The notes beneath the pieces are model-generated. The model worked only from the letters and a program-made list of their open reading frames with translations. It did not search any database and was not told the origin of the DNA. Of a DNA stretch of 64,000 nucleotides, positions 1 to 64,000 are shown one piece after another. The stretch lies in sequence record PQ826431.1. The stretch is one strand, 5' to 3'. This DNA is from a phage. Made by a program: the position numbers and the translations under genes. How positions within the stretch are numbered: position 1 is the first letter of the stretch; every line of letters begins with the position of its first letter.

Positions 1-2
1 AG

Positions 3-149
3 GATGCAGCAAAACCTCTCCGCTTCCAAGCAGCTAAAGCTATTAAAGAGCAAGTAGAAGAATGGTTAGAAGAACATTATGAAGCTATGGAAGAAGAAAC
101 CCCTGCCGTGCAGAATACAGATGACGTTCCTAAAAAGATCGTAATCTAA
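3..149 (+). CDS. 3' end of an upstream gene (5'-truncated), hypothetical protein
   Basis: Open frame from window edge to TAA near 147-149; acidic C-terminus ...EEWLEEHYEAMEEETPAVQNTDDVPKKIVI. Confidence 0.4.
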   Translation, partial: DAAKPLRFQAAKAIKEQVEEWLEEHYEAMEEETPAVQNTDDVPKKIVI

Positions 150-199
150 TCCCTCTCCTCTCTTGGGGCTTTGCCCCCTCCTCCTTGTTATTTTTAACA

Positions 200-229
200 C
201 CCCTCTCCGAAAGGTTAGGGGCTTTTTTA
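200..229 (+). terminator. putative rho-independent terminator
   Basis: CCCCT...AGGGG stem followed by CTTTTTTATTTTT. Confidence 0.4.
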
Positions 230-239
230 TTTTTAATGC

Positions 240-269
240 TTGCAATTGTATATCATTTTGTGATAAGAT
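240..269 (+). promoter_or_regulatory. putative sigma70-type promoter
   Basis: TTGCAA -35, about 18 nt spacer, TGaTAAGAT extended -10; followed by GAGGAGG RBS. Confidence 0.35.
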
Positions 270-290
270 CAGATATGAGGAGGATAAAAT

Positions 291-467
291 ATGCGCAATT
301 TTGTAGTTAAAAATGATTTTAACCGTTCTTCTTATCATAAAGATAAAAAGAATGATTACACACGGGTTTGGAACTTGGAGGAAGAACTTTATGATGACAG
401 AGAAGACTTGGGAAGAGATCCTAGCGGAGGCTCAACCAATGGAAGTGAAGAAGATAGTTAACAACGC
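291..467 (+). CDS. small hypothetical acidic protein (57 aa, not in ORF track)
   Basis: ATG preceded by AGGAGG at correct spacing; MRNFVVKNDF... Confidence 0.3.
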
Positions 468-511
468 CCCTTCTCTTCCTAAAATAAAATTTTATGAGGA
501 AGTAGAAGATA

Positions 512-904
512 ATGAATCTAAAGACTAAAACTGTATTAAGTTTTGTTTTAATTGTTGTTCTTATTCTTGCCGGAATGTTTGCTTATAACAAGATACGTGA
601 GTCTGGCTACAAAGATGGTGTTGCCTATCAAACGCAAGTATATCAAGCAGCCCAAGCAAAAGCAAAACAAGATTTTGATGTTCTTCAAAAAAGAGCAGAT
701 GAAGAAAGAGCATTATTAAATACTCAAATAAACAACTTGTCTAAAAACAATGCACAATTAAAAGCAGATTTAGAGAAGAAGAAACAAACGATCAATGAGG
801 ATACAACGAATTATGCAAAAACTAATTCTGGCAGTATGTCTTGCTTTGCCCCTAATGATGACGGGTTGTTCATCATCAACAAAAGTTTCCCCAGTTCTTA
901 TTGA
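512..904 (+). CDS. putative i-spanin (Rz-like)
   Basis: N-terminal TM helix (VLSFVLIVVLILAGMFAY) then coiled-coil periplasmic domain; 3' end overlapped out of frame by a lipoprotein gene. Confidence 0.5.
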   Translation: MNLKTKTVLSFVLIVVLILAGMFAYNKIRESGYKDGVAYQTQVYQAAQAKAKQDFDVLQKRADEERALLNTQINNLSKNNAQLKADLEKKKQTINEDTTNYAKTNSGSMSCFAPNDDGLFIINKSFPSSY

Positions 905-1139
905 TGAGTGTAAGGCTGTAGCCATAGAAAAGGTTAAAGGTCCAGATTCGGACTTGATGGATAAAGTATCGACACCTGTGCCATACACTAAAAATCAAAT
1001 TGCAAAAGGGGCTAGTAGATCTGAAGTTGTTAACAACCAAACTCAAAACAATGCTCTTTGGGAGCAAGATAGACGAAAGGTTTTAGGTTTACAAACATAT
1101 ATTAAAACACTGCAAGAAAAAGGTATTATTGCTGAATAA
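795..1139 (+). CDS. putative o-spanin (Rz1-like outer-membrane lipoprotein)
   Basis: Lipobox LALPLMMTG-C after signal sequence; likely start at internal Met (about 813); embedded in the 3' end of the i-spanin gene in another frame. Confidence 0.5.
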   Translation: MRIQRIMQKLILAVCLALPLMMTGCSSSTKVSPVLIDECKAVAIEKVKGPDSDLMDKVSTPVPYTKNQIAKGASRSEVVNNQTQNNALWEQDRRKVLGLQTYIKTLQEKGIIAE

Positions 1140-1148
1140 GGAGGGAAT

Positions 1149-3224
1149 GTGGCAAAGAAAAAGGCAGCAGGTAGTTTAGCTGGAGTAGATATTGAAGTAA
1201 AGGCTCAACCAGGTAAACAGACTCTTGCAATGGATTTAATGCCAGAAGTTATGATTTATGGTGGTGCCGCTGGATGTGTTTCTGCTGAAACGGAATATCT
1301 TACAAAAGATGGTTGGAGGCAGATTAGTGAATATTCGGGAGAGGATATTTACCAATACAATCCTAAGAATAAGCGTTTAGAATTGGTAACACCTTATTTT
1401 GTAGAATACGATTTAAATGGAGATAACCTATACAGAATAACAAATGGTGTAGGATTATTCCAAGAACTTAGTATGGAACACCGTTTTGTATTCTATAAGA
1501 AAAAGAAATCAAAGAAACATTTCGAGATTCTTGTAGGAGATCTTATTGCATTACAGCAAATAGGAAAACCCCTGCAAGGTTATGTAGAAAATCCATTCGG
1601 TAAACGTGTTCCTTTTAACATACCTGGTAAAAAGAGCACTTACTTAAAAATACACGAGGTTATTTCAACAGATGATAAGAAATATTGTTTTGAGACTCCA
1701 AGCAGTTATATTGTCTTTAGACGTGGCGATCACTGCTTCGTTACTGGGAATAGCGGCAAGTCTCGTCTGCTATTGCTGAAAGCTTTAAAATACGCCTACA
1801 AAGACCCTTTGTTTGGTGGAATACTTTTCCGTAAGAACACCACTGCTCACCGTAAACCAGGTGGTCTGTTTACAGAAGCAAAACGTTTGTATCTTCCTTT
1901 ACAACCACACGTAAAAGAAAGTACAATGGATATCATTTTTGAAGCCACTGGTGGTGGAACCCTCAAATTTGACCATTTGGAAAATGATAACGTAACAGCA
2001 GAAACAAACCATCAGGGTACACAGTATTCAATGGTAGGTTTTGATGAGTTAACCCACTTCACACAATATGAAATGCTCTATCTTCTGGGACGTATGCGTT
2101 CAGAGTCAGAAACAAGTTTCATGTTGTGCACATGTAACCCTGACGCAGATAGTTGGGTTTTGAATTGGGTGTTACCTTATCTTGATGAGGGTGGTTATCC
2201 TAGAGAAGATATGTGTGGTAAACAAAAATATTTCATCATTGTTAACGATGAACCTGTTTTTGCTGACACACCTGAAGAACTGAAAGAAAAATATCCAGAA
2301 AACTGTTTCATGGAAAACCCTAATACAGGGGAGACAGTTGTTATTGAACCACAAACTTTCGTATTTATTGGTGGGACAATATTTGATAACCCAGAACTAA
2401 TTAGGCTTAACCCTAATTACTTAGCACAGCTTAAATCACAAACAGCTATCAAAAGAGCACAGCTTCTGGACGGTTGTTGGTTTGCACGTATCCAGAAAGA
2501 ATCTTTCTTTCAACGTGAATGGTTACATAAAATATCTTATAAAGATGTTCCTAACAATCTTAAACTAATGCGAGCATGGGATAAAGCTGTTTCAGTTCCT
2601 ACAGAAACTTACCGTTATCCAGACTATACAACATCTGTCAAAATGGGTAAAGACCAAGATGGTAATATCTACATCTTTGGCGACTATGATTATGATGCTG
2701 TGGATGAGAAAAGTAAAATTTTCGGAAGGTTTCGAAGACTACCTGGGGAAAGGGATAACCTGATTCTAAATCAATGTAAGATTGATGGACCAGAAGTTAC
2801 AGTAGTTCTTCCTAAAGACCCATCTGGTGCTGGGACAATAGAATATACAGAGTCTGCAAAGAAACTTATTCTAGAGGGTTTTGTTGTTAAACCAGATGCT
2901 ATGCCAGGCAACAAGAAAAAGCTTCAGCGTTTTATGCCTTTTAGTAGTGCGTGTCAAAACGGTTTTGTTTATATTGTTGAAGATTCTTTCCCTAATGTGG
3001 AAACTTTAACCCACTTTTATAAAGAATTGGAATCTTTCAATGGTGAAAGATCTACAGCCACTATTAAAGATGACATTCCCGATGCTGCTGCCTCTTGTTT
3101 TAATACTCTGTCAAAAGAGAATACTTTCAAAGCAGTAGCTATCCCTACAACAACAAATGCTCCTACAGGATACAGTAGAATGAACAGCGGATTTCACCAA
3201 CCGTATAGTGTCCGTAAAAGATAA
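1149..3224 (+). CDS. terminase large subunit, intein-containing
   Basis: Walker A GGAAG/SGKS split by a Hint domain, Walker B MVGFDE, large ATPase/nuclease-sized protein directly upstream of portal. Confidence 0.8.
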   Translation: MAKKKAAGSLAGVDIEVKAQPGKQTLAMDLMPEVMIYGGAAGCVSAETEYLTKDGWRQISEYSGEDIYQYNPKNKRLELVTPYFVEYDLNGDNLYRITNGVGLFQELSMEHRFVFYKKKKSKKHFEILVGDLIALQQIGKPLQGYVENPFGKRVPFNIPGKKSTYLKIHEVISTDDKKYCFETPSSYIVFRRGDHCFVTGNSGKSRLLLLKALKYAYKDPLFGGILFRKNTTAHRKPGGLFTEAKRLYLPLQPHVKESTMDIIFEATGGGTLKFDHLENDNVTAETNHQGTQYSMVGFDELTHFTQYEMLYLLGRMRSESETSFMLCTCNPDADSWVLNWVLPYLDEGGYPREDMCGKQKYFIIVNDEPVFADTPEELKEKYPENCFMENPNTGETVVIEPQTFVFIGGTIFDNPELIRLNPNYLAQLKSQTAIKRAQLLDGCWFARIQKESFFQREWLHKISYKDVPNNLKLMRAWDKAVSVPTETYRYPDYTTSVKMGKDQDGNIYIFGDYDYDAVDEKSKIFGRFRRLPGERDNLILNQCKIDGPEVTVVLPKDPSGAGTIEYTESAKKLILEGFVVKPDAMPGNKKKLQRFMPFSSACQNGFVYIVEDSFPNVETLTHFYKELESFNGERSTATIKDDIPDAAASCFNTLSKENTFKAVAIPTTTNAPTGYSRMNSGFHQPYSVRKR
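1275..1751 (+). mobile_element. mini-intein (159 aa) inserted in terminase P-loop
   Basis: Starts CVSAETEYLTKDGW (Hint block A), TxxH-like block SMEH, ends ...DHCFVTGN with +1 Ser restoring GxxxxGKS. Confidence 0.7.
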
Positions 3225-3227
3225 TTG

Positions 3228-3256
3228 TTGACAAAAGTCACTTTAAAGTGTATTAT
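3228..3256 (+). promoter_or_regulatory. putative sigma70 promoter upstream of portal gene
   Basis: TTGACA, 17 nt spacer, TATTAT; then GGAGG RBS and GTG start. Confidence 0.45.
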
Positions 3257-3325
3257 AACTAGATAGGTGAGGTTGTATATAATACAGCCTTGCCTTAACG
3301 ATTTTATACCTGACTGGAGGAACAA

Positions 3326-4891
3326 GTGTCAACAGGAAAAAGAACGTACACTAAAAAGTCAGAATACTGGGACAAAGGTGCTGCAAATAAAGCTGCTCTC
3401 TCTCCAACAAAAGAGGCAGAGAAAGAGAAAACGTTACTCCTGTCACCTGAAATAGGAACGATCGGATTAAACTCAATCAAAGCATTTACGAATTTCATGC
3501 AACCTTATGAGACTCGTTTCCCAGAATGTATTCGCACTTTTAAAGAGATGGGTGAAGACCCTGATGTAGCTACTGCTCTTGACGCTACATATATCTTTGT
3601 AGATAGAGCATTCTTTGATTTCAAGATAAAATACAATGTAAACTCGGCAAAGTCAAGAAAAGCTGCTAAGTTTATTGATTACATGTTGCGCAATATGCAA
3701 GCCCCTCTACGTCAATATGTTAGATCACTTTTGACATATAAGCAATATGGTTTTGCATTCGCAGAGAAAGTTTATGAGTTGGATGAAGATCCTAAAAGTC
3801 CTTACTTTGGGTATTGGCGATTAACCAAACTGGCTTTTAGACCACAAGACACTCTTCACATGGCTCAACCTTTTACATATTCGGCAGACGGACGTTCTAT
3901 TCTATCTGTTAACCAGAATATCACCAATACGATGTTAGCTCCAGGCAATACAACTTTAGAAACTGGTATTAAAGAAATTCCTTTCAGTAAAGTTTTATTT
4001 GTTGGTAGCAACATTACAGAGAATAACCCACTAGGAGTTAGTCCGCTTTTAGCTGTATATCGTAGCTGGCGTGAAAAATCTCTTATTCAGGAATTTGAGG
4101 TTATTGGGGTATCTAAAGATTTAGGTGGTATGCCAGTTCTTAAGGTTCCAAGTGACATTCTAAACAGGGCATCTTTAGATCCTGCTGGGGATGAAGCACA
4201 ATCTCTTCGAGTTCTCCAAGCCAACATCGCTAACCTGCACTCTGGTGAGCAAGCCTACATGGTATTGCCTTCAGACGTTTATGAAGGCACAGTGATGCGT
4301 CAATACGATCTTGTATTCCAAGGTGTTGATGGCACGGGTAAACAGTTTGACACTCAAGCACTAATCAAACAACGCAAGCTAGATATTTATAACCGCTTTG
4401 GTGCGGGTGTGTTGATTATGGGTGATGGTGATGCAGGAAGTTTTGCGCTTTCTGACAACAAACAAACACTATTGTCTCATTTTATTGAGCGAGATGTAGA
4501 TATTGTTGTAGAAGCTATAAACTCTCAACTGATCCCTCAAACACTACGACTAAACAATATCTTCCTTTCTGATGAAGATATGCCTAAGTTTGTCAGTGGT
4601 GAAATGGGTGATCCTGATATTGAAGTAAATGCTAAAGCTATTCAGCAGTTGGTAGCCTCTGGTGCAATACCTTTAACCCCAGAAGTTATTAACGAATTCC
4701 TTGAAAAAATTGGTTTTGAATATCGCATCCCTGACGATATTGTTGCCAATAAAGAGAAATTCTTTGAATTCATGGATAACTATATGCCTGACAAAACTTC
4801 ACGATCAGGAGATGGTTTAGCTACAGCGGGAACTGGAACGTCTGATACTGTTTATGCTCTAGATCCTTCAGCACAAAACCTGTCGAATTAA
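3326..4891 (+). CDS. putative portal protein
   Basis: 521 aa protein immediately after terminase; GTG start with GGAGG RBS; call by position and size. Confidence 0.55.
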   Translation: MSTGKRTYTKKSEYWDKGAANKAALSPTKEAEKEKTLLLSPEIGTIGLNSIKAFTNFMQPYETRFPECIRTFKEMGEDPDVATALDATYIFVDRAFFDFKIKYNVNSAKSRKAAKFIDYMLRNMQAPLRQYVRSLLTYKQYGFAFAEKVYELDEDPKSPYFGYWRLTKLAFRPQDTLHMAQPFTYSADGRSILSVNQNITNTMLAPGNTTLETGIKEIPFSKVLFVGSNITENNPLGVSPLLAVYRSWREKSLIQEFEVIGVSKDLGGMPVLKVPSDILNRASLDPAGDEAQSLRVLQANIANLHSGEQAYMVLPSDVYEGTVMRQYDLVFQGVDGTGKQFDTQALIKQRKLDIYNRFGAGVLIMGDGDAGSFALSDNKQTLLSHFIERDVDIVVEAINSQLIPQTLRLNNIFLSDEDMPKFVSGEMGDPDIEVNAKAIQQLVASGAIPLTPEVINEFLEKIGFEYRIPDDIVANKEKFFEFMDNYMPDKTSRSGDGLATAGTGTSDTVYALDPSAQNLSN

Positions 4892-4919
4892 AAATATTTA
4901 ATATTTTTTAATTTTTCTA

Positions 4920-4948
4920 TTGACAAAACAACAAATATCCTGTAGACT
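4920..4948 (+). promoter_or_regulatory. putative promoter
   Basis: TTGACA, 17 nt spacer, TAGACT. Confidence 0.3.
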
Positions 4949-4984
4949 AAGATTTATGGGATATCTGTTTTTAAGAGGTTTCAA

Positions 4985-5464
4985 ATGGAACTCAATAAAG
5001 ATACACTGTGGGAACTCTTCAAAACCTTCGCTGGTTTTAAAGAGAATTCTGAATCCCAACAAGATTCTATACCATCTCAAAAACCTGAAACTCTAGTCAA
5101 ACAAAATAAATTTGATGAAGAAAAGATGCAGGTTATTGAGGTCTTGTATTGTCCACCTGAAGAAGACGATCTCCACGGAGAGCGCATGTCTGATTTGGAA
5201 ATCAGGAAGATGGTTGACAACTTCAATGAGAATATTACCAATATTAGTGGTAATCTTGGTCACATGAAGAACACCGATAAGTTTGCTCCAATTAAAGCTT
5301 GGGTAAATGAAGTCGATTGTTACATTGGTGACGAACTCGTTGTGGAAGGAACTCCCCTCGTTAAAATCCAATTCAACGACCCTGAATTATATCAAGCTCG
5401 TAAAGACGGCGTTCTTAAAGGTTTGAGTATAGGCGCAATGGGCGTTAAAGTCAAGAAGGACTAA
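4985..5464 (+). CDS. putative prohead protease (XkdF-like family)
   Basis: Motifs resembling XkdF/S78-like phage proteins (VLYCPPEEDDLHGERMS ... GLSIGAMG) recalled from memory; sits between portal and scaffold. Confidence 0.4.
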   Translation: MELNKDTLWELFKTFAGFKENSESQQDSIPSQKPETLVKQNKFDEEKMQVIEVLYCPPEEDDLHGERMSDLEIRKMVDNFNENITNISGNLGHMKNTDKFAPIKAWVNEVDCYIGDELVVEGTPLVKIQFNDPELYQARKDGVLKGLSIGAMGVKVKKD

Positions 5465-5466
5465 TC

Positions 5467-6582
5467 GTGGCAAATACATATTTAACTAACGTAGACTTTT
5501 CAGGAAAAGCTACGGAAGAGTCACTAGGTGCTCATATTGCTTACACTTTTGATTTTCAAGGTGGAGCGGCATCTGGTTATAATACCCCCCTTTTATTTAA
5601 GTCAGACGGATCTCCAGACATAACTTTTGAAAAGTTAGAAGCTCTCACTAAAATGGGAGAAGATGTTACAGAGTTACGTAAAAGCTATATTCAACAAGTA
5701 ATGGATCGCATTTCTGAAAAAGTGCGTGAAAAATTTGAAGCTGGTTGGGATTGGGTTTACGTTATTGATGCTGACTTCGATGCGAACGTTGCAATTTTCT
5801 GTTCAGATAACGGTATGTTCTCTGTTGGCTTTAAAGTTGACGGACTGAATGTTGAAGTTGAAGAGGTTGCTAAACCTGTTGTTCGTGTTACTGATTATCA
5901 AGTTGTTGATGGTGATGTAATGATCTCCATTGATTTCTTTGAGGACGTTTTAGACGATGCTTTGAGTAATCTCGTTAAGAGTTCCTTGAAACAAAGTCAA
6001 GTTAAAGATTATTTAGTGAAAGCTCACGCTAAAGCTAATACAAACTCTGTGGATGCAGAGGCTAACCCCGCAGGTGATAAATCTGCAAACACAACTGGAA
6101 TCAATAAAGGAGAAACCCCTTTGGAAAATATCAACAAAGAAGAATTCCTGAAATCTGCTGAATTCCAAGAACTGATGAAAGCACAGATCGCTGAAGCTGT
6201 AGAAAAAGCAGCAGCAGATGCACGTGCAGCCGCAGAACTTGAAGCACAGGAAAAAATCGCTAAGGCAGAACAGGAAGCAGAAGAACTTCGTAAAGCTGAA
6301 CAAGCTCGTATCGAAGAAGAATATACAACTGTTGTTAAATCCTATTCTTTCGTAGAAGAAGACAAAGTTGAAGCTCTCGTTAAATATCTGGTAGACAATA
6401 AAGATATCGCTGAAACTATCGTCAAAGCATTCGAAAAAGCACGTGCAGAAGTGGACGCAGTTAAGAAAGAATTTGGAACAGAACGTGGTGTTGACGTGAT
6501 CAATACTCAACCTGTAGCTAAATCTTCTTCTGAACTGATTAGTCAGAAAGCTGCTGAACTTAAAAAAGCCCAGAAACAATAA
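5467..6582 (+). CDS. putative scaffolding protein
   Basis: GTG start; C-terminal half is highly charged coiled-coil (AELEAQEKIAKAEQEAEELRKAEQARIEEE); position before decoration/capsid genes. Confidence 0.4.
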   Translation: MANTYLTNVDFSGKATEESLGAHIAYTFDFQGGAASGYNTPLLFKSDGSPDITFEKLEALTKMGEDVTELRKSYIQQVMDRISEKVREKFEAGWDWVYVIDADFDANVAIFCSDNGMFSVGFKVDGLNVEVEEVAKPVVRVTDYQVVDGDVMISIDFFEDVLDDALSNLVKSSLKQSQVKDYLVKAHAKANTNSVDAEANPAGDKSANTTGINKGETPLENINKEEFLKSAEFQELMKAQIAEAVEKAAADARAAAELEAQEKIAKAEQEAEELRKAEQARIEEEYTTVVKSYSFVEEDKVEALVKYLVDNKDIAETIVKAFEKARAEVDAVKKEFGTERGVDVINTQPVAKSSSELISQKAAELKKAQKQ

Positions 6583-6601
6583 TCTTAGGAGATTAAATTA
6601 A

Positions 6602-7000
6602 ATGGCTAAAGGAATTACTTTATCTAACTCTCGCCAGGAATTCGGACACCTGGTTCTGGGTGGAGTGTTTAGCTCTGACCTTGGACACTGTGTACGTGAA
6701 GTTAACCTGGTTAAAACAGCAACCATGAAAATTGGTTCTATCCTGAAAGCTGACAACACTGAAGCTGCTAAAGCTGAAGCTGCCGATGCTGCTAAAGTTC
6801 TGATTTGGACTGATGCTCTGTTCGGTATTGACGATGTAGCAGTAGGTGACACTTTCACCGCAGTTGTTGGCGTACGTGATCTTACTCTGAACCGCTTTGC
6901 AGTATACTACAAAGATGGCTCCCTTGTAGATGAAGCTGGCGTAGCAGCACTGGAAACACATGATCTGAAACTGACCGAAAAAGTCGTTTTCACTTCTTAA
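6602..7000 (+). CDS. putative head decoration protein (gpD-like)
   Basis: 132 aa protein directly upstream of major capsid gene, strong RBS TAGGAGATTAA; loose resemblance to lambda gpD. Confidence 0.45.
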   Translation: MAKGITLSNSRQEFGHLVLGGVFSSDLGHCVREVNLVKTATMKIGSILKADNTEAAKAEAADAAKVLIWTDALFGIDDVAVGDTFTAVVGVRDLTLNRFAVYYKDGSLVDEAGVAALETHDLKLTEKVVFTS

Positions 7001-7021
7001 TTTTAATAGGAGATTAATATA

Positions 7022-8023
7022 ATGCCAGCAGTAATTTTAGATCAGGTTGTAGATTTCAGCCCTATGATCGAACTTCAGGATTCCCCTGATACACTGATTG
7101 CCAGCCTGAATCTGTTCAGTGTTGACTATCATTCAACTACCGCTATTGAAATCGGTAAAGAAAAAGCTGAAGATGCTCTGATCTCCGCTCGTGAGCGTGG
7201 TGGTGAGCGTAACTTCCTGAGCATGAAAAATCCAGAACTGAAAGCGTTCCGCATTCCGTTCTTCCCTCTGGATAAAAACATCAAAGCTCAAGATATTCAA
7301 TCTTTCCGTAGCTTTGCAATGGCAGGAATCAATGACTCTCTGCGCACAGACGCTGAAGTTGTTAACCGCTATATGTCCCAGATTCTGCGTGACGTAGCAA
7401 AAACCAAAGAGAAAATCTTTGCAGAAGCAGTTATGGGTCGTGCCTATAACGGCGTAGGTGGTGCAGCTAACTCTGCATACAACTGGTATACCGAATGGGG
7501 TGCTACCCAGAAATCTGTTGCTGTAGACTTTGCTTCTACCACTGTTTCTCCAGCAGCCACTATCGAGAAAGAAGCTCGTGCTTACATCATCGATACTAAA
7601 CAAGATGGCTCTACCGCTACTCGTATCGTAGCTCTGTGTTCTCGTGAATTTTTCGCATCTCTGGTTAACTCTCCATTTGTTCGCCAGGCATATCAGTATT
7701 TCCAGGGAACTCCTAACCTTCTGCGTGATCGCCTTAGCGGTAACATGGATGTTCAGGTGTTTGAATGGAACGGTGTAACTTACATTGAAGATATCCACGG
7801 TAACATCCCTGCTGGTGAAGCATATGTTCTGCCTATGGGTATCGAAGGTATGTTCCAGGCGCACTACGCTCCTGCGGATACTCCAGAACTGGCTAACACC
7901 CAGGCTCGTGAACTGTATACCTTCATGATCAGCCAGCACCGCACTATTCAGCTTCAGTCTGAATTCTCGCTGCTCGCAGTTAACACCCGTCCAGAACTGG
8001 TAGTTAAACTGACTACGGCTTAA
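7022..8023 (+). CDS. major capsid protein, lambda gpE-like
   Basis: C-terminal segment LANTQARELYTF matches lambda E MVLGNTQARGLRTYG region; 333 aa; strong RBS; followed by terminator. Confidence 0.8.
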   Translation: MPAVILDQVVDFSPMIELQDSPDTLIASLNLFSVDYHSTTAIEIGKEKAEDALISARERGGERNFLSMKNPELKAFRIPFFPLDKNIKAQDIQSFRSFAMAGINDSLRTDAEVVNRYMSQILRDVAKTKEKIFAEAVMGRAYNGVGGAANSAYNWYTEWGATQKSVAVDFASTTVSPAATIEKEARAYIIDTKQDGSTATRIVALCSREFFASLVNSPFVRQAYQYFQGTPNLLRDRLSGNMDVQVFEWNGVTYIEDIHGNIPAGEAYVLPMGIEGMFQAHYAPADTPELANTQARELYTFMISQHRTIQLQSEFSLLAVNTRPELVVKLTTA

Positions 8024-8044
8024 TAGAACTCTGTTAAGATTAGA

Positions 8045-8077
8045 GGCTCGTCCGTGATGGGCGAGCCTTTTCTGTTT
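8045..8077 (+). terminator. rho-independent terminator after capsid gene
   Basis: GGCTCGTCC-GTGAT-GGGCGAGCC hairpin then TTTTCTGTTT. Confidence 0.6.
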
Positions 8078-8107
8078 ACAATAAGAGTTTACAACGAGGA
8101 GATTGAT

Positions 8108-8452
8108 ATGTCAAACCCAGAATTGAAACGTTACTTTAGTTATCACGAAATGATTCGTGATTTCGAATCGCTTTCACCACTGATCGATGCTGATAAAACA
8201 TTAGTATCTGCGCCACCAATGTCTTTCTATCTGAAAGATGGTCGTATTGCATTAGGTGGAAACTTCATTCACTTCCTCACGCGTTTGAGAGAAGAAACAG
8301 GTATTCTTGTGCATCCTTTTGCAAGTGAAGAACACATGGGTTACTATCTTGTAAGTTACGAAGACTATGCGCCTGTAAAAATCAAAGAAGAAGTTTTAAA
8401 AGTAGAAGCGGTAGACACTCCAGCTAAAAAACGTTCCCTTCGTAAAAAATAA
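8108..8452 (+). CDS. hypothetical head-tail joining protein
   Basis: ORF 8054-8452; likely start at internal ATG (MSNPELKRY) preceded by GAGGAG, because the first ATG lies inside the terminator hairpin. Confidence 0.4.
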   Translation: MSNPELKRYFSYHEMIRDFESLSPLIDADKTLVSAPPMSFYLKDGRIALGGNFIHFLTRLREETGILVHPFASEEHMGYYLVSYEDYAPVKIKEEVLKVEAVDTPAKKRSLRKK

Positions 8453-8461
8453 GGTGGGCTT

Positions 8462-9010
8462 ATGCTGAATGCGGTAGAGTTGGCACCACTGATCCGAATT
8501 CTTGTTTATAACCCTTCTCAAGAAGTATTGCCAGATGCAATGCTGATTCAGATCATCCAAACTTGGATTGATATTATAGGGAATGAAGATAAGGATAAGT
8601 GTGCAGTATTGTGGAACAGCTTGATTTCTGTTTTAGAGTATTTATGGAACAACGATGTTCTTAACAACAGTACTCAAACAGGAGGAGCTATGTCCCGCAG
8701 AGAAAAGATGGGTGAAGTCGAAGTTGAAGTTAAATTTAACAACGGTCAAGTCACTTATAAGTCTCCGTGGGAAGATATCTATCATAACTATTTAAATGGT
8801 CTTATGGTCATTCCTGGGTGCACGGCAGGACGAGGAGCAACCAGTAAAGTTCTTATTGGCGGTGTGGATGCTCGTGAGATTGATCGAGTAAACAGCGATC
8901 CTAACTCTGTGAATGGTCTTGGTAATGTTGCAAGTGTTGATCGTAATACCCGCAACGTTAATTATTTGCGAAATTACGGACCTGTTTCTTTTTATCGTAG
9001 GGACAAATAA
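8462..9010 (+). CDS. hypothetical head-completion/neck protein
   Basis: ORF tightly packed in the head-to-tail connector block. Confidence 0.35.
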   Translation: MLNAVELAPLIRILVYNPSQEVLPDAMLIQIIQTWIDIIGNEDKDKCAVLWNSLISVLEYLWNNDVLNNSTQTGGAMSRREKMGEVEVEVKFNNGQVTYKSPWEDIYHNYLNGLMVIPGCTAGRGATSKVLIGGVDAREIDRVNSDPNSVNGLGNVASVDRNTRNVNYLRNYGPVSFYRRDK

Positions 9011-9498
9011 TGGAAAGTGAGATCTTACCAGGTGACGATACAGATTGGGAAACCATTATCAAAAAGATGATGGATCTTGAACAAGTTCAAATCGAAGCTG
9101 GTTTTTTAACAAACAAAAGGCATCCTGAATCAGATCTCACTATTCCTGCAATAGCAGCTATTCAACAATATGGTAATGAAACAAACAACATACCTGCTCG
9201 CCCTTTTATAACAGATGGTGCTGTTATCTCACAGAACAATATAGCTAAAAAGATGAAGCAGGTTTTTGCAAATTACCTAATGAACAATGTTGGGTTGGCT
9301 GTTTTTGAGCCTATAGCGAGAGCCTCTAGAGAAGGAATAGCTCAAGCGATTGCAATGCAACGTTATCGTCCTTTATCTCCTGTGACAATTAAGATACGAC
9401 AAGATAAAGGCAACTATTCTAATCATATCTTAATAGATACGGCATATATGATAAATGCAATCGAAACAAAAATCACAAAAAGCAAGTCTAAAAAATAA
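9010..9498 (+). CDS. hypothetical neck/tail-completion protein
   Basis: ATGA-type overlap with upstream gene. Confidence 0.35.
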   Translation: MESEILPGDDTDWETIIKKMMDLEQVQIEAGFLTNKRHPESDLTIPAIAAIQQYGNETNNIPARPFITDGAVISQNNIAKKMKQVFANYLMNNVGLAVFEPIARASREGIAQAIAMQRYRPLSPVTIKIRQDKGNYSNHILIDTAYMINAIETKITKSKSKK

Positions 9499-9499
9499 C

Positions 9500-9528
9500 T
9501 TGCATAAACTTTGTTTTTGATGTATACT
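9500..9528 (+). promoter_or_regulatory. putative promoter
   Basis: TTGCAT, 17 nt spacer, TATACT; followed by AAGGAG RBS. Confidence 0.35.
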
Positions 9529-9543
9529 AAAAAGGAGATACAA

Positions 9544-9960
9544 GTGTTACTAGATCAATTTACTCTCCTTGATCTAACTGAATACCAAGGCCGTAGACGA
9601 GTCTACAAAGAGGCAGTTGGTTCAGTTATTGCTAACTTAGAAAGTAGTGTAGAATATGAACCATTTACTATTGAAGCGGCAAGCTTACAACCGATATCTG
9701 GTAAAACACTGAATGCACTACCTGAAGGTTACAGATCTAAGGCTCAATATAGTTTCTGGACTAAAACAGAAATGAAGGGGTTACAACAAGGAACAGAACA
9801 GTTATCAGATCAGATATTGATAGATGGTAAATGGTATTCTGTTTATTCCCTTAAAGATTGGACCAGAACATCTTTCTTAGTCCATCATCACTGTGTTGCG
9901 ATATTAGACGATCAAAACAACTCCTGGTCTTATGGAACAGAAGGAGGAAACTTTGGCTAA
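9544..9960 (+). CDS. hypothetical structural protein
   Basis: ORF 9511-9960; likely GTG start at 9544 after AAGGAG. Confidence 0.35.
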   Translation: MLLDQFTLLDLTEYQGRRRVYKEAVGSVIANLESSVEYEPFTIEAASLQPISGKTLNALPEGYRSKAQYSFWTKTEMKGLQQGTEQLSDQILIDGKWYSVYSLKDWTRTSFLVHHHCVAILDDQNNSWSYGTEGGNFG

Positions 9961-10591
9961 TATTTACCAACAAATAGAAGCATACGAAAATGCCATCTAC
10001 TTAAATATAGGTGGCTTCCTTCAAGAATTAGTGGGGTTGCCAGTCTATGTTATGGATAAGCCATTCATTAAACCGGATACTCCTTACCTAGCACTACGTA
10101 TTATCACTTCCAGCGATTCTGGAGGTTGGTCTTACCGAAGCTCTATTCAAAATGATATGTATTCCTACGAGATGGATAATACCTACGAGATTGAACTTGT
10201 AGCCTATCGTGGAAGACCTACCACTTTGATGAGCTATGTTCTGGCTGCTCTCCGTGGTGCAGAGGAATTAAAATACAAACATCTCTATTCTAAAGGTCTT
10301 GGTTTTTTAGGAGCCTCTAATATAGCTCAAGCCAATACAATTGTAGACGGAGATAAGACTGAATTAAGAGCGCGTATGGTTATGACGTTCAACACTCGTA
10401 TGAGTATTGAAGATATTGCTACTACACCAATAGAAGCAATCAACATGCACATCCGTTCATTCAGAGATAGTTACAATGATCCTATCCCTTTAGATTTAAT
10501 TCTAAACAGGGTTTATGCAATTACTTTGGTTCCAGGCGAATACTCGTCAGTTAATCAAAATGGATCATTATTTAACAACCCTACCGAATAA
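9932..10591 (+). CDS. hypothetical tail-completion protein
   Basis: ORF; alternative TTG start near 9953 has a strong AAGGAGG RBS. Confidence 0.35.
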   Translation: MEQKEETLANIYQQIEAYENAIYLNIGGFLQELVGLPVYVMDKPFIKPDTPYLALRIITSSDSGGWSYRSSIQNDMYSYEMDNTYEIELVAYRGRPTTLMSYVLAALRGAEELKYKHLYSKGLGFLGASNIAQANTIVDGDKTELRARMVMTFNTRMSIEDIATTPIEAINMHIRSFRDSYNDPIPLDLILNRVYAITLVPGEYSSVNQNGSLFNNPTE

Positions 10592-10625
10592 ACTCATTGG
10601 AATTAAGTTTCTAACAGGAGCATAA

Positions 10626-11999
10626 ATGGCAACTTTTCGTGAAAAGGTAGCAACCGTAACTTTACTGTATGGTGCTACATCAATTCGTGAAACCCAGTTC
10701 GATATTCCCCTGATCCTTACAGGTCAGAACGTAACTGGCGAAGCGATTCAATATTACTCTTCTTCCGATGCACTTTTGGAAGCAGGTTATGGATTAAATG
10801 ATCCAGCGTATATTATGGCAGTCAAACTGTTTAACGGTTTGTTCCCACCAGATCAAGTCATGGTTGGTAAGCGTGAAGTTACAAACTTTACTCTAACTCC
10901 AATCGTAGAAGATAGTGCAACTTACACAATTACCATCAAAAATGGTACCAAGAAAAAAGAATTTAAATTCATTGCTGATGACACTGCAACTGCACAAGAG
11001 ATTGTAGTTGGTCTGACTGAAATGATCAATGCAGATCTTGTTTATGGCCCACTGTTTACAGTAGCTAACAACGGCGCTGCAATGACTTTCACTCCAGTAG
11101 AAGGTAAGTTTGGTTCTATTGACAGCACAGGTTTCACTCAAGAAACTGTCTATGCTAATGCTATTACGGAAGATATTGCTGCTCTGCATGATATTGATAG
11201 TAGCTGGTTCTGGACCCTTTCAGATTCCCATGAAACAGAAGATGTTCTAGCTTTGGCTGCATGGGTAGAAGAGAATGATAAAGTTTACTTCTTCTCTAGC
11301 TCTGAACCTGGAATTAAAACGAAAGCAGAAGATAACGTTCTGGAACGACTGAATGACCTCGGTTATAATAACACTTGCTTTGCTTTGTGGATGACCGATG
11401 CAGATTCTGTATTCCCAGAAGCAGCAGTTGTTGGTGCAATCTGTTCTCGTCAGCCTGGTTTAACTACTCTTCACGGTAAAACACTGGTAGGTGTAGAGAT
11501 CGAGAAACTGGATCAGACTTCGGAAAACAATATTGTTCAACAGAACGGTAACATCTATCGTAAAGAGCATGGAACTCTGTTCTATCGTGATGGATTGATG
11601 GTTAGCGGTTTCTTTGTTGACTATGTTGTTCATGCTTTGTGGTTTAAAGCTCGCACAGAAGAATCACTGTTTACACTGTTTAAACAACAGTCTATGCTGG
11701 GTGGTGGTGTTCGTGCTACTTCAAACGGTCTGGCTTTGATTCGACAAGCTGTTCTGGCTAACCCGATCCAAGTAGGTATCCTCAACGGTTCCATCGCTAA
11801 TGAAGTTGTTACTTCTGAAGAGACTGGTTTGCGTGTCGATCTGAAACCTATTGTTTATATTCCTTCTCGTGCTGATATGACTGATGCGCAAATCAATGCT
11901 CGTCTGGTCGATGGGATGAAGATTGAATATGTTTACGCTGGCTTCTTCCATTACGTTAAAGTTCAGGTCAACGTCCTGACTAACCGTACTGCAAACTAA
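10626..11999 (+). CDS. putative tail sheath protein
   Basis: 457 aa protein followed by about 160 aa tube-sized protein, chaperone pair and tape measure. Confidence 0.55.
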   Translation: MATFREKVATVTLLYGATSIRETQFDIPLILTGQNVTGEAIQYYSSSDALLEAGYGLNDPAYIMAVKLFNGLFPPDQVMVGKREVTNFTLTPIVEDSATYTITIKNGTKKKEFKFIADDTATAQEIVVGLTEMINADLVYGPLFTVANNGAAMTFTPVEGKFGSIDSTGFTQETVYANAITEDIAALHDIDSSWFWTLSDSHETEDVLALAAWVEENDKVYFFSSSEPGIKTKAEDNVLERLNDLGYNNTCFALWMTDADSVFPEAAVVGAICSRQPGLTTLHGKTLVGVEIEKLDQTSENNIVQQNGNIYRKEHGTLFYRDGLMVSGFFVDYVVHALWFKARTEESLFTLFKQQSMLGGGVRATSNGLALIRQAVLANPIQVGILNGSIANEVVTSEETGLRVDLKPIVYIPSRADMTDAQINARLVDGMKIEYVYAGFFHYVKVQVNVLTNRTAN

Positions 12000-12045
12000 T
12001 ACGGCGGGGGTTAAGCCCCCGTTATCAAAATAAAGAGGATCTATA

Positions 12046-12525
12046 ATGGATAAAATGCTTACTGGCGTAATGGCCTACGACCCATCTCAAGTTATCCTTT
12101 CATTAGGTGGTTGGGAACCGTGGGGTTTTGCGGCTGATACTAAAATCGTTATTGCTAAATCTAACGATATTATCAACCCTTATTCAGGGACTGATGGTGA
12201 CGTTTCACTAGCTTTGAGTCGTAACCGTTTGGGAACACTCACAATGTCTTTGCAACGCACATCTCCAGCTAATGAAGTACTTGCAACATATGCACAAACA
12301 ATGTATTCTACTCGTCAAGTAGCATTCAGCGTTTACTTGGAAGACCCACGTGGCTATTACATTAGCACGATTGGATGGATTCAAAGTCAGCCTGAAGATA
12401 CTATTGGCGAAATGATTACAGAGAACCAATGGGTTATTGGTCTTAAAGATGCAAGCCTTCTGCGTAATGAAGTTGGTGTAGGTTTGAGCACCCTTAACTC
12501 AATCTCTGCTCTGACAATTCAATAA
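12046..12525 (+). CDS. putative tail tube protein
   Basis: 159 aa between sheath and chaperone genes; followed by strong terminator. Confidence 0.5.
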   Translation: MDKMLTGVMAYDPSQVILSLGGWEPWGFAADTKIVIAKSNDIINPYSGTDGDVSLALSRNRLGTLTMSLQRTSPANEVLATYAQTMYSTRQVAFSVYLEDPRGYYISTIGWIQSQPEDTIGEMITENQWVIGLKDASLLRNEVGVGLSTLNSISALTIQ

Positions 12526-12532
12526 TAAATAA

Positions 12533-12552
12533 AGGGCAGAAATGCCCTTTTT
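12533..12552 (+). terminator. rho-independent terminator
   Basis: AGGGCA-GAAA-TGCCCT hairpin then TTTTT. Confidence 0.6.
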
Positions 12553-12570
12553 ATCATTAGAGAGGAAAAT

Positions 12571-13053
12571 ATGTCACAAGAACAAGATAACACAATTCAA
12601 AAATATGCTCGACCAGAAGAAGTAGTTGAGATTCCGTTAGATGGAAACAGATCTGTTACTTTCCGTATTATGAAGTGGAGTCCATCTAAAGTGTTTGACA
12701 GGATTCCAGAATTGGGTAGTGTTCTGGTTGTTCCTATGACTATGTACAGCACAGCAACAATGTCCGCAGACGAAGACCTTGAGTCACGTATTGCTATGGC
12801 ACTGATCCAACTTTTTGCAGGTTTGGAAGAAAAGAATTTAACTGTCTTTTTGCGTAAAATTTTAGATGAGGTTTATACTCAAGACGGTTATAACGTTGCA
12901 GAAAATTTTGACGAATTATTTATGGCTCACCCAGAACTAGTGTTAGATCTTACTGCTAAAGTTCTGGAGGTAAACTACGGCCCTTTTTTCAAACGAGGTT
13001 TCGGAAAACTGTTCACACAGCTTCAGGCGATGACGAGTTTAGCAGCAAATTAA
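12571..13053 (+). CDS. tail assembly chaperone (G-like, frame 1 product)
   Basis: Position between tube and tape measure; contains slippery heptamer near its 3' end. Confidence 0.55.
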   Translation: MSQEQDNTIQKYARPEEVVEIPLDGNRSVTFRIMKWSPSKVFDRIPELGSVLVVPMTMYSTATMSADEDLESRIAMALIQLFAGLEEKNLTVFLRKILDEVYTQDGYNVAENFDELFMAHPELVLDLTAKVLEVNYGPFFKRGFGKLFTQLQAMTSLAAN

Positions 13054-13319
13054 CACCTGCGATTGAACATGCTATCGACACAGCAACGAAAACCCTTACT
13101 TTGAAGTGGTATGAGGTTATTCTTTGCAAAGTCGTTAAAGATACCTCGGAAACACTGAAAACATTGGATAACTACGGTGTAGATTATCTTTTAAAACTAT
13201 ATGAGTATTTAACATACGAAGAGTATGTTGAAGCCATGTATGTTAAAGACACTTCAATAAAGAGAAAACATCAAAACCAGACAAATAAAATGTCAGATTT
13301 GTTTAAGAAACTTGTTTAA
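12571..13319 (+). CDS. tail assembly chaperone frameshift fusion product (GT-like)
   Basis: Joins ORF 12571-13053 with ORF 13101-13319 through a -1 shift at about 12990; the -1 frame has no stop between 12990 and 13319. Confidence 0.5.
12984..12990 (+). other. -1 programmed ribosomal frameshift slippery site T_TTT_TTC
   Basis: Heptamer in X_XXY_YYZ register in the chaperone frame; -1 frame stays open to 13319. Confidence 0.55.
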
Positions 13320-13339
13320 TCCAACACGAGGAACATACT

Positions 13340-15328
13340 TTGTTAGAAATTAACGCCTCCAAAATTAGTAACGTGGTTACGTTTAAGGTGGACAAGAACA
13401 GTCTCAAGGAAGCAAAAGATGCCGTGTTGAGTGTTCAGAAGTTTGCAAATAAAATGCAACCCACTATGAACATGACCAAGTTTAGACAACAAATGAAAGA
13501 GATTGAGCGTGAACTTAAGAAAGCTCAAACTCAAAGTCAAAAACCTATGCGAGCACCTACTCCCGCTGGAGCGGGTGCTCCTGTAGGTGGATCTGGCAGA
13601 CCAAGAACTCCTAAAACCCCGCAAGGAAGAGAAGAAGAAAAAGCTCGTAAAGCGGCTGAACGCGAAGCTAAAGCAGCAGCACGTAGGGAAGACTTAGGTA
13701 ATCTTCGTTTGCAAAACTTTAACTACCGAGCAAAAGCATTTAGTAAAGCCAGCCCTGGCGCTATACAAGAAGCTAGAGACGTTATGGGTAAAGCTGTAGA
13801 GCAATACAAAAAGGGTGAAATAACTCTTCAACGTATGAACCAAGCTCTTGCTCACCAGTTAGATGCCTTACGCAGATCTCATCGTGAAAAGAATGCTGAA
13901 ATAGAAGACGAGGTTCGCGGTCGTCGCCGTATTCGTAGAGAGCTAGAAGCAGAAGCTAAAATGCGTATACGTATGCGAAATCGTGAACTTAGAGATATAG
14001 AACGCAACCGTAAGCGTGAATTAGCTCAACAAAAACGTGATCGTGATCGTCGATATGGACAATTAAAAGAAGGTGCAGCAGGTCTTAATCCACGTATGAT
14101 TGCATCCTCTTTGATAGGTGCTGGGCTGTTTGCAGGTGGTTCTGTAGTTGGTAACACGTTGATGAATACTAACGAAAGAATTAAACTTGTAAGTCGTGGC
14201 GCTGAAAACGTTCAGACAAACGCCAACGCTATTTTGGCAATGACAGCTTGGGGTGAACAGAACGGTGTAGACTCTGCAAATATTATTAAATCAATAGATA
14301 ATATTAAAGACGTTCGTGAACGTCTTGGTAATACAGTTTTAGCCTCAAAATGGAATGAGAAAGAAGGGAAGTGGAAAGGCGGTGATAATGGCATAAATGA
14401 CATTATGAACTTGTTTGGATGGAATCCAGAACAGCTTAAACCTTTACAGAACGACCCTTTAGCTTTTATTCAGGCTACTGTTAATGAAGGTGAGCGTCGA
14501 GGTATGAACTCTGCTCAAATCGGGCGACTTCTTGAAAACCTTGGTGACGACCTTATGCACTACCAGCGCATGTTTAGTAAAAACGGCGAAGGGTATAATG
14601 AGGTATTGAAAATGCTTCAAAGAACAGGTGCAACATTAACTCAAGAACAAATAGATGCTTCTAAAGAGTTTACTCGTTTTGCTGCAACAGTTCAGCTTGT
14701 AGGTCAAGGTATGCAGAACCATTTCTTAGAGGGTTTTGTGAAAGCCTTACCTAAAGATGATTCTTGGTTGGATAACGTTAAAGTGCTAGATCAGTTTGCC
14801 AAAGATTTAGGTGAAGAACTTGGTAAAACAACAGTTCAACTTGGTGGTTTTGCTAAAGAATTGGGAGATGGTTTCGGATCTTTTACCAATTGGCTTAAAG
14901 AAACATTCCCAGATACCTTCGGAGACAACACAGATCCTAATAAATCTATGGCACAAAAAGCATACGAGGCAACGCAAAGTGGAGACAGTAACCCTGTAGC
15001 AGATTGGTTGTACAATTTAACAGGTATTGATACACAAGATATTGGTCGTATGTGGAGAGGAGAACAAACAAGGACACGTGCTTTTGGATTTGGTAATCCT
15101 CTTGAAGATTTACGTGAATCAGCCTATACACCTAACGTAAGTTTGGCTCGTAATCAACCTGTTGTTGAGAATACGGTAGCAATACCAAGTGATCTTATCA
15201 AAGTTACGATCAGTCCTTCTTCCGAGTTTGGAAATATTCTTGATGCAAGAATTCAAAATAGCGGAAATAGCATTTTCCAACGTTTGTCTCTTTCAACTCT
15301 AAGTGGACAATCTAGCACTGGTGGTTAA
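13340..15328 (+). CDS. tail tape measure protein
   Basis: 662 aa, Arg/Glu-rich coiled-coil (RRRIRRELEAEAKMRIRMRNRELRDIERNRKRELAQQKRDRDRR), hydrophobic Gly-rich segment; follows chaperone pair. Confidence 0.7.
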   Translation: MLEINASKISNVVTFKVDKNSLKEAKDAVLSVQKFANKMQPTMNMTKFRQQMKEIERELKKAQTQSQKPMRAPTPAGAGAPVGGSGRPRTPKTPQGREEEKARKAAEREAKAAARREDLGNLRLQNFNYRAKAFSKASPGAIQEARDVMGKAVEQYKKGEITLQRMNQALAHQLDALRRSHREKNAEIEDEVRGRRRIRRELEAEAKMRIRMRNRELRDIERNRKRELAQQKRDRDRRYGQLKEGAAGLNPRMIASSLIGAGLFAGGSVVGNTLMNTNERIKLVSRGAENVQTNANAILAMTAWGEQNGVDSANIIKSIDNIKDVRERLGNTVLASKWNEKEGKWKGGDNGINDIMNLFGWNPEQLKPLQNDPLAFIQATVNEGERRGMNSAQIGRLLENLGDDLMHYQRMFSKNGEGYNEVLKMLQRTGATLTQEQIDASKEFTRFAATVQLVGQGMQNHFLEGFVKALPKDDSWLDNVKVLDQFAKDLGEELGKTTVQLGGFAKELGDGFGSFTNWLKETFPDTFGDNTDPNKSMAQKAYEATQSGDSNPVADWLYNLTGIDTQDIGRMWRGEQTRTRAFGFGNPLEDLRESAYTPNVSLARNQPVVENTVAIPSDLIKVTISPSSEFGNILDARIQNSGNSIFQRLSLSTLSGQSSTGG

Positions 15329-15335
15329 TAAAATA

Positions 15336-15360
15336 CCTCGCTTCGGCGGGGTTTTTTCGT
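15336..15360 (+). terminator. rho-independent terminator after tape measure gene
   Basis: CCTCGC-TTCG-GCGGGG hairpin then TTTTTTCGTTT. Confidence 0.65.
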
Positions 15361-15365
15361 TTCCC

Positions 15366-15395
15366 TTGACACGAAGTTTCTATATGTGTTACAAT
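15366..15395 (+). promoter_or_regulatory. putative strong sigma70 promoter for baseplate operon
   Basis: TTGACA, 18 nt spacer, TGtTACAAT extended -10. Confidence 0.5.
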
Positions 15396-15454
15396 AATCA
15401 ATATGGGAAGATCTTGCATCTTCCTTTTGGCATTATCATTACTACGAGGTTATC

Positions 15455-16156
15455 ATGGCAGCAATGACTCCACAACAGTCGGTGAGAGCCGTCTATAAGG
15501 CAGAACAGGAAATCAACTCTACCGAGAATAAAAATACCTCGGCATCTACTGTAAAGGGTGATAATGGTTTCTGCATTTTAGCAAGTGTTTATAATAGTTC
15601 AAGTGATCAATACATTCAAAACTTTAAAGCAATTACTTTCGATTCAGTCCCTGAAGTAGGTGTAACTCGTGAGGCAGATGTTACAAGTTTTCCAGTAGAA
15701 TCGGGATCGGATGTAAGCGACCACGTTCAAATAAAAAACAACAGATTTAAACTTTCAGGTATAATTACCGAAACACCAATTCGGCTCATGCGAGATCAAT
15801 TATACAGTGCAGGTGTAAATGGGGCAAGGATTTCTCAAGCAATAGAATATCTAGATCAAATATTTGAGTCAAGACAACCAATAGTTCTTTTGACAGAACA
15901 CAGAACTTTTGAAAATGTTATTCTCAAAGGTTATTCGTATGATTATAAATCTGAATTTGCTATGCAATTTGATTTAGAGTTTGAACAAATCCGTCTCGTT
16001 TCTAAGGCCACTACTAACGCTATTGCTGTAAAAACAGCACCAAATAAGTCAACTGGTGGTGATGTGAAAGGTCAAGTTGCTTCTAATGGTCCTAAGTCAG
16101 ATATTACAGTAAGAACTGCTGAAGCTACTAATACCCCAACAAACAATGGAGGTTAA
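15455..16156 (+). CDS. hypothetical tail/baseplate protein
   Basis: First ORF of post-tape-measure block. Confidence 0.35.
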   Translation: MAAMTPQQSVRAVYKAEQEINSTENKNTSASTVKGDNGFCILASVYNSSSDQYIQNFKAITFDSVPEVGVTREADVTSFPVESGSDVSDHVQIKNNRFKLSGIITETPIRLMRDQLYSAGVNGARISQAIEYLDQIFESRQPIVLLTEHRTFENVILKGYSYDYKSEFAMQFDLEFEQIRLVSKATTNAIAVKTAPNKSTGGDVKGQVASNGPKSDITVRTAEATNTPTNNGG

Positions 16157-16158
16157 TA

Positions 16159-16572
16159 GTGACAACTTATTCTAAAACAACAAGGTCTACAAGTAATACT
16201 GGCTACAGTGCAGTTTATCTGGAGGACCATTCTACTTATTTTGCATGGTATCTGAAAACTGAAGAGTACCCTGATCAAACATATACAGTTACATTGGATG
16301 GAGTTGATTATGACATTCGTTTAAGGTGGAACACTAGGGACGAATCTTGGCAATGTCAAATGGGATTATCTGGAGATGATCCGAGTATAAGTTTCAAAGT
16401 TACAAATGGTTTAGATCTTCTTAAACCTTATAAATATCTTGAAAGTGTACCAGATGGTCAATTGTATATAGTAGATACAGTTAAGATTAATGGTCGTCCT
16501 GGGTATACAACTACAGGTCGAGATAAACGTTTTGTATTGGTTTATATTGATAACAAACCTAATCAGGCGTAA
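16159..16572 (+). CDS. hypothetical tail/baseplate protein
   Basis: ORF, compact spacing. Confidence 0.3.
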   Translation: MTTYSKTTRSTSNTGYSAVYLEDHSTYFAWYLKTEEYPDQTYTVTLDGVDYDIRLRWNTRDESWQCQMGLSGDDPSISFKVTNGLDLLKPYKYLESVPDGQLYIVDTVKINGRPGYTTTGRDKRFVLVYIDNKPNQA

Positions 16573-16581
16573 GGAGATAAT

Positions 16582-17592
16582 ATGGCAGAAAGAGAGTATA
16601 CAAAAGCTCCTGCCCCTAATTTAAACAGGGCATACAAATTATTAATTGGTTCTGCCACAAACACAATACAGAAGAGAACTAAGAACTCGGCATTTAAATC
16701 TACAGTAGATTTGGATACCAAGTTAGGGACAACAGAAAAATCCTCTTCTAATTTGTATTTGTTGCAAGACCATCAAATAACCTTCAGTATTAAGAAAGAT
16801 AATAACAAAGATCCTAACCAAGCAGAGATTGTAGTTTATAACCTTTCAGATGATACTGTTAACTATATAAACCGTGGTATCCGAAATAACTTGGCTGTTG
16901 CTTTAGCGGTAGGATACGAAGGTGAAGAGTTGGTTATGATCTTCAAAGGAACTATCCAGTGGGTTAGTGATACTTTTGACTCGGTAGACAGGAAAACCAC
17001 TTTACACTGTTTGGATGGTGGTATTAACATTGCAGAAGCAAGAACAAGCCGCAGCTATCCAAAAGGAACTAAAATCAAACGTGTTGTGACAGATTTGGTA
17101 AAGGATTTAGGGACTACAGAAGGTAATATACATGTAGACAATGACCAAACACTGTCTTCAGCAACAGCTATGTGTGGAAACACTTCACATTACCTAGAAC
17201 ATATTTGTAAGAGTATTGATCACAATGTGTCAATACAAGACGGATCTGTTTATGTTACTCCACGTTCCCAAATGTCTAGTGCACGTAGCGCCTACATTAG
17301 TCCTGAAACTGGTTTAATAGGAAGCCCAGAACCATTCCACAATGATATTAAACCTACTAAAAAAGTTACCAAATCCTCTAAGAAGGCAAAGAAACCTACA
17401 GATGGTGTTAAATTCAAATGCCAAATGAATGGTGCAATATTACCAGAAAAAACAATCTGGTTAAAAAGCCGAGATTATGATGGTCCATTTAAAGTAGTTT
17501 CTGTTTCTCACAACGGAGATAAAGAAGGTAAAGAGTGGGTTACTGAAGTGGAGTGTGTATCCGTGTCTGAAATAATGACTAAGGAGAAATAA
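16582..17592 (+). CDS. putative baseplate hub protein
   Basis: 336 aa ORF immediately upstream of spike-like gene; call by position. Confidence 0.3.
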   Translation: MAEREYTKAPAPNLNRAYKLLIGSATNTIQKRTKNSAFKSTVDLDTKLGTTEKSSSNLYLLQDHQITFSIKKDNNKDPNQAEIVVYNLSDDTVNYINRGIRNNLAVALAVGYEGEELVMIFKGTIQWVSDTFDSVDRKTTLHCLDGGINIAEARTSRSYPKGTKIKRVVTDLVKDLGTTEGNIHVDNDQTLSSATAMCGNTSHYLEHICKSIDHNVSIQDGSVYVTPRSQMSSARSAYISPETGLIGSPEPFHNDIKPTKKVTKSSKKAKKPTDGVKFKCQMNGAILPEKTIWLKSRDYDGPFKVVSVSHNGDKEGKEWVTEVECVSVSEIMTKEK

Positions 17593-18326
17593 TGGATGCA
17601 TTGAATTTTGTCACAGCAATGCGTGGCTTAATGACAGAACAATTAGCAGAAGTCCATACAGCCTTGCCAGTCCGTGTGACTGGCGTTAATTATGGTGCTA
17701 AGACTGTCACCTTAGAATCTATTGTTAAAAACACACGATCTAGTGAAGATGAAATAGATTATCCTACTTTTGAAGATGTTCCTTTCATGGTTAATGGTGG
17801 TGGGACAGGAAGAATCTCATTCCCTATTAAATCAGGAGATTTAGGGACCGTTATATTTTCTGAACGAGATCCTTCTAATGCACTGCAAACTAGTGGGGAA
17901 ACTTCTTCATCATCCACTTTTATGCAGCCTTGTGGATTATACCCTATTTGTTTTATTCCCAAAATAGCTACAGGAACAGATTCAACAGAAGCTGTAGATT
18001 CTGAAAAGGTAGTTATTTCTAATAACAAAAACACGTACGCTTCTTTCGACCCTACAGGTAATATTTCAATATGGAATAGTCAAGGGATGAAAATAGACAT
18101 TACTACCTCCGGTATTACTATTACAGATGGCACAGGGACTTTGGATCTAAAAGGTGGTAATTTAACTTTCAAAGGCGGCGTAGCAGATATTAATGGTCTT
18201 AAAATAGATCAGAACGGTTTGATGACAGATGGTAATGGCATCGGATTCCATACTCACACGCACACGGTTCGTAACATTCAGAGCGGTAGCTCAAGTGCCG
18301 AGTCCTTAAAACCAACAGGAGCCTAA
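17592..18326 (+). CDS. putative baseplate central spike (gpV-like)
   Basis: C-terminal Gly/Thr beta-rich region ending GIGFHTHTHTV (His-x-His apex motif). Confidence 0.4.
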   Translation: MDALNFVTAMRGLMTEQLAEVHTALPVRVTGVNYGAKTVTLESIVKNTRSSEDEIDYPTFEDVPFMVNGGGTGRISFPIKSGDLGTVIFSERDPSNALQTSGETSSSSTFMQPCGLYPICFIPKIATGTDSTEAVDSEKVVISNNKNTYASFDPTGNISIWNSQGMKIDITTSGITITDGTGTLDLKGGNLTFKGGVADINGLKIDQNGLMTDGNGIGFHTHTHTVRNIQSGSSSAESLKPTGA

Positions 18327-18327
18327 C

Positions 18328-18954
18328 ATGGGAATCCCTTTTGACTTAAAACTTGGACCAAACAACGACCTCATCATGGATGATGGGGATTTGGTCCTCA
18401 CCACAACCAGAACAGAAATTGCAGCACAAACTCTTGGGATAACTCTGAACACGTATCGTGGGGAGTGGTTTTTAAATACTAACTTCGGTGTTCCTTACTT
18501 ACAAGAGATTATTGGTGTTGCTAGAAAGAAAGATATTGTAGACAGAATATTTTTAGCAGAGATTGCCAAAAACGTTTACATAGATACAATAAACAGTTAT
18601 AAATCTGCTTATGATATGGATCAACGTTATTACTCAATGACAGTTATGGTCACAGTTGGAGCAGATACAGTAACATCTATATTCAATACTCAACCTTCTG
18701 AAGAGTTTATTTACCCTGAAGCTGGTGAAGACAATGCAGCGATCATTTGTGAAGCTTACAGTATTGTTGAGAATTCGAATAGACTTTATCGCTTTATCAA
18801 CTTTGTTGGTTTGCCACGTGATACCTACTCTACTTGGTGGAATGAATGGTCTACAGAGTCAGCAGTGGAAAGAATCATGGTTAACGAAAAAGGTGATGCA
18901 TTAGCTACAAACAATGACTTCGGTATAACAGCTATGACAGGAGTAGAAGAGTAA
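18328..18954 (+). CDS. hypothetical baseplate protein
   Basis: ORF in baseplate block. Confidence 0.3.
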   Translation: MGIPFDLKLGPNNDLIMDDGDLVLTTTRTEIAAQTLGITLNTYRGEWFLNTNFGVPYLQEIIGVARKKDIVDRIFLAEIAKNVYIDTINSYKSAYDMDQRYYSMTVMVTVGADTVTSIFNTQPSEEFIYPEAGEDNAAIICEAYSIVENSNRLYRFINFVGLPRDTYSTWWNEWSTESAVERIMVNEKGDALATNNDFGITAMTGVEE

Positions 18955-19427
18955 TGGCAGATTTAACTACGATCAAAATTTCTGATCTTACACAAACAAC
19001 CTCTGTGTCTGATACAGATTTCTTTGTAACAGATCAGGCTGGAATAACAAAGAAAACTTCTTTGAAAGTGCTGTTGAGTGGTGCAGGGGTAACTAGAAAC
19101 CGTCTGAATGCACGGGGAACAGTAACTAGCACCTTGGCATTAGATATTAGTTCAGCAGAATATTTTTCAGCAACTTTATCTTCTGCAACGTGCACAATTA
19201 GTTTTACTAATATTCCAGTAGCAACAAATGCAGTTTTAAACTTTACTTTAGCTTTGCGTCAAGGAAGTGGTGCAAATAAAGTCGTATGGCCTTCTTCTGT
19301 AAAATGGAGTTTTGGTCGCCCCCCAGTTTTGAGTTATCGTCAAGGTGCAACAGACACTTTTGAGTTTATCAGTTATGATAATGGAGCAACTTGGACAGGT
19401 AGCTTAGTTTTAGCAGGAGTTATTTAA
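18954..19427 (+). CDS. hypothetical tail protein
   Basis: ORF, start codon overlaps upstream stop. Confidence 0.3.
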   Translation: MADLTTIKISDLTQTTSVSDTDFFVTDQAGITKKTSLKVLLSGAGVTRNRLNARGTVTSTLALDISSAEYFSATLSSATCTISFTNIPVATNAVLNFTLALRQGSGANKVVWPSSVKWSFGRPPVLSYRQGATDTFEFISYDNGATWTGSLVLAGVI

Positions 19428-22303
19428 TGTCAAGAGTTAAGCACAATATTGACAACACGTTTCAGTTGATTGAAGGGTTGGTTCAGTTTTTGGAAAGAAA
19501 TACTGGTCTTACCATAGATCCTACGGTTCAGCATTACATTATCAACCCACAAAACGTATTGGCGAACAACAGACACTTTATTAACTGGACAGCGCAGGAA
19601 GGGCAACCAAACGGTGACGCTACTACCGAAGGTCAATCTGTGCTTATCACTGGTTTTGCTTATGCATATTTGGCTACAGGGGATAAAAAATATCTTGAAT
19701 CTGCCGAGAAGTATTGGCAAGCTTATATAGATCACTTCTTCGGGGGCCAACCTATTCCTGATCCTCCGGCTAAATATCGTCCCAACTGGATCATCAATGG
19801 TAAAGAACCACGTTTAGCACATTACCCTCTCACAGATGATGGGTATCCTACGCACGGTGGGTTCAAAGGTAGCATGATGACTTGGATTAACGGAAGGACT
19901 ATTATTCCTAAAGGTGCGCCACACTGGGGAGAATACTTAGATAAAGCTTGGTTTGCTTTCAATGGTAATCTTGGTTGGAACTCTGTTAACGCAACAGTGT
20001 ATGCAACTAACCCAGATGGTTCAACCAACTGGAAAGAATATGGAGATCAGTGGGACGTTGAATGGATTATAGACCGTCTAGGACGTAAAGTTGATTGGGA
20101 TGGTAACATTTTATCTACTGGTCATAGCTTTGCAGAATATGGAACAGTGCAACTTAAAAACGCTTCTGTGAACGGTGACTATAAATTCAACTACGCTACA
20201 TGCAACCCTGTAGAACACGGTGGGTATCTACTTAAACGTAATGAGATGTGGCATAACCGTCCTGTAAACGTTCCGGTAGAGTTAGGTTATCAAGATAATG
20301 CTTCCGATGCTGAAACGTGGTGGTGTGATGCAAACTACTTGATGTATCAGATCACAGGAGAGAGAAAATACTGGCTTTGCTGGCAATCTTCTTTATTGCT
20401 GTGTCAAGACTACTCAAACATCGATATGTTTGATAAATTCTTCCGTAGATCTACGACAGCAATAATTCCTTTTACAGATGGTATTTCTTATGATTACTCA
20501 TACCCATCTACAGCAATACCTAAATATTCTCGTGACGAATTAGGATACACAGTAATTCGCCAAGATGTTGCAGCACAAACAACTCTAGAACAACAGGCAG
20601 TTTGGTTCAGAGTGGATCAGAATTCAAAACTACGTATTGAGTTTCAAGGCGTAGATGATGCAGGGGAAGGTGTTCTTTTCCGTCCAGAGTTAGAATTAAG
20701 CAAGACTAAGAGTGAAACAGACACAGTGACATATCGTTGTGGCTTACCTCTTGGTGCAGCTAATATGACTAAGATGGATATACCTTTATCCAGTTTTATG
20801 CGCACTGAACCTCCTGGAGGTGGTGTATATATTATTGCCGAACCTAGAATCATTGTTGACTGGGGAAGCAATACTGTGATACAATATAAATATGCAACTG
20901 GTATTGCTGGGACAAATAGTGATCAGATAGTTTCTGCTAATATGGATTCAGATGGTGGTTTTACTATTGGGTTTTGGTTAACACCAACTAAAACAGCCAA
21001 TTTAAAATCTATTACGTATCGTTCATACGCAGATGATTTTAACATCACTATTACGGATTCCGCAGGTTGGAGATGGTGGGCTATGTTAGAAAAAACAAAT
21101 TCTGCATGGGTTACTAAAGCTTTAAGTCCTGCTGATTTCAAATTAAGTACTTGGCAACCTAATCACGATGACACAGAGACAAAACCTTCGTCAATAAACC
21201 TGACTGCTGTTGATCAGATCAACATTGCATTGGATTCTGAACCTGCAAATGGCTTGACAGGGGCAATCGACTTTTATTGCGTTAACGATATCCCATCTTT
21301 GTATTCTTCAGCCGCTGGCGATGATTACACAATGTATTTCAGGGTTACAGTTTCATCTGAAAATCCTTATACAGCAAAACTTGGAGATTGTACAATACTG
21401 GACTACAAACTTGACAGTTTGAATTATACTCCAGGAATCATTCCATTTTCCAATATTAGTGATCCTAATACAGCATTATATGACGGTTGGCGTGGTATTC
21501 CTTACCCAGGTTATCAATACCCATCCTTATATTGTTTTAAAGGGAGAGATATTGACTGGGTTCGTATGAACAACAGTATAGACTTTTTATATGATTCACA
21601 AATGTGGTTTTATAATAAGTTTGCCCCTGTAATGCCTGGGCCAATGGCACAAGCTTATGTTTGGGATCGTTGGGATGCTCATAAATATGGAAACAAAAAT
21701 GAGTTCACAATGTATCATTGGAACGATAAAGCTTGGGATGGTTATGAAGCACGAGCATTCTTCTGTGCGTGTCATACGGTATACGAACTAAAGCGACGAG
21801 GAGCCGAAGTTCCTGAAAAACTTTTAACAGTTTGTAAAAACTGGATCAACTACCTGAAGTGGTTCCAAGATAACAACGAAGGAAGAACACCAACAATATT
21901 TTATCCCAACGGAGAAGTGGCTGCGCCTGTAGATGACTTTACAAGTCACATGTCTGCGCTCTTTATGGCGGGATGTGCTATAATGGGGATGGCTGGATAT
22001 GATTCAGAAATTCCTAACATTAAAATAGTAGCAGACCGCTGTTTTGAACTTATTCAGGAAAACTATATTGTTCTTGGTCCTAATCACGTTATGAATGGTT
22101 GTTGGAGTGCTGCTCCTAGACCAGACAGTGATAACGGAGTCTTCTTTGGCTTCCACGCTGGAGAGTTGTTACGTGGTTTTGGGTTGTATGCTTTATACAA
22201 AAAACTTAATCCCCAAAATGCATTACCTGTTTTGGATTCGAGCAATATTCCTGCACTTACTGTTTTGACAATGGCAAACATTAGTGTGGACGTTACCGAG
22301 TAA
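19427..22303 (+). CDS. large virion structural protein (958 aa)
   Basis: Long ORF in tail block, Trp/Tyr-rich. Confidence 0.4.
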   Translation: MSRVKHNIDNTFQLIEGLVQFLERNTGLTIDPTVQHYIINPQNVLANNRHFINWTAQEGQPNGDATTEGQSVLITGFAYAYLATGDKKYLESAEKYWQAYIDHFFGGQPIPDPPAKYRPNWIINGKEPRLAHYPLTDDGYPTHGGFKGSMMTWINGRTIIPKGAPHWGEYLDKAWFAFNGNLGWNSVNATVYATNPDGSTNWKEYGDQWDVEWIIDRLGRKVDWDGNILSTGHSFAEYGTVQLKNASVNGDYKFNYATCNPVEHGGYLLKRNEMWHNRPVNVPVELGYQDNASDAETWWCDANYLMYQITGERKYWLCWQSSLLLCQDYSNIDMFDKFFRRSTTAIIPFTDGISYDYSYPSTAIPKYSRDELGYTVIRQDVAAQTTLEQQAVWFRVDQNSKLRIEFQGVDDAGEGVLFRPELELSKTKSETDTVTYRCGLPLGAANMTKMDIPLSSFMRTEPPGGGVYIIAEPRIIVDWGSNTVIQYKYATGIAGTNSDQIVSANMDSDGGFTIGFWLTPTKTANLKSITYRSYADDFNITITDSAGWRWWAMLEKTNSAWVTKALSPADFKLSTWQPNHDDTETKPSSINLTAVDQINIALDSEPANGLTGAIDFYCVNDIPSLYSSAAGDDYTMYFRVTVSSENPYTAKLGDCTILDYKLDSLNYTPGIIPFSNISDPNTALYDGWRGIPYPGYQYPSLYCFKGRDIDWVRMNNSIDFLYDSQMWFYNKFAPVMPGPMAQAYVWDRWDAHKYGNKNEFTMYHWNDKAWDGYEARAFFCACHTVYELKRRGAEVPEKLLTVCKNWINYLKWFQDNNEGRTPTIFYPNGEVAAPVDDFTSHMSALFMAGCAIMGMAGYDSEIPNIKIVADRCFELIQENYIVLGPNHVMNGCWSAAPRPDSDNGVFFGFHAGELLRGFGLYALYKKLNPQNALPVLDSSNIPALTVLTMANISVDVTE

Positions 22304-22311
22304 GGGGTAAA

Positions 22312-24465
22312 ATGAAACAAGCTATATTTACTGTCACGCGAGACAAGAGAGTAAATGCGAGTTCATTTAACTACACGACTGTTGACGGAACAGCAGTCGC
22401 TGGTAGAGATTATATTGCAAAATCGGGAACACTTGTGTTCCCTGATGATGCTGATTCTGCTACTATTGTGGTTGAAGTATTTGAACGACCAAAGAACTCA
22501 ATAGATCTTAACTTCTCCCTCCAAGTTTCAGGGATTAGTCAAAATAACATGATGGTTGAAACAACCATCAATTGTATTATAACTACTATCCAAGAAAATA
22601 CTACTCCAATAACTTGGACTACAAAAGACGTTAAAATGTTCTCTCCTATGTATTGGACAATAGATTCTCAAGCAACGGAAAGTTGTTCTATTGTATCTCA
22701 TGGAGACTCTTTTACTGCAAGATTTGTAAACAGAACAACAGCAGGTTTGGCAGGGGTTATCTGGAGCACAGTTGACAAATATGACCATAAAGGTGTTGGG
22801 TATTTGCCTCACACAGATTTAAGTTCAGAGAAACTTTGGTTTAAAATGGAAATTAGTCAAAACATGCCAGGTTTTAAAGAAGAACCTTTGGTGCCGACTT
22901 TAACTGTAACTCTCCTGGATAAAAGTGTTCATTATGTCAGTTTAGGATTCTACGCTTCAGATATTTCAGAAGATGGTAAAACAGCCACAATCAAGTTAGA
23001 TTTTGGTAATATCTTTTCTGGCCCTAATAATGATATTCCTTTGGATATGAGTGCTGTAGATAATATTTTCTTCTCTTTGATTACAGCAAGGTATGAAGAA
23101 ATAGAAGAGATTGTGCCTATTGATAGTCAAGAGGCTTGGTTTACTTTCACTCTTCTTGAACCTACTTCTGGTTACAGTATGATGAAAGTCAGCAACCTTG
23201 TCCAGCCTGAACATGATATTCGTATGTGCACATCTTATGATGATATGTATAACCTGACTCCAGAGAGAGTTATTTATAATACATATGCGCTAGGTTATCG
23301 TGGGATGATTAACCATTATAACGGAATGTCCCATTATTATGAGTTCTCATGGAATGGAACATCTTGGGCTTTAAATAGATCTGTCTTCCTGAATCCTGCT
23401 ACAGAAGCTTGGCTAAATAGTTTCCATTCTATAGCAAACGAGAAGGGCTACACAATAATGAACTCTTTAAGTTTTGAATTGATGAGCACAGTTTGTCCTG
23501 TAGAATGGGTCCAGCATGATTGGAACGATGCTCTTGCAGCAACAGGGTATAAGCCTCCTAGTTACGTGTTGTCTCCAACTATTGACGAAGGCATGGAATA
23601 TTTGCAAAATGTTATTAACAAAATAGCATCTATTTCTCAAGCTAATAACATTCCAGTCGTCATTCAAATTGGTGAACCTTGGTGGTGGTATAATACAGCA
23701 AGTAAAATGCCTTGTATATATGATTACACTACCAAACTGGCATTCAATACAGAAACAGGCTTATTTGCACAAGATGCAGGAACAATAGATAATTATAAAA
23801 CAGGAACGCCATTTGACGAATACTATGCATTTTTGTCTCGTAAACTAGGGTTAAGAGTTACAAAGTTTGCAACAGACACCAGAGCAACTTACCCAGGAGC
23901 TAAAGTAACATTGCTTCCGTTCTTACCATCGATTATCGGCAACGGTTTGATGGAGAAAGTTAACTTTCCGTCTGATTACTACATTCCTGAAGCTTTTGAT
24001 TTTTACTGTTCAGAGTGTTACGACTGGCTTCTGGAAGGTAAGATGATGAAAGCATTTGATGCAATTACCATACCACATGAAAAATTAGGTTTTGAATATT
24101 CTGATATTCACTATCTTTCGGGTTTTGTTCCAGATGCTACTCTTGCACCTTTGTATGGCTTCGATCCTGAATCAAACTACCGCACGTATCTTTGGAAAAT
24201 GATTATAGGTAATATAGTGTTGAACGCCAATAAGTTCAATGGGCTTACACAATACATATGGGCCTATCCTCAAATAATGCATGATTCTATCACGGTAGTT
24301 AATTCTCAATCCCAAGTTTTCTATATGGGTAACGTGCCTTTGAACGTTTATTTACAGGATATCACTCTTAAACAGGTAAATGTTGAGATTGCCACCATAA
24401 GTGGAATTACATTAGCCACTAAATCTGGAGAAGATTTAGTAACAACGCAAAAATTTTATATATAG
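22312..24465 (+). CDS. structural protein with N-terminal Calx-beta-like domain
   Basis: N-terminus TVTRDKRVNASSFNYTTVDGTAVAGRDYIAKSGTLVFPDD resembles Calx-beta signature. Confidence 0.4.
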   Translation: MKQAIFTVTRDKRVNASSFNYTTVDGTAVAGRDYIAKSGTLVFPDDADSATIVVEVFERPKNSIDLNFSLQVSGISQNNMMVETTINCIITTIQENTTPITWTTKDVKMFSPMYWTIDSQATESCSIVSHGDSFTARFVNRTTAGLAGVIWSTVDKYDHKGVGYLPHTDLSSEKLWFKMEISQNMPGFKEEPLVPTLTVTLLDKSVHYVSLGFYASDISEDGKTATIKLDFGNIFSGPNNDIPLDMSAVDNIFFSLITARYEEIEEIVPIDSQEAWFTFTLLEPTSGYSMMKVSNLVQPEHDIRMCTSYDDMYNLTPERVIYNTYALGYRGMINHYNGMSHYYEFSWNGTSWALNRSVFLNPATEAWLNSFHSIANEKGYTIMNSLSFELMSTVCPVEWVQHDWNDALAATGYKPPSYVLSPTIDEGMEYLQNVINKIASISQANNIPVVIQIGEPWWWYNTASKMPCIYDYTTKLAFNTETGLFAQDAGTIDNYKTGTPFDEYYAFLSRKLGLRVTKFATDTRATYPGAKVTLLPFLPSIIGNGLMEKVNFPSDYYIPEAFDFYCSECYDWLLEGKMMKAFDAITIPHEKLGFEYSDIHYLSGFVPDATLAPLYGFDPESNYRTYLWKMIIGNIVLNANKFNGLTQYIWAYPQIMHDSITVVNSQSQVFYMGNVPLNVYLQDITLKQVNVEIATISGITLATKSGEDLVTTQKFYI

Positions 24466-24473
24466 GAGTAAAA

Positions 24474-26150
24474 ATGTCAACTACAATTACTAATTTACCC
24501 GAAACATCAAAAGTTAACGGTTCAGATTACCTGGTTTTAGATCAACCTGATAAAACTGTTAAAAGCACAGTTTCCAATTTTCTTGCTGACACTGGGGTGG
24601 TTTTAGCCACCCAGTTGAAAGATACAGATGGAGCAGATTCAGGTTTATCCATTATCGGCACTAACCACCGGGGGACTTTACAGGAAGATTTAGATGCTAT
24701 CGACCGTCGTCCTGATGGGTATTCCAATAATATCCAAACAGTTCTATCGAATGGCCAGGATGTGCAGATTGCAAAAGATATTAATATCACAACAGTAATA
24801 TCGCCTGTGGCTGACTACCAAGTAATTCAAGGGGTAGGTGGTTTAGTCTCCAATACTACAAAAACGCAAGCTGTGAATATTAATGGAAAAAACGGGGTTA
24901 AAGTAAGAGATATACGTGTTTCTGGTTTAATTGTGAATGCCCCTACAACTGGGGGTAATGTGGCGTATGCTGTTAATGCTAATGACTGCTCAGATATTTC
25001 AATGATTGGTATTAATACATTTGGCTATACAGGCTCTGTGCAGCTGACAAGAGTTGCAGACTCAGTTGTTAGGGATGTGTATTCTAGAGGTAATAGATAC
25101 CATTCTGATGTTGTTGCTGGCGGGTATGGAGTTCTTCTTGGCGGGTGTAAGAGAGTTCTCATTGACGGTATTAATTTTGAGGCTGACCATGCAAAGGGCG
25201 ACTTAGGTCGCCATGCTCTGTATGTGTCCGTAGTACAGTCAGATGGTTCGTACTGTGAGGATATTATTGCAAAAAATATTATAGGTCGCTATTCAGGTGT
25301 CGATGACCGTAATATGTGGTTTATTAATATTCGCCATAGTAAGCGAGTATTGGTAGATGGGTTACTGCTGCAAGGTGGTAACGGTGGTGTAGCACTAAAC
25401 ACTGATGACGGAGAAGTTAGAGATACTCAAATAAAGAATGGGCATTTGCAAGTTCTCCAGTATGGAAGCGACACTGTCTATGGCATTAGTGGTACACCTG
25501 CTGATAGTTCTCTTCTTAACAACCTCCTGATTAGTGGTGTCTCTTTTGATATGCAAACCAAACTCGGGGTTACAGCCACCACAAACGGCATAATTCCGAT
25601 ATCTCTGAGTTGTCAGCGTTCACGTATCGAGAACATTAAAATAGCAGGTAACGGTGCGTCTACACCAATATTGCTAGGCTCCTGCTCACAATTAACCATT
25701 GATGGGGTCACTGATACGATAAACGCTGGTAGTGTTACCCAACCATTCTTGCGATTTCAGGGAACTTGCTCTGATATATCAGTGCTGAACATAGATACCC
25801 CTAGAGATACTATGTTCTTTGGGCTGGATAATGTAACTAACCTTACTGTCAACTGGGAGCGGTTTGGTCGTATTGTGAGTAACAACGGAACCATCAACAT
25901 ATCCGATAGCAACTCACTATTCAGTTCTGTCACTAGTACAGGTACTGGTGAGATTACTGTTGTATTCAAAAATCACGTTACCATTGATGCGGTCAGGAAT
26001 TGCACTGTAACCCCAGCATCGACGGCAGGATTTGTGTGTCTGCCAGAGGTTGTTGGTCGTAACTTAATTTTACGTTTCTATAATAGCAATGGTACGTTAG
26101 TTCCCCTTGCTTCTTCCATTGTATCGGCTGATGTTAGGTTACATTCATAA
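24474..26150 (+). CDS. putative tailspike/tail fibre (beta-helix-like)
   Basis: 558 aa, Gly/Asn/Val-rich repetitive beta strands. Confidence 0.4.
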   Translation: MSTTITNLPETSKVNGSDYLVLDQPDKTVKSTVSNFLADTGVVLATQLKDTDGADSGLSIIGTNHRGTLQEDLDAIDRRPDGYSNNIQTVLSNGQDVQIAKDINITTVISPVADYQVIQGVGGLVSNTTKTQAVNINGKNGVKVRDIRVSGLIVNAPTTGGNVAYAVNANDCSDISMIGINTFGYTGSVQLTRVADSVVRDVYSRGNRYHSDVVAGGYGVLLGGCKRVLIDGINFEADHAKGDLGRHALYVSVVQSDGSYCEDIIAKNIIGRYSGVDDRNMWFINIRHSKRVLVDGLLLQGGNGGVALNTDDGEVRDTQIKNGHLQVLQYGSDTVYGISGTPADSSLLNNLLISGVSFDMQTKLGVTATTNGIIPISLSCQRSRIENIKIAGNGASTPILLGSCSQLTIDGVTDTINAGSVTQPFLRFQGTCSDISVLNIDTPRDTMFFGLDNVTNLTVNWERFGRIVSNNGTINISDSNSLFSSVTSTGTGEITVVFKNHVTIDAVRNCTVTPASTAGFVCLPEVVGRNLILRFYNSNGTLVPLASSIVSADVRLHS

Positions 26151-26350
26151 TACTTAGCCCCTCTTTGTAGGGGCATTACTTAGAAAAACAAAGAGGTTGT
26201 TATGAACGAAATGTTCTCACAAGGCGGTATTGCCCCAGGTACTACTGCCATTAGTCTTAGTGCTGCCGGAGTATTAGTTCACTCTGCGGGTAATGTGGAC
26301 CTTGGGGAATTAGCTGCATATCGTGATTTAAAAAGTAATGAGAACGCACT

Positions 26351-26593
26351 ATGAGAAAATTTTTAATAGGTATGTTCTGTACATATCCTGATAATAAAGT
26401 CAGTTCTACGAAAGTCTGGAACGCTGTAGGCATGTCGGTTATGACAGGCATGTTTATCTTTTTAGGAATAGAAAAAGAAATTCCTGAATGGATGGGTTGG
26501 GCTTTTGTTTTCATGATAACTCCTTCTCGCCTCATGAAAAATCTTATTGATTTACGCTGGGGCAGATCACAATCTACCAAAGAGGATGACTAA
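26351..26593 (+). CDS. small membrane protein, holin-like
   Basis: 80 aa, two hydrophobic segments, charged C-terminus RWGRSQSTKEDD. Confidence 0.3.
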   Translation: MRKFLIGMFCTYPDNKVSSTKVWNAVGMSVMTGMFIFLGIEKEIPEWMGWAFVFMITPSRLMKNLIDLRWGRSQSTKEDD

Positions 26594-28080
26594 TGGACGA
26601 ATATGGTTTGACAGATGCGGGATTTGTAATCCCGACTTTTGACGATGTTTTAAACAACTACATGACAGCAGTAAAAAACACATTTGGTGCAGATGCAGCC
26701 ACTTCGGAAGATACTGTGATCGGACAACTGTTTAGAATAATTGCATACACAGATTACACATTGTGGGAAGGTATGCAAGGTGTTTATAATACTCAAACAC
26801 TGGATGGTGCAGAAGGTATTTATCTTGATGAAATCTTTTCTAAACGCGGTTTCTATCGAGCAGGGGCAGCAGCAAGTACAGGTTATGCATATGTTAAGAG
26901 TAATAACAAAGCAGCTTGGACTTATGAGCTAGGCACGGATATTTACTTCAACTCTGATAGTGATATGAACTACTATGTTAGCACACCAACTATGTTGAAT
27001 GCTAAGATTGCAGCTTATCAAATCTCTCGTGCTAATGCAACTGCTACAGGTGTTCCAAATATTACTTTTTATGCACAAAGTGCGGTCGATGGAGGACTAA
27101 ACAGTAAAACACTTGCACCTGGTTCTTCTACATTTATAACCGATCTTGAAACTTTTATCAAGGCGAATTTAACAGAAGCTGATCGTAGTCTTGTATTTTC
27201 TGATTCAGGTAACTTATCAATTGGTTTTACTTCTTTAACCAGTGATACTCCAGTGGGGCTGGTAACTCCTATTAAATTTTATGCTAGTGTTCCGGTTGGA
27301 ACCAAGTGGAGTGAGATTCCGGTAGTTGCAGCAGAGAAAGGATACAATCCTGTTGGTGTGGAGTCTATTACAGGGATATCTTCTACCTTTACAGGTTATC
27401 TTGATAGTGGTAACTTCTATTCATTTTCCCCTGGTCGAGATGTTGAGACAGACGCAGAATTCCGCTCTCGTTTCAATGACAATGTTGACGAAGCTAACGC
27501 AGGGACACGAGCAGCTATTGTGAAAGCTCTGCTACTTACAGATGGTGTTACTAAGGTGAAGATTTATGATAACCCTACGTTACATGATCAAGAACACGCT
27601 CCAGCTATGACTTTCCAGACTATAGTTTATGGTGGCAGTGCAGAAGAAATTGCAAATGTTATCTATAAAACCAAACCAATCAACACTTTGACACACGGAA
27701 CAACTAACATAACAGTTACAACAGAAGATGGAGGACAAGAAATTATTCGCTTCTCTCCTGGTGCTTCTGCTATGTATTCCGTAAAACTTGTTTATCAAAC
27801 TGTCAACGGAACAACTTTAAGTGGAACAGAAAAACAAAACATCGTAGAAGCTTTACAAAACCTGCAAGCTTACTTTGAATTAGGTTCTTCAGTAACGAAC
27901 GATCAAATCAAAGGTGTTATTTATGCAGCACTTGCTTTTGGACGCTTGACTTCTCTTCGTGTTTATGTTAAACTTAATACTGAGGATGACAGTAAATATA
28001 CAGAGAATAATATAGTTCCTGCTTATAATGTTGTCCCTTCTTTTGACCTTGATAACATTTCTTACGAGTATGGAGTGTAA
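26593..28080 (+). CDS. putative baseplate J-like protein
   Basis: 495 aa ORF in baseplate block; call by size and context. Confidence 0.4.
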   Translation: MDEYGLTDAGFVIPTFDDVLNNYMTAVKNTFGADAATSEDTVIGQLFRIIAYTDYTLWEGMQGVYNTQTLDGAEGIYLDEIFSKRGFYRAGAAASTGYAYVKSNNKAAWTYELGTDIYFNSDSDMNYYVSTPTMLNAKIAAYQISRANATATGVPNITFYAQSAVDGGLNSKTLAPGSSTFITDLETFIKANLTEADRSLVFSDSGNLSIGFTSLTSDTPVGLVTPIKFYASVPVGTKWSEIPVVAAEKGYNPVGVESITGISSTFTGYLDSGNFYSFSPGRDVETDAEFRSRFNDNVDEANAGTRAAIVKALLLTDGVTKVKIYDNPTLHDQEHAPAMTFQTIVYGGSAEEIANVIYKTKPINTLTHGTTNITVTTEDGGQEIIRFSPGASAMYSVKLVYQTVNGTTLSGTEKQNIVEALQNLQAYFELGSSVTNDQIKGVIYAALAFGRLTSLRVYVKLNTEDDSKYTENNIVPAYNVVPSFDLDNISYEYGV

Positions 28081-28082
28081 AA

Positions 28083-28712
28083 ATGGCAGTGAGTGTTGAC
28101 CATGTAACAACTTGGGCCAGTATCAATGAAGATGTTAAAAACCTTCTGATTGAAGATTTTAAATCTTCTCCTAACATTGTCAAGCTCCTCTACATCGTAT
28201 CCAGTGAAAAGCAAAAGATAGATCAGGCAATGATCTATCTTGCTAAACACCGCTTGATCTCTACAGCCACAGGCAAATACCTAGATATTCTAGGGGAAGA
28301 AATGGGGATCGAACGTAATGGCTCTGATGATGAAGAGTATAGAACAATATTAAAAATCAGGGCTTACCGCGTAGCCTCATCGGGGACTCGTGGTGACATA
28401 ATTGATATCTTCGCCCGTTTCACAGGAACAGAGCGTGAAACGCTTAATACTTACGTAGGTTTGAATAAAACCTTTGATGTGTTTTTCTACAACCTGTGTC
28501 TTCAATCTGATCAAGCTTTAGAGCAGTTGCTAAGTGTTTTCCCTATTATTAGTAGCTACCGTCTTGGAGCAAAAGCAGGATCAGCTTTTGGTTTTAGTTC
28601 TTATTATGCTACCAAACCGCCTCATGGTATTGGTGGTTTAGGTTCCCTGTACATGGAATCTACTGGGGATGAAACAGGACGCATGTGTACGCTTCTCAAG
28701 CAAATAGATTAA
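28083..28712 (+). CDS. putative baseplate/tail protein (gpI-like)
   Basis: 209 aa ORF immediately after J-like gene. Confidence 0.35.
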   Translation: MAVSVDHVTTWASINEDVKNLLIEDFKSSPNIVKLLYIVSSEKQKIDQAMIYLAKHRLISTATGKYLDILGEEMGIERNGSDDEEYRTILKIRAYRVASSGTRGDIIDIFARFTGTERETLNTYVGLNKTFDVFFYNLCLQSDQALEQLLSVFPIISSYRLGAKAGSAFGFSSYYATKPPHGIGGLGSLYMESTGDETGRMCTLLKQID

Positions 28713-28721
28713 GGAGTTTAA

Positions 28722-29783
28722 ATGGCGAAGCCAATATATTATCCTGACTGGGCTACACAAACTGTAACGCTCCCAGGAACTTTAAACACAAACAAAATTA
28801 GACCTAAAGAAACCATCCGCACAGTTGGTATGGATTATGGTCAAATCATGACTTGCGAAGAAATGAACTGGATTCTTAATAATATCGGTTTATGGATTCG
28901 CTATTTGGTGGATGATTTTCTTCCAACTTTACCTAATACCTACTTGCCTTTAGTGGGAACTAAGATTACAATGGCAGGTGATGCTACTGGTGAGGCCACT
29001 TGGAACGGTAACAAAGAAGTTACTTTATCTATCCAAGTTCAAGATAACAGTCATAATCACTTGTCAGCAAACATTACAGATGCCACTAGTTCAACAGTAA
29101 CACCAAACGTGCTGGTAAAACGTGATGCGGGTGGTGCTATTTATGGTGGCGATGTTTATGTTAACGGTACTTCCACAACAGATCCTGCAACACTGTTCTT
29201 CAAAAACTTTGCAGGACAAACAAATGGTGAGATTTCTGCCGAGTATCAAAGCGGAGGTCAGCTTTACATCTATCGTAGAAATCCTAGCACAGGTAGTGTA
29301 TCGGCAGGTATTCGTTTATATGACGCAGGTTATGTTCTAATAGATAATCCAAGATCAAACAGTGGACAAGATACTTCTAACGGAAATGCTTTAGTTCGTT
29401 TAGATTATCTGAACTCTCGTTTGACTTCCCTTCAGAACACATTGCAGACGAATATTAACACTGTTCAAAACAACTTGAATAATGTTAACAACAACCTCTC
29501 TTCTCGTATAAACAATGTAGAAAGTAATCATCAAAGTCAGATTACAAATAACTACAACTATGCTAACGGAACCTTTGTAAGAGATATTCGTTATACTAGC
29601 CAAGGTGTGTATTATCCACCAGGGAACGAGGTTTCTTGGACTTATATCTGTTCTTCTGGTTATGTTCTTTCTGGTATTATCGTACAGGAAACAGGACGTA
29701 GCTCTGCGGATAACATCGGTGGGGTTTACTTCAAACGCCTCCAGCGCAACGTTAACGGAAACTGGTACGATATTGGAGGCTAA
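28722..29783 (+). CDS. putative tail fibre protein
   Basis: Asn-rich heptad region (LQTNINTVQNNLNNVNNNLSSRINNVESN) typical of fibre shafts. Confidence 0.45.
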   Translation: MAKPIYYPDWATQTVTLPGTLNTNKIRPKETIRTVGMDYGQIMTCEEMNWILNNIGLWIRYLVDDFLPTLPNTYLPLVGTKITMAGDATGEATWNGNKEVTLSIQVQDNSHNHLSANITDATSSTVTPNVLVKRDAGGAIYGGDVYVNGTSTTDPATLFFKNFAGQTNGEISAEYQSGGQLYIYRRNPSTGSVSAGIRLYDAGYVLIDNPRSNSGQDTSNGNALVRLDYLNSRLTSLQNTLQTNINTVQNNLNNVNNNLSSRINNVESNHQSQITNNYNYANGTFVRDIRYTSQGVYYPPGNEVSWTYICSSGYVLSGIIVQETGRSSADNIGGVYFKRLQRNVNGNWYDIGG

Positions 29784-30329
29784 ATGATATTTACAAACTT
29801 TAAAAAATATATTCCTGAAGACCCTGAACTAAAAGAATTGGTAGAAGCAGAGAACATTCTTTTTCTTCGTTGCGATCAAGGTTACGATTGGTATGATTTA
29901 CGTAGCACAGAATTCAATAACGATAAAATGAAAGTCGTTTTTGATGATCAAAATCGTATTGTGTTTTGGAATACTGATCCTACACTACTTTGCCCTGAAG
30001 ATCTTTCTATAGCACAAGTAGACTTTAATATAGATACTTTTGAGGATATTAGGAACAAGGTTCTGGATTTAGAAACCTTAACTCTTAAGGATAAAGAGTA
30101 TTCCCGTGAAGAGTTGATGACACAAGCTAGTGCAAAAATTCGCTCTTTACAAGAAACAGCGGTAGCACTTATAACACCTTTACAGTATGCTAAAGATTTA
30201 GAAATGGCTACTGAAGACGAATTAGCTTATCTTAAAAATCTTCAAGTTTATGTAGTTAAACTAAATCGTGTTCCGCTTCAAAAAGACTATCCTTACGCTA
30301 TAGATTGGCCTACATTACCGACAGAATAA
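29784..30329 (+). CDS. putative tail fibre assembly protein
   Basis: 181 aa ORF directly downstream of fibre gene. Confidence 0.3.
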   Translation: MIFTNFKKYIPEDPELKELVEAENILFLRCDQGYDWYDLRSTEFNNDKMKVVFDDQNRIVFWNTDPTLLCPEDLSIAQVDFNIDTFEDIRNKVLDLETLTLKDKEYSREELMTQASAKIRSLQETAVALITPLQYAKDLEMATEDELAYLKNLQVYVVKLNRVPLQKDYPYAIDWPTLPTE

Positions 30330-30338
30330 GGGATCACT

Positions 30339-30674
30339 ATGGAATTTCAAGAAGCATGGGGACTTGCAAAGGATGCAATAATCCCTTTAATCGGAGTCAT
30401 CTGGTTCTTTTTCAAACAAAAAATGGATAAATTCGGCTCTGATCTTGAGGAAATGGAGGAGAAAAGTCGAGAGCTAGAGAAGAAGTTGGTCTTTGTTGAA
30501 TCAACTTATGCAACTAAAGCCGAACTTACCCAGATGCTAAATCAAATTAACTCTACATTAATGGCAAATAATAACACCCTTGAGCAAAAAATTGAAAAGA
30601 TTATGGACCTCAAGAATGCGACTATCCAAATGATGCTAGATGACATAGTTAAACGTACACAGAATAAGGGGTAA
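30339..30674 (+). CDS. membrane-anchored coiled-coil protein
   Basis: One N-terminal TM segment (AIIPLIGVIWFFF) then coiled-coil. Confidence 0.3.
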   Translation: MEFQEAWGLAKDAIIPLIGVIWFFFKQKMDKFGSDLEEMEEKSRELEKKLVFVESTYATKAELTQMLNQINSTLMANNNTLEQKIEKIMDLKNATIQMMLDDIVKRTQNKG

Positions 30675-30677
30675 TTA

Positions 30678-33600
30678 ATGGCAACATTCCCAACATATCC
30701 AGCAACGTCTCTCGAACAGGGCGTAGACCTGGTTATTTTCTCATCTAACCAACTCCATGATGTTATTAATGGAAGTGCTACAGAGAGTATTGAAACAGAA
30801 TCAGGGTTGATACCAACCCTGAGAAAAGCCCTTGTTGACAACTTTTTCTTTAAAAGCCCATTGGATTGGGCGCAAGGCACAAACGAAACAGTTTTTAACC
30901 AACTTCGTTATTTCCAGAATGGAGTATTGAGCGGTTATTACTATGCCCCTAACGCTACATTGGTTAACCCAATCCCTATGCAAGGGACTCCAGTAGGAGA
31001 TAACAACTGGGTATTGTGGGGACTGAAGACAGAACAATTGGCAACAGAAGTCACCCCTTGGGTATATTCTGGTGCAACTGGTTATGAAACAGTAATTAGT
31101 CCTCCTTACATCTTTGATAGTGCTATTGTTACGATCAATGGTGTTATTCAGGTTCTGGGGGAAGCTTTCCGTATAGAAGATAGTAAGATCATCTTATCTG
31201 AACCTTTGGGACACGATCCTGCAACAGGACTGCCAAACAAACTTTTTGCTTATATTGGCAAAATCGTAGCTTCAGCAGATACAGATCCTAATCTAGAGAA
31301 CCGTCTTGTTAGTTTAGAAACAAAAACGGAAGAACTAACAGAAAGCATGGATAAAGTCCCTCTGCAAACTATTGCTCGTAAGTATGGTTTGTTAGATGAT
31401 GAGGTGGCTTACGCAACAGCAGGTCAATCGTTAACAGGGATTAAAGCTCTGTATGATCCGGTAGCGCAGTCTTCCTACACATTACCTCCTAACATTACAG
31501 GCACTTTAACATCCTTGTCTGTTTCTGGAGTAATGACTTATTCTGGAGGATCTGTAGACCTTTCTGCACTGGCTGTTGAGCGTGGACAGTTTGTTCATTT
31601 GCCTACAAGCTTTGGTAATAATGTAACTCTGACAGCTAAAAATCAGACGATTGGACGTGGCGCTGGTCGTTATCGTTGGGCTGGAAGTTTACCAAAAAGT
31701 ATTTTGGCTTCCGATACCTTGGAGACGAGCGGAGGATTAGGTCCAAATGCATGGGTTCTGACTAATACAGAAGGACTGTTAACCCCTCGTGGTGGAACAT
31801 ACAACGATTTATTCGATGTTGTCTACTTGTCCGAATTTGCTAACAATATAACTACCTATACCACACCAGAAGCAGCTTTCCAAGCGGCACTGTTAGCAGC
31901 AAAAGCTTCGAAAAGCAAGATTCTCGATGCTTACGGTTGCGATATGACTTTCACGACAAGCTCTTTTGATATTCAAGGTATCACTTTGCGTGGGGGTGTG
32001 TTCCGTGGTCAACGCGACTATCGTGTGCAAAATGCTACAGTAGAAGGCACAACTTTCCGTAACTCTCGTGTTATGTATTGGGGTGGTGCTGTGCGCATGT
32101 TTGATTGTTTGTGGGACGGTGCTCCTCGCGCAGGTCAAGTTGGTAGCTTGGTATTCCAAGGCAACCCAATATCAGGTACTTTTGAAATTGATAACTGTAC
32201 TTTTAAAAACGGGTTGTATGGCATCCTTCAACAAGGAACAGGGGAACCAGTAACACGTGGTGTCTTCCGTAACCTTACCTTCATGGACATGCAAGGTGAT
32301 GCAATAGAACTGAACGTCATCAATAAACATTATGACGATGGTTGTGTGATTGAGAATATTTACCTGTCTAATATCGATGGGACTAACGCTCCTATTCCTC
32401 TGTCCAACTGGGGTATCGGTATCGGTGTAGCTGGTAAAGGACCATATGGTTACGGAATCCCTGATGATCAATATTGCAAGAATATTACAATTCGTAACGT
32501 TTTTGCAAAACGTTGTCGTCAGATTGTCCACGTAGAAGTTGGTCGTAATATCTCTATCGAAAACATTCATGGCGATCCAGATCAGACTGTATCTGTTGGG
32601 ACAGGTTTGGCAACTGGCGCAGTTGTAATGTACGGAAGTAAAGATTTTACGATTGACGGTGTTTACGGAGAGCCTAAAACAGACGGTAGCACACTTGCAA
32701 GTAATATCCGTATGATTTATTTGGAGTGGGGAACTAACGCAGTTCTGGACGAAGAGGGTAATCCGGTAGTTCCGGCACAGGGTAGACCTTCAAACCCATG
32801 CTTTAACTATTCTGTTCGTAATATTCACACCAAAACTGGGCGTGTTTTTGCAGGAGTTTCCGCTGGGCCAGGTTATGAAAACAGAGTTAGCTTTGAAAAT
32901 ATTCGTTGCGCTGCATTGCAGTTGTTCGGTATAGCTTCTTGGCTTTCAATGTCTAACATCACCTGTAATATCTTCGATTGTGTTGGTCAACCTGAATCTG
33001 GTCCAGGGACATTTTATGATGGATTCTTCCGTAGAGAAAAATCTGTTCTTGAAATGGTTAACGTAAACTGTTACCCAGATGGCAAGACGATGGTTACTGG
33101 TCGTCCACAGTGGAGCCGTTGCCGTTACTCGGATATTCATCGTGTCAACTGTAATGTTGAAGCTAATATGTATACCAATATCGCAGGTGGTATTGGAGCT
33201 ATTGTAGGAACAACTGGCAAAGTTTATTACTTAGAGCCTAATCCTAGTCGAAACATTGATGGAATGCATTTCCCAACAGGGAAAGAGTTTGACAAAGGTG
33301 ATATGATAGTCAAGGCGGATAATACGTTCTTCCTTGTAACAACAAGTGGGGCATATATTCCAGATATCCCAGCTTTCGGTATTCGAGCTACACAGGCAGG
33401 AGATACCTTCCTGACACAGAACTTGACTCCTAACGGGACAGCAACAAATGCTTCTTGGTTGTATCATTACCCTCTGTCAGCAGGGACACGTATCCGTATT
33501 CCTGGTGCTGGCGTAGGTGGAGCAGATTTGGACACAGTTATTACTCGTGCACCTTATCAAGATAATGATACGTGGACTAACCCAGTTAAAATAGACATTG

Positions 33601-33731
33601 CAGATCCAATTGTAACGCCTACAAGTGCTGGAGTTAGAATTAAAACCATACCTAATGATTCCAGTAATGTTTCTGTAGGTAATACTGCGGTTATTCGCCC
33701 AACGCCAGTAGTAGATGTGCCAACAACCTAA
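30678..33731 (+). CDS. putative tailspike/depolymerase (parallel beta-helix)
   Basis: 1017 aa; repeated N-I-x-I/V rungs typical of right-handed beta-helix. Confidence 0.45.
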   Translation: MATFPTYPATSLEQGVDLVIFSSNQLHDVINGSATESIETESGLIPTLRKALVDNFFFKSPLDWAQGTNETVFNQLRYFQNGVLSGYYYAPNATLVNPIPMQGTPVGDNNWVLWGLKTEQLATEVTPWVYSGATGYETVISPPYIFDSAIVTINGVIQVLGEAFRIEDSKIILSEPLGHDPATGLPNKLFAYIGKIVASADTDPNLENRLVSLETKTEELTESMDKVPLQTIARKYGLLDDEVAYATAGQSLTGIKALYDPVAQSSYTLPPNITGTLTSLSVSGVMTYSGGSVDLSALAVERGQFVHLPTSFGNNVTLTAKNQTIGRGAGRYRWAGSLPKSILASDTLETSGGLGPNAWVLTNTEGLLTPRGGTYNDLFDVVYLSEFANNITTYTTPEAAFQAALLAAKASKSKILDAYGCDMTFTTSSFDIQGITLRGGVFRGQRDYRVQNATVEGTTFRNSRVMYWGGAVRMFDCLWDGAPRAGQVGSLVFQGNPISGTFEIDNCTFKNGLYGILQQGTGEPVTRGVFRNLTFMDMQGDAIELNVINKHYDDGCVIENIYLSNIDGTNAPIPLSNWGIGIGVAGKGPYGYGIPDDQYCKNITIRNVFAKRCRQIVHVEVGRNISIENIHGDPDQTVSVGTGLATGAVVMYGSKDFTIDGVYGEPKTDGSTLASNIRMIYLEWGTNAVLDEEGNPVVPAQGRPSNPCFNYSVRNIHTKTGRVFAGVSAGPGYENRVSFENIRCAALQLFGIASWLSMSNITCNIFDCVGQPESGPGTFYDGFFRREKSVLEMVNVNCYPDGKTMVTGRPQWSRCRYSDIHRVNCNVEANMYTNIAGGIGAIVGTTGKVYYLEPNPSRNIDGMHFPTGKEFDKGDMIVKADNTFFLVTTSGAYIPDIPAFGIRATQAGDTFLTQNLTPNGTATNASWLYHYPLSAGTRIRIPGAGVGGADLDTVITRAPYQDNDTWTNPVKIDIADPIVTPTSAGVRIKTIPNDSSNVSVGNTAVIRPTPVVDVPTT

Positions 33732-33792
33732 TGGAATAGAGGGGGATTTCCCCTCTTCTTCCAATAGAATGGTCTAATGATAGGAGAGATAA

Positions 33793-35817
33793 ATGAATTT
33801 AACAAGACCTAATAGTGCGATAGCCGATCTGGTAGAAGCTACTTATCGAAAACGTCGCAGCTTTGAGGCAGGTTTTACATTACGTAATTCCCGTGAAGTT
33901 TTGCTGTTAGCAGCAGAAGGGAATTATTACCAATGGAAAGGAACTTTTCCTAAAGTAGTTCCAGCAAACTCTACACCAGCCACCACAGGTGGTATTTCTT
34001 CCCTTGCATGGCAAAGTGTTGGGACCGCTGATGATATAGCAATTATCAATGCCAAGTTTACGGCAATGCAGCAACAGATTGATGATCTGTCGGAAACAAT
34101 ACCTGAAGCTGGTAAATCGGCTTATCAGATCGCACTTGATAATGGTTTTGTTGGAACAGAAGCACAATGGCTTGCTTCTTTGAAAGGGGATACTGGTGCT
34201 CAACTTAATATTAAAGGATCATTAGCAAGCACTAGTGAACTACCATCCACAGGTAACGTTGCAGGGGATGGTTATATCGTAGGTGATGTAATCTACGCTT
34301 GGGATGGTTCTGTTTGGAAACTTATTTCTTCTCTTGGGCCAGAAGGTAAATCAGCTTACGAGGTATGGTTGGCAGATGGTAATACAGGATCTGTTTATGA
34401 TTTTCTTACCTCTATAAAAGGTGATAAAGGCGATGTTGGTCCTACAGGGCCACAGGGAGCACCTGGTGTTAACGCCAACGGTTTTGATTATCGTGGGGAT
34501 TTGCCTTCTACAAGTAACTTACCACAACCAAACTCTGAAAACGTAAGTCAAGCTTATTCTATCAATGGTAATCTTTATGTCTCTAATGGGACAGCTTGGG
34601 TCAACATGGGTAATATTGTTGGTCCTCAAGGTCCACAAGGTGAGGCAGGTAAAGACGGTCTTGATGGAACAGATGGAGATGAAGGGAAATCTGCATATCA
34701 AAGTTGGCTGGATGCTGGTAATGAAGGGACAGAAGTAGATTTTATTGCCTCACTTAAAGGTCCAAAAGGAGACAAGGGTGATCAAGGAGAGCGAGGTCCA
34801 CAAGGTGAACTAGGTCCACAAGGACCAGTGGGTGCAACAGGATCAGGCTTAGAGATTATCGGGGTTCTGAACAGTGAAGCTGAACTTCCTCCTACTGGAG
34901 AAGTAGGTGATGCATATAAAATTAATAATGATTTGTATGTTTGGATTCAAGATGCTACGGAATGGATGAATGTTGGCAGTCTTGGAGGAACATCAATTAC
35001 AGCTAAAGGTCATGTTCCGAACAGTGAAGCTCTCCCTGTTTATAATAACTATGGTGATGCCTACTTAACTGAAGACACTAGTAATCTTTACATCTATACC
35101 TACGATCAAGACACCAATTCCGCATCTTTTGTTGACATGGGAAGTATTAAAGGCGACAAAGGTGAAAAAGGGGATAAAGGAGATAAGGGTGATCCTGGAA
35201 CAAACGGAACCAACGGTACTAATGGGACCAACGGTAAAGACGGCGCACAGTGGTTTGTAGCAACAACTAATCCAGTCGCAGGTGATGGTGTTATCAATGA
35301 TTACGCTTTCAACACTACCACTGGAGCAGTGTTTAAGAAAACAGATTCTTCTACGTGGACACTTATAGGAACTCTTCCTAGTATACCAGAAGCACCTCAA
35401 GACGGCTTGACGTATGGTCGTTCTGATGGGAACTGGATCGAAATATCAGGATCAGATCCTACAGAAGCTATAACACCAACTAAAGTTACAGCAGGTTTCA
35501 TGGAACTTGAAACAACTACTGCCAACTCTGGAGCATCTTGGACTCCTTCTGGAACTTCCAATATGTATGTTGTTACAGTAACTGACGCTCTGACAGTTGG
35601 AGCATGGCCTGGTGTCACTGGCTCTACAAAGCCTAAAGCGTTTTCAGCAATGATTTATTTGATTCAAGATACAACGGGACACACGGTTACACTAGATGCG
35701 TCTTATGGAGCACTGAATGATACAGAAATAGCAACTACTGCTAACGCAGTAACAATTTTGCAATTAACGTATCCTGGTGTGGGTAATGTCGTGGACATGG
35801 TTGTTGTAACACGATAA
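33793..35817 (+). CDS. collagen-like tail fibre protein
   Basis: Several Gly-X-Y triplet runs (GDKGDVGPTGPQGAPG; GPQGPQGEAGKDG; GPKGDKGDQGERGPQGELGPQGPVG; GDKGEKGDKGDKGDPGTNGTNGTNGTNGKDG) alternating with a repeated GKSAYxxWLxxGN module. Confidence 0.6.
   Translation: MNLTRPNSAIADLVEATYRKRRSFEAGFTLRNSREVLLLAAEGNYYQWKGTFPKVVPANSTPATTGGISSLAWQSVGTADDIAIINAKFTAMQQQIDDLSETIPEAGKSAYQIALDNGFVGTEAQWLASLKGDTGAQLNIKGSLASTSELPSTGNVAGDGYIVGDVIYAWDGSVWKLISSLGPEGKSAYEVWLADGNTGSVYDFLTSIKGDKGDVGPTGPQGAPGVNANGFDYRGDLPSTSNLPQPNSENVSQAYSINGNLYVSNGTAWVNMGNIVGPQGPQGEAGKDGLDGTDGDEGKSAYQSWLDAGNEGTEVDFIASLKGPKGDKGDQGERGPQGELGPQGPVGATGSGLEIIGVLNSEAELPPTGEVGDAYKINNDLYVWIQDATEWMNVGSLGGTSITAKGHVPNSEALPVYNNYGDAYLTEDTSNLYIYTYDQDTNSASFVDMGSIKGDKGEKGDKGDKGDPGTNGTNGTNGTNGKDGAQWFVATTNPVAGDGVINDYAFNTTTGAVFKKTDSSTWTLIGTLPSIPEAPQDGLTYGRSDGNWIEISGSDPTEAITPTKVTAGFMELETTTANSGASWTPSGTSNMYVVTVTDALTVGAWPGVTGSTKPKAFSAMIYLIQDTTGHTVTLDASYGALNDTEIATTANAVTILQLTYPGVGNVVDMVVVTR
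34420..35240 (+). repeat. collagen-like Gly-X-Y triplet repeat blocks and three-fold internal module repeat
   Basis: Seen directly in translation and DNA (ggt-nnn-nnn periodicity). Confidence 0.6.
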
Positions 35818-35821
35818 CAGA

Positions 35822-35845
35822 AGCCCCGAAAGGGGCTTTCTTTTT
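35822..35845 (+). terminator. rho-independent terminator
   Basis: AGCCCC-GAAA-GGGGCT hairpin then TTTCTTTTTAT. Confidence 0.6.
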
Positions 35846-35858
35846 ATGGAGGGTTTAA

Positions 35859-38531
35859 ATGTTTCCAATTCCAATATTTACTATTATGACCAGCACTGGT
35901 GTCGTTCCTCTGCCAGCGGGTATTGTTAAAAAAGTAATCACTTTAGATTACCCATATAATGCTGGTAATTCTAACAGCAGTTTAGCAATTTTGCTTAATG
36001 ATGGTAGATTGTTTACTCAAGGCGCAAACCTTTTTGGTGAGATTGCAGATGGAACTCGTAGTGCACGATTCAATAATTTCCACTTAGCTTCTACTGTAGT
36101 AGCGGATGTGTTTACCGCAGATCGTTGTTTTGTTATTAAAACTAACAGTGGGGGATGGCAATATTCAGGATTGACAGCAGGGTTGGTAGGATCTATAGCA
36201 GCAGGTGGTACGGATGCATGTGTAACTACTTGGACCAGCTTTCCATCTGTAATAACAGGGACTATCTCTTTAGCCAATCTTAAAGAGGTTAAGGGAGGAT
36301 ATAACAACACTCTCTGGTTAATGAATAGTGGTGTTCTTTATGGATCAGGTCAAAACACAGTAGGTAGTTTAGGTGCAAGTACTACTAACGAAGTTTCTAC
36401 TCCTCGTCAGATAACAAGTGCAGCAGTTGCTTTTGATGCAGGTTACAACCAATGCTCTTATGTCAACAATGTGGGAACCTTGCGTGTTTGTGGAGCTAGT
36501 AAAGGTTTAGCAGGTAATAATAACACAACAACAGCTTTTGTCAATGCCAAGATATCCGCTACTGAAACAGTGTATGTCAAAGATTACATCAATACAGTTT
36601 CCCAGACAATAGTTGTAGGAGATACCTCCGGTGGCACGGGTGCAGTAAACTACTTATATGTTAGATCTAATACAGAAACAACCTACACTAAACTGGATAC
36701 CTTTGCAGCAGGTTTCTCAACATGGAAATTTCCACCAAGCCGCCACTCTTTTTTCGTTGGGATCAATAATTCCTTGTGGGCTATTGGTAAGAACTACACT
36801 GCAAACTTAGGTTTGGGGTATGATTCTGCGAGCGGAGATCCACTTCAAGTGGGAAAACCAGTTAAACCTGAAGGAGTGGGTTCCTGGGATATAAACAAGC
36901 TCACAAGCGTTCATACGCTGAATATGGATGTTACTAACCAATTAGGTTATCAAGGAACCTTTTTCGTTTATAATGGAGATATGTATTATTCCGGTATTTG
37001 GAAAGATGGGAAAGCCTCGTATCTGTTCAATAGTGGTCTAAACTATAATAAATTCACACCAATAGCAAGCTCTGTGATTACAGGGGATGTGCTGGCAACT
37101 AGCTTAACTACAGATTCTTTAGGAGTTTGTATTGTAGGTGGAACTAAACAGTTGACACATTCTGTTAGCCCAGAAGGAGGTAAACTTTTCAATATTAAAT
37201 ACACTTCTTCTGCCCCTGCAAACATGACAATATCATCTACTGGTTTAATGACTTTCCATGCAGAAGGTGGTTTTGATGCAGGTATGACAGCCTTAAACGC
37301 TGAAGGAACAACTTTATCAGATACCTCTGGAGGATATGCTTCAACATTGAGTGTTTACACCCCTAGCTTATCTGCGATGGATGTAGGAACAACACAAACA
37401 ATGGTAGCAGAAATAACGCCAACAGGGGCAGCAAGCTTACCTGGCATGGTTGTTGAATATACAACTACAGATCCTAGTGTTGCTACAGTAGATCCTACAA
37501 CTGGTGTAATAACTGGTGTTGGTGATGGTGGTTGTAGGATTGGTTGCACAGCTACGTATCAAGGTGTTGTTACCGCTTCCGATAGTTCTTATTTAACGGT
37601 GAATGCTGTTGCGGGAAAGGAGTTAGCTCCATCTCCGAGTAGTAGTTTAACGGTTCTAAACGGATATTTCAACCACTCGGCAGATGGGGCAATTACGTTC
37701 CCAATTTTATCGGGTACTGTCACACCAGCTAACTTTGTAGTTAAGGTGGATGACGTTGTAATACCTTCAAATAAAGTAATATTTAGAAATAAAGCTTTCT
37801 CTACAGTGGATAGTTATCCAGCAGGAGAATATAGACTGGCTATTGAATTTGCAAGTGCTTCAGTAGTGAATAGTGTTGATGTGTCTATGGAAGCAAATCC
37901 AGATCTTTTAGAATTATGGGGCGGCAACAGAATTGGTTATTCTACAAGCCCAGCCTCACAATTCTTAAAAGGTTGTGCTAACTTAAGACGAATAACTTCT
38001 GATTGTTTTAGTAACACATCTTACACCGGAACATCTATAAGTGGTATCTTCTCTGGCTGCACAAGTTTGACAGCTATCCCTGAAGGATTATTCAGTGATG
38101 CTTTATTTCCTTCAATGACAACAATGTCAAGCACGTTTGAAGGTTGTACATCTTTAACATCTATTCCTTCAGATTTATTTAAGAATCTATCAAAAGTTAC
38201 AAGATATTCTTACACTTTTAAAGATTGCACCTCTCTTGCAGAAGTTCCAGCAGGAATGTTTGATAATATTCCAACGAAAGTGACCTCTTTAACAGCTACA
38301 TTCCAAGGTTGTTTAGCACTTACAGATTTTAATAAAATCTTTAATGACAACCCAGGGTTAACTGTTTGTGGTAAACGTGGAGCATTATCTTCTTTCTTTA
38401 GTGGATGCACAAATCTTACAGGAACAGGAACAACATTAACAAATACATTAGGTGGAGTAGCTAATAGTTACCTATTCAGGTATTGCACAAAACTTTCTGA
38501 TTATAACAATATTCCTTCGGGTTATAAATAA
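35859..38531 (+). CDS. virion-associated protein with Big_2-like Ig domain and BspA-type leucine-rich repeats
   Basis: Big_2-like segment about 37360-37600 (TPTGAASLPGMVVEYTTTDPSVATVDPTTGVITGVGDGG); C-terminal repeats about 37960-38500 (FSGCTSLTAIPEGLF / FEGCTSLTSIPSDLF / FKDCTSLAEVPAGMF / FQGCLALTDF / FSGCTNLTG). Confidence 0.5.
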   Translation: MFPIPIFTIMTSTGVVPLPAGIVKKVITLDYPYNAGNSNSSLAILLNDGRLFTQGANLFGEIADGTRSARFNNFHLASTVVADVFTADRCFVIKTNSGGWQYSGLTAGLVGSIAAGGTDACVTTWTSFPSVITGTISLANLKEVKGGYNNTLWLMNSGVLYGSGQNTVGSLGASTTNEVSTPRQITSAAVAFDAGYNQCSYVNNVGTLRVCGASKGLAGNNNTTTAFVNAKISATETVYVKDYINTVSQTIVVGDTSGGTGAVNYLYVRSNTETTYTKLDTFAAGFSTWKFPPSRHSFFVGINNSLWAIGKNYTANLGLGYDSASGDPLQVGKPVKPEGVGSWDINKLTSVHTLNMDVTNQLGYQGTFFVYNGDMYYSGIWKDGKASYLFNSGLNYNKFTPIASSVITGDVLATSLTTDSLGVCIVGGTKQLTHSVSPEGGKLFNIKYTSSAPANMTISSTGLMTFHAEGGFDAGMTALNAEGTTLSDTSGGYASTLSVYTPSLSAMDVGTTQTMVAEITPTGAASLPGMVVEYTTTDPSVATVDPTTGVITGVGDGGCRIGCTATYQGVVTASDSSYLTVNAVAGKELAPSPSSSLTVLNGYFNHSADGAITFPILSGTVTPANFVVKVDDVVIPSNKVIFRNKAFSTVDSYPAGEYRLAIEFASASVVNSVDVSMEANPDLLELWGGNRIGYSTSPASQFLKGCANLRRITSDCFSNTSYTGTSISGIFSGCTSLTAIPEGLFSDALFPSMTTMSSTFEGCTSLTSIPSDLFKNLSKVTRYSYTFKDCTSLAEVPAGMFDNIPTKVTSLTATFQGCLALTDFNKIFNDNPGLTVCGKRGALSSFFSGCTNLTGTGTTLTNTLGGVANSYLFRYCTKLSDYNNIPSGYK

Positions 38532-38536
38532 GAAAA

Positions 38537-38560
38537 GGAGCCATTTGGCTCCTTTTCTTT
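38537..38560. terminator. bidirectional rho-independent terminator between convergent arms
   Basis: AAAA-GGAGCC-ATTT-GGCTCC-TTTTCTTTT; perfect hairpin flanked by A-tract and T-tract. Confidence 0.65.
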
Positions 38561-39087
38561 TATTCAGCGTTCAACCCTTCCCCATGTTCTTGATGCCAAG
38601 CTTCATGGTGCAGAGGACACAGCCATAGAACATCTAACGGTTTATCATAATCACAATGATGAGCATGAACATCAACAGACCCACACACTTGGCAAGGCTG
38701 TTTTACTAACTTTCCATCTCGGAGTGCGTTACCTACAGCTATATGAGCAGAACGTTTTTTCGGATTCTTTTCGATGTAACGTTTCTTAGCTTCATTAGCC
38801 TTATCTTTACCTTTCCCTTTTGCGTAAGCCTCTTTCAAAGCTTTGCGCTCTGGGGTCTGATCTCTGCTTTTATCATACTCTTTGTAATATTCAGATTTAT
38901 CTTTACGATTCTGTTTAACATCTTTCTTATTACATTCCTTGCATTTATTGACGTGACCGTCAGCCATAGCTTTATGTTTGTAAAATTCAGTGAGGGGCTT
39001 TAACACCCCACACTTGAAACAAACCTTAGAAGCAATGCAGGAAGTTTCGACCATATTGCAGTCCAATAGGGGCAAATGGAATATCAT
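38560..39087 (-). CDS. HNH endonuclease
   Basis: N-terminal Cys4 ribbon (CFKCG...CKEC), C-terminal HNH-type motif VHAHHCDY...LWLCPLHHEAWH; ORF track extends to 39252 but real start is probably an internal Met (39087 or 39054). Confidence 0.6.
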   Translation of the reverse strand: MIFHLPLLDCNMVETSCIASKVCFKCGVLKPLTEFYKHKAMADGHVNKCKECNKKDVKQNRKDKSEYYKEYDKSRDQTPERKALKEAYAKGKGKDKANEAKKRYIEKNPKKRSAHIAVGNALRDGKLVKQPCQVCGSVDVHAHHCDYDKPLDVLWLCPLHHEAWHQEHGEGLNAE

Positions 39088-39958
39088 CGTCGAAGTCCAT
39101 TGGAGGTTCTTCTTGATTACTTGGAGTTGGTTCTGGTTGTGGTTCAGGTTTCTTAACTTCTTTCTTCTCTTCTTTCTTAGGCTGTTCTGCGGAACCACGA
39201 ATGGCAGCAGCAACTTTATCAGACAGAGCCAGAACTTTACGAGCAGAATCAATCAGATCTTCTACAGAGACAGTCTTAATGGTATGGTCTTTACAAGCAT
39301 TGAGAATAGCGTGACCAACAGATGCCCCAAGATCATAATCATTAATATCAACGCCACGAGATTCAGCAATTTCAGATTTCAGCGTGACAGTTGCAGATTG
39401 AACAACCCCAGCGATATCGAAAGCATCGCCTTTAACACCATTACGAATCAGTTCCAGTGCACCATTTACTGCGTGACCAGTTTCCAGACCTACAGTATCA
39501 CGTTTTTTATAGGATTGCTTAGGAGCAGCATCGTTGGAACCTTTATTGCCAGAAGATTTGTTAGACTTCTGAACACCATCGGTAGACAATACTGTAATAC
39601 GAGATTTTTTAGTATTGTAGTAAGTTTTACCGCCTTTATTATCAACGCGATCAATATCAATACTTACTTCTACACCTTTTTCAATAGTGATCCAATTATC
39701 ACCTTCTTTGACTTGCAGGTTTTCATAACCTTCTTTCAGTTCAATGTCACCAAGAGAAATCCAAACACCTTTCTCATCTGGTTTAGCACCTTTCTCTTTC
39801 AGAACAAGAGAGGCTCGGTGAGTTGAAACAATCGTTTTTCCTTCCCAATGAAAAGTTTTAGGTTCAGCGAATTTATCCAGTTTAACGTAGTCTACGATAC
39901 CAGTTGCATAAGTTACGGTTTTGCCTTTACGATCAGTTTCAGTATTAATTACGGACAT
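39026..39958 (-). CDS. ssb: single-stranded DNA-binding protein
   Basis: Pro/Glu-rich linker followed by PPMDFDDDIPF (E. coli SSB acidic tip), then a 15 aa extension. Confidence 0.55.
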   Translation of the reverse strand: MSVINTETDRKGKTVTYATGIVDYVKLDKFAEPKTFHWEGKTIVSTHRASLVLKEKGAKPDEKGVWISLGDIELKEGYENLQVKEGDNWITIEKGVEVSIDIDRVDNKGGKTYYNTKKSRITVLSTDGVQKSNKSSGNKGSNDAAPKQSYKKRDTVGLETGHAVNGALELIRNGVKGDAFDIAGVVQSATVTLKSEIAESRGVDINDYDLGASVGHAILNACKDHTIKTVSVEDLIDSARKVLALSDKVAAAIRGSAEQPKKEEKKEVKKPEPQPEPTPSNQEEPPMDFDDDIPFAPIGLQYGRNFLHCF

Positions 39959-39974
39959 TATTATCTCCTCTACA

Positions 39975-40367
39975 TTACATTAATTTTGCACAGAAAGAAC
40001 GGAGTCTTTCCATATCATCTTGCTCTAACAGGTATTTACCTTTACCTATTCCAACTCCAATTTCACCATTAGGAAAATGAACTATTTGCACTGGGAAACC
40101 TCCGAGTTTAATTGTGGCAGCTTTGCCTTCTTCGTCTATAACGTTTCGGATTGTATCTTGCAGTGAAATGAATTCTTTGTTTGTAACAGTGGTTTCAATT
40201 ATTTCAGATTTTTCAACACGAGCAGTTAGCTTCTTGTTTCCACCTTGAATAACCAAAATTTGAAAATAAAAAGAGTTGTCAAGACCTACAACATTTTTCT
40301 CAACTAGTGTCAAACTGGTATAGTTTCCATAAACAGTTTCAACAGCTATCTTAGAACGTTCAGTCAT
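39975..40367 (-). CDS. hypothetical protein
   Basis: 130 aa ORF. Confidence 0.3.
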   Translation of the reverse strand: MTERSKIAVETVYGNYTSLTLVEKNVVGLDNSFYFQILVIQGGNKKLTARVEKSEIIETTVTNKEFISLQDTIRNVIDEEGKAATIKLGGFPVQIVHFPNGEIGVGIGKGKYLLEQDDMERLRSFCAKLM

Positions 40368-40412
40368 TGAATGCTATCCTATCATAAAATGTTTAATATT
40401 GTCAAGCTTTAA

Positions 40413-41006
40413 TTACCAAGGAATATCATCTTCTTCCAATCTGGTATCTACTTGAGGTGGACGTGGAACCTTAACCTCTTTCACAAAACGAAGATATGGG
40501 AAACGTGTAGCAATTTTAATAACGTGTTTGGCATCTTCTCTAACGTCTTTGTGCAAGAAGCAGATCCCTGTTTCCAAGGTTGTTTCAAAATCTTTAGAAT
40601 AATAACAATCCTTCCCATCAAATGCAGCCTGGCAGATGGACAGATCGAACTCATTTAGAAAGGTTGTCATTACGCTTGGTTCCATAATCATAAGGTTGCA
40701 AAGCTGACCATCACGTTCAAACTCAAAAACGTGTTTAAGACCAGTAACACCTTCATAATTGTCAGAAGCCTCTTTGTTTCCTAGTTTACGAATATTGGTT
40801 CCCATTAAAGCAGATGCAATTAATCCTTGTATTTGTTCTTCCGTCCGATGTGCAGGAAGGGATGTATAGAAATCCAGATCACGTCCAGCAATATCAAGAA
40901 TACGCCAATCACGAACAGCACCGCCAGCCAAGACAGAATTAGGATCAGCAATCTTTAATACGGTAAGAATTTCTTTGGCAATATTGATTTGTTTTGATTT
41001 AGTCAT
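40413..41006 (-). CDS. Pol-beta-like nucleotidyltransferase (CCA-adding/poly(A) polymerase head-like)
   Basis: AGGAVRDWRILDIAGRDLDF matches GGxVRD...DxD signature; C-terminus ends EEDDIPW. Confidence 0.45.
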   Translation of the reverse strand: MTKSKQINIAKEILTVLKIADPNSVLAGGAVRDWRILDIAGRDLDFYTSLPAHRTEEQIQGLIASALMGTNIRKLGNKEASDNYEGVTGLKHVFEFERDGQLCNLMIMEPSVMTTFLNEFDLSICQAAFDGKDCYYSKDFETTLETGICFLHKDVREDAKHVIKIATRFPYLRFVKEVKVPRPPQVDTRLEEDDIPW

Positions 41007-41217
41007 GGATACGCTCCACAGTTACTTTTACAACATCGTCCATATTAATCTCATCCCCCAAGACCTCAATAACACCTTCCTCATAAAGTCGAGCACATTC
41101 TTCCCACACTTCAGCTTCCGTCATTCCACCTGCAATCTTATTTGCAAGACCTTTAATAACATCTTCATTTTGTTCATCAACAAGAATTGAAACATTAAAG
41201 CTCACTAATTTACGCAT
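40999..41217 (-). CDS. hypothetical protein
   Basis: 72 aa ORF with AAGGAG RBS. Confidence 0.3.
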   Translation of the reverse strand: MRKLVSFNVSILVDEQNEDVIKGLANKIAGGMTEAEVWEECARLYEEGVIEVLGDEINMDDVVKVTVERIHD

Positions 41218-41227
41218 TGTTTTCTCC

Positions 41228-41395
41228 TTATACTTCTAAACGGAAAGTTTCTTTAGATACAAAATCGTATCCACCTTTTTCAAGCCAGTCATTGTAAACC
41301 TCATCGGCTTGAGACTCTATCATAAAATACCGAGTGGTAATTTCGTCTCCGACAATACGCACAATTTTATAGCAAATCATGATACCATTTCCCAT
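41228..41395 (-). CDS. small hypothetical protein (55 aa, not in ORF track)
   Basis: ATG overlapping upstream stop (TAATG), ends 10 nt before the next RBS. Confidence 0.3.
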   Translation of the reverse strand: MGNGIMICYKIVRIVGDEITTRYFMIESQADEVYNDWLEKGGYDFVSKETFRLEV

Positions 41396-41607
41396 TAATC
41401 TTCCTCCAGATCAATTTCATTATAACAATGTATGCAGAAACCATCATTGTGCATATGTTGTTCATAAGACATATCTTTACCACAAGACCAACAACGGATA
41501 TCCCCATCGTCCCATTCACGTTCTTCTTCACCTTCAAATTCATCTGGTAGATAAGGCATACCAAAATAATCTAAATCGTAACTCATATCTTCTCCTATCG
41601 AGTCCAC
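41395..41607 (-). CDS. small acidic zinc-ribbon protein
   Basis: CWSCG ... CIHC pairs of cysteines. Confidence 0.35.
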   Translation of the reverse strand: MDSIGEDMSYDLDYFGMPYLPDEFEGEEEREWDDGDIRCWSCGKDMSYEQHMHNDGFCIHCYNEIDLEED

Positions 41608-42191
41608 TCCTTACGTTGTTCAATATGTTCAAGCATATCATTATACAATGTTTTAAGATGTGGAACAACTCTTTGATCTTCTGTTTCAAAAAACTTTGTA
41701 AGCTGCTCTGCTTTAGCTTTTAGCCAACAAAGATGTGCCTCAAGTTCAGTATCAAAACGTCCGAGCGTTATAATACGACCATCTACTTTTATATGGGCTT
41801 TATATTTCTTACGATCTTTTTCGTAATGGAAGCCTACCATAGTGCCATGAGATCTTTTACTTACCCTGTAAGCTAAAAACTTGTTAAGATCCCCTGTTAC
41901 TAAAAGGCAGGTGGCGGGAGAGTAAACTCTCCCTCCTATAATATCTTTATCGAGTTCTAAGTTTTCCCAGTTGTCCCAAGTTTGCAACCAAGCGTAGAAG
42001 TTGGAAAACAGTTTCCATTCTTCACAGACCGTCACTCCGTGATAACAAGGATCACGTTCTTGTTGGCAAGGGGAGTAACACCTCCCCAACATAGCCATCC
42101 ACTTCATATAATGAGGAGTTAATTTCTTACTGCCAGGCAGTGTACTTTCACCCTCCAAATCATTAATACCTTCACCATACACAGTAAGCAT
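41595..42191 (-). CDS. AP2-domain DNA-binding protein, possible homing endonuclease
   Basis: C-terminal GFHYEKDRKKYKAHIKVDGRIITLGRFDTELEAHLCWLKA resembles AP2 fold; adjacent to intein-containing polymerase. Confidence 0.35.
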   Translation of the reverse strand: MLTVYGEGINDLEGESTLPGSKKLTPHYMKWMAMLGRCYSPCQQERDPCYHGVTVCEEWKLFSNFYAWLQTWDNWENLELDKDIIGGRVYSPATCLLVTGDLNKFLAYRVSKRSHGTMVGFHYEKDRKKYKAHIKVDGRIITLGRFDTELEAHLCWLKAKAEQLTKFFETEDQRVVPHLKTLYNDMLEHIEQRKEWTR

Positions 42192-42218
42192 AAAAACTCC
42201 TTTAAAGTCAAATAGATG

Positions 42219-45200
42219 TCAATGACATGTGGCCCAGGAATTACCCACATCGTATCCGGCAGTAAGCTGAACGTTAAGATTGTAAAATTCTCCAGCCTTA
42301 GTAACAGCTAAAGCAGCAAGTTCACCTGCCCGACTATAGGCTGTAAACCATCCACCTTTGGGAGATTCATGAATGTTAGCCCAAATTTGCCCTGTCTCTT
42401 TTTCCTTATTATGCTTCCATTCTTCGACTTTAGCAAGGCATTCTTTATCAATTTTCTTTTGTTCTTCAGGATCGTCTACTTTCTTCCAACCTAATGATTC
42501 AGGTGAAAACCATTTGAATTCTACAAGGTTACGAGAAACTTCAAGCTGGGCTTCATCGTGATATGCAATCATTTGTTGCACGAAGTCTTTATTCTTCCAG
42601 TCATCTTTAAAGAAGTCAACACTTAGCCCTTCTTCTTCGATCATGTCATCATAAATAACCATTGCACGTTTAGCACAGATAACCCCACCGCTTTGGAACA
42701 GAGAGTTAAGAATCGCGTGAGCAGAACGAGTAGGAACCTTACGACCGTCAATACCCAAAACATATTGTTTACCAGTCTTAACCCAGAAATCGTTTAAACG
42801 TTCTTTAAGACGCGCCAATGGGAATGCAGCTTCCCAGAAAGCATCGAACACCAGTTGCCCTGTGTATTTATCGCTACCAATTGTTTTAGCAACCTTGTCG
42901 GCTTGTGCACCATAGGTAATACCATACTTAACAGATTTAGCAGGACTACGTTCAAATTTACGTCCAATAGTTTCAGTGATACGTTTTGCCATCATTGTGT
43001 GAACATCATTAGGTTTCTCTAACAACAGAGCGTTACAATATTCGTGTGGCTCCGGCTCGTACCGCCAACAGTTTCCTGTGATGGTAATGCAGTCTTTCTG
43101 ACGCATGACCCACGTACCAAGTTCTGTTTGTGGACACCAAACATCCTCTACACCCCACTCTTCAATAGTCAAACTTTGAACAGGAATGTGAGAGCGGTTA
43201 GTCAATGTTGCCACTTTTACTTTCTGCTCTTTTGTATTGAAAGCTACAGAGATATTGCCTCCATGCACCAGGTACGAGGCAGTTAAAGCTGCTTCAAAAA
43301 GTTCACCTGGGTTCTGCGCCCAACGCCAAACAGGTTTTTGTTTATGTTCGTGCCAGTAACCATCTGCAATCAAGAAACCTTCCAAGAAAGCTACACGCTC
43401 GGCATGAGACATATTAACTACACGTTCTACCCACGGAACATCCCATTTACCTTGTTGAACAGAAGTTAAACTATTTACCTGATCTTGTTCCATGTTAAAT
43501 GGAGCATTACAAATAATGTTATCTCCTGTGCAAAGCTCGGCAGTTGTTCTGACTTTAGGCACATAAGTATTCCCTTTACTACGGGTATTAACATACCAAC
43601 GGTGATCTGCTGTTGCACGGTAAGTGTGTGATTTCCCTTTAATCTCAAACGTCTTACTATTTTTATAGAAGACCTTACCTTTTACTTTAGTCCATTCTTT
43701 CAGACCTGTTTCAGCATTGTACCCTAAAATCTCATCCCCTTCCTTCAGGTCGTGATATCCTACCCAACCTTTACGAGTCAAAGCTTGAGCATCCATCGGC
43801 ACACAGTAATGCGATTCAATTTTTGCTTCCAAAGAGTCGAAGTCGTAACCAATCTGGAAGTATTTAGGAACCTCTACACCAAACAAGTTACGCATCTCCC
43901 ATCCAAACAAAGATGTGACACGAGGAATATTAGCTACAGATCTGTGCTTCATACGAGAGGTTGCAGCATCACATGTAGCGGCTGGGGTAGGAATACGACC
44001 ATCCGCCCTTACTGCGGCTAAGAAACCTTTATCATATTCTTGGTCTTCTTCATCTTCTTCCCAATCAGCACCGCCACCTAAAATAGAGTTCCTACGATGC
44101 TTATACGTTAAGTATTCTACAATCTGTGTAGCATAAGGAAATTTCTCACCCAAAGCTTGCAGGTTAGGACAAATTTCTTTTTCCTGACCTTTGGTAAAAC
44201 ATGGGTTAGTCAATACTTTAAGACCGCGACCCTTACCTTTTGCTATACGCTCTTGAATCTTCCTCTCCAAGGTTTCCGGTGTGCACTCCAGATGATCACA
44301 ACGATCCTGACAAAAATTAGAAGACAGAGTTTGCTCAACGTAAGCTCGAATACCTTTCTGAAGTTCTTCCTCGCTCTTTTTAATCTTGGTGCCAGATTTA
44401 AGAGTCAAGTCTTTATCTTTATATTCAGACGGTACCCAACCTAATCCTACAAGCCAGTTTTTAATATGGGTTGTATCGTTCAATGTTGCAGGAATGTTAG
44501 GATCACATAGAGGCTCATCTGCTGCAACTGGCAGTTTCCACTCTTTCCCCAGCATAACTAACCACCAATCGCCATCCCTCTCTTCCAAATGACCATCATG
44601 TTTCTTAGCAAAATTGATCATATGGTTAGTTGGCTCTAAGTTCTTTTTAATTTGCAACTTAGGTGGAATAAAAGCCTTAAGATAACCTTTTGTTGCTGGT
44701 TTAGGTGGCAAAATAGGCTCAACGAGTAAACGAAGACGCTCCATTTCTGCATCCAAAAAAGCAAGGTTCTCTTCTGCTTGTTTCATGTTAAAAGCAAACC
44801 CACGGTGTTCCTGGCGTGTAATAATGTCTGCTACACGTTGTTCAAGTTCAAATGGACCTTCCCATTTATCATAATCACCCCATTCTTCCATAAGGTAATT
44901 ATATACGCTCGTATTGGCTTTGTTGTCATAGATACAGTAATAAAGCATATCAGCAGCAAAAGTCTTAAATCGATCTTCTTCTGGAATCTCTTTACGGAAA
45001 TCTATTTTTACATCACCCCCTGCCTTTCGAGAAAGTGCTGCCAAGCTATGTCCTGATTTGCCCTCAATCTTTCGATCTGGGTTTAACACTTTACTCAAAA
45101 TCAAGGAGTCAATAAGTTTTACCTTATTTTTGCCCCACGTATTATATTTAACACTGTAATCTAAACCATAAAACAGTTTTGTAGCCAACCAGTCATAGTT

Positions 45201-45551
45201 GATACCGTTGTGAGCCACAGCCATTTCAACCAGATATTCAGGTTTATCTTTAAAATAACCTTCATGATTAATAAAGTCTGGGAAATCTTTTAGTTGAAAA
45301 TGTGTGTAATCTTGCGCCACATACTCTTTAAGAACATATGTGTATTTACCATCTGACTCTTCATAAGGACGCCCATCAAAGATGTATTTAGGGCCATCGT
45401 GGAAAGCTACTATTTCTCCTGTTTCATGGTTCTCTAAGACAATACAGTGCATTTGAAATGTGTCTTTGAGACGATAAGGACTAGCTAAATAATCGATAGT
45501 GTCATTATTCAACAATCCGTTTGCTTCAATATCCCATGTAAACTTACTCAC
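42219..45551 (-). CDS. family A DNA polymerase (3'-5' exo + polymerase), intein-containing
   Basis: Exo I WDIEANGL; motif A GYDFDSLEAKI; motif B RSPAKSVKYGITYG; motif C AYHDEAQLEV; 245 aa insertion between motifs A and B. Confidence 0.85.
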   Translation of the reverse strand: MSKFTWDIEANGLLNNDTIDYLASPYRLKDTFQMHCIVLENHETGEIVAFHDGPKYIFDGRPYEESDGKYTYVLKEYVAQDYTHFQLKDFPDFINHEGYFKDKPEYLVEMAVAHNGINYDWLATKLFYGLDYSVKYNTWGKNKVKLIDSLILSKVLNPDRKIEGKSGHSLAALSRKAGGDVKIDFRKEIPEEDRFKTFAADMLYYCIYDNKANTSVYNYLMEEWGDYDKWEGPFELEQRVADIITRQEHRGFAFNMKQAEENLAFLDAEMERLRLLVEPILPPKPATKGYLKAFIPPKLQIKKNLEPTNHMINFAKKHDGHLEERDGDWWLVMLGKEWKLPVAADEPLCDPNIPATLNDTTHIKNWLVGLGWVPSEYKDKDLTLKSGTKIKKSEEELQKGIRAYVEQTLSSNFCQDRCDHLECTPETLERKIQERIAKGKGRGLKVLTNPCFTKGQEKEICPNLQALGEKFPYATQIVEYLTYKHRRNSILGGGADWEEDEEDQEYDKGFLAAVRADGRIPTPAATCDAATSRMKHRSVANIPRVTSLFGWEMRNLFGVEVPKYFQIGYDFDSLEAKIESHYCVPMDAQALTRKGWVGYHDLKEGDEILGYNAETGLKEWTKVKGKVFYKNSKTFEIKGKSHTYRATADHRWYVNTRSKGNTYVPKVRTTAELCTGDNIICNAPFNMEQDQVNSLTSVQQGKWDVPWVERVVNMSHAERVAFLEGFLIADGYWHEHKQKPVWRWAQNPGELFEAALTASYLVHGGNISVAFNTKEQKVKVATLTNRSHIPVQSLTIEEWGVEDVWCPQTELGTWVMRQKDCITITGNCWRYEPEPHEYCNALLLEKPNDVHTMMAKRITETIGRKFERSPAKSVKYGITYGAQADKVAKTIGSDKYTGQLVFDAFWEAAFPLARLKERLNDFWVKTGKQYVLGIDGRKVPTRSAHAILNSLFQSGGVICAKRAMVIYDDMIEEEGLSVDFFKDDWKNKDFVQQMIAYHDEAQLEVSRNLVEFKWFSPESLGWKKVDDPEEQKKIDKECLAKVEEWKHNKEKETGQIWANIHESPKGGWFTAYSRAGELAALAVTKAGEFYNLNVQLTAGYDVGNSWATCH
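43071..43805 (-). mobile_element. intein (245 aa) in DNA polymerase with LAGLIDADG-like motif
   Basis: Starts CVPMDAQALTRKGW, block B TADH, LAGLIDADG-like AFLEGFLIADGY (about 43356-43391), ends ...CITITGN with +1 Cys; boundaries checked against codons. Confidence 0.7.
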
Positions 45552-46345
45552 TATTCCTCCTTTCTAATGTTCTCCAGAACCCACTGAAGTTCTTTTAAAC
45601 TTAAACTTCTTACTCCCGCAGTTTTACTAGCTTCAGCTTTAAGTAACGGGTAAGCCTCAATGATACGCGTTTTAAGATCAGAAGTCAAGGCTTTTAAAAA
45701 ATAGGTAGATGCTTCAGATAAAGAATCTTCTTCTGATAACACTTTACCTGCACTTGCTCCCGCTCTCCTAACGGCTATATCGTAGTCTTTACTGTTACCT
45801 AATACGAATAGTCGATTCTCTCCTAAAACAACGGGAGAACGCTTCTCGTTGCGTTTAATCCATATCTGGAATACACAAGGAACATCCCAAGGTTCTCCAT
45901 GAAGAATAAAAGATCCTTTTGGACATTCTTCTTCGTAAAGAAGATGCATGTGGGGATTTAGTTTGTGTGCAAAAAAGATTTTTTGAAATGTGCGAGGCAA
46001 GATAAAACAAATACCACCTTCGTTATCCAACATTTCAGCACAATGGTTAAAGAACTTAATGGCAAGACTGGCATTTTTTCCAAACGGAGGATTACCGACA
46101 AAAGCAGTTACACTACCAACAGACTCAACAGATTGAGCTAAAAAATCTGCCTCAATACAATCTTCAAACTTAGGGTCAATATCAAAAGAAGTTATGTTTT
46201 TAAAACAAGAAGAGAAAGCTCCTTCTCCCGCAGATGGTTCTACGTAGTTAGCTTCCTCTCCAAAAATTTCTTTGATCTTATCACATAAGAACCCCGCATA
46301 AGCGGGGTTAGTGTAATATTGATCAAGTGTGTTCAACTTGCTCAA
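45551..46345 (-). CDS. DNA methyltransferase (gamma-class, N6-adenine or N4-cytosine)
   Basis: Motif I VEPSAGEGAF and motif IV NPPF; stop overlaps polymerase start. Confidence 0.65.
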   Translation of the reverse strand: MSKLNTLDQYYTNPAYAGFLCDKIKEIFGEEANYVEPSAGEGAFSSCFKNITSFDIDPKFEDCIEADFLAQSVESVGSVTAFVGNPPFGKNASLAIKFFNHCAEMLDNEGGICFILPRTFQKIFFAHKLNPHMHLLYEEECPKGSFILHGEPWDVPCVFQIWIKRNEKRSPVVLGENRLFVLGNSKDYDIAVRRAGASAGKVLSEEDSLSEASTYFLKALTSDLKTRIIEAYPLLKAEASKTAGVRSLSLKELQWVLENIRKEE

Positions 46346-46354
46346 TAGTCCTCC

Positions 46355-46786
46355 TTAGTTGTTAGCGAACTCAATAGTGAGGTCAACTTTACCATCATCA
46401 GAAATAACCATGTTTTTAGTATTTTTAAAGATGATATCTACTTTACCTTCACTTACACGACAGAATGCAACACCATCTGCAACTTTATCGATATAATATT
46501 TGTAAGAAAGAATACCCACTTTACTACGACCAGCACCTTTTGTGAAAGAAGGGCTTACATCGAAACGGAAACCTTTAGAAGAAACAACACGGTAAGAACG
46601 TCCAGTTGGGATATGTTCAATAACAGAAACATTATTCTCAACAACTTTTACAGCAAACTCTTCAGGATGATCCTCAACAATCATATGTGGGATGGCAAAT
46701 GCCAACGCTTGTTTGTGTTTAATAACACCAGCACCCAGAGCACCAGCAGCTTTAACTTTTGCATTCAGATCGATTGTCATACGCAT
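46355..46786 (-). CDS. hypothetical protein
   Basis: 143 aa ORF with own promoter and RBS. Confidence 0.35.
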   Translation of the reverse strand: MRMTIDLNAKVKAAGALGAGVIKHKQALAFAIPHMIVEDHPEEFAVKVVENNVSVIEHIPTGRSYRVVSSKGFRFDVSPSFTKGAGRSKVGILSYKYYIDKVADGVAFCRVSEGKVDIIFKNTKNMVISDDGKVDLTIEFANN

Positions 46787-46819
46787 TTTTACTTCTCCTC
46801 TTGTTTGGTTGATGAAACA

Positions 46820-46848
46820 AGTATAAGTCCCTTCCGCAAAGTTGTCAA
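46820..46848 (-). promoter_or_regulatory. putative sigma70 promoter (reads on - strand)
   Basis: TTGACA, 17 nt spacer, TATACT on - strand. Confidence 0.5.
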
Positions 46849-46850
46849 CA

Positions 46851-46879
46851 GGTATTTTTAATAAAAGGGCCGAAGCCCT
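46851..46879 (-). terminator. rho-independent terminator after primase-helicase gene
   Basis: On - strand AGGGC-TTCG-GCCCT then TTTATT. Confidence 0.5.
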
Positions 46880-48657
46880 TAATAGTTGCTATCCGTAGGC
46901 AAATTAGCAGGATTGTTGAAATACTGCTCTTTGTCATGCAGAGTTGCAGTTCTAATGTCATAGTAAAACTGCCCTGCCGGACCAGTTTCCGAGAACTCAC
47001 GGTTTTTTAGGATAAAGCAATGAGTCGTATTGCGTTCTACAGGGTCTTCAGCGGCTTTATCTCGTTCCAAAGCCAAGGTAATACCAGCACCTTTAGCCAA
47101 GAAACTACTACCCATTGCATCGTCCTCTGTTAAGTGTTCATTGCCACCATTAGCCGATTTCTTAACGTGTGAGATGACGATAATAGTTATAGCATACTCT
47201 TTCATGATGCGCTTCAACCATGTTGCTAACTCTTCCTGGGCTTGAACATCCATACCAGAAAGCAAATCAGAATAAGGGTCGATAACAAGAATTGTTACTC
47301 CAAAATAGATGATCATCTCCAAAACTTTTTCTTTGATAGACTCCACATCTGCTCCACGATCATCACACACATAAAAACGTGGTGATCCATCTTCTCTTTC
47401 GTAAAAATCTAGGATTTTTTCTTTATTCTCTTCCAAGATTTGAAATTTCTCTTCCGGTGTTTTCCTGTGCAGAGGAATATGCAGGAACGAGGACAACAGG
47501 TTACGAGAGTATTTCTTATAAGTTGCTTCCAATGACAGAATACCGAGGGTATGTTCTGGGTGTGCAACGATAATATGTTTGGTGATCTCATTCACCATCA
47601 AAGTTTTACCGATACTCGTCTTTGCCAGAATGACTGTAATCTCTTCCTCTACTAAACCACCACCAAGCATATTTGCAGCAACACGCATAAAAGGAGGCAA
47701 GGTAATCATCTTGGATTCCAAGCATTCTAATGCAGCTTCATACAAGACATTAGAAGCATAAACACCTGCTGGGGTGTATAGACGAGCACTCCAAAAAGCT
47801 TTTACGAAATCCTTTGCACGACCTTCTTCCAGATACTGATTGGCATCCTTAAGATCCATCTGCATACGGTAGACTTTGTTACGAGGCAGCACCTTAACAA
47901 TATTTTCAAATGCCTCATTACCTGCTTTGTCATTATCCATGCAAACAATAATCTTCTTAAATTTTTCAAAAAAAGGATATTGCGCCTGAACTTGTTTATA
48001 CATACTGGTTTCACCAGTTGTGCCACTAACTACTGCTGGAAGTTCATACTTGTTGTCCAAGTTTTCAGATAGCATTTGATAAGCTGCCAGAGCATCGTGT
48101 TCACCACCTGTAATTACCACAGTATGAGAACGGTCTGCAAAACGAATTTGTCCAAAAAGATCTACATCTTTACCTACTTGACCAATAGGTTTACTGAAAT
48201 CTTTAGGATGAATACGACGCTTAAAACCAACCAATTCTTTACCGATAGTAGTCGGATATAAACAACTTTCTACTACCATCTGATCCCCTTCCTGACGGTA
48301 TTCATAACGAACACCATAGAAAGATGAAACTTTTTCTTTAATGCCTCGATAACCACGTGGGTTGGTTGATGTTTCTTGAACAATTTTACGATGAATCTGT
48401 TTATTAAATTCCGAACCCACAATCTCCTCCTCTTCTTCTAAAACTTCACCATTTTCTCGTAACCATTCTACGCTAGGAATAGTGTATTCACACGCAAAGC
48501 ACTTAGCACCTTTATGCTCTCCATTAGAATCTAATCCATAAACCATCAGGTTATTACGAGAGCGATCCTTGCCATTTTTCATGCAGCGCGGACAACCTGT
48601 ATGCCCTTCCTTGCTAAGATCAACATCAAATCCATATTTAGTTATAATGTGCGACAC
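46879..48657 (-). CDS. primase-helicase (T7 gp4-like / DnaB-like)
   Basis: N-terminal Cys4 zinc ribbon (CPRC...CFAC), Walker A AKTSIGKT, Walker B-like LVIDPYSD. Confidence 0.75.
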   Translation of the reverse strand: MSHIITKYGFDVDLSKEGHTGCPRCMKNGKDRSRNNLMVYGLDSNGEHKGAKCFACEYTIPSVEWLRENGEVLEEEEEIVGSEFNKQIHRKIVQETSTNPRGYRGIKEKVSSFYGVRYEYRQEGDQMVVESCLYPTTIGKELVGFKRRIHPKDFSKPIGQVGKDVDLFGQIRFADRSHTVVITGGEHDALAAYQMLSENLDNKYELPAVVSGTTGETSMYKQVQAQYPFFEKFKKIIVCMDNDKAGNEAFENIVKVLPRNKVYRMQMDLKDANQYLEEGRAKDFVKAFWSARLYTPAGVYASNVLYEAALECLESKMITLPPFMRVAANMLGGGLVEEEITVILAKTSIGKTLMVNEITKHIIVAHPEHTLGILSLEATYKKYSRNLLSSFLHIPLHRKTPEEKFQILEENKEKILDFYEREDGSPRFYVCDDRGADVESIKEKVLEMIIYFGVTILVIDPYSDLLSGMDVQAQEELATWLKRIMKEYAITIIVISHVKKSANGGNEHLTEDDAMGSSFLAKGAGITLALERDKAAEDPVERNTTHCFILKNREFSETGPAGQFYYDIRTATLHDKEQYFNNPANLPTDSNY

Positions 48658-48669
48658 TTTGTTCTCCTG

Positions 48670-48948
48670 TTAAAATGGTTCGTTAGTCTCCATCATATAT
48701 TCTGCTTCTAGTTCTTCCATGTGCTTTCTAAATTGGAAAGCAATTTCTGCTACAGTTACATTTAAATCTTTTTCAAAAACTTCTGTAGAGCCTTCGTAAA
48801 AACGAATACCGTCAATTAAAAGCCCTCCGTGGTAATCCCAATCACTTTCACGAGAAAGCGGGTTAGGCTCTTCATAATAGTAATCCACCTCCACGACTAA
48901 GGCTTTCCCGTTACAAGTGGTGTATTCAAAATCAAAAGTGTTAATCAT
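48670..48948 (-). CDS. hypothetical protein
   Basis: 92 aa ORF. Confidence 0.3.
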   Translation of the reverse strand: MINTFDFEYTTCNGKALVVEVDYYYEEPNPLSRESDWDYHGGLLIDGIRFYEGSTEVFEKDLNVTVAEIAFQFRKHMEELEAEYMMETNEPF

Positions 48949-49892
48949 TATAGCTCCTCAAATAAAAGTCTACGACGCTCATTCAACACATCAATGTGAT
49001 AATGAGTCCTGACATACTTAGCTAATGCTAATCCTTTCTCCATGCAAACATCGGGAGCACTTAATAAGTATTCCGTAATATCTTTCCACTCGGAAGGTGT
49101 TTCAGCAAAGAACAACAGATCTTTAAACTCTTGTGTATGATAATTCTCACGAGGAGAACAGATCAAAGGTAAACCCTTAGCACCTGCCTCAAGAATTTTA
49201 AGATTGCTTTTTGCATTATTAAACACGTTATCAATCAGTGGCGCAAGACTTATTTGATGACCATCGTAAGATTCCATGTAGTTGGCATATGGTCTTACAC
49301 CTTCATAAACACAAGTTGGTGCTACATTTTCTCTGATTACAGACCATTCACGACTACTTAAAACTTCAGAATCCCTACGAAAACCACATATTGTAAGATC
49401 TTTACCAAAATCGGGCAAGATAGCCAAATCTTGCTTATGTGTTTCACTTCCAGCCCACACTAATGGAGTTTTGGAGTAGCGATCACGGGTCAACACAAAT
49501 TGACCTTCGTCATAAGGAAGTCCATTAGGGATTATGTGCACATTATCATTGTATTGTGAAAGTTCAACTTGCAAGGCAGGTGTCGTAGTTGTAACAAGAT
49601 CACTGTGCTCTAAAAACCATTTTAAATGTTCACGAATACCTGATTCAAAAATACCTTCTAACATGTGTCCTTTTGGAATAACTAAAGAGTCATCCAAATC
49701 CATAACCATTTTAAAGCCTAGGTTTTTAAGGGCTAAAAAGCCCTCTTTACCTTTTGTTGGCACTCCGTTAAAAACGAAAACATTGTATTTAGGTTGTGAA
49801 GAGAACTGCCTTGAGTAAGGCAGCACTACCCTATGGAAATCGCAGACACTATAATTGATTCCGTTACGATTGTCAAGAATTATTTGTCCCAT
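48948..49892 (-). CDS. glycosyltransferase-like protein, paralog 1
   Basis: C-terminal LKILEAGAKGLPLICS; clear paralogy with next gene. Confidence 0.45.
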   Translation of the reverse strand: MGQIILDNRNGINYSVCDFHRVVLPYSRQFSSQPKYNVFVFNGVPTKGKEGFLALKNLGFKMVMDLDDSLVIPKGHMLEGIFESGIREHLKWFLEHSDLVTTTTPALQVELSQYNDNVHIIPNGLPYDEGQFVLTRDRYSKTPLVWAGSETHKQDLAILPDFGKDLTICGFRRDSEVLSSREWSVIRENVAPTCVYEGVRPYANYMESYDGHQISLAPLIDNVFNNAKSNLKILEAGAKGLPLICSPRENYHTQEFKDLLFFAETPSEWKDITEYLLSAPDVCMEKGLALAKYVRTHYHIDVLNERRRLLFEEL

Positions 49893-49899
49893 ACTTCAC

Positions 49900-50847
49900 C
49901 TACAAACTTTCAATAACCTGGCGTCGCAACTCGTTTGCATCTGCCAGATTATAATGTGTTCGAACATGTTCAGCCAAGAACAAGCCACGATCTTCCCGAT
50001 AGTTTGGATTGCGAAGAAGCTTAACAATTTCGTAATGCCATTCTGCTTTATTCTCTGCGTAAGCAACAGCGCGAGCATCTACAGGGTTAAAATAAGGTAA
50101 TACCTTAGAACAAACAATCGGAATACCTTTTGCTCCAGCTTCTAGGATTTTGAGATTACTTTTACAATTATTAAAATCATTATCTACCAAAGGAGCTATA
50201 GCAATAGCATGACTTTCGTAAACACTCATGTAATTATCTAAATCTTTTACAGCGGCTTTATATTTGGCATTTGGTAAATTTCTGCGAATCTTAATCCACT
50301 CTTGTCCCGTGATGCTCTGCGATGCTTCATACCCCGCAATAGTAAGAAGTTCATCATCGAAAGTATTAGAGACTAGTCGTAAATCGGGTTCGTGACTAGC
50401 ACCGCCAGCCCATACAACAGGGGTACCGGATGAACGATCATTTGACAAAGTGAATTGTCCGCTATCAAAAGGAAGTGCATTTCGGATCACAACGACATTT
50501 CTATTTAAGTGACGGATCTTGTATGCCAAGTATTCCGTAGTTACAATAACCACATCAGCAAGCTTAACCATAGCCACAATAGCATGAGTGTTTGACTCGT
50601 ATAGACTCGCTAAGTAATGTTCTGGATTAAGTTGGTAGAAATCATCTAAATCTACAACAACCTTAACACCTTGACGTTTCAAAGATAAAACGTATTCTGC
50701 ACCTTTAGAGTGGATACGGTTAAACACAACAATATCTTTCTTAGGTTGAAAATTATTGTTGTTAAATGGCATAACAATACGATGATAGTCACAACCACTA
50801 TGAGGTTTTGCATCAATTTTTAGTTTAGACCATTTTTTATTTGACAT
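49900..50847 (-). CDS. glycosyltransferase-like protein, paralog 2
   Basis: ORF track 49900-50886; likely start at internal ATG (MSNKKW) preceded by GAGGAGG; shares CDYHR, VVDLDD, LKILEAGAKGIP with paralog 1. Confidence 0.45.
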   Translation of the reverse strand: MSNKKWSKLKIDAKPHSGCDYHRIVMPFNNNNFQPKKDIVVFNRIHSKGAEYVLSLKRQGVKVVVDLDDFYQLNPEHYLASLYESNTHAIVAMVKLADVVIVTTEYLAYKIRHLNRNVVVIRNALPFDSGQFTLSNDRSSGTPVVWAGGASHEPDLRLVSNTFDDELLTIAGYEASQSITGQEWIKIRRNLPNAKYKAAVKDLDNYMSVYESHAIAIAPLVDNDFNNCKSNLKILEAGAKGIPIVCSKVLPYFNPVDARAVAYAENKAEWHYEIVKLLRNPNYREDRGLFLAEHVRTHYNLADANELRRQVIESL

Positions 50848-51520
50848 GTGCCAGTGCCTCCTCATAGGAAATTCGGATTTTCCCATTTTTAATATCCTCT
50901 AAAGATGCTTTATATTCTTCCCAGTTAATCCCGATAGCAGCTTCTTTCTCTTCTTTTGTCAGATTAGCAAAAGGCATAGGGTTGTTTCCAAAAACATCGT
51001 CTGGGTGGATATAAGCCATGATACGAAGTGGACAAGGTGTTGCCTGAATACCATGATTCAAACCAGCAGCTTTCAAACGGTGTCCCCATTCAGCATCTTC
51101 AAAACCATAGCCGTGAGTGTAAGGACGGAAATAACCCATCTTCTCAACAACGGCACGAGAATACATTGCAAATTGACACATTGCAAGTTCCCAGAGAATA
51201 ACTTCTCCTTTGCTTCCAACAACTTTATCTTTGAAATACTCCGGCATACCAAAGAAATCCCATCCTCCAGAGACAGCTTGATCTACAAAGTATGTTTCCC
51301 ATCCCTCCATGACTGGGTAGCAATCGTCGTCAAAAATAAACCAATAATCATAACCTTCTTCATAAAACTGGTGCATAAGTTCATTCCTGGCATAAGCTAC
51401 ACCTTTACGATCTGGATCGTTGAATACTCGAAAATCTGCACGTGGATCTGTTACAAGGTAGTCTTTAAGTGGACGGACACCTACAGTGATAACACCCACT
51501 CCAATTTTAATATTTTCCAT
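50837..51520 (-). CDS. glycosyltransferase (GT-A-like, DxD)
   Basis: FIFDDDCYP acidic motif after hydrophobic strand. Confidence 0.4.
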   Translation of the reverse strand: MENIKIGVGVITVGVRPLKDYLVTDPRADFRVFNDPDRKGVAYARNELMHQFYEEGYDYWFIFDDDCYPVMEGWETYFVDQAVSGGWDFFGMPEYFKDKVVGSKGEVILWELAMCQFAMYSRAVVEKMGYFRPYTHGYGFEDAEWGHRLKAAGLNHGIQATPCPLRIMAYIHPDDVFGNNPMPFANLTKEEKEAAIGINWEEYKASLEDIKNGKIRISYEEALAHVK

Positions 51521-51528
51521 TTTCTCTC

Positions 51529-52092
51529 CTAAATAGTTTTACTGTGATCATGACAGTGTAATAAATGATGTATAGACCGTTGAGGATTTGTTTGACCTAA
51601 TCTGTAAATGTGAAACAGATACATTCCCCGCATCAATCCTAACCTCTTTCCTTTTTCATGTAAAGTGCGAGAGAAAATTAAGTCGAATTGGATAGATTTT
51701 TCTTCGAAAGGAATTTCATTCCACAATGATTTTCTAAAAAGCAAGAAGAAACCTGCCAGAGGTGTTCCGAAAGGAACTTCTTCAACACTCACTTTATGAT
51801 ATTCTCTTGCAATCTTAGCATATTCTATATGGTTTAGAATATCTGGATCATCGTTAATTTGGTTAGAGAAAAGCTGATAACCACTGCCTAACCTGTTACA
51901 AGTTGCACCTATTACATCAAAAGGCGGGTTTGACATAACAAGCTCTTCAAGCATAGATGGTTGATCAGGTAGGAGGAACATTGTATCGGTATCTCTTAAA
52001 CACACCCAACTATCATCTGGAAGAACGGCAATGGCTTCATTGATAGCCTTGCCGATATTTCCTGTCAGATAGGGAGTAATATAATAAATCAT
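51529..52092 (-). CDS. putative glycosyltransferase-like protein
   Basis: LRDTDTMF DxD-like motif. Confidence 0.3.
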   Translation of the reverse strand: MIYYITPYLTGNIGKAINEAIAVLPDDSWVCLRDTDTMFLLPDQPSMLEELVMSNPPFDVIGATCNRLGSGYQLFSNQINDDPDILNHIEYAKIAREYHKVSVEEVPFGTPLAGFFLLFRKSLWNEIPFEEKSIQFDLIFSRTLHEKGKRLGLMRGMYLFHIYRLGQTNPQRSIHHLLHCHDHSKTI

Positions 52093-52108
52093 TCTCCCCT
52101 CCGTTATA

Positions 52109-52300
52109 TTAACTGTCAGCTACAATCCCACGTTTAATCATTTCTTGTTGAATCTGGATCACACGATCTCGTGCTTCCATATATTCTTTAAAAGATTCTT
52201 GGAGATGGTCACGAGCTACATCCCGTAGTTTAATCAGTTTGTCGTTTGTCACTTCTTGAAGAGAGATTTCGCCAGTTTCATTGGTCCCAAGCGTTTTCAT
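52109..52300 (-). CDS. small hypothetical protein
   Basis: 63 aa ORF. Confidence 0.25.
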   Translation of the reverse strand: MKTLGTNETGEISLQEVTNDKLIKLRDVARDHLQESFKEYMEARDRVIQIQQEMIKRGIVADS

Positions 52301-52556
52301 TTACAACCTCCTTAATAGCTACTGCACAGTTCTTACAAATACATTGACCTTTGTTCTTAGAAATTTCAATGTAAGGTTCATTTTCGTTTTCTCCGCGTCG
52401 TGAGTCGTATATTACTGTATTGAAGCAGACAACGCAAATGTTTTTAATAACGACATATTTTTGCACTTTCTGTTTAGTGCGAAAATTGACTTCAATGACT
52501 TCTCCCATCAATGAATCTCCCCTAAAATGTTGTTTTGAGACATTACTGCGGAGCAT
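52278..52556 (-). CDS. small zinc-ribbon protein
   Basis: CVVC ... CICKNC. Confidence 0.3.
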   Translation of the reverse strand: MLRSNVSKQHFRGDSLMGEVIEVNFRTKQKVQKYVVIKNICVVCFNTVIYDSRRGENENEPYIEISKNKGQCICKNCAVAIKEVVNENAWDQ

Positions 52557-52792
52557 TCTACAGCATCATGAGTCCTTGCAAAACGCTCCCACAACACAGC
52601 ATCTACTTTAAGAACCATACAAGGATAAATACTGTCGTTGATCATATCAATGCTATATTTATCTACATCCTTTTCATCTTCCATAAACAAAGTAGCGTAT
52701 GCTTCCAAATGCTTACGGGTGTAGTATACGTCCTCTTCGGTAAGACCGACAACCAGGTAACTTGCTACAACAACAGTATTATCTTCTTGCAT
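52508..52792 (-). CDS. hypothetical protein
   Basis: ORF track 52508-52855; likely start at internal ATG after GGGGAG RBS. Confidence 0.3.
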   Translation of the reverse strand: MQEDNTVVVASYLVVGLTEEDVYYTRKHLEAYATLFMEDEKDVDKYSIDMINDSIYPCMVLKVDAVLWERFARTHDAVECSAVMSQNNILGEIH

Positions 52793-52793
52793 T

Positions 52794-53315
52794 TTAACTC
52801 CCCTTTGGTAGATAGAAACCATGCACTTTATCTCGATAAACAAGACGCATATCACGTTCCCAGTGTGTCCTTATATTCCGTTTCTTGAAGTATAGAGCAC
52901 CTTTAGTAACATCTAAAACAGACCGCAATTCAGGAAAATGTTTCTCTAAATAAAGTAAACGCTCCGCTATTGCTTTTGCTTCCTGCCACTTATCTTTCTC
53001 TGTTACGTTAAAAGTTTTCGCATATGAGAATTGTCCTTTCTGGAACAAGACTCCTCTGACTGTGTTAGGGAAGTAGGTATCATTTCTTCTGTTGATTACC
53101 ACATTCCCAACGGCATTCATTCCTTTTTTACCCAGACCGCGACCTTCTGCGTAAATTGCACAAGCTAATAGAATTTTATCATTATATTGCTTTGTACATT
53201 TGTGAACTACTTTAGCGGTTTTTACGTTTGCAGCTTCGGCTTTCGCCACAACAGGTGTAAATGTAAAAGCAGTTAAGGATAGTAACGCAACTGTTACAAA
53301 GTTTTTTATCAGCAA
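52794..53315 (-). CDS. secreted cell-wall hydrolase, SleB/CwlJ-like (putative endolysin)
   Basis: Signal peptide ending AKA-EAA; motif CAIYAEGRGLGKKGMNAVGNVVINRRN...VLFQKGQFS; TTG start with AAGGAGG RBS. Confidence 0.55.
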   Translation of the reverse strand: MLIKNFVTVALLSLTAFTFTPVVAKAEAANVKTAKVVHKCTKQYNDKILLACAIYAEGRGLGKKGMNAVGNVVINRRNDTYFPNTVRGVLFQKGQFSYAKTFNVTEKDKWQEAKAIAERLLYLEKHFPELRSVLDVTKGALYFKKRNIRTHWERDMRLVYRDKVHGFYLPKGS

Positions 53316-53347
53316 ATTTTGCCTCCTTTTTAAGTTAACGAATTTCT

Positions 53348-53376
53348 AGTATAACACGATAGAGGCTTTATTGCAA
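53348..53376 (-). promoter_or_regulatory. putative promoter for hydrolase gene (reads on - strand)
   Basis: TTGCAA, 17 nt spacer, TATACT on - strand. Confidence 0.4.
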
Positions 53377-53396
53377 GAGGGGGATTTCTCCCCCTC
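53377..53396. other. G-rich palindromic hairpin GAGGGGGA-TTTC-TCCCCCTC
   Basis: Perfect 8 bp stem; near-identical copy at about 33738-33756. Confidence 0.5.
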
Positions 53397-53414
53397 AAAA
53401 TCATTTGTTAATTA

Positions 53415-54017
53415 TTATGGACATTCATACCATTCTTTTTTACCACCGAAGGCCATCACCACATCACAAATATCCAGACCAGCTTTACCTACACCATATG
53501 CTTTCAGCTTCCATTCCCCATCTTCACGAACCAAGGAAGCCACGTGGCAGATTGTGTTGCCAGCTACTTCAGGAGCCAGGAAGTCAAAATCCAGAATTTC
53601 CACATTGCGCTCGGAGTCGAAGATTTTAAGCATACCTTCAGAAGCATGACCAAAACGTTTCAGACCTGTATCATCATCAATGGTCAGAACAAAGGCAATC
53701 TCTTGTGCATCAGGAGAGATTTTAGCCAGAGTAATATCAATCTGCTCCATGCTGCCAGTTCCATCACGAACATCGTCACCAGCGAAGGTAGAACGTTCAG
53801 GATCAAACTTGTTAGCATAGCAAACCAGATGACGTGCAGACAGCATTTCAGGATTACCAGCGGCATTGTGACGACAAACCAGTGCACTTACATCCAGATC
53901 CAGTTTAGAATCAGATTTCCAAGAGAATTCCAGGCGCAGTTCTTTCAGAGCCGGAGCAACTTTCTTCAGGGAAATTTTTTCGCTAGAGCCTTTTTTCAGG
54001 GAAATTTTATCAGTCAT
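53415..54017 (-). CDS. terD: TerD-family stress protein
   Basis: N-terminal KISLKKG, DLDVSAL, EIAFVLTIDD, GEWKLKAYGVGKAGL match canonical TerD blocks (compared with E. coli TerD from memory). Confidence 0.8.
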   Translation of the reverse strand: MTDKISLKKGSSEKISLKKVAPALKELRLEFSWKSDSKLDLDVSALVCRHNAAGNPEMLSARHLVCYANKFDPERSTFAGDDVRDGTGSMEQIDITLAKISPDAQEIAFVLTIDDDTGLKRFGHASEGMLKIFDSERNVEILDFDFLAPEVAGNTICHVASLVREDGEWKLKAYGVGKAGLDICDVVMAFGGKKEWYECP

Positions 54018-54032
54018 CTTTTGTCTCCTCTA

Positions 54033-54302
54033 TTATTTAAGTGTAATACCAGTTACAGTCAATTCTACTTCCAAAAGCTTAGATGTGTTTTGGATTGATA
54101 CTAATTGTGCATGATGGTTTAGTTCTACAGCAGAATAATCATTTTCCCCATCATCTACTTTTAAATAAACAATGATTTCACTAAGGTCTAAACCATTTTC
54201 GTCAAATGCATTTTCATAGACGAAAGTATCTCCTACATCCAAATCTTTAATGGTAAGGCATCGTTTATTTACTTTTTGCTCATCAATTTCGAAGTTTAAC
54301 AC
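54033..54302 (-). CDS. small protein, paralog B of a phage-specific pair
   Basis: Shares DLDVGDTF ... ELTVTGITLK with the 55324-55602 product. Confidence 0.4.
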   Translation of the reverse strand: MLNFEIDEQKVNKRCLTIKDLDVGDTFVYENAFDENGLDLSEIIVYLKVDDGENDYSAVELNHHAQLVSIQNTSKLLEVELTVTGITLK

Positions 54303-54531
54303 TTCTTCCTCCTAATGTTATCTCCGGTTTGTATATACGAAGAATTATAGCATTTTCATTTTCTTTGTCAACCCATTCTTCATAATCGGGCCATACATGA
54401 ATCTCCACTCTACTTACAATATCTTCCATTCGCACAGTCCCAATGAAATACTCTTTGAGACTGCGCATAATGAAAGCTTCTCTCTCGCGCCAATAATTTT
54501 CTATGACTTGAGAGGCAAGCTCGTCGATCAT
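54283..54531 (-). CDS. hypothetical protein
   Basis: 82 aa ORF. Confidence 0.3.
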   Translation of the reverse strand: MIDELASQVIENYWREREAFIMRSLKEYFIGTVRMEDIVSRVEIHVWPDYEEWVDKENENAIILRIYKPEITLGGRSVKLRN

Positions 54532-55322
54532 TTTTTAGCACCTACTTTAACAACCCACTCTCCGAACTCTTCAGATAAGAGTTTGTCATAAAGCTCTGAA
54601 TCTGTCAAGTCTAAATCTTTAATGCCAATAAAACCAACATTATCATAAGCATTTGCCAGTTCTTTCAGGAACCCAAACTTCTCATTACCAACGCCAACCA
54701 TGAACCAATAAATAGGTTTATTCTTATTCTCTTCAATAAGACGACGAACAGCACTAGGATCACCATTCTCACCATCCGTCTGGAAGAATACAACACCAGG
54801 GGTAACGTCAGCACCTGGTTCAGATACAGCTACAACTTTTTCACGCTCTACAGACACTGTTTCAGTTTTACCAAGCAGACGATTAAAGAAGCCTTTCTTT
54901 GGAGCCTCCTCTTGTACCACTTGTTTAGTGGTAATATATTTGGTAACAGTGCCAAAATACTCATCGTAGATATCTGCCATTACAGGGGCGTAATTTGTTC
55001 CACCTCCGATACGAACATTACGCATACATTTACCAACATAGTCATCGTAAACGTCTGCTGTTGCTGGAGTAAGCTCTTGGGAACTCGTATTGAAGGCCCA
55101 CATATCAATTTGTTGATTATCGTCGAACAGCATACCAAAAGGAAGCAGTTTACCTACAAAATCACTCACTACCCCACTAGAATATAGACCATGCATACTA
55201 CCAGAAATATCTAGAGCACATGCTACACGAAGAACAATCTTACCTTCATTCAGGTTCTTATTCTTTTTCAGAGAGAAAGCAAGGTTTTCTTGACGTTTTT
55301 TCAGGCTGATTTTCTCGGACAT
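54528..55322 (-). CDS. vWA-domain protein, TerF C-terminal-like
   Basis: MIDAS motif ALDISGSMHG; N-terminus KISLKK like TerD. Confidence 0.6.
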   Translation of the reverse strand: MSEKISLKKRQENLAFSLKKNKNLNEGKIVLRVACALDISGSMHGLYSSGVVSDFVGKLLPFGMLFDDNQQIDMWAFNTSSQELTPATADVYDDYVGKCMRNVRIGGGTNYAPVMADIYDEYFGTVTKYITTKQVVQEEAPKKGFFNRLLGKTETVSVEREKVVAVSEPGADVTPGVVFFQTDGENGDPSAVRRLIEENKNKPIYWFMVGVGNEKFGFLKELANAYDNVGFIGIKDLDLTDSELYDKLLSEEFGEWVVKVGAKK

Positions 55323-55323
55323 A

Positions 55324-55602
55324 TTATTTCTCCTTCTTAAGTGTAATATTGGTAACTTCTAAATCTACTTCCACCATATTTGTATCTGGTGGGATGCAAT
55401 GAGTATAGCCTCGTTGTGCTAGTGATCCATTAATACAAATCGCACTGTTTGTGGAATTTTTAATGAACACCAAGTTACGGTAGGTATCCAACCCTGCGTC
55501 TTCATAGGCATCATAATACATGAATGTGGCCCCTACGTCAAGATCTTCGAAAGCAATAGGTAAATCCTGACTTTTTTCTTCTTGAATATTGAATCTAAAC
55601 AC
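55324..55602 (-). CDS. small protein, paralog A of a phage-specific pair
   Basis: ORF track 55324-55668; likely GTG start after GAGGAGG; DLDVGATF ... LEVTNITLKKEK. Confidence 0.4.
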   Translation of the reverse strand: MFRFNIQEEKSQDLPIAFEDLDVGATFMYYDAYEDAGLDTYRNLVFIKNSTNSAICINGSLAQRGYTHCIPPDTNMVEVDLEVTNITLKKEK

Positions 55603-56158
55603 GCATACCTCCTCTACCAATTTTGAAGCCCAAATCGTAAGCTTCCTTAGTGATCTTTTGTAACTCACTTATAGGAAGTGTTACAAGAGGATCATCTTCT
55701 TCAATTTCCATCTTGTCATCTTCTGTTTCAATGAGAGTATTATGCACTTTGTGATAAGGGTTGTCAACACGTTTAAACTTATTCTTTTCTGTGCTGAAAA
55801 AACAATCTGGATCTTCTTCACCATCACCCCAACCTTGGTTAGGATCTCCGTCAGATTGTTCTGTAGGGATTTCACCTGTAAAGTACTCTTCCAGCACCAT
55901 AGCAATACCGTCCCTTGGATTTGAGGAATGCATTAAATCACAAACCTTACCCCAATCCATAGCCCATTCGAACCGTTCACGAACGCCATTTTCATCCTCC
56001 TTTCCAGAGAAAACACAACCATAACTATCATAGTTGCCATACATCTCTTCAATAACAACACCGTCCTTCAAAAGAAAGAGGTAGCAAGGTGATCCGTCGA
56101 AAGAAGTAGAAAGGGCAGCTTTGCCCGATTCTTTGCACAAAAAGCTAAAACAACCCAT
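55595..56158 (-). CDS. hypothetical acidic protein
   Basis: 187 aa ORF. Confidence 0.3.
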   Translation of the reverse strand: MGCFSFLCKESGKAALSTSFDGSPCYLFLLKDGVVIEEMYGNYDSYGCVFSGKEDENGVRERFEWAMDWGKVCDLMHSSNPRDGIAMVLEEYFTGEIPTEQSDGDPNQGWGDGEEDPDCFFSTEKNKFKRVDNPYHKVHNTLIETEDDKMEIEEDDPLVTLPISELQKITKEAYDLGFKIGRGGMRV

Positions 56159-56361
56159 TACAAACCCTCCTTCAGATTATCAAGAGCTACAGTGGTTTCA
56201 CAAGAGTCTCCATAAGTTTTATGATGTTCCAGAAAAGCTTCGGGTCCACCCCAGTCATTATCTTGTGTATTCCAGCCATCAATAAAAGCATCTTCAATGA
56301 TTGTGATCAGTTCTTGTCGGGTTAACTGGATAATATTAGGATCGTTATCGTAGTTAAACAT
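56158..56361 (-). CDS. small hypothetical protein
   Basis: 67 aa ORF. Confidence 0.25.
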   Translation of the reverse strand: MFNYDNDPNIIQLTRQELITIIEDAFIDGWNTQDNDWGGPEAFLEHHKTYGDSCETTVALDNLKEGL

Positions 56362-56527
56362 CTTCTTCCTCCTCTAAAATATGGAACCCGTAATTACAAT
56401 AATCCTGAAAGGTTTCGTGCGCAAGATCTTCTATATCCTCTTGAGACATATCATCTTCAATTTCGATATCCACAACCTCATTGCATCCACACCAAGCAGT
56501 TTCAATATTCACTCGTAATGTTTTCAT
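56354..56527 (-). CDS. small Cys-containing protein (57 aa, not in ORF track)
   Basis: ATG overlapping upstream stop (TAATG). Confidence 0.25.
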   Translation of the reverse strand: MKTLRVNIETAWCGCNEVVDIEIEDDMSQEDIEDLAHETFQDYCNYGFHILEEEEDV

Positions 56528-56724
56528 TACTCCTCCTCCTCATTGAAGTCAATATCTGCAAGGAGTTCGAATTTACGGAAGTTACGACAACCTTCATAAA
56601 TATAACAATCACGACAAACTGCTAGAACACTTGCGGGATATATACCTCCCATCGGTGCGAATCGTTTTTCGTCATCATAACGGACACCAATGTCTTCATC
56701 AATTATATAGATACGGATTCTCAT
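56527..56724 (-). CDS. small hypothetical protein
   Basis: 65 aa ORF, CRDC...GC. Confidence 0.25.
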   Translation of the reverse strand: MRIRIYIIDEDIGVRYDDEKRFAPMGGIYPASVLAVCRDCYIYEGCRNFRKFELLADIDFNEEEE

Positions 56725-57833
56725 TTACCAAGCCCTCGTTTCACAGCAGCTACCATCCCGTCTTCCAGAGATTGAACTTCATTAATATAATCAACACGAG
56801 CAGCACGGGCTTCCGTATTGATGCGGTTAGTTTCTTCCAACATCTTAACCAAGTTTTCCTGATCGTGACGCAGAGTTTCAATATCCAACACTTGACGGTT
56901 AGCCAGTGCTGCTGCTTCGATCTGATTCTGTGTGGCAAGATCGCTACCCAGTTTAATTGCCAGGTTAAATTCATCAAGAACGTTATTCTGCGTCTCTGCT
57001 GCTTTCATTTGACGTAAGCTCTCGATATACATTGAGAAGTTAGCAGAGTAAGCAGGAATAACATTATTTACTATGTTACGCGCAGATCGCATTAAGCTTG
57101 CAGAAACTTTTTGCATACCTTGTACACGCGGTCCCATTTGGACACACAGTAGGCGCAATGCTTTTAAATCTGCAATACGAATCTCCAGAAGATCCAAAGT
57201 ATCTCGGATCACTTGTCGCTGTTCTACTGCATCTTCTGGAAGAGCAGCCAAAGCTTGTTCTTCTTTTTCATAGGTTGCTGTTAGAAGCTGCATATCTCGG
57301 TTCAAACTTGCAGCATATTGTCCAATAGCTTGATGCAGCTTTTCAAGATATACCAAGGAATCTTCTTCTTTGCGAATATCCATTTGAAGGTTCTTTACCA
57401 ACTCTTCAATACGGTTATTAACATTATCAAACTCCCCGAACAGGTCTTCTTTCATACCCATAACTTTTTTAATGAGTTTAGTAATACCCTTGCTTTGTTT
57501 AATAGAGTTTGGATCAAGTTGTTTTGCCTGTTTAATCAAAGCTGTGAGTCGTTCACTCATCTGATCGCCTTGATTACTACGTTGATGTTTTAACACCTCG
57601 GCATTCAAGGAACGCAAGGTTGTTCCTGCCTCTGCCCCAATCTCTTCAATCTCTTGTCGGGTCATAGAAGGCAAAACTGGAACTTCTTGCGGTGCCGCTG
57701 GTGCATAAACAGGACTGGCATCTAACACGCTTGGAGCGAATACAGATTTACTTGCATCTGTTGTTGCAGCGAATACACTCATTTCAGACTTCTTCTGACC
57801 ACCAGTAGCTGCTTTTAAAAATGGACTTGTCAT
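56721..57833 (-). CDS. telA: TelA-like toxic-anion-resistance family protein
   Basis: 370 aa, all-helical, acidic; call rests mainly on size, composition and the TerD/TerC/vWA neighbourhood. Confidence 0.4.
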   Translation of the reverse strand: MTSPFLKAATGGQKKSEMSVFAATTDASKSVFAPSVLDASPVYAPAAPQEVPVLPSMTRQEIEEIGAEAGTTLRSLNAEVLKHQRSNQGDQMSERLTALIKQAKQLDPNSIKQSKGITKLIKKVMGMKEDLFGEFDNVNNRIEELVKNLQMDIRKEEDSLVYLEKLHQAIGQYAASLNRDMQLLTATYEKEEQALAALPEDAVEQRQVIRDTLDLLEIRIADLKALRLLCVQMGPRVQGMQKVSASLMRSARNIVNNVIPAYSANFSMYIESLRQMKAAETQNNVLDEFNLAIKLGSDLATQNQIEAAALANRQVLDIETLRHDQENLVKMLEETNRINTEARAARVDYINEVQSLEDGMVAAVKRGLGK

Positions 57834-58420
57834 TCTTCATTCTCCTCTTCTGCATCTCTTATATATGGTGAAACACCGTACTCTTTAGCTACTTTAACCC
57901 AATCATCCCATTTATACAACCATAATTTTCCTTCAGTTCCTTCTTTATCTGATTTCAACCACATGTTAGGTTGCTTGCCTGGGTACATGCGATTAGGTTT
58001 ACGATTATAACCTCTAACACATCTTGTCGCAAACCTATCTACCAGAACAAGAACATATTTATATTCGTGGTTCAACGGCTCTTTGGAAGTGGCTTTAGGA
58101 TTAGCCCCTAACTCTGCTGCCAGTTTTTGCCAATGAGCACCGTGTCTACTAAACTTACCCATACAACCATCAATAGCATGAGCAATTTCGTGCTTCATTG
58201 TATCCACGATCATATCTCTTGTGGAGTTCTTATGCAAGTGCCAATTTACAACAACAATTTTATCTCGGTAGTTGCACCAACCGAAAGAGTTATTCACTTT
58301 GTTTCTAACACAAGCTTTATATCCTGCTTCACGTAACATGTTGTAGTAAACAGGAAAATCTTCTTTTATTTCCTGCATCACTTCCCACCACAAGAGTTGC
58401 AAGTCTCTCTCGGTATGCAT
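57830..58420 (-). CDS. SprT-like zinc metalloprotease domain protein
   Basis: HEIAH zinc-binding motif followed by HGAHW. Confidence 0.5.
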   Translation of the reverse strand: MHTERDLQLLWWEVMQEIKEDFPVYYNMLREAGYKACVRNKVNNSFGWCNYRDKIVVVNWHLHKNSTRDMIVDTMKHEIAHAIDGCMGKFSRHGAHWQKLAAELGANPKATSKEPLNHEYKYVLVLVDRFATRCVRGYNRKPNRMYPGKQPNMWLKSDKEGTEGKLWLYKWDDWVKVAKEYGVSPYIRDAEEENEE

Positions 58421-58423
58421 AAC

Positions 58424-59017
58424 TTACACCTTAAAAGCGAAATGCGTGGTCGTGGCTTCAAAATCAGGGCCAGATAAACTTGCACTGAAATCTGAAATAT
58501 TTGTAATTAAAAAGCTTTTATGCATACCTAACACAGCCACGCTTTCAATATCTTCTACTAACATTTCAATCATGTTAGAAACATGGCTGAACGTATAGTT
58601 TTGTTTTTTGATGGTGTAGAAAGAAAGACTCCCACCTGCTGTATAAGATACCTCTTCAAAATCTTTAATCGTATATTGTGTGCCATCAGTAAAGAAAATG
58701 GTAGCTTTATTAGTAGCACGTTTCTTGTTTTTTGGTCCTTTTTTACGTTTACTGCGAGTAGGCAAACCGTTTGGAAATACTGTAGCTACAAATTCTTCAG
58801 GAGAAACCTCCTTACCGAAATCATAACCGTAAGAAACAGCGTCTATAAACTCGTCGTCTTCATTTTTAAAATAATGAAAATAGGGCCAATTTGAGAGATT
58901 ATCGAGCATCTTATGCTCATCCACAGCAGAGAACGTATCCCTCAAAGCACGTGTGATTTGCAAAGCATTAGGCAAACTTTTAACACCTGTAATGGAAGTA
59001 CGAATAGAAATTGTCAT
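58424..59017 (-). CDS. hypothetical protein
   Basis: 197 aa ORF. Confidence 0.3.
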   Translation of the reverse strand: MTISIRTSITGVKSLPNALQITRALRDTFSAVDEHKMLDNLSNWPYFHYFKNEDDEFIDAVSYGYDFGKEVSPEEFVATVFPNGLPTRSKRKKGPKNKKRATNKATIFFTDGTQYTIKDFEEVSYTAGGSLSFYTIKKQNYTFSHVSNMIEMLVEDIESVAVLGMHKSFLITNISDFSASLSGPDFEATTTHFAFKV

Positions 59018-59031
59018 TGTTTTTCTCCTTA

Positions 59032-59469
59032 TTAACGTCGCTTGCTACGAGATGAACTCTTTTTACTTAAAGGGCTATTGTAAGATTTACGAGTTGTATA
59101 GCTACTATTTGTTTTAAAAGTTTGTCTCGGCTTTTCATAAGTTTTTATCTCTTGTTTAGGCTTACCATAAAAATTAGTTTTCGGTTTAGGTGTATTATAA
59201 TGCTTATTAATAATCGTTCTGTTATCGTTATAATCCCCACTGTTACGATTACTACCACCACTCATCATATGCCCTAACAACATACCTGTAGCAAACTCAC
59301 CAACACCGCTACTACTAGAACCGCCACCATTGTTGATAATAGTTGTATCTCCGTCAGATCCTTGTTGAGCGTATTGTTGAGGAGGTTGTTGGTATTGTGC
59401 AGGATTTGTTTCATCCTCGCAAGCTGTTAAAAAGATACAACCAATTAAAATCAGGGCTAGTTTTTTCAT
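59032..59469 (-). CDS. lipoprotein
   Basis: ORF track 59032-59544; likely start at MKKLALILIG after AGGAAAG RBS; lipobox LTA-C; Gly/Ser/Asn-rich mature part. Confidence 0.5.
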   Translation of the reverse strand: MKKLALILIGCIFLTACEDETNPAQYQQPPQQYAQQGSDGDTTIINNGGGSSSSGVGEFATGMLLGHMMSGGSNRNSGDYNDNRTIINKHYNTPKPKTNFYGKPKQEIKTYEKPRQTFKTNSSYTTRKSYNSPLSKKSSSRSKRR

Positions 59470-59656
59470 ATTTGCTTTCCTCATTTTGACTATTAATACA
59501 TCTGTGTTTGAAATCTCCAGAGAAGCAATAAAGTTGCTCTCCATCTCGGTATAAACTCACTTTACTGCCGTTGATTACGCTTGTCAATACAAAAATTACA
59601 ACAAACAACCCTATTGCAAAACAAATATTTTCAAACACAATCAACAAGTATTTCAT
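59411..59656 (-). CDS. small membrane protein (uncertain)
   Basis: 81 aa with one TM segment; overlaps lipoprotein start by about 60 nt. Confidence 0.2.
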   Translation of the reverse strand: MKYLLIVFENICFAIGLFVVIFVLTSVINGSKVSLYRDGEQLYCFSGDFKHRCINSQNEESKYEKTSPDFNWLYLFNSLRG

Positions 59657-60003
59657 TTTAAAAATACCTCATCATCAGTTTCATTATCCCAGAAGAACAA
59701 ATCCCAACCATTCGGATCATTCCATTTGGCTGCTGGAGAAGTCCATATTTGTTCGATATCAATATTCAAAACTTCACCGTTTCGTTTTGAAACAGCTTTA
59801 GTTAATTCCCAACGAGATACAGGCTCTACTTCCCCTGAACCACTCCCACAACAAGCTACCACGTTAGGAGGCAAATTAATTGGATCTTTGGTCACGATCA
59901 TAACGCTTACCCCAGGGTAAACTTTTGAAAGATAATCTAAAACGTAATCCACATCACCAGATAAATCCCAAACAAGTTCTTGAATTTCATCAAAATTATT
60001 CAT
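59653..60003 (-). CDS. hypothetical protein
   Basis: 116 aa ORF. Confidence 0.3.
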   Translation of the reverse strand: MNNFDEIQELVWDLSGDVDYVLDYLSKVYPGVSVMIVTKDPINLPPNVVACCGSGSGEVEPVSRWELTKAVSKRNGEVLNIDIEQIWTSPAAKWNDPNGWDLFFWDNETDDEVFLK

Positions 60004-60045
60004 AAGTCTCTCCTATAAAATAGCCTCCCGAAGGAGGCTCATCTA

Positions 60046-61020
60046 TTAAACAGCAGCTTCTTCTTTTTCAGGGAAGATAAAGCTTGCAATAACACCAAGA
60101 GCTAATGTGCTTAGAACAATCATCAGACTTACGTTAGGGGAAATATCATGCGGGAGGAATGACCATTTGGCATGAAGTGTTTCACCGAACGGGTGATACA
60201 TAAGTTTAGCACCGACAAACACCAGAACCACAGCAACAGCTTTCTCTAAGTGAACCAGATATTTCACAGCTACACTTAACACAAAGAAAAGTGCACGTAA
60301 ACCAAGAACAGCCATCAGCATTGCAGAATAAACTAGCAGAGGTTCTTGTGTCACACCGATCACAGCCGGAACTGAATCAAAAGAGAAGACAATATCTGTA
60401 AGCTCAATAACAAACACACAAAGAAGAGCAGGAGTTGCATATTTAATACCATTCTTAATGGTGATGAACTTTTCACCATCCAGTGCATTGTGCACAGGCA
60501 GAACTTTACCTACTAAACGAACAGCCCAATGCTTAGAGTAATCAATATCCTCTTCTTCGTCACCACCTTTGATGATAGCCACGGCAGACCAAGCTACAAT
60601 CAAACCGAACAACACTTGGACCGACCAATGAAGGTTAAACAAAGCGGTCCCTGCTGCAACAAAAATACCTCGGAAGACAATGGCTCCTGCAATCCCCCAA
60701 AGTAAAATCTTATGTTGGAGATGTGTGCTCTTAATTCCAAAGCTTGCAAAAATTGCCATGAACACCATCAGGTTATCTACAGAAAGACTCTTTTCCAACA
60801 CATAGCCACTTAGGAAAAGCGCGGCAAACTCTTTACCATGTTCTACCCAAATGAATGCGTAATATCCTAAAGCTAAAGCAATCCAAAAAACAGACCAAAG
60901 CAAAGCAGATTTAATTCCAATTTCTTTATTCTCTTTATGACCAAAGAAATCGATACCAATAGACAATGCCAAAATACCAACTAAAACAACTACATCAATA
61001 ATTGGGAAACCAAGTTGCAT
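60046..61020 (-). CDS. terC: TerC-family integral membrane protein
   Basis: Multi-pass membrane protein with signature YVLEKSLSVDNLMVFMAIF. Confidence 0.7.
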   Translation of the reverse strand: MQLGFPIIDVVVLVGILALSIGIDFFGHKENKEIGIKSALLWSVFWIALALGYYAFIWVEHGKEFAALFLSGYVLEKSLSVDNLMVFMAIFASFGIKSTHLQHKILLWGIAGAIVFRGIFVAAGTALFNLHWSVQVLFGLIVAWSAVAIIKGGDEEEDIDYSKHWAVRLVGKVLPVHNALDGEKFITIKNGIKYATPALLCVFVIELTDIVFSFDSVPAVIGVTQEPLLVYSAMLMAVLGLRALFFVLSVAVKYLVHLEKAVAVVLVFVGAKLMYHPFGETLHAKWSFLPHDISPNVSLMIVLSTLALGVIASFIFPEKEEAAV

Positions 61021-61037
61021 TCTTTTCTCCTCTCTTT

Positions 61038-61096
61038 GCGGGGAACTATTCCCCGCTTCATGTGATACATCTTACTCTTTTTAAGAACTATGTCAA
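61038..61096 (-). promoter_or_regulatory. putative promoter plus 5'-UTR hairpin upstream of TerC gene
   Basis: On - strand TTGACA, 16 nt spacer, TAAGAT, then GCGGGGA-loop-TCCCCGC hairpin and AGAGGAG RBS. Confidence 0.4.
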
Positions 61097-61099
61097 CAC

Positions 61100-61321
61100 T
61101 TATTTTGTTGAATGAGAGGAAAAGATTCCTCGTAATACAGCCAGAATAAACGAAACACAAACCACGGTCCAGAAGGTTACTGGGACAGTGATATCTGCAT
61201 GACCCATAACTTCAGCAACATAGTTGTAAGCCAGCAACAGTAACCAAGCTGGAATCAAACTAAGCATAAAAGCAATAACAAAAAAGCTTACCACTGCAAC
61301 AATACCTGCAAAAACACCCAT
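61100..61321 (-). CDS. small membrane protein
   Basis: 73 aa, two hydrophobic helices. Confidence 0.35.
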   Translation of the reverse strand: MGVFAGIVAVVSFFVIAFMLSLIPAWLLLLAYNYVAEVMGHADITVPVTFWTVVCVSFILAVLRGIFSSHSTK

Positions 61322-61333
61322 ACTAATCTCCTC

Positions 61334-61807
61334 TTAAAGTTTATAAATAGTCACATCGTGACCTGTTTTTACTAAAGTTTCTTCAATCATCACTTGGATG
61401 ATAGCCCAATTACCTCCAGCATATCCAGCGCCAATCATAGGTAAGCCGATCTTACATTTTTTGTCACGGAGAAGCAAATCGTTAGCCATAGCTATTAGTG
61501 CATCGTAAAGTGCATCATAGTCCAACTGACGACCTTTAGCATTGTATCCGTAACGGTATTGCCCGTATAGATTATATACCAAAGGGTCTGATTGTTCGTC
61601 TGGCACCCCTAAACTAAAACAACCTAGTTTACTTTGATCACCAGCCATTGTGTCTAAGTCTGCTGCATATGCGTAAGGAAATGCTTGTTTGATTTGTGGG
61701 GCAATACCTGCCCCCATATTACACATACAGTTGCAACAATGAGCAATAACAGTTACTTCACCTGCTTTAGCGGCATCAATAAGATTACCTCTTTTCATTT
61801 TAAGCAT
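61334..61807 (-). CDS. macro-domain protein
   Basis: VIAHCCNCMCNMGAGIAPQIKQAF fits macro pattern; ORF track extends to 61912 but AAGGAG-supported ATG at 61807 avoids overlap with upstream gene. Confidence 0.45.
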   Translation of the reverse strand: MLKMKRGNLIDAAKAGEVTVIAHCCNCMCNMGAGIAPQIKQAFPYAYAADLDTMAGDQSKLGCFSLGVPDEQSDPLVYNLYGQYRYGYNAKGRQLDYDALYDALIAMANDLLLRDKKCKIGLPMIGAGYAGGNWAIIQVMIEETLVKTGHDVTIYKL

Positions 61808-61820
61808 TTTTAGCTCCTTA

Positions 61821-62648
61821 TTACAGAATGTGTTGTTTTGTGTAACGATCCAAGAATTCAAAGTTTTCAGCATACTTTGAAATTCGGTTGTAACCTTCTC
61901 CCAAACATCCAAAGAAAAGTTGCTCTACATAGTAATGTGGCAATTGGCTAAGAATGATTTTGAAGTCTTCATGATTTTGGCCCATAAGATACTTAATAGG
62001 ACGAACAAGACACTGTGCATCACGTTCTTCATTAATCATTTTAACAAACGCTTCTGGTGTATTAATGTAGTTAAAATTCAGTTTAGCTTCGGTATCTGCT
62101 TGATTACCTTCGTATTTTGCAAAATACAAGAAGTAAACATCATTTTTAACTTGATTTTCATCAAGGATCTCAATCAGTTTGTCTTCATGCGTTCCAGTGA
62201 TATTTACATCATCAATGAATACAAGCTTCTTATCACCCCAGAATTCTTTGTTGCAGTAGAATGTATCCCCATCAATAAGTTTCTTACGACTAGCTTTATC
62301 CAAGAAACCATAATCGTTGATATAGCTAACTTTACGATGAATAATGTCCAGTTCTGCTGAACGACCTTGATCATATTGTGATTGCAACATATTAAAATAA
62401 TTAATAAAATGATTTGTCATCATTGTTGCAGCATTATGCACATGGTTATAAGGAGAAGGAATGATAACAAATTGTTCCCCAATATGTTTCATTGCCACTT
62501 GAGCAAAAAACTGAAGTGCCAATTCTTTACCCATACGACGCGCAGCTTGGTTACTACCAAATTTTAATTTTGAATAATCTTGGATATCAAAAGTAGCAGT
62601 TTCCAGGTCATCAAATTTATTTGCAAAAATTTGAGTTTGATTACGCAT
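61821..62648 (-). CDS. phosphoribosyltransferase-domain protein
   Basis: PRPP-binding motif KLVFIDDVNITGTHEDK. Confidence 0.55.
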   Translation of the reverse strand: MRNQTQIFANKFDDLETATFDIQDYSKLKFGSNQAARRMGKELALQFFAQVAMKHIGEQFVIIPSPYNHVHNAATMMTNHFINYFNMLQSQYDQGRSAELDIIHRKVSYINDYGFLDKASRKKLIDGDTFYCNKEFWGDKKLVFIDDVNITGTHEDKLIEILDENQVKNDVYFLYFAKYEGNQADTEAKLNFNYINTPEAFVKMINEERDAQCLVRPIKYLMGQNHEDFKIILSQLPHYYVEQLFFGCLGEGYNRISKYAENFEFLDRYTKQHIL

Positions 62649-63297
62649 TTACAATTTCTCCTCTTTTAAGTTTCTCTAGTAAGTCGTTAGGGTTCTTAAT
62701 ATGACAGAAGTTAAATCCTAAGTCAACACATTTTCCATCATATTCTTCACTATCGCCTACGTGCAACACTTCGTGCCCTAACAGAGGGATCGGAGAATAC
62801 GTGAGCGTGCGAGCAAAGAATCGCGGATCTGGTTTACAAAGTAAAGCTTCATCCGAGAAATGGGTGAACTCAAAACAATTCCAACTATCAAACTTACAAG
62901 CACGACGCAGGATATCCCCTGATATGAAGTTGGTATTGCTCTTAATACTCAAATCATAACGCCCTGAAAGATACAGCAAGTATATCGGCAGATCCACGGC
63001 TACGTGTGGTGGAAACTTAAGGAACCACTGTTCACACTCGAAACGAAGCTTTGCAGACTTCCAAGGCGTTATCCCAAGTTCAGAACCAAGTCTTTCCCAG
63101 GCGTATGCTGCACACTCGGCTTTGCCTTGAAGTGCTGCATTATCCAGTTCCTTTTTGATCTTTTTATAAGCTGCTCTTGCTTCCACTTCCGTAATATCTC
63201 CATATTTTGCGATAGTCCAGGCTCGCATGTCTGCGTAATTGGAGTTTGCTGTGATCAGTGTGTTCCATACATCAAAAGAGATATGTTTAATAGTCAT
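62641..63297 (-). CDS. HAD-superfamily hydrolase
   Basis: Motif I ISFDVWNTLI, later K-containing CKPDPRFF and acidic HVGDSEEYD. Confidence 0.55.
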   Translation of the reverse strand: MTIKHISFDVWNTLITANSNYADMRAWTIAKYGDITEVEARAAYKKIKKELDNAALQGKAECAAYAWERLGSELGITPWKSAKLRFECEQWFLKFPPHVAVDLPIYLLYLSGRYDLSIKSNTNFISGDILRRACKFDSWNCFEFTHFSDEALLCKPDPRFFARTLTYSPIPLLGHEVLHVGDSEEYDGKCVDLGFNFCHIKNPNDLLEKLKRGEIVNA

Positions 63298-63298
63298 A

Positions 63299-63904
63299 TT
63301 AAGCCCACCATGCGTCTAAGTTAAGATTACTGTCCACTACCACTTGTTCTATGTGGTAGCCTTTTATCTGTATCCCACTGTTCAAGAGCATATCATACGC
63401 TTCATTGAAACGCAACTTATCTTCTGCGGAATATAAGCGAGCATTATAAAATCGGTAATCAATTTCTTCAGCATTAGAAGAAATACGGAAGAAGTTTGTT
63501 TCTACTTCGGGATCACTTGCTGAAGTCTTAATGTGAACTTCTCCGTAATTTTCTTTACTTAGATCCATGAAAAGAACACAGGCAACATGTTTAAACATTC
63601 GTTCCAGTTTGTAACGAACAACATTGAAACCTGCATTCTCAAGTTTTTCTACACACTGCAACATTAAAGTAGTGTCGAGATCGCTTTGATACTTTGTTAA
63701 CATACGATCACGTTGAGACTTTGTATCCCGATGTAAATCAATTGTTGTGCATTTGGCACCAATAATCTTAGCTGCTTTCATCAACTCTTCAGAACTAACG
63801 TTAGATAAAGTAAGATGAAAATGAGCTTTCCACACTTTTTTAGCAGGGACACCAAAAGATTTATCCCCACTATTCGGCATGTTGACTACTACACTATGTT
63901 GCAT
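63299..63904 (-). CDS. hypothetical protein
   Basis: 201 aa ORF with GAGGAG RBS; contains HLTL, no confident family assignment. Confidence 0.3.
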   Translation of the reverse strand: MQHSVVVNMPNSGDKSFGVPAKKVWKAHFHLTLSNVSSEELMKAAKIIGAKCTTIDLHRDTKSQRDRMLTKYQSDLDTTLMLQCVEKLENAGFNVVRYKLERMFKHVACVLFMDLSKENYGEVHIKTSASDPEVETNFFRISSNAEEIDYRFYNARLYSAEDKLRFNEAYDMLLNSGIQIKGYHIEQVVVDSNLNLDAWWA

Positions 63905-63919
63905 TACTTATCTCCTCAC

Positions 63920-64000
63920 TTAAAATGGAAGTCTTTGAAGTTCATCTCCTCCGATATCAAGTAATTTAGCAACATCTCGATCAGAAAGCAACTCTTTTCT
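63920..64000 (-). CDS. 3' end of a further upstream gene of the same operon (5' outside window)
   Basis: Open frame to window edge ending ...LLDIGGDELQRLPF. Confidence 0.35.
   Translation of the reverse strand, partial: RKELLSDRDVAKLLDIGGDELQRLPF

Follow-up and report, generated by a model that had tools for sequence, protein, structure and literature searches.

A predicted -1 ribosomal frameshift in the tail assembly chaperone gene of phAPEC8-like myoviruses

The signal described here is of a kind already known, namely the conserved chaperone frameshift of tailed phages reported by Xu, Hendrix and Duda (2004). For the lambda chaperone frameshift, its type case in the comparison below, we draw on the summary in PMC5009743 (original work by Levin, Hendrix and Casjens 1993 and by Xu, Hendrix and Duda 2004, 2013, 2014), which also puts the efficiency of the phage P2 frameshift at 2-3 times that of lambda. 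At the lambda G/GT locus, the major tail (tube) gene and the tape measure gene are separated by two overlapping ORFs, the second of which lacks an independent start, and a short major and a long minor product are made; the locus that we describe has the same layout, with both of its products predicted. The lambda G/GT frameshift is not known to need a downstream structure, and the present locus, for which we found none, resembles lambda in this respect as well. Phage P2 (E/E+E') likewise displays the order found here, that of a myovirus with sheath, tube, chaperone with a -1 extension, and tape measure genes. Going back to work of Christie and colleagues in 2002, the slippery sequence of P2 is reportedly also a run of T, and the efficiency of its E/E+E' frameshift is said to be roughly 10%.

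A paper from 2025 predicts a TAC-N/TAC-NC -1 frameshift, with an invariant GTTTTT, for the Vandenendeviridae (Pseudomonas phage Adele) and the Andersonviridae (PMC12846349). In its available portion, that paper also links the virion modules of these two families to those of the Vequintavirinae and Stephanstirmvirinae; its survey, in the same portion, is one of Vandenendeviridae and Andersonviridae, and the Stephanstirmvirinae site is not described there. An explicit frameshift report for Phapecoctavirus/phAPEC8, Stephanstirmvirinae, Vequintavirinae, rV5 or phi92 was not found in the searchable literature, nor were a fusion peptide, mass spectrometry or reporter data for the clade. The word 'frameshift' is absent from the rV5 genomics/proteomics paper, which leaves the two ORFs unnamed. 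A Klebsiella paper referring to 'frameshift peptides' was considered as a prior report and set aside, as it concerned T4-like phages.

The window, by which we mean the whole 64,000-nt stretch of phage DNA analysed (sequence record PQ826431.1), is 99-99.9% identical over region 10600-15400 to phAPEC8-like coliphages (Phapecoctavirus, Stephanstirmvirinae). The genes and gene calls surrounding the site are as follows:

10626..11999, + strand, tail sheath gene (PHROG 205 tail sheath, E 2.9e-100; Pfam DUF3383)
12046..12525, + strand, tail tube gene (PHROG 280, E 3.1e-35)
12531..12550, + strand, terminator-like hairpin between the tube and chaperone genes, a putative terminator in the phAPEC8 annotation
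12571..13053, + strand, zero-frame tail assembly chaperone TAC-N, the gpG analogue (160 aa, 18.2 kDa; TAA at 13051-13053)
13101..13319, + strand, 'hypothetical protein' ORF of 72 codons, with a TTG start in public annotations
13340..15328, + strand, tape measure protein gene (PHROG 16051 tail length tape measure protein, 1247 bits)

Assignments of the sheath and tape measure genes agree with the phAPEC8 annotations of their respective homologues. The tube gene, for which Pfam KPP10_Orf10 scored slightly below its cut-off, is annotated as 'virion structural protein' or DUF3277, and as 'potential tail tube' in Klebsiella phage 05F01. The hairpin at 12531..12550 may reduce transcription of the chaperone and tape measure genes. 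The 160-aa protein matched Pfam PF21822 Phage_TAC_15 over residues 29-143 (84.3 bits against a gathering cut-off of 22; E 1.3e-23), and it also matched PHROG 3840 'tail assembly chaperone'. The order along the + strand is sheath, tube, chaperone, -1 ORF and tape measure; two ORFs are found between the tube and tape measure genes, the second of which overlaps the first in the -1 frame.

We put at about 90% the probability that this chaperone gene of a phAPEC8-like myovirus carries a programmed -1 ribosomal frameshift of the lambda G/GT (P2 E/E+E') type, judging from its sequence and that of its relatives. The elements on which this reading draws are the following:

12965..12971, + strand, internal SD-like UGGAGGU, 9 nt before C_CCT_TTT and 12 nt before T_TTT_TTC, a candidate 5' stimulator
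12981..12990, + strand, slippery run C_CCT_TTT_TTC, made up of two overlapping canonical heptamers, the conserved one being T_TTT_TTC at 12984-12990
12990..13319, + strand, predicted -1 frame extension after the slip (109 codons plus the stop at 13317-13319)
12990..13053, + strand, dual-coding overlap, in which the -1 reading supplies an invariant RFR motif plus a weakly conserved linker, and the zero-frame reading the last 20 residues of TAC-N
13054..13100, + strand, stretch of 47 nt annotated as intergenic and coding in the -1 frame (peptide LTPAIEHAIDTATKTLT)

The zero-frame codons at the slip are GGC CCT TTT TTC, encoding G137, P138, F139 and F140, and the run stands in the X_XXY_YYZ register. 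The initial annotation had placed a T_TTT_TTC heptamer in the zero frame about 60 nt 5' of the chaperone stop, with the -1 frame open from there through the ORF at 13101-13319, in a G/GT-type arrangement between the tube and tape measure genes. All of this was borne out. Exactly 60 nt separate the heptamer from the TAA at 13051; in the -1 frame, a stop at 12957-12959 is followed by an open stretch from 12960 to 13319, with the TTG ORF inside it; and the G/GT-type arrangement agrees with the gene order, the register, the conservation among homologues and a second ORF without a start of its own. The second in-register heptamer, C_CCT_TTT at 12981-12987, overlaps T_TTT_TTC and had not been remarked upon previously. 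A slip on either heptamer would yield the same fusion protein (..NYGPFF-QTRFRK..). Entry into the -1 ORF is possible only within 12960-13050, and C_CCT_TTT_TTC is the sole canonical heptamer run in that interval. The +1 frame was rejected as a candidate, as it is open for just 7 codons across the stop. As an empirical null, we took all in-register canonical heptamers (n = 59) within those ORFs of the whole window, on either strand, that encode 150 aa or more. The length of the open -1 run over these 59 heptamers had a median of 5 codons, compared with 109 codons at the chaperone site and 39 codons at the next longest, and the two chaperone heptamers were the only ones of the 59 to permit read-through past their own zero-frame stop. 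These findings indicate that the combination of heptamer and open -1 frame is not a chance pattern.

A tblastn search with the chaperone of the window recovered 359 phage records, including phAPEC8, phi92, rV5 and many therapy candidates, while 496 records were recovered using the rV5 homologue as the query. Felix O1 was reached from neither the window nor the rV5 chaperone, and comparison with the Andersonviridae rests on PMC12846349. Sixteen loci were taken across this diversity, with the Stephanstirmvirinae represented by phi92, 05F01 and phiWec181, the Vequintavirinae by rV5, SSE121, Hena1, KpS8, CB7, CR9, 18-1-2, UPEC06 and SNUABM01, and further loci coming from Aeromonas 4L372D, Rheinheimera Barba30A and Vibrio S4-7. 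The -1 extension was open at all 16 homologous loci. T_TTT_TTC occupied the same aligned codons in 14/14 homologues from the Stephanstirmvirinae, Vequintavirinae and Plateaulakevirus (28-82% protein identity); the 13 relatives sharing this heptamer, whose protein identity to the window extends down to 28-35%, carry it in the context NYG[P/C]FF, or YKSFF in 4L372D, with 117-141 open codons in the -1 frame and a +1 frame that is not open.

To analyse the nucleotide-level conservation of the site, the window and the 13 relatives were aligned codon by codon (14 sequences, 151 columns). Codons were invariant in just 3 of these columns, corresponding to Trp36, which is a single-codon residue, F139 (TTT) and F140 (TTC), and third positions elsewhere in the alignment displayed a mean majority identity of 52%. 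Base 12984 was T in all 14 sequences, despite the codon being CCT, TGT or AGT (Pro, Cys or Ser). Since this base is fixed as T while the residue varies, the constraint acts on the nucleotide rather than on the amino acid. The distant homologues without Phe-Phe bear G_GGA_AAG (Barba30A) or A_AAT_TTT (S4-7) at the equivalent place, and in both of them a homologous -1 domain follows the alternative heptamer. The presence of three heptamers at one register points to tandem tRNA slippage that would need neither Phe-Phe nor a T run. Taken together with the fixed base at 12984, the three heptamers at one position show, on this comparative evidence, that it is the slippery RNA that is under selection here rather than the protein.

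Whether the region instead holds two independent genes turns largely on the status of the ORF at 13101-13319. In that case ribosomes would start at its TTG, whether de novo or on re-initiating once past the TAA at 13051, and translate its 72 codons alone, and the heptamer would be a by-product of Phe-Phe. A start-type codon is indeed present in frame, and separate-gene annotation is what the public records offer: the 17 GenBank/RefSeq records that we inspected list two CDS or just one, and the 249-aa product appears in none of them. However, the 17 nt upstream of TTG 13101 gave an anti-SD duplex of +0.1 kcal/mol, equivalent to no complementarity, compared with a median of -6.95 kcal/mol and a range of -2.4 to -9.8 kcal/mol for the 24 genuine starts of window genes used as reference. 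Starts called for the second ORF in relatives were inconsistent, comprising TTG, ATG and CTG at more than 7 positions and differing even among close relatives, and in Hena1 the second ORF is unannotated altogether. Moreover, the -1 frame is open and constrained 5' of the called starts. The LTPAIEHAIDTATKTLT stretch is conserved across relatives, and substitutions in 13054-13100, sorted by -1-frame codon position 1/2/3, numbered 4/4/11 for phi92, 2/3/12 for phiWec181 and 8/1/11 for 05F01, with comparable patterns within the Vequintavirinae. Because the substitutions concentrate on -1-frame third positions, they argue for purifying selection at the protein level 5' of the TTG. Likewise, the -1 peptides aligned from the slip onward share the invariant RFR, followed by a variable Gly/Ser/Asp-rich linker and then a conserved ~65-aa domain (..SL.W[YF]D..L...EYL..), the conservation of which starts 5' of every annotated second-ORF start. 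The T fixed at 12984 despite changes in the residue, and the other canonical heptamers borne by distant homologues without Phe-Phe, also speak against a by-product of Phe-Phe. We therefore regard two independent genes as very improbable. No single in-frame ORF uniting both parts was present among the 41 and 18 database hits obtained with the fusion and C-terminal queries, all of which were ~160-aa chaperones or 64-85-aa gene-caller fragments. On these grounds, the ORF at 13101..13319 is the C-terminal part of the predicted fusion and no separate gene.

The same fusion could in principle be produced by standard translation if RNA polymerase stuttered on the T6 run and added one U to some mRNAs. 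The homopolymer at the site lends itself to such transcriptional slippage, and the resulting protein would be identical to the product of the ribosomal route, so that sequence alone cannot fully separate the two. However, productive cases in bacteria are described for runs of ~9 A or T (PMC5009743), as opposed to just T6 here, and Barba30A (GGGAAAG) and S4-7 (AAATTTT) keep the X_XXY_YYZ register without any homopolymer of 6. Recoding by transcriptional slippage would go with a long A or T run, typically of 7-9 or more, kept irrespective of codon register. What is conserved here is the zero-frame register, which is relevant to ribosomes and not to RNA polymerase. For these reasons we assign transcriptional slippage a very small chance of being the route employed. 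That the heptamer and the open -1 frame are coincidental, with no long product made or needed, is hardly credible: the site is unique within the window, its synonymous positions are conserved across subfamilies, and the -1 frame bears the marks of purifying selection.

If the frameshift is ribosomal, as we favor, the majority of ribosomes would read 12571-13053 to the stop, producing the 160-aa TAC-N. [quoted passage not shown] The predicted product of the slip is a 249-aa, 28.8 kDa TAC-NC (..VNYGPFF-QTRFRK..), which would retain the folded chaperone domain and have its 20-aa tail replaced by the linker and the conserved, helical ~65-aa domain. By analogy with lambda, TAC-N and TAC-NC may both be needed for tail assembly and, in a fixed ratio, may cover the tape measure protein and bring in the tube protein, with neither being part of the finished virion. 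In lambda, changes that remove one of the products prevent tails from assembling unless that product is provided in trans. The two products differ in the peptides that they would contribute: VLEVNYGPFFQTR is the predicted junction peptide of the fusion, LTPAIEHAIDTATK and TVHTASGDDEFSSK are predicted -1-frame peptides encoded 5' of the annotated TTG, and VLEVNYGPFFK and LFTQLQAMTSLAAN belong to the predicted zero-frame product.

Structural models bear on where the shift falls within the protein. The AlphaFold2 model of the 160-aa product (pLDDT 72, pTM 0.64) suggests a possibly chaperone-like fold, the solved chaperones compared being HK97 2ob9 and YqbN 3klu; a sequence search against solved structures gave no match. 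The last confident helix in the model spans residues 121-141 and so ends where the slip is predicted (F139-F140), and pLDDT is below 50 throughout the 20 residues that follow in the zero frame. Since the helix stops at F139-F140 and the tail is of low confidence, the model would place the shift at a domain boundary, as predicted for a G/GT fusion. The C-terminal -1 part modelled alone was helical, with a pLDDT of 62.

We turn now to elements that might stimulate the shift. A search for a downstream stimulatory structure, which the initial annotation had suggested, came back empty, with no stable or covarying stem-loop or pseudoknot at the 5-9 nt spacing 3' of the heptamer that marks signals of the IS911, dnaX or coronavirus type. 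Segments of 47-101 nt after or around the heptamer folded no better than shuffled controls (z-scores of +0.13 to +0.76), and alignment folds of 4 Stephanstirmvirinae and 9 Vequintavirinae gave alifold consensus values of -1.6 and -0.3 kcal/mol with essentially no covariation, as 0/10 predicted pairs in one set and 1/7 in the other were retained despite changes on both sides. In the sole fold predicted, the U run itself was taken up in pairing with A-rich sequence further 3'. Since no downstream stimulatory RNA structure was found, shift efficiency may be low. The heptamers themselves belong to the H_HH.U_UU.Y group, which is among the most shift-prone in E. coli, and U_UUU_UUC and C_CCU_UUU each support more than 0.1% shift without stimulators (PMC4066793).

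Upstream of the run, the UGGAGGU at 12965..12971 forms a duplex of -10.7 kcal/mol with the 16S 3' end, which beats all 24 gene-start SDs and ranks in the top 0.3% of coding windows. Its GGAGG core (12966-12970) has an end-counted spacing of 12 nt to C_CCU_UUU and 15 nt to U_UUU_UUC, the counting convention of PMC4066793 not being clear. According to that paper, SD-like sequences situated 6-17 nt 5' of a heptamer are stimulatory in E. coli experiments, and the criterion used there asks that an SD-like sequence at this distance be conserved in 50% or more of homologues. In the present set, the element is strong in 4/4 Stephanstirmvirinae, rV5 and 18-1-2, with phi92 and phiWec181 reading GAGGUGA, moderate in 6 relatives, and absent in 4 (KpS8, CB7, 4L372D and Barba30A); an SD-like core was present in ~10/16 homologues as counted from the sequences. 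The element sits within conserved Leu-Glu-Val codons, and its conservation could be due in part to these codons. Because SD-like sequences at 6-17 nt upstream are stimulatory in E. coli (PMC4066793), we propose that UGGAGGU may act by analogy as a lineage-variable 5' stimulator of the shift. A further reading holds that the Stephanstirmvirinae signal is a rebuilt, structure-free cassette, in which the 10-nt double run C_CCU_UUU_UUC and a very strong internal SD 9-12 nt upstream might drive a shift rate of 10-20% or more. We consider this unlikely. Were it true, the rate might be markedly above that of typical G/GT sites, which is a few per cent, and the chaperone ratio would differ for the tail of a 150-kb myovirus.

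What is new here is the site in the Phapecoctavirus group, unannotated in the 17 records inspected, by which the 2025 prediction for Vandenendeviridae and Andersonviridae is extended to Stephanstirmvirinae, Vequintavirinae, Plateaulakevirus and Barbavirus. Judged by sequence, this distribution supports a single ancient origin of the signal in a large assemblage of myoviruses. The main value of the finding lies in annotation, as the public records inspected carry a spurious 'hypothetical protein' with an arbitrary start. It also provides a natural experiment, with three canonical heptamers at one homologous position and one nucleotide fixed across Pro, Cys and Ser codons. It opens no new question, and a specialist would be unsurprised by it.

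Beyond the layout that it shares with lambda, the locus differs from G/GT in several respects. The heptamer in lambda is G_GGA_AAG, which recurs in the distant homologue of Barba30A, whereas here U_UUU_UUC is overlapped by C_CCU_UUU. The window belongs to a contractile-tail phage and includes a sheath gene 5' of this locus; the site is preceded by a strong internal SD-like element; and no sequence similarity to gpG/gpT was detected, the family here being Pfam Phage_TAC_15. Although P2 shares the gene order, its chaperone belongs to a family that is unrelated at the sequence level. The dnaX and IS911 signals (Larsen et al. 1994; PMC4066793) resemble the present one in having an SD-like element, here GGAGG, roughly within stimulatory distance. 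In contrast to the window, where no 3' stem-loop was detected, both of these signals use one, and the candidate SD-like element here is not conserved in all relatives.

The likeness is also evident for the Vandenendeviridae and Andersonviridae which, in the available portion of PMC12846349, share with our locus a T-run slippery site at the 3' end of TAC-N, a -1 frame that is unbroken in all alleles, and, between the genes for chaperone and tape measure, a mis-annotated 'hypothetical protein'. The Vequintavirinae homologues read TG_TTT_TTC and thus contain the GTTTTT given there. In the subfamily of the window, by contrast, C precedes the run (CCC_TTT_TTC), so that the GTTTTT motif is absent and an extra heptamer, C_CCU_UUU, is present instead.

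Two elements within the chaperone gene flank the predicted -1 frameshift heptamer, T_TTT_TTC (12984-12990), and a third precedes the gene:

12531-12550, terminator-like hairpin in the gap between the tube and chaperone genes, whose 8-bp stem leads into a T-rich tail
12965-12971, internal Shine-Dalgarno-like UGGAGGU within the chaperone coding sequence
12999-13002, conserved U_UUC tetramer (GGT TTC), 9 nt 3' of the heptamer

[quoted passage not shown] In phages phi92 and phiWec181, a Leu codon changed from CTG to CTT together with a GTA to GTG change, yielding GAGGUGA; complementarity to the anti-Shine-Dalgarno sequence is thus retained by the paired substitutions.

The GGTTTC at the U_UUC site was kept in 12-13 of the 14 aligned homologues. 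Dual coding probably accounts for this, as the same nucleotides specify Gly-Phe in the zero frame and Arg-Phe-Arg in the -1 frame. U_UUC nevertheless ranks second among shift-prone tetramers in E. coli (PMC4066793), and the tetramer could represent a candidate minor second entry into the same -1 frame. The hairpin, which the phAPEC8 record annotates as a putative terminator, may act as an attenuator, lowering the dose of the chaperone and tape measure relative to that of the sheath and tube.

Additional sequence sets the chaperone -1 ORF apart from the tape measure gene in some relatives (each in its own coordinates):

2300-3370, two extra ORFs in Pectobacterium phage CB7
2132-2770, opposite strand, 'DNA binding protein' gene in Rheinheimera phage Barba30A
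2205-2524, 320-nt gap in Aeromonas phage 4L372D

This material may represent mobile insertions into a module that is elsewhere tightly packed.

Public records disagree regarding the start of the tape measure gene. In phAPEC8 it is the TTG equivalent to window position 13340, with GAGGA upstream, while the ETEC-TG start (3367 in that locus) lies 126 nt downstream of the equivalent TTG; the ETEC-TG record additionally calls a 48-aa ORF 3' of the gene. The phi92 RefSeq annotation places one further feature within the tail sheath coding sequence:

464-556 of the phi92 locus, 'hypothetical tRNA'

Since ARAGORN found zero tRNAs across the homologous 64-kb window, this feature is probably spurious. 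Some host labels in public records may be unreliable. Chaperone genes in 'Campylobacter phage' records (A110a, C7, C14, A147 and others), as well as in 'Acinetobacter phage vB_AbaM_ABPW7', are identical to those of phi92-like, rV5-like or phAPEC8-like E. coli phages, and their proteins share 75%, 35% and 100% identity, respectively, with that of the window, exactly as do their E. coli counterparts.

Two homologous chaperone genes carry a different canonical heptamer at the position equivalent to that of the window:

1800-1806, A_AAT_TTT in Vibrio phage S4-7
1830-1836, G_GGA_AAG in Barba30A

Within one gene family, the slippery sequence has been replaced over time, and the Barba30A heptamer is the same sequence as the lambda G/GT signal.

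What the first reader, a model, noticed from the sequence alone, without database searches (positions are those of the whole stretch)
33793..35817. Collagen-like tail fibre with an alternating three-fold module repeat
Four Gly-X-Y runs alternate with three copies of a roughly 30-residue module (GKSAYQ/E-x-WL-x-x-GN...SLKG/SIKG). The DNA shows matching ggt-nnn-nnn periodicity, which makes the region prone to recombination and length variation.
Basis: seen in the sequence. Interest (0 to 1): 0.45.

Follow-up and report, generated by a model that had tools for sequence, protein, structure and literature searches.

The report
Known collagen-like phage tail fibre
This is the already-annotated collagen-like tail fibre gene of a phAPEC8/phi92-type E. 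coli phage; its repeats are real and stable, and only the lengths of the collagen stretches change between species, so the finding is ordinary.

Summary
The ORF at 33793-35817 (+, 674 aa) is real. It is the orthologue of phAPEC8 gp179 (98.9% nt) and phi92 gp151 (about 60% aa), and GenBank records already call it tail fibre, tail spike or collagen-like protein.

There are four Gly-X-Y runs (6, 8, 10 and 11 triplets) and three 26-residue GKSAY...S[LI]KG modules.

- a second repeat of about 50 residues, predicted four-stranded, present four times;
- an N-terminal Tail_spike_N anchor domain;
- a 22-residue motif 59% identical to the T4 fibritin foldon, lying downstream of all the collagen runs and followed by a confidently modelled β-sandwich.

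The "recombination-prone" idea is only partly right. The three modules are 56-64% identical at DNA level, with exact runs of 8 nt or less. Their number is constant in all 14 close orthologues examined. At least 49 Phapecoctavirus records that align end to end have the same 2025 nt. Length differences between species are whole Gly-X-Y triplets, confined to collagen runs 2-4.

The periodicity is not an assembly artefact.

The position in the virion and the receptor remain unresolved in the literature.

The parts
33793..35817 (+). Complete CDS of the collagen-like tail fibre (674 aa plus stop)
   Evidence: ORF list. 98.9-99.2% nt identity to annotated tail fibre genes of phAPEC8-like phages. Full-length match to PHROG 15437.
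33738..33756 (+). 7-bp stem-loop (AGAGGGG-GATTT-CCCCTCT) just after the upstream gene's stop codon
   Evidence: Read directly from the sequence. Not called by the terminator scan because there is no T-run.
33782..33786 (+). Shine-Dalgarno AGGAG, 6 nt before the ATG
   Evidence: Read directly from the sequence.
33826..34023 (+). N-terminal Tail_spike_N (PF18668) domain, aa 12-77; presumed virion or RBP-complex anchor
   Evidence: Pfam E 1.3e-19, 70.5 bits against a cutoff of 25. Sequence matches to solved tailspikes: CBA120 TSP1/3/4, G7C gp63.1, 9vvr.
34027..34098 (+). Predicted long α-helix, aa 79-102 (probable short coiled coil)
   Evidence: AF2 secondary structure gives H79-102. The phi92 gp151 annotation note says 'central domain predicted as coiled-coil'.
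34111..34188 (+). Module A1 (GKSAYQIALDNGFVGTEAQWLASLKG), aa 107-132, subtype 'A..GF.GTE..WL.SLKG'
   Evidence: Predicted as two short helices, H110-116 and H123-130. 88-96% aa conserved between genera.
34189..34344 (+). Module B1, aa 133-184, predicted four-stranded β module (LP..G..GD.Y....Y.W....W)
   Evidence: AF2 strands E139-144, 159-163, 166-170 and 175-180, pLDDT about 66-81.
34345..34422 (+). Module A2, aa 185-210, subtype 'WL..GN.G...DF..S[IL]KG'
34420..34473 (+). Gly-X-Y run 1, aa 210-227, 6 triplets; length invariant among orthologues
34474..34620 (+). Module B2, aa 228-276
   Evidence: pLDDT 70-83.
34621..34692 (+). Gly-X-Y run 2, aa 277-300, 8 triplets; 5-11 in orthologues
34684..34761 (+). 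Module A3, aa 298-323, flush with collagen runs 2 and 3 on both sides
34759..34848 (+). Gly-X-Y run 3, aa 323-352, 10 triplets; 8-10 in orthologues
   Evidence: Period-18 array at 34783-34824.
34849..34989 (+). Module B3, aa 353-399
34990..35151 (+). Module B4, aa 400-453 (longer hairpin insert)
35152..35250 (+). Gly-X-Y run 4, aa 454-486, 11 triplets. It holds two period-9 arrays, (KGD/KGE)n and (TNG)n, and is the main site of length variation (4-13 triplets).
35251..35385 (+). β-rich segment, aa 487-531 ('B5-like'); relation to B1-B4 not demonstrable
   Evidence: hhalign probability 17% or less. AF2 predicts strands.
35386..35460 (+). Foldon-like motif, aa 532-556 (core 534-555, IPEAPQDGLTYGRSDGNWIEIS)
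   Evidence: 13 of 22 residues identical to the T4 fibritin foldon; 567 PDB foldon-bearing sequences matched; E 1.5e-4 to 3e-4 against isolated 27-28-aa foldon chains. β-hairpin predicted. A534, P535, D537, Y541, R543 and W548 are invariant in 11 orthologues.
35515..35814 (+). C-terminal β-sandwich domain, aa 575-674; presumed distal tip
35820..35849 (+). Intrinsic-terminator-like hairpin (GAAGCCCC-GAAA-GGGGCTTT) plus T-run, 2 nt after the stop codon
   Evidence: sequence. phAPEC8 annotates a terminator at the same place.

Best explanation
The gene encodes the conserved collagen-like lateral tail fibre of a Phapecoctavirus, the orthologue of phAPEC8 gp179 and phi92 gp151. I infer that it is a homotrimeric, segmented 'rods and beads' fibre.

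- An N-terminal Tail_spike_N domain fixes it to the baseplate or branched receptor-binding-protein cluster.
- A short coiled coil follows.
- Next come three small helical A modules, four β-rich B modules and four collagen triple-helix rods, about 30 nm of collagen in all.
- After the last rod sits a foldon-like β-hairpin clamp, then a C-terminal β-sandwich.

The foldon and C-terminal domain most likely set trimerisation and chain register, so that the collagen segments can zip up from the C-terminal side. The tip domain would contact a conserved host surface structure.

Shown here: identity, orthology, synteny, domain and repeat content, sequence similarity to the foldon, and the pattern of length variation.

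Inferred: trimer state, folding order, overall length, location in the virion and receptor binding.

Length evolves by gain or loss of whole Gly-X-Y triplets in runs 2-4, probably by slippage in the period-9 arrays of run 4. It does not evolve by recombination between the diverged A modules.
For: - Identity: 98.9-99.2% nt to annotated tail fibre genes in about 70 phage records; full-length PHROG 15437 'tail fiber protein'.
- Synteny: colanidase, then this fibre, then a large tail protein, in phAPEC8 and phi92.
- Domains: Tail_spike_N 70.5 bits and Collagen 46.5 bits.
- N-terminal domain: matches solved tailspikes of CBA120, G7C and others.
- Foldon: 13 of 22 identities. PDB matches include foldon-collagen fusions 1nay and 9gfr, which show that a foldon can register a collagen helix. 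Fibritin_C passes Pfam's cutoff in relatives such as P0016, 36.6 bits against 21. A foldon-like motif lies about 78-106 residues after the start of the last collagen run in the relatives where I compared positions, e.g. P0015, P0026, P0040, P0044 and P0045.
- Repeats: A and B modules are statistically supported.
- C-terminal domain: confidently modelled (pLDDT 82 overall, above 90 in the domain) and shared by many phage fibre genes.
- Length variation: all gaps fall in collagen runs, apart from 1-2 columns in the C-terminal domain.
- Stability: 674 aa in all listed full-length cluster members.
Against: - No direct evidence here that the protein is in the virion or where. The 2026 phi92 cryo-EM study could not fit gp151 into any fibre density and calls its function uncharacterised (PMC13450770).
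- The monomer AF2 model is poor overall (pLDDT 57), and no trimer could be predicted.
- Pfam's Fibritin_C model does not report this protein itself.
- The gene is unusually conserved for a receptor-binding protein, while neighbouring genes are swapped.
Confidence: 0.72

Rival explanations
1. Connector or scaffold fibre. The protein is a proximal, non-receptor-binding segment. Its C-terminal β-sandwich would dock another receptor-binding protein, for example the downstream 890-aa RCC1/Big_2 protein. This would resemble T4 gp34 or gp9 and the XD domains of CBA120 TSP2/TSP4.
For: - tblastn hits include genes annotated 'long tail fiber proximal subunit' in jumbo phages.
- The gene lies in a block 98% identical to phAPEC8, while flanking RBP genes are replaced.
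- The BASEL study notes it is unclear which genes build which fibre (PMC8594841).
Against: - The domain sits at the extreme C-terminus of many different fibre genes, the usual place for a distal tip.
- BLASTP finds no similarity to the first 150 residues of the upstream colanidase, the stretch that matches PHROG 4549 at profile positions 153-261.
Confidence: 0.15
2. Fibritin-like whisker or capsid/neck decoration rather than a baseplate fibre. It would be an accessory fibre with a sensing, chaperone or loose-adhesion role.
For: - The foldon motif is the hallmark of T4 fibritin.
- The phi92 annotation note mentions a 'potential capsid binding domain'.
Against: - The N-terminal domain is the Tail_spike_N type, which matched only tail spike and tail fibre chains among solved structures.
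- The gene sits inside the baseplate and tail fibre gene block, between the colanidase tailspike and another tail protein.
- TM-scores to Pa223 gp52 are very low (0.13/0.26).
Confidence: 0.08
3. The repeat structure is an assembly artefact, or a hypervariable contingency locus whose copy number changes between isolates.
For: - Two deposited genomes have aberrant versions. SKA64 has a 76-nt tandem duplication of module A1 that breaks the frame. EP57 has a 486-nt in-frame deletion from A3 to the end of run 4.
- Run 4 holds period-9 arrays.
Against: - 49 independently assembled Phapecoctavirus records that align end to end have the same 2024-2025 nt span.
- 13 of 13 listed full-length members of the 90% cluster are 674 aa. 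In the phi92-type cluster 13 are 653 aa and 2 are 656 aa.
- The modules have diverged to 56-64% nt identity.
- The EP57 junction shows no homology between its end points, and the EP57 genome is about 20 kb shorter than its relatives.
Confidence: 0.03

Closest known systems
phAPEC8 gp179 (AFU62750.1) and the equivalent tail fibre of all Phapecoctavirus isolates
   Same: Same gene: 98.9% nt identity, the same 2025 nt and 674 aa, the same neighbours.
   Different: Only point substitutions. Neighbouring RBP genes differ at window 24626-26398 and 37610-39074.
phi92 gp151 (YP_009012483.1), Justusliebigvirus tail fibre
   Same: Orthologue with about 60% aa identity over the full length. Same order of N-terminal domain, A and B modules, four collagen runs, foldon and C-terminal domain; same synteny after the colanidase gp150.
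   Different: 653 aa instead of 674. It has 2, 1 and 5 fewer Gly-X-Y triplets in runs 2, 3 and 4 (27 against 35 in total). Its location in the virion is still unresolved.
T4 fibritin (gpwac) foldon; Pfam Fibritin_C PF07921
   Same: The 22-residue β-hairpin motif shares 13 identities. By my reading of the published foldon structure these include the Glu5-Arg15 salt-bridge pair, Tyr13, the Asp17-Gly18 turn and Trp20. In both proteins the motif lies C-terminal to the fibrous part.
   Different: Fibritin is an α-helical coiled coil with the foldon at the very C-terminus, and it is attached at the neck. Here the fibrous part is collagen plus β modules, another 118 residues follow the foldon, and Pfam's model does not report this protein.
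CBA120 TSP1-4 and G7C gp63.1/gp66 branched tailspike complexes (Tail_spike_N, PF18668)
   Same: Homologous N-terminal domain, E 1e-6 to 1e-13 against solved chains. The upstream colanidase carries the same domain internally at aa 302-361. This is consistent with a multi-RBP cluster.
   Different: Those proteins continue into enzymatic β-helix tailspikes. This one continues into a non-enzymatic collagen and bead fibre.
Bacterial collagen-like adhesins (Scl1/Scl2, Lcl)
   Same: Uninterrupted Gly-X-Y runs that are poor in Pro and rich in charged residues. Here Pro is 8 of 35 at X and 2 of 35 at Y, and charged residues are 16 of 35 at X and 13 of 35 at Y.
   Different: NCBIfam scores of 35-61 bits are far below the family cutoffs of 325-500. 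There is no LPXTG anchor or V domain, and the collagen is split into four short rods by globular modules.
Pseudomonas phage Pa223 capsid spike gp52 (9ny6)
   Different: 9-14% identity and TM 0.13/0.26. Pa223 gp52 has no collagen and no foldon, and no Tail_spike_N domain is described for it; it is attached to the capsid.

Membership tests
Collagen triple-helix repeat protein (Pfam PF01391) | Uninterrupted Gly at every third residue over several triplets, scoring above the Pfam gathering threshold | tested here: met
   46.5 bits against a cutoff of 27.2, in 3 stretches. Four runs of 6-11 triplets, never reached in 2000 shuffles.
Collagen triple-helix repeat protein (Pfam PF01391) | Actual formation of a trimeric triple helix | not testable with these tools
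   Only monomer prediction was available. The collagen segments have pLDDT below 50.
Stephanstirmvirinae collagen-like tail fibre (phAPEC8 gp179 / phi92 gp151; PHROG 15437) | Full-length sequence homology | tested here: met
   PHROG 15437 matches aa 1-674 to profile 1-655 of 656, 1335 bits. 98.9% nt to phAPEC8. About 60% aa to phi92-type proteins with 100% coverage.
Stephanstirmvirinae collagen-like tail fibre (phAPEC8 gp179 / phi92 gp151; PHROG 15437) | Conserved gene position directly downstream of the colanic-acid-degrading tailspike | tested here: met
   The upstream ORF 30678-33731 matches PHROG 6117 'colanic acid degradation'. The same order holds in phAPEC8, phi92, PD06, alia and ESCO9.
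Stephanstirmvirinae collagen-like tail fibre (phAPEC8 gp179 / phi92 gp151; PHROG 15437) | Presence in the virion tail | not testable with these tools
   No proteomic or structural data for this protein. phi92 gp151 could not be placed in cryo-EM density.
Tail_spike_N (PF18668) N-terminal domain of branched tailspike systems | Domain match above the gathering threshold | tested here: met
   70.5 bits against 25, aa 12-77 matching profile 4-69 of 70. PDB sequence hits to CBA120 TSP1/3/4 and G7C gp63.1.
T4 fibritin foldon (Pfam Fibritin_C PF07921) | Sequence match to the 27-residue foldon, including its key residues | tested here: met
   aa 534-555 against the foldon gives 13 of 22 identities and E 1.5e-4 to 3e-4 against isolated foldon chains. 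The key positions are invariant or nearly so in 11 orthologues.
T4 fibritin foldon (Pfam Fibritin_C PF07921) | Hit to the Pfam Fibritin_C model | tested here: not met
   No family was reported for aa 485-674 even at E 10 or less. Relatives P0016 and P0028 do pass, with 36.6 and 30.3 bits against 21.
T4 fibritin foldon (Pfam Fibritin_C PF07921) | β-hairpin propeller that trimerises | tested here: inconclusive
   A β-hairpin (E540-544, E547-551) is predicted in the monomer models, with pLDDT about 73 in the short model. Trimerisation cannot be tested.
DUF2934 (PF11154), considered for the A module | Match to the Pfam model | tested here: not met
   No hit for aa 101-207 at E 10 or less. Only relatives with 13-17 A modules reach the cutoff by summed weak matches that lie within A modules.
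LPXTG collagen-like adhesins Scl1/Scl2/Lcl (NCBIfam) | Score above the curated cutoff | tested here: not met
   61, 49 and 35 bits against cutoffs of 400, 500 and 325. The similarity is confined to the Gly-X-Y runs.
gp9 / TSP4-N-terminal-type β-sandwich, considered for the C-terminal domain | Fold similarity | tested here: inconclusive

The most novel reading that the evidence does not exclude
The 26-residue GKSAY...SLKG unit would be an undescribed but very widespread intra-collagen trimerisation or register module. Two short helices per chain would give a six-helix knot in the trimer. Phages would combine this unit with β beads and a foldon clamp to build fibres of adjustable length.

In support, I found no solved structure, no Pfam match in this protein and no paper in the held library. 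The unit occurs 0-17 times per protein among the 60 best-scoring homologues I tabulated, out of 1865 found.
Probability: 0.25. Interest if true: 0.4.

Novelty: already known. Interest (0 to 1): 0.2.

Why it matters
It matters little as a discovery. The gene is a near-identical copy of a tail fibre already annotated in dozens of phAPEC8 and phi92-type phages, some of them explicitly as collagen-like.

The useful outcomes are a corrected domain map (two repeat families, N-terminal anchor, natural foldon downstream of the collagen, conserved C-terminal β-sandwich) and a clear picture of how the fibre changes length: by whole Gly-X-Y triplets, not by module copy number.

These phages are used therapeutically, and the literature still cannot say which gene builds which of their fibres. 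The map could therefore help fit gp151-type fibres into cryo-EM density, or help engineer fibre length.

Tried and rejected
- Pfam scans of the A-B region and of the C-terminal 145-190 aa at E 10 or less returned nothing.
- PF26209 is precomputed for the orthologues but is absent from the local Pfam copy, so I could not name it. It is present in the EP57 deletion protein and absent from relatives that cover only 67-78% of the query. I therefore infer it is the C-terminal domain.
- Profile searches of PDB with 46 A modules (best E 0.48) and 27 B modules (best E 0.17) gave no significant hit. The look-alike stretch in φKZ gp184 (E 0.33) belongs to an internal capsid protein and was dropped as probable chance.
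- A literature search for the motif 'GKSAY' found only unrelated papers. 'Phapecoctavirus + tail fiber + collagen' found none. Schwarzer et al. 2012 on phi92 is not in the held library.
- The full-length AF2 monomer model was poor (pLDDT 57), so whole-model fold matches are weak. Only the N-terminal domain, B modules and C-terminal domain are usable.
- 9cuy_g, the φTE fibre, shares the C-terminal domain by sequence. However, only N-terminal fibre residues were modelled in that structure, so it gives no template.
- I checked the EP57 deletion junction for repeat-mediated recombination and found no homology.
- BLASTP of the C-terminal domain against the first 150 residues of the upstream colanidase found no alignment.
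Full report
**What is there**

Window 33793-35817 (+) is one ATG-initiated ORF of 674 codons. An AGGAG Shine-Dalgarno lies 6 nt upstream. A GC-rich hairpin plus T-run follows 2 nt after the stop codon.

The translated product contains four uninterrupted Gly-X-Y runs: aa 210-227, 277-300, 323-352 and 454-486, with 6, 8, 10 and 11 triplets. It also contains three 26-residue GKSAY...S[LI]KG modules at aa 107-132, 185-210 and 298-323.

Shuffling the residues 2000 times never gave a run longer than 7 triplets, nor more than one run of 5 or more. The Gly codons in the runs are GGT 18, GGA 10, GGG 4 and GGC 3. The DNA periodicity is therefore GGN-NNN-NNN, about half of it GGT.

1. A second repeat family, B, of about 50 residues with the pattern LP..G..GD.Y....LY.W....W...G. 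It lies at aa 133-184, 228-276, 353-399 and 400-453.
   - Profile-profile comparison of orthologue sub-alignments gives 85-97% probability for most B-B pairs (B1 against B4 only 27%) and 97-99% for A-A pairs. A-B controls give 7% or less.
   - A fifth β-rich segment (aa 487-531) is not demonstrably related (17% or less).
2. Pfam Tail_spike_N (PF18668) at aa 12-77, 70.5 bits against a cutoff of 25. It matches the solved tailspikes CBA120 TSP1, TSP3 and TSP4 and G7C gp63.1 by sequence.
3. A foldon-like motif.
   - aa 534-555, IPEAPQDGLTYGRSDGNWIEIS, aligns with the T4 fibritin foldon [22 protein letters not shown] at 13 of 22 positions.
   - A 49-residue query around it matched 567 PDB sequences at E 1 or less. 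All 60 listed carry the foldon or are foldon-tagged constructs. E is 1.5e-4 to 3e-4 against isolated 27-28-residue foldon chains.
   - The identical positions include those I know from the published foldon structures to be critical: Glu5 and Arg15, Tyr13, Asp17-Gly18 and Trp20. A534, P535, D537, Y541, R543 and W548 are invariant in 11 orthologues.
   - Pfam's Fibritin_C model does not report this protein, but it passes its cutoff in relatives.
4. A C-terminal β-sandwich (aa 575-674) modelled at pLDDT mostly above 90.

The true order is: N-domain, helix 79-102, A1, B1, A2, GXY1, B2, GXY2, A3, GXY3, B3, B4, GXY4, β segment, foldon, C-domain. 'Alternating' is only loosely right.

**Identity**

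- The DNA is 98.9-99.2% identical over its full length to annotated tail fibre genes of phAPEC8-like phages (genus Phapecoctavirus, Stephanstirmvirinae). 71 records matched by megablast.
- It is about 64% nt and 60% aa identical to the phi92-type gene PHI92_gene_151.
- PHROG 15437 'tail fiber protein' matches end to end.
- Gene order is conserved in phAPEC8, phi92, PD06, alia and ESCO9: tail fibre assembly protein, small protein, colanic-acid-degrading tailspike, this gene, large tail protein.
- GenBank and NCBI names for orthologues include 'collagen triple helix repeat protein', 'lateral tail fiber protein with type I collagen domain' and 'collagen-like protein'.

The collagen-like tail fibre is therefore already known and annotated.

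**Stability and variation of the repeats**

- At DNA level the three A modules are only 56-64% identical. Their longest in-register exact matches are 7-8 nt, so they are poor substrates for homologous recombination.
- All 14 close orthologue clusters have three A modules.
- Every Phapecoctavirus row listed that aligns end to end spans 2024-2025 nt, apart from SKA64. That is 29 of 30 rows and 21, or 49 distinct accessions. The other two exceptions are EP57 and phiWec179, described below.
- All 13 listed full-length members of the 90% cluster are 674 aa. In the phi92-type cluster 13 are 653 aa and 2 are 656 aa.
- Between species and genera the length does change, but every gap lies in collagen runs 2-4 and is a multiple of three residues, apart from 1-2 columns in the C-terminal domain.
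- Run 1 is fixed at 6 triplets. Run 2 ranges 5-11, run 3 ranges 8-10 and run 4 ranges 4-13.
- Run 4 holds two period-9 DNA arrays, (KGD/KGE)n and (TNG)n. The indels in phiWec179, phi92 and PD06 fall there, which fits slippage.
- Two deposited genomes are aberrant. SKA64 has a 76-nt tandem duplication of A1 that destroys the frame. EP57 has a 486-nt in-frame deletion with no junction homology, in a genome about 20 kb shorter than its relatives. I treat both as defective variants or assembly errors.

**Structure**

The full-length AF2 monomer model is poor (pLDDT 57), as expected for an obligate trimer. It still gives consistent local structure:

- each A module as two short helices (pLDDT about 45-60);
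- each B module as four strands (pLDDT about 60-83);
- the foldon as a β-hairpin.

By sequence the domain is homologous to the C-terminus of the φTE fibre 9cuy_g (E 8.5e-15), which was not modelled in that structure. It also ends fibre genes in 392 phage records, including rV5-like, GAP31-like, PVP-SE1-like and jumbo phages.

**The wider family**

1865 proteins score E 1e-10 or better. In the 60 best-scoring ones that I tabulated, lengths run from 377 to about 1170 aa, with 0-17 A modules and up to about 109 Gly-X-Y triplets. In the relatives where I compared positions, a foldon-like motif lies about 78-106 residues after the start of the last collagen run.

A modules fall into two subtypes: 'A..G[FY].G[TS]E.EWL.SLKG' (A1) and 'WL..GN.G.E.DF[LI].SLKG' (A2 and A3). 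I found no solved structure, no Pfam match in this protein and no paper for the A module. In relatives with 13-17 copies, summed weak matches to DUF2934 fall on A modules.

**Most likely mechanism (inference)**

- The protein forms a homotrimeric rods-and-beads fibre.
- The Tail_spike_N domain anchors it in the multi-RBP baseplate cluster. The upstream colanidase carries the same domain internally.
- The foldon clamp and C-terminal domain nucleate the trimer and set chain register. The four short, Pro-poor, charge-rich collagen rods can then fold. They total 105 residues, about 30 nm at 0.286 nm per residue.
- Engineered foldon-collagen fusions in the PDB (1nay, 9gfr) show that this arrangement works.
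- The A and B modules act as rigid or hinge beads between the rods.
- The C-terminal domain contacts the host.

The gene lies in a block 98% identical to phAPEC8 while RBP genes on either side are replaced. This suggests either a conserved receptor or a structural role.

**What is unresolved in the literature**

The BASEL study states it is unclear which genes encode which lateral fibres in this phage group (PMC8594841). The 2026 phi92 cryo-EM study could not fit gp151 into any fibre density and calls it uncharacterised (PMC13450770).

**Verdict**

The feature is an already known, annotated tail fibre. Interest is low (0.2). A modest residual interest lies in the uncharacterised A module and in the unresolved position of the fibre in the virion.

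Noticed in passing
window 24626-26398 and 37610-39074: Against phAPEC8 the tail region is collinear at 97-99% identity except for two stretches with no blastn match. One covers most of ORF 24474-26150 (558 aa, no Pfam hit), which sits where phAPEC8 has its 921-aa 'endo-N-acetylneuraminidase' fibre gp171. The other covers the C-terminal third of the 890-aa RCC1/Big_2 tail protein and the region after it. These look like host-range cassette swaps flanking the conserved collagen fibre.
   Followed up: partly
L003 (Escherichia phage SKA64, OM362897.1), locus about 1884-1959; equivalent to window 34112-34187: A perfect 76-nt tandem duplication of module A1 shifts the reading frame, so the record annotates only a 549-aa 3' ORF. 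It is either a defective variant or an assembly or sequencing error.
   Followed up: partly
L002 (Escherichia phage vB_EcoM_EP57, OR544956.1), locus 1501-3039; equivalent to window 34744-35238 deleted: An in-frame 162-codon deletion runs from inside A3 to the end of collagen run 4, with no homology at the junction. The genome is 130.7 kb against about 150 kb for relatives.
   Followed up: partly
window 34104-34203 (module A1): The DNA of module A1 is 77-87% identical over 60-100 nt to fibre, 'tail sheath' or structural genes of unrelated phages: Acinetobacter Ab3/Ab5/Phab24, Cellulophaga phiST/phi13:1, and the Pseudomonas jumbo phages PA1C, PhiPA3, 201phi2-1 and D6. This module is unusually conserved or mobile.
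   Followed up: no
window 30678-33731: The upstream colanic-acid-degrading tailspike is 1017 aa, against 804 aa for phi92 gp150. It has Tail_spike_N internally (aa 302-361). Its N-terminal stretch (aa 9-114) matches PHROG 4549 at profile positions 153-261, the same PHROG whose C-terminus matches the collagen fibre's C-terminal domain.
   Followed up: partly
window 22312-24465: A 717-aa ORF in this myovirus tail module matches Pfam 'Non-contractile tail sheath protein' N-terminal and TIM-barrel domains (E 5e-79) plus a Calx-beta domain.
   Followed up: no
window 35859-38531: The downstream 890-aa tail protein combines RCC1-like β-propeller repeats, Big_2 Ig-like domains and a weak DUF285-type leucine-rich C-terminus. 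It could be a partner or a separate receptor-binding protein.
   Followed up: no
proteins P0028-P0030 (metagenomic relatives): Relatives with 13-17 A modules reach the Pfam cutoff for DUF2934 (PF11154) through summed weak matches located on A modules. This hints that the A module is a helix-turn-helix unit related to that uncharacterised family.
   Followed up: partly
window 33738-33756 and 35820-35849: The fibre gene is bracketed by two GC-rich stem-loops. The downstream one has a T-run and is annotated as a terminator in phAPEC8, although the next gene starts only 20 nt later.
   Followed up: no

Follow-up and report, generated by a model that had tools for sequence, protein, structure and literature searches.

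A modular Phapecoctavirus structural-arm protein with an RCC1-like propeller, Ig-like domains, and an exchangeable leucine-rich repeat tip is a candidate low-copy accessory adhesin

The window analyzed here is a stretch of 64,000 nucleotides from the phage record PQ826431.1, which comes from a phAPEC8-like coliphage of the genus Phapecoctavirus whose genome shares 98-99% identity with many coliphages already sequenced. Its plus-strand, ATG-initiated open reading frame of 890 codons (Table 1) encodes a protein that matches the PHROG 11922 profile over its full length (1343.7 bits, E 0; residues 1-890 aligned to positions 1-867 of the 870-position profile) and that was named TfpM1, for "major tail fiber protein 1", in PMC12695924. 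The coding sequence shares 98-99% of its nucleotides with 34 Phapecoctavirus records. The gene is encoded within the tail-fiber gene cluster, a placement in keeping with a tail fiber or receptor-binding protein, and has baseplate, short-fiber, chaperone, colanidase-tailspike, and 674-aa fiber genes on its 5' side. As the initial annotation had stated, the structural (virion) arm ends with this gene: no further plus-strand gene follows it, the GC skew changes sign at ~38 kb, and the genes beyond lie on the minus strand and are of replication type according to the annotation of the twin phage EF1-1. The structural and replication arms converge at a hairpin (z -6.7) whose fold energies, one per strand, are -20.6 and -21.1 kcal/mol, and the annotations of rV5 and PVP-SE1 include equivalent bidirectional terminators. 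The position at the end of the structural arm is constant in phAPEC8-, phi92-, rV5-, and PVP-SE1-like phages.

Table 1. Features of the 890-aa gene and its flanks in PQ826431.1 (window coordinates)
Feature	Position	Strand	Details and evidence
Intrinsic-terminator-like hairpin (GAAGCCCC-GAAA-GGGGCTTT) and T-run	35820..35847	+	Terminator scan; RNA fold
Ribosome-binding site GGAGGG	35848..35853	+	5 nt before ATG; direct reading of the sequence
CDS, 890 aa	35859..38531	+	ORF call; PHROG 11922 "tail protein"; TfpM1 in PMC12695924
N-terminal peptide MFPIPIFTIMTSTGVV, M-x-P-I-P motif	35859..35906	+	Conservation across four genera; putative docking element
RCC1-like seven-bladed beta-propeller (predicted)	35916..37073	+	About aa 20-405; Pfam, PDB sequence, Foldseek
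Two tandem Big_2 Ig-like domains	37086..37613	+	About aa 410-495 and 496-585; Pfam, AF2
Exchangeable C-terminal cassette	37610..38550	+	Codon 584 to stop codon, into terminator; blastn, per-domain identities
PKD-like or Ig-like beta-sandwich	37626..37943	+	About aa 590-695, first half of cassette; AF2 strands, homologs
LRR solenoid (predicted), about seven turns	37944..38528	+	Repeat F-x-G-C-T-x-L-T-x-I-P-x-x-L-F
Bidirectional terminator hairpin	38530..38559	.	Convergence of structural and replication arms; fold energies

Between the 674-aa tail-fiber gene and the 890-aa gene lies a stem-loop (35820-35839) followed by CTTTTTAT. The initial annotation had called this element a strong terminator; the hairpin and its T-run are indeed present, but the stem-loop is moderate rather than outstandingly strong, since its RNA fold energy is -15.8 kcal/mol with a z of -2.7. 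A hairpin with a T-run also occupies the equivalent spot in rV5, where it corresponds to terminator t028 (Table S4, PMC3606486), and in PVP-SE1, so that the arrangement of hairpin and ribosome-binding site is kept in three genera; the rV5 and PVP-SE1 stem sequences are unrelated to the one found here. The gene does keep a ribosome-binding site of its own, as initially described. Matches to the rV5 late-promoter core TGGTAAAATA were no commoner than chance, with none near the gene, and a sigma-70-like scan for a separate promoter revealed no enrichment. The presence of its own ribosome-binding site together with the lack of a detectable promoter suggests that the gene is co-transcribed with the fiber genes, and the upstream hairpin would act as a transcriptional attenuator, although its moderate stability counts against this part of our interpretation. 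The earlier proposal of lower or separately regulated expression fits, by analogy, the low abundance of the positional counterpart gp27 of rV5 in virion MudPIT analysis, where 3 peptides and 9 spectra (3.1% coverage) were recorded, whereas the major capsid protein gave 2030 spectra.

From its N- to its C-terminus, the protein comprises a conserved peptide, an RCC1-like propeller, two Big_2 domains, a PKD-like sandwich, and a cysteine-containing leucine-rich repeat (LRR) solenoid of ~7 turns. Within the N-terminal peptide, M1, P3, and P5 are invariant in 37 homologs, and the M-x-P-I-P motif is common to rV5 ORF27, PVP-SE1 gene 40, and the phi92-like Eryne protein, in which the propeller is missing. 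In the AF2 model, aa 1-6 have a pLDDT <50. Secretion of the protein was considered and rejected, as signal-peptide features are absent from the N-terminus, where M-x-P-I-P is conserved instead.

The propeller, which does not figure in the initial annotation, is the largest domain and accounts for ~400 aa, or 45% of the protein. The Pfam RCC1 model (PF00415) scored 23.9 bits against a cutoff of 21.7, and the whole-domain RCC1-like model PF25390 reached 42.6 bits (E 6.5e-11), far under its cutoff of 150. The region matched RPGR, UVR8, and HERC2 among PDB sequences, and Foldseek comparison with the PDB retrieved UVR8, HERC2, RPGR, and RCC1 (E 2e-13 to 1e-9, target-normalized TM 0.6-0.72, ~410 columns); the predicted model of aa 20-405 is consistent with a seven-bladed propeller fold. 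There is no reason to expect a guanine-nucleotide-exchange or chromatin function, and the label "regulator of chromosome condensation" given by PHROG reflects no more than the transfer of a name. A protein that works outside the virion, either in an intracellular RCC1-like role or as a late soluble product that is freed at lysis and binds the host surface or debris as a decoy or biofilm factor, appears very unlikely to us: the PHROG placement of RCC1-like phage proteins in nucleotide metabolism goes by name only, and the terminator that separates the gene from the structural operon is set against its apparent co-transcription with the fiber genes. Moreover, rV5 gp27 peptides were recovered from purified virions, RCC1-annotated proteins were detected in W70 virions, the sequence shows no evident signal peptide, and the shuffling of the C-terminal cassette described below is typical of surface-exposed adhesins.

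The Ig-like segment recognized initially was recovered as two stretches by Pfam Big_2 (PF02368, 39.2 bits, cutoff 22.8) and as two beta-sandwiches at ~aa 410-585 in the AF2 model. With the beginning of the protein encoded by the final structural gene of phi92-like phages it shares 62-64% identity, and it also matches PHROG 215, "structural protein with Ig domain", of the head and packaging category. Big_2 on a structural-module protein is likewise seen in Ig-domain decoration and accessory proteins (T4 Hoc type; Big_2 tail-tube proteins), and by this analogy the role of the 890-aa protein may be accessory and dispensable in the laboratory; the comparison with Hoc and lambda gpV rests on established knowledge. 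A Hoc-type decoration of the head or neck, with Ig-like domains projecting from the capsid and adhering weakly to surfaces such as mucus and not to a bacterial receptor, would agree with the PHROG 215 match, the tandem Ig-like domains in a monomer-type architecture, and the homology of one alternative cassette to a gene transfer agent (GTA) head-spike fiber domain. [quoted passage not shown] Besides gene position and low abundance, the additional propeller and LRR distinguish the protein from the T4 Hoc type, and no homology to Hoc was detected.

In the C-terminal region, where at least five repeats of the F-x-G-C-T-S-L-T-x-I-P form had been reported, we counted seven F-x-G-C-x-x-L repeats followed by the cap C-T-K-L-S-D-Y-N-N-I-P-S-G-Y-K, and the modeled repeats are in line with a short-parallel-strand LRR solenoid. 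The described combination of Big_2 Ig-like domains with cysteine-containing LRRs in one protein stands. The designation of the repeats as BspA-type holds only in part. When the domain searches proposed as a check were run, Big_2 passed, but LRR_5 (PF13306) gave no match at E<=1 for the full 890-aa protein, and the 305-aa C-terminus matched zero families at E<=1e-3. DUF285 (PF03382; E 0.068, 13.4 bits, cutoff 25) and PARCEL (TIGR02167; E 0.0027, 17.4-18.4 bits, cutoff 30) both fell below threshold. On the other hand, LRR_5 was matched by 19 of the 49 aligned cassette homologs (best E 2.5e-13), one homolog carries the NCBI name "BspA family leucine-rich repeat surface protein", and the sister alleles P0021 and P0022 pass the DUF285/PARCEL cutoff with 145 and 126 bits. 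Direct assignment to LRR_5, DUF285, or PARCEL was therefore rejected, the support being transitive only. In comparison with BspA/TpLRR (LRR_5) and DUF285/PARCEL proteins, the repeat here measures 26-32 aa with an I-P-x-x-L-F extension and ends in the characteristic cap L-S-x-Y-x-x-I-P-x-x-[WY]-K; it also belongs to a phage structural protein, whereas the BspA types are bacterial surface proteins. The distant LRR homologs P0063 and P0094 lie in phage-like genomic contexts, which are uninformative on tail location. For the sandwich that precedes the solenoid, Pfam PKD was matched by two homologs in alignment A2, homologs carry a DWGDGS motif ahead of their LRRs, and a BFVD match bears a PKD-domain protein name.

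The PKD-like sandwich and the LRR solenoid together make up the last 305 aa, and this segment is replaced among phages whose proteins are 97-99% identical over the remainder. Comparison by blastn with phage nieznany revealed 95.4% identity up to 37609, no match from 37610 to 38550, and 99.3% identity from 38551, placing sharp DNA breakpoints at 37609/37610 and 38550/38551. Per-domain identities among the homologs follow a mosaic pattern: in P0008-10, aa 1-495 are 97-100% identical and the sequence beyond aa 585 is unrelated, and in P0004-7 the propeller is only 75% identical and the cassette 90-92%. Two alternative cassettes were found, one matching GTA_spike_fiber (NCBIfam, E 2.6e-20 to 8e-24) and the other a DUF285/PARCEL LRR (DUF285 E 1e-42), and in a third state the cassette is missing, the PVP-SE1-type proteins ending after the Ig domains. 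In a putative natural fusion, the cassette is joined to the Tail_spike_N anchor of the upstream fiber gene. The domain of the RcGTA head-spike fiber (NCBIfam NF048003) is thus carried by an alternative allele at the exact position where the PQ826431.1 allele has its LRR, which suggests that glycan- or surface-binding tips occupy this position; the two cassettes are without homology. At the sequence level, the protein appears to combine a conserved anchor with a variable distal part, as receptor-binding proteins do, and cassette-like replacement would fit the role in adhesion or host range that had been proposed. Since the tip is exchanged as a cassette among related phages, the likeliest reading is that the protein is an accessory adhesin of the virion with a low copy number.

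The conserved N-terminal body, the horizontally exchanged distal module, and the sharp boundaries between them recall the modularity of tail fibers and tailspikes; in contrast to these, the conserved part here consists of propeller and Ig domains, the tip is an LRR, and neither a trimeric fiber nor a beta-helix architecture emerged. A canonical trimeric lateral tail fiber acting as the main receptor-binding protein is in our view unlikely, even though the gene lies within the tail-fiber cluster, its C-terminus varies between alleles, PHROG 11922 is labeled "tail protein", and similarity-based annotation has given the names TfpM1 and, in BASEL, "lateral tail fiber protein with intimin domain". 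The RCC1 propeller, Big_2, PKD-like, and LRR modules are all typically monomeric; coiled coil, beta-helix, collar, Tail_spike_N, and a chaperone-dependent tip were not detected in Pfam, PHROG, and fold searches; and the upstream hairpin and very low rV5 gp27 spectral counts speak against a major component. Furthermore, the counterpart was not among the phi92 candidate fibers picked by fiber-like topology. A trimerization element and an enzymatic domain were likewise not found, which, together with the lack of Tail_spike_N, makes the protein unlike characterized receptor-binding proteins; Tail_spike_N is present in the two upstream genes. A depolymerase role was rejected, no search having returned a catalytic domain.

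Counterparts in related phages share the position and the N-terminus rather than the tip. Those of rV5, PVP-SE1, and Eryne are each the last structural-arm gene before the bidirectional terminator and carry M-x-P-I-P and Big_2, like the 890-aa gene, but the LRR cassette is in none of them. With 1878 aa, rV5 gp27 (ORF 27) is twice as long and has a different body; it shares Big_2 and, at 38% identity, the first ~195 residues, which cover no more than the start of the propeller. The PVP-SE1 gene 40 product (604 aa) is 38% identical over 585 aa and retains the propeller, while the phi92-like Eryne CDS0033 (628 aa) has no propeller and an unrelated 440-aa C-terminus. Because PVP-SE1-like phages lack the cassette, the tip cannot be the sole function of the protein. 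We found no Phapecoctavirus virion proteome in the literature; the counterpart is not placed in the cryo-EM structures of phi92 and of rV5-like BASEL phages, and the BASEL, receptor-prediction, phi92 cryo-EM, and RBPseg literature holds nothing specific on the 890-aa protein.

On balance, we favor the view that the gene product is an accessory adhesin of modular build, made in small quantities and belonging to the adsorption apparatus of the phage. The kind of protein is already known; its build is unusual. In such an adhesin, the M-x-P-I-P-x-F N-terminal peptide would dock it to the virion, with the periphery of the baseplate or fibers as the likeliest site, the propeller and Ig domains would serve as a stalk or second binding platform, and the LRR tip would bind a cell-surface ligand, so that its exchange would alter what the phage sticks to. 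Transcription would reach the gene solely by read-through of the hairpin, which would keep the copy number low. Against this view or its placement, the three peptides of rV5 gp27 could be carry-over, and the homology of one alternative cassette to a head-spike fiber makes a head or neck location possible. A bolder proposal, which we regard as rather doubtful, is that rV5, PVP-SE1, phi92, and phAPEC8 myoviruses share a hitherto undescribed class of accessory adhesin that is low-copy, non-fibrous, probably monomeric, and of plug-in build. The conserved N-terminal peptide would clip such an adhesin to the virion, the scaffold would consist of an optional RCC1 propeller, two Ig domains, and an optional tip, and the pool of tips would include BspA-like LRRs, PARCEL LRRs, and GTA head-spike lectin domains; the LRR tip might recognize a protein, or a surface that is not bacterial (gut mucus, for example), in place of the classical glycan receptors.

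Phapecoctaviruses and their rV5- and phi92-like relatives have a broad host range and many fibers, and they are common in therapy cocktails. If the accessory-adhesin interpretation is true, the clean recombination boundaries of a cassette-bearing LRR adhesin would make it a natural handle for engineering host range, and LRR solenoids would be added to the few receptor-binding folds that have been studied in coliphages; were the proposed undescribed class real, broad-host-range phages would possess a separate layer of environmental targeting. Should the protein prove dispensable and bind nothing relevant, it would be merely another Ig-domain accessory protein. The conserved hairpin, ribosome-binding site, and N-terminal peptide provide three testable hypotheses, on attenuation, low copy number, and docking. 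LRR modules also occur in phage tail or structural proteins elsewhere, namely in the "tail protein I" of Klebsiella Reipivirus and in one metagenomic phage structural module, and BFVD contains LRR proteins from uncultured phages.

The open reading frame at 35859..38531 (+) starts with ATG and encodes 890 aa. This 2,673-bp region has 34 full-length matches at 98-99% identity in sequenced genomes of Phapecoctavirus (phAPEC8-like myoviruses of ~150 kb, Stephanstirmvirinae), including AV125, Mt1B1_P17, EF1-1, tuntematon and ESCO5, where the product is labelled "hypothetical protein" or "tail protein". Many GenBank records already include the gene, as does PHROG 11922, and it is uncharacterised. 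In EF1-1, it is preceded by genes for a baseplate wedge, a baseplate protein, a short tail fibre, a fibre assembly protein, a lipoprotein, a 1017-aa colanic-acid-degrading tailspike and a 674-aa tail fibre, in that order, while the genes 3' of it lie on the opposite strand and have replication functions. Together with a sign change in GC skew at ~38 kb of the window, this arrangement makes the gene the last of the structural arm, in agreement with the initial annotation. The window contains the branched multi-fibre "Swiss army knife" locus of phi92-like phages.

Features of the 890-aa protein gene, its surroundings and its homologues (window positions unless stated otherwise)
Feature	Position	Remark
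Colanic-acid-degrading tailspike	30678-33731	PHROG 6117; identical product in Logan contig SRR10359460_34 (L002) matches Pfam WcaM and Tail_spike_N
674-aa fibre	33793-35817	Tail_spike_N
Hairpin, then CTTTTTAT	35820-35839	begins 3 nt past upstream gene's stop codon
GGAGGG RBS	35848-35853	5 nt before ATG
N-terminal peptide	aa 1-16	
RCC1-like propeller	aa ~20-405	
Big_2 domain 1	aa ~410-495	
Big_2 domain 2	aa ~496-585	
PKD-like beta-sandwich	aa ~590-695	
LRR solenoid	aa ~696-890	
M-x-P-I-P-(x)-[LF] sites	35859-35906; L008 6956-7003; L006 6001-6040; L007 6001-6030	L006-L008, comparison phage DNA
Fusion microhomology	34012-34036 vs 37560-37584	25 nt, imperfect
Fusion ORF	L002 6001-7191	396 aa, in frame
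Endonuclease gene	38563-39252 (-)	PHROG 2340, E 5.5e-48; endonuclease VII / HNH-like
First segment missing from SRR10359460 contig	38564-39074	~510 bp, within endonuclease gene
Second segment missing from SRR10359460 contig	41599-42218	~620 bp; ORF 41595..42191 (-)
Alternative cassette: NCBIfam "GTA_spike_fiber / phage head spike fiber" domain		E 2.6e-20 to 8e-24
Alternative cassette: PKD-like domain + bona fide DUF285/PARCEL LRR		E 1e-42
Alternative cassette: unknown modules		homologue P0020; Eryne
No cassette at all		homologues P0027-37; PVP-SE1 gene 40 (604 aa)

Domain searches bore out the Ig-like segment claimed earlier, with Pfam Big_2 above threshold (39.2 bits vs 22.8) in two stretches, and revealed an overlooked seven-bladed RCC1-like beta-propeller that takes up residues 1-405, or 45% of the protein. 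The propeller passes the cutoff of the Pfam RCC1 repeat model, reaches E 6.5e-11 with the whole-domain model PF25390, yet far under that model's own cutoff, and matches the PDB sequences of RPGR, UVR8 and HERC2 by phmmer. An AlphaFold2 model built from 37 homologues (mean pLDDT 86.5) retrieved the UVR8, HERC2 and RCC1 propellers by Foldseek (E 2e-13; TM ~0.7 normalised to target, ~410 columns). The architecture is a variation on modular phage receptor-binding or accessory proteins. A further domain-level indel is seen in homologue P0011 (573 aa, 60-kb Logan contig), in which both Big_2 domains are precisely absent between LATSLT and VNAVAG (~window 37100-37600) and the called protein begins at M155 of the propeller.

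At least five C-terminal repeats had been claimed; we found seven F-x-G-C-x-x-L units within the last 190 aa (starting at aa 702, 731, 760, 787, 815, 846 and ~872, 26-32 aa apart), three of them with the exact C-T-S-L-T/A. The proposed "BspA-type" label holds only transitively, through homologous sequences: the protein itself has no LRR_5 match at E<=1 and falls below cutoff for DUF285 (E 0.068) and PARCEL TIGR02167 (E 0.0027), while the 49 aligned cassette homologues include 19 with LRR_5 (best 2.5e-13), 10 with DUF285, seven with LRR_8, and one named "BspA family leucine-rich repeat surface protein" by NCBI. The family's repeat consensus is F-x-x-F-x-G-C-T-x-L-T-S-I-P-E-G-L-F-x-N-N-x-N-V-T, closed by a C-terminal cap, C-T-x-x-S-N-Y-x-x-I-P-x-x-x-K (mostly ...W-K in single homologues). 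Exhaustive phmmer with a 195-aa LRR query matched 18,753 cluster representatives when the threshold was E<=1e-3 and 976 when it was E<=1e-30; giant multi-repeat proteins are numerous among them. The LRR by itself is therefore commonplace, and the unusual part is its location within a coliphage structural protein. Pfam matches to PF23011 (PHD zinc finger of NSD) in 17 of the 49 homologues (e.g. P0044, P0047, P0051), and to a zinc-ribbon model in three, are almost certainly spurious, arising from the repeat's periodic cysteines, a pitfall for automatic annotation.

In three other groups, a relative occupies the last structural gene slot, before a bidirectional terminator. PVP-SE1 gene 40 shares 38% identity over 585 aa with the window protein, and rV5 ORF 27 (1878 aa) shares 38% in the first 195 aa and also has Big_2. 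Eryne CDS0033 (phi92-like, 628 aa) has a Big_2 tandem 62% identical to ours; it starts with MYPIPLFMSTTSASVV, immediately followed by the Ig tandem, so that the N-terminal peptide is kept and the propeller absent. Since Eryne is a Justusliebigvirus, the statement that this protein ("TfpM1") is absent from that genus (PMC12695924) is only partly right. M-x-P-I-P is invariant in four of four genera (Phapecoctavirus, Justusliebigvirus, Vequintavirus [rV5] and Seunavirus [PVP-SE1]), and M1, P3 and P5 in 37 homologues. We infer that this peptide (pLDDT <50 in the monomer model), and not the propeller, is the shared functional element, most simply a candidate docking peptide.

The C-terminus is a cassette open to exchange, as per-domain identities sort the homologues into mosaic classes. 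Up to aa 495, P0008-10 match the window protein at 97-100% identity; this drops to 87% in the second Big_2, and beyond aa 585 the sequences are unrelated. P0004-7 share only 75% in the propeller but 90-92% over sandwich plus LRR. Aligned as DNA, phage nieznany is 95.4% identical up to 37609, does not align over 37610-38550 and is 99.3% identical from 38551. In the phage database, the LRR cassette occurs in 36 records and the N-terminal 585 aa in 95 (>=80% coverage). The endonuclease gene that directly follows cassette and terminator is also found in nieznany, and no endonuclease is listed there in the EF1-1 annotation; this gene is probably a homing-type mobile element beside a recombination hot spot. 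The EF1-1 gene matching ORF 41595..42191 is annotated as an HNH endonuclease; a Pfam search of that ORF gave no match.

The SRR10359460 contig also carries a natural fusion, in which the 74 N-terminal residues (Tail_spike_N) of the 674-aa fibre are joined to the 322 C-terminal residues of the 890-aa protein. The junction lies at a microhomology, which speaks for a genuine deletion of ~3.5 kb and against an assembly error. Provided that this phage is viable, the LRR cassette can be displayed from another anchor.

Of the strong terminator and separate RBS proposed upstream, both elements are present, although the hairpin, while real, is only moderate (-15.8 kcal/mol, z -2.7); the bidirectional terminator 3' of the gene is stronger (-20.6 and -21.1 kcal/mol, z -6.7). 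The equivalent sites of rV5 and PVP-SE1 also combine a hairpin, T-run and RBS with unrelated stem sequences, the rV5 hairpin being rho-independent terminator t028 (-12.4 kcal/mol) according to its authors. From the hairpin to the ATG and nearby, no promoter-like element stands out, and transcription therefore probably arrives by read-through. Read-through would be consistent with low dosage, as would the sparse MudPIT spectra of rV5 virions, the sole virion evidence and from a partial homologue: locus 27 (1878 aa, 208 kDa) was covered to 3.1% by 3 peptides with 9 spectra, compared with 2030 spectra of the major capsid protein. That the protein lies outside the virion altogether seems very unlikely. 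In another of the Vequintavirinae, phage W70, three RCC1-annotated proteins were found in virions.

Gene position suggests a location at the baseplate or fibre periphery. A canonical trimeric fibre is improbable, as the protein has no recognisable trimerisation element and lacks the Tail_spike_N of both upstream neighbours. A head or neck location instead, as a Hoc-like decoration, would suit the GTA head-spike type of one alternative cassette, and we consider such a decoration unlikely. We lean, at somewhat better than even confidence, towards an accessory adhesin with few copies in the adsorption apparatus, in which the N-terminal peptide would dock the protein and the exchangeable LRR tip would form its far end. 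The earlier observation is confirmed and extended, and its interpretation supported in part. In the phi92 structure (2026), the fibres were not at near-atomic resolution and the counterpart was left unconsidered, and in rV5-like phages the RBPseg study found density for just three of the nine fibres that are annotated. Other phages lend an LRR tip on the particle some supporting context: LRR-bearing fibre proteins were proposed to act in host recognition in the Goslar structure paper. A 41%-identical LRR protein is encoded between terminase and a PhageMin_Tail protein in a metagenomic 56-kb phage, and several uncultured-phage LRR or "BspA family" proteins in BFVD share the sandwich-plus-LRR fold. 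The temperate, P2-like Klebsiella phage ST16-OXA48phi5.4 (Reipivirus) has a 1008-aa "tail protein I", gp35 (L005 2547-5573), with a related C-terminal LRR (32% identity); this LRR gives 7-8 repeat matches per record, and the gene lies directly before the tail collar fibre gene.
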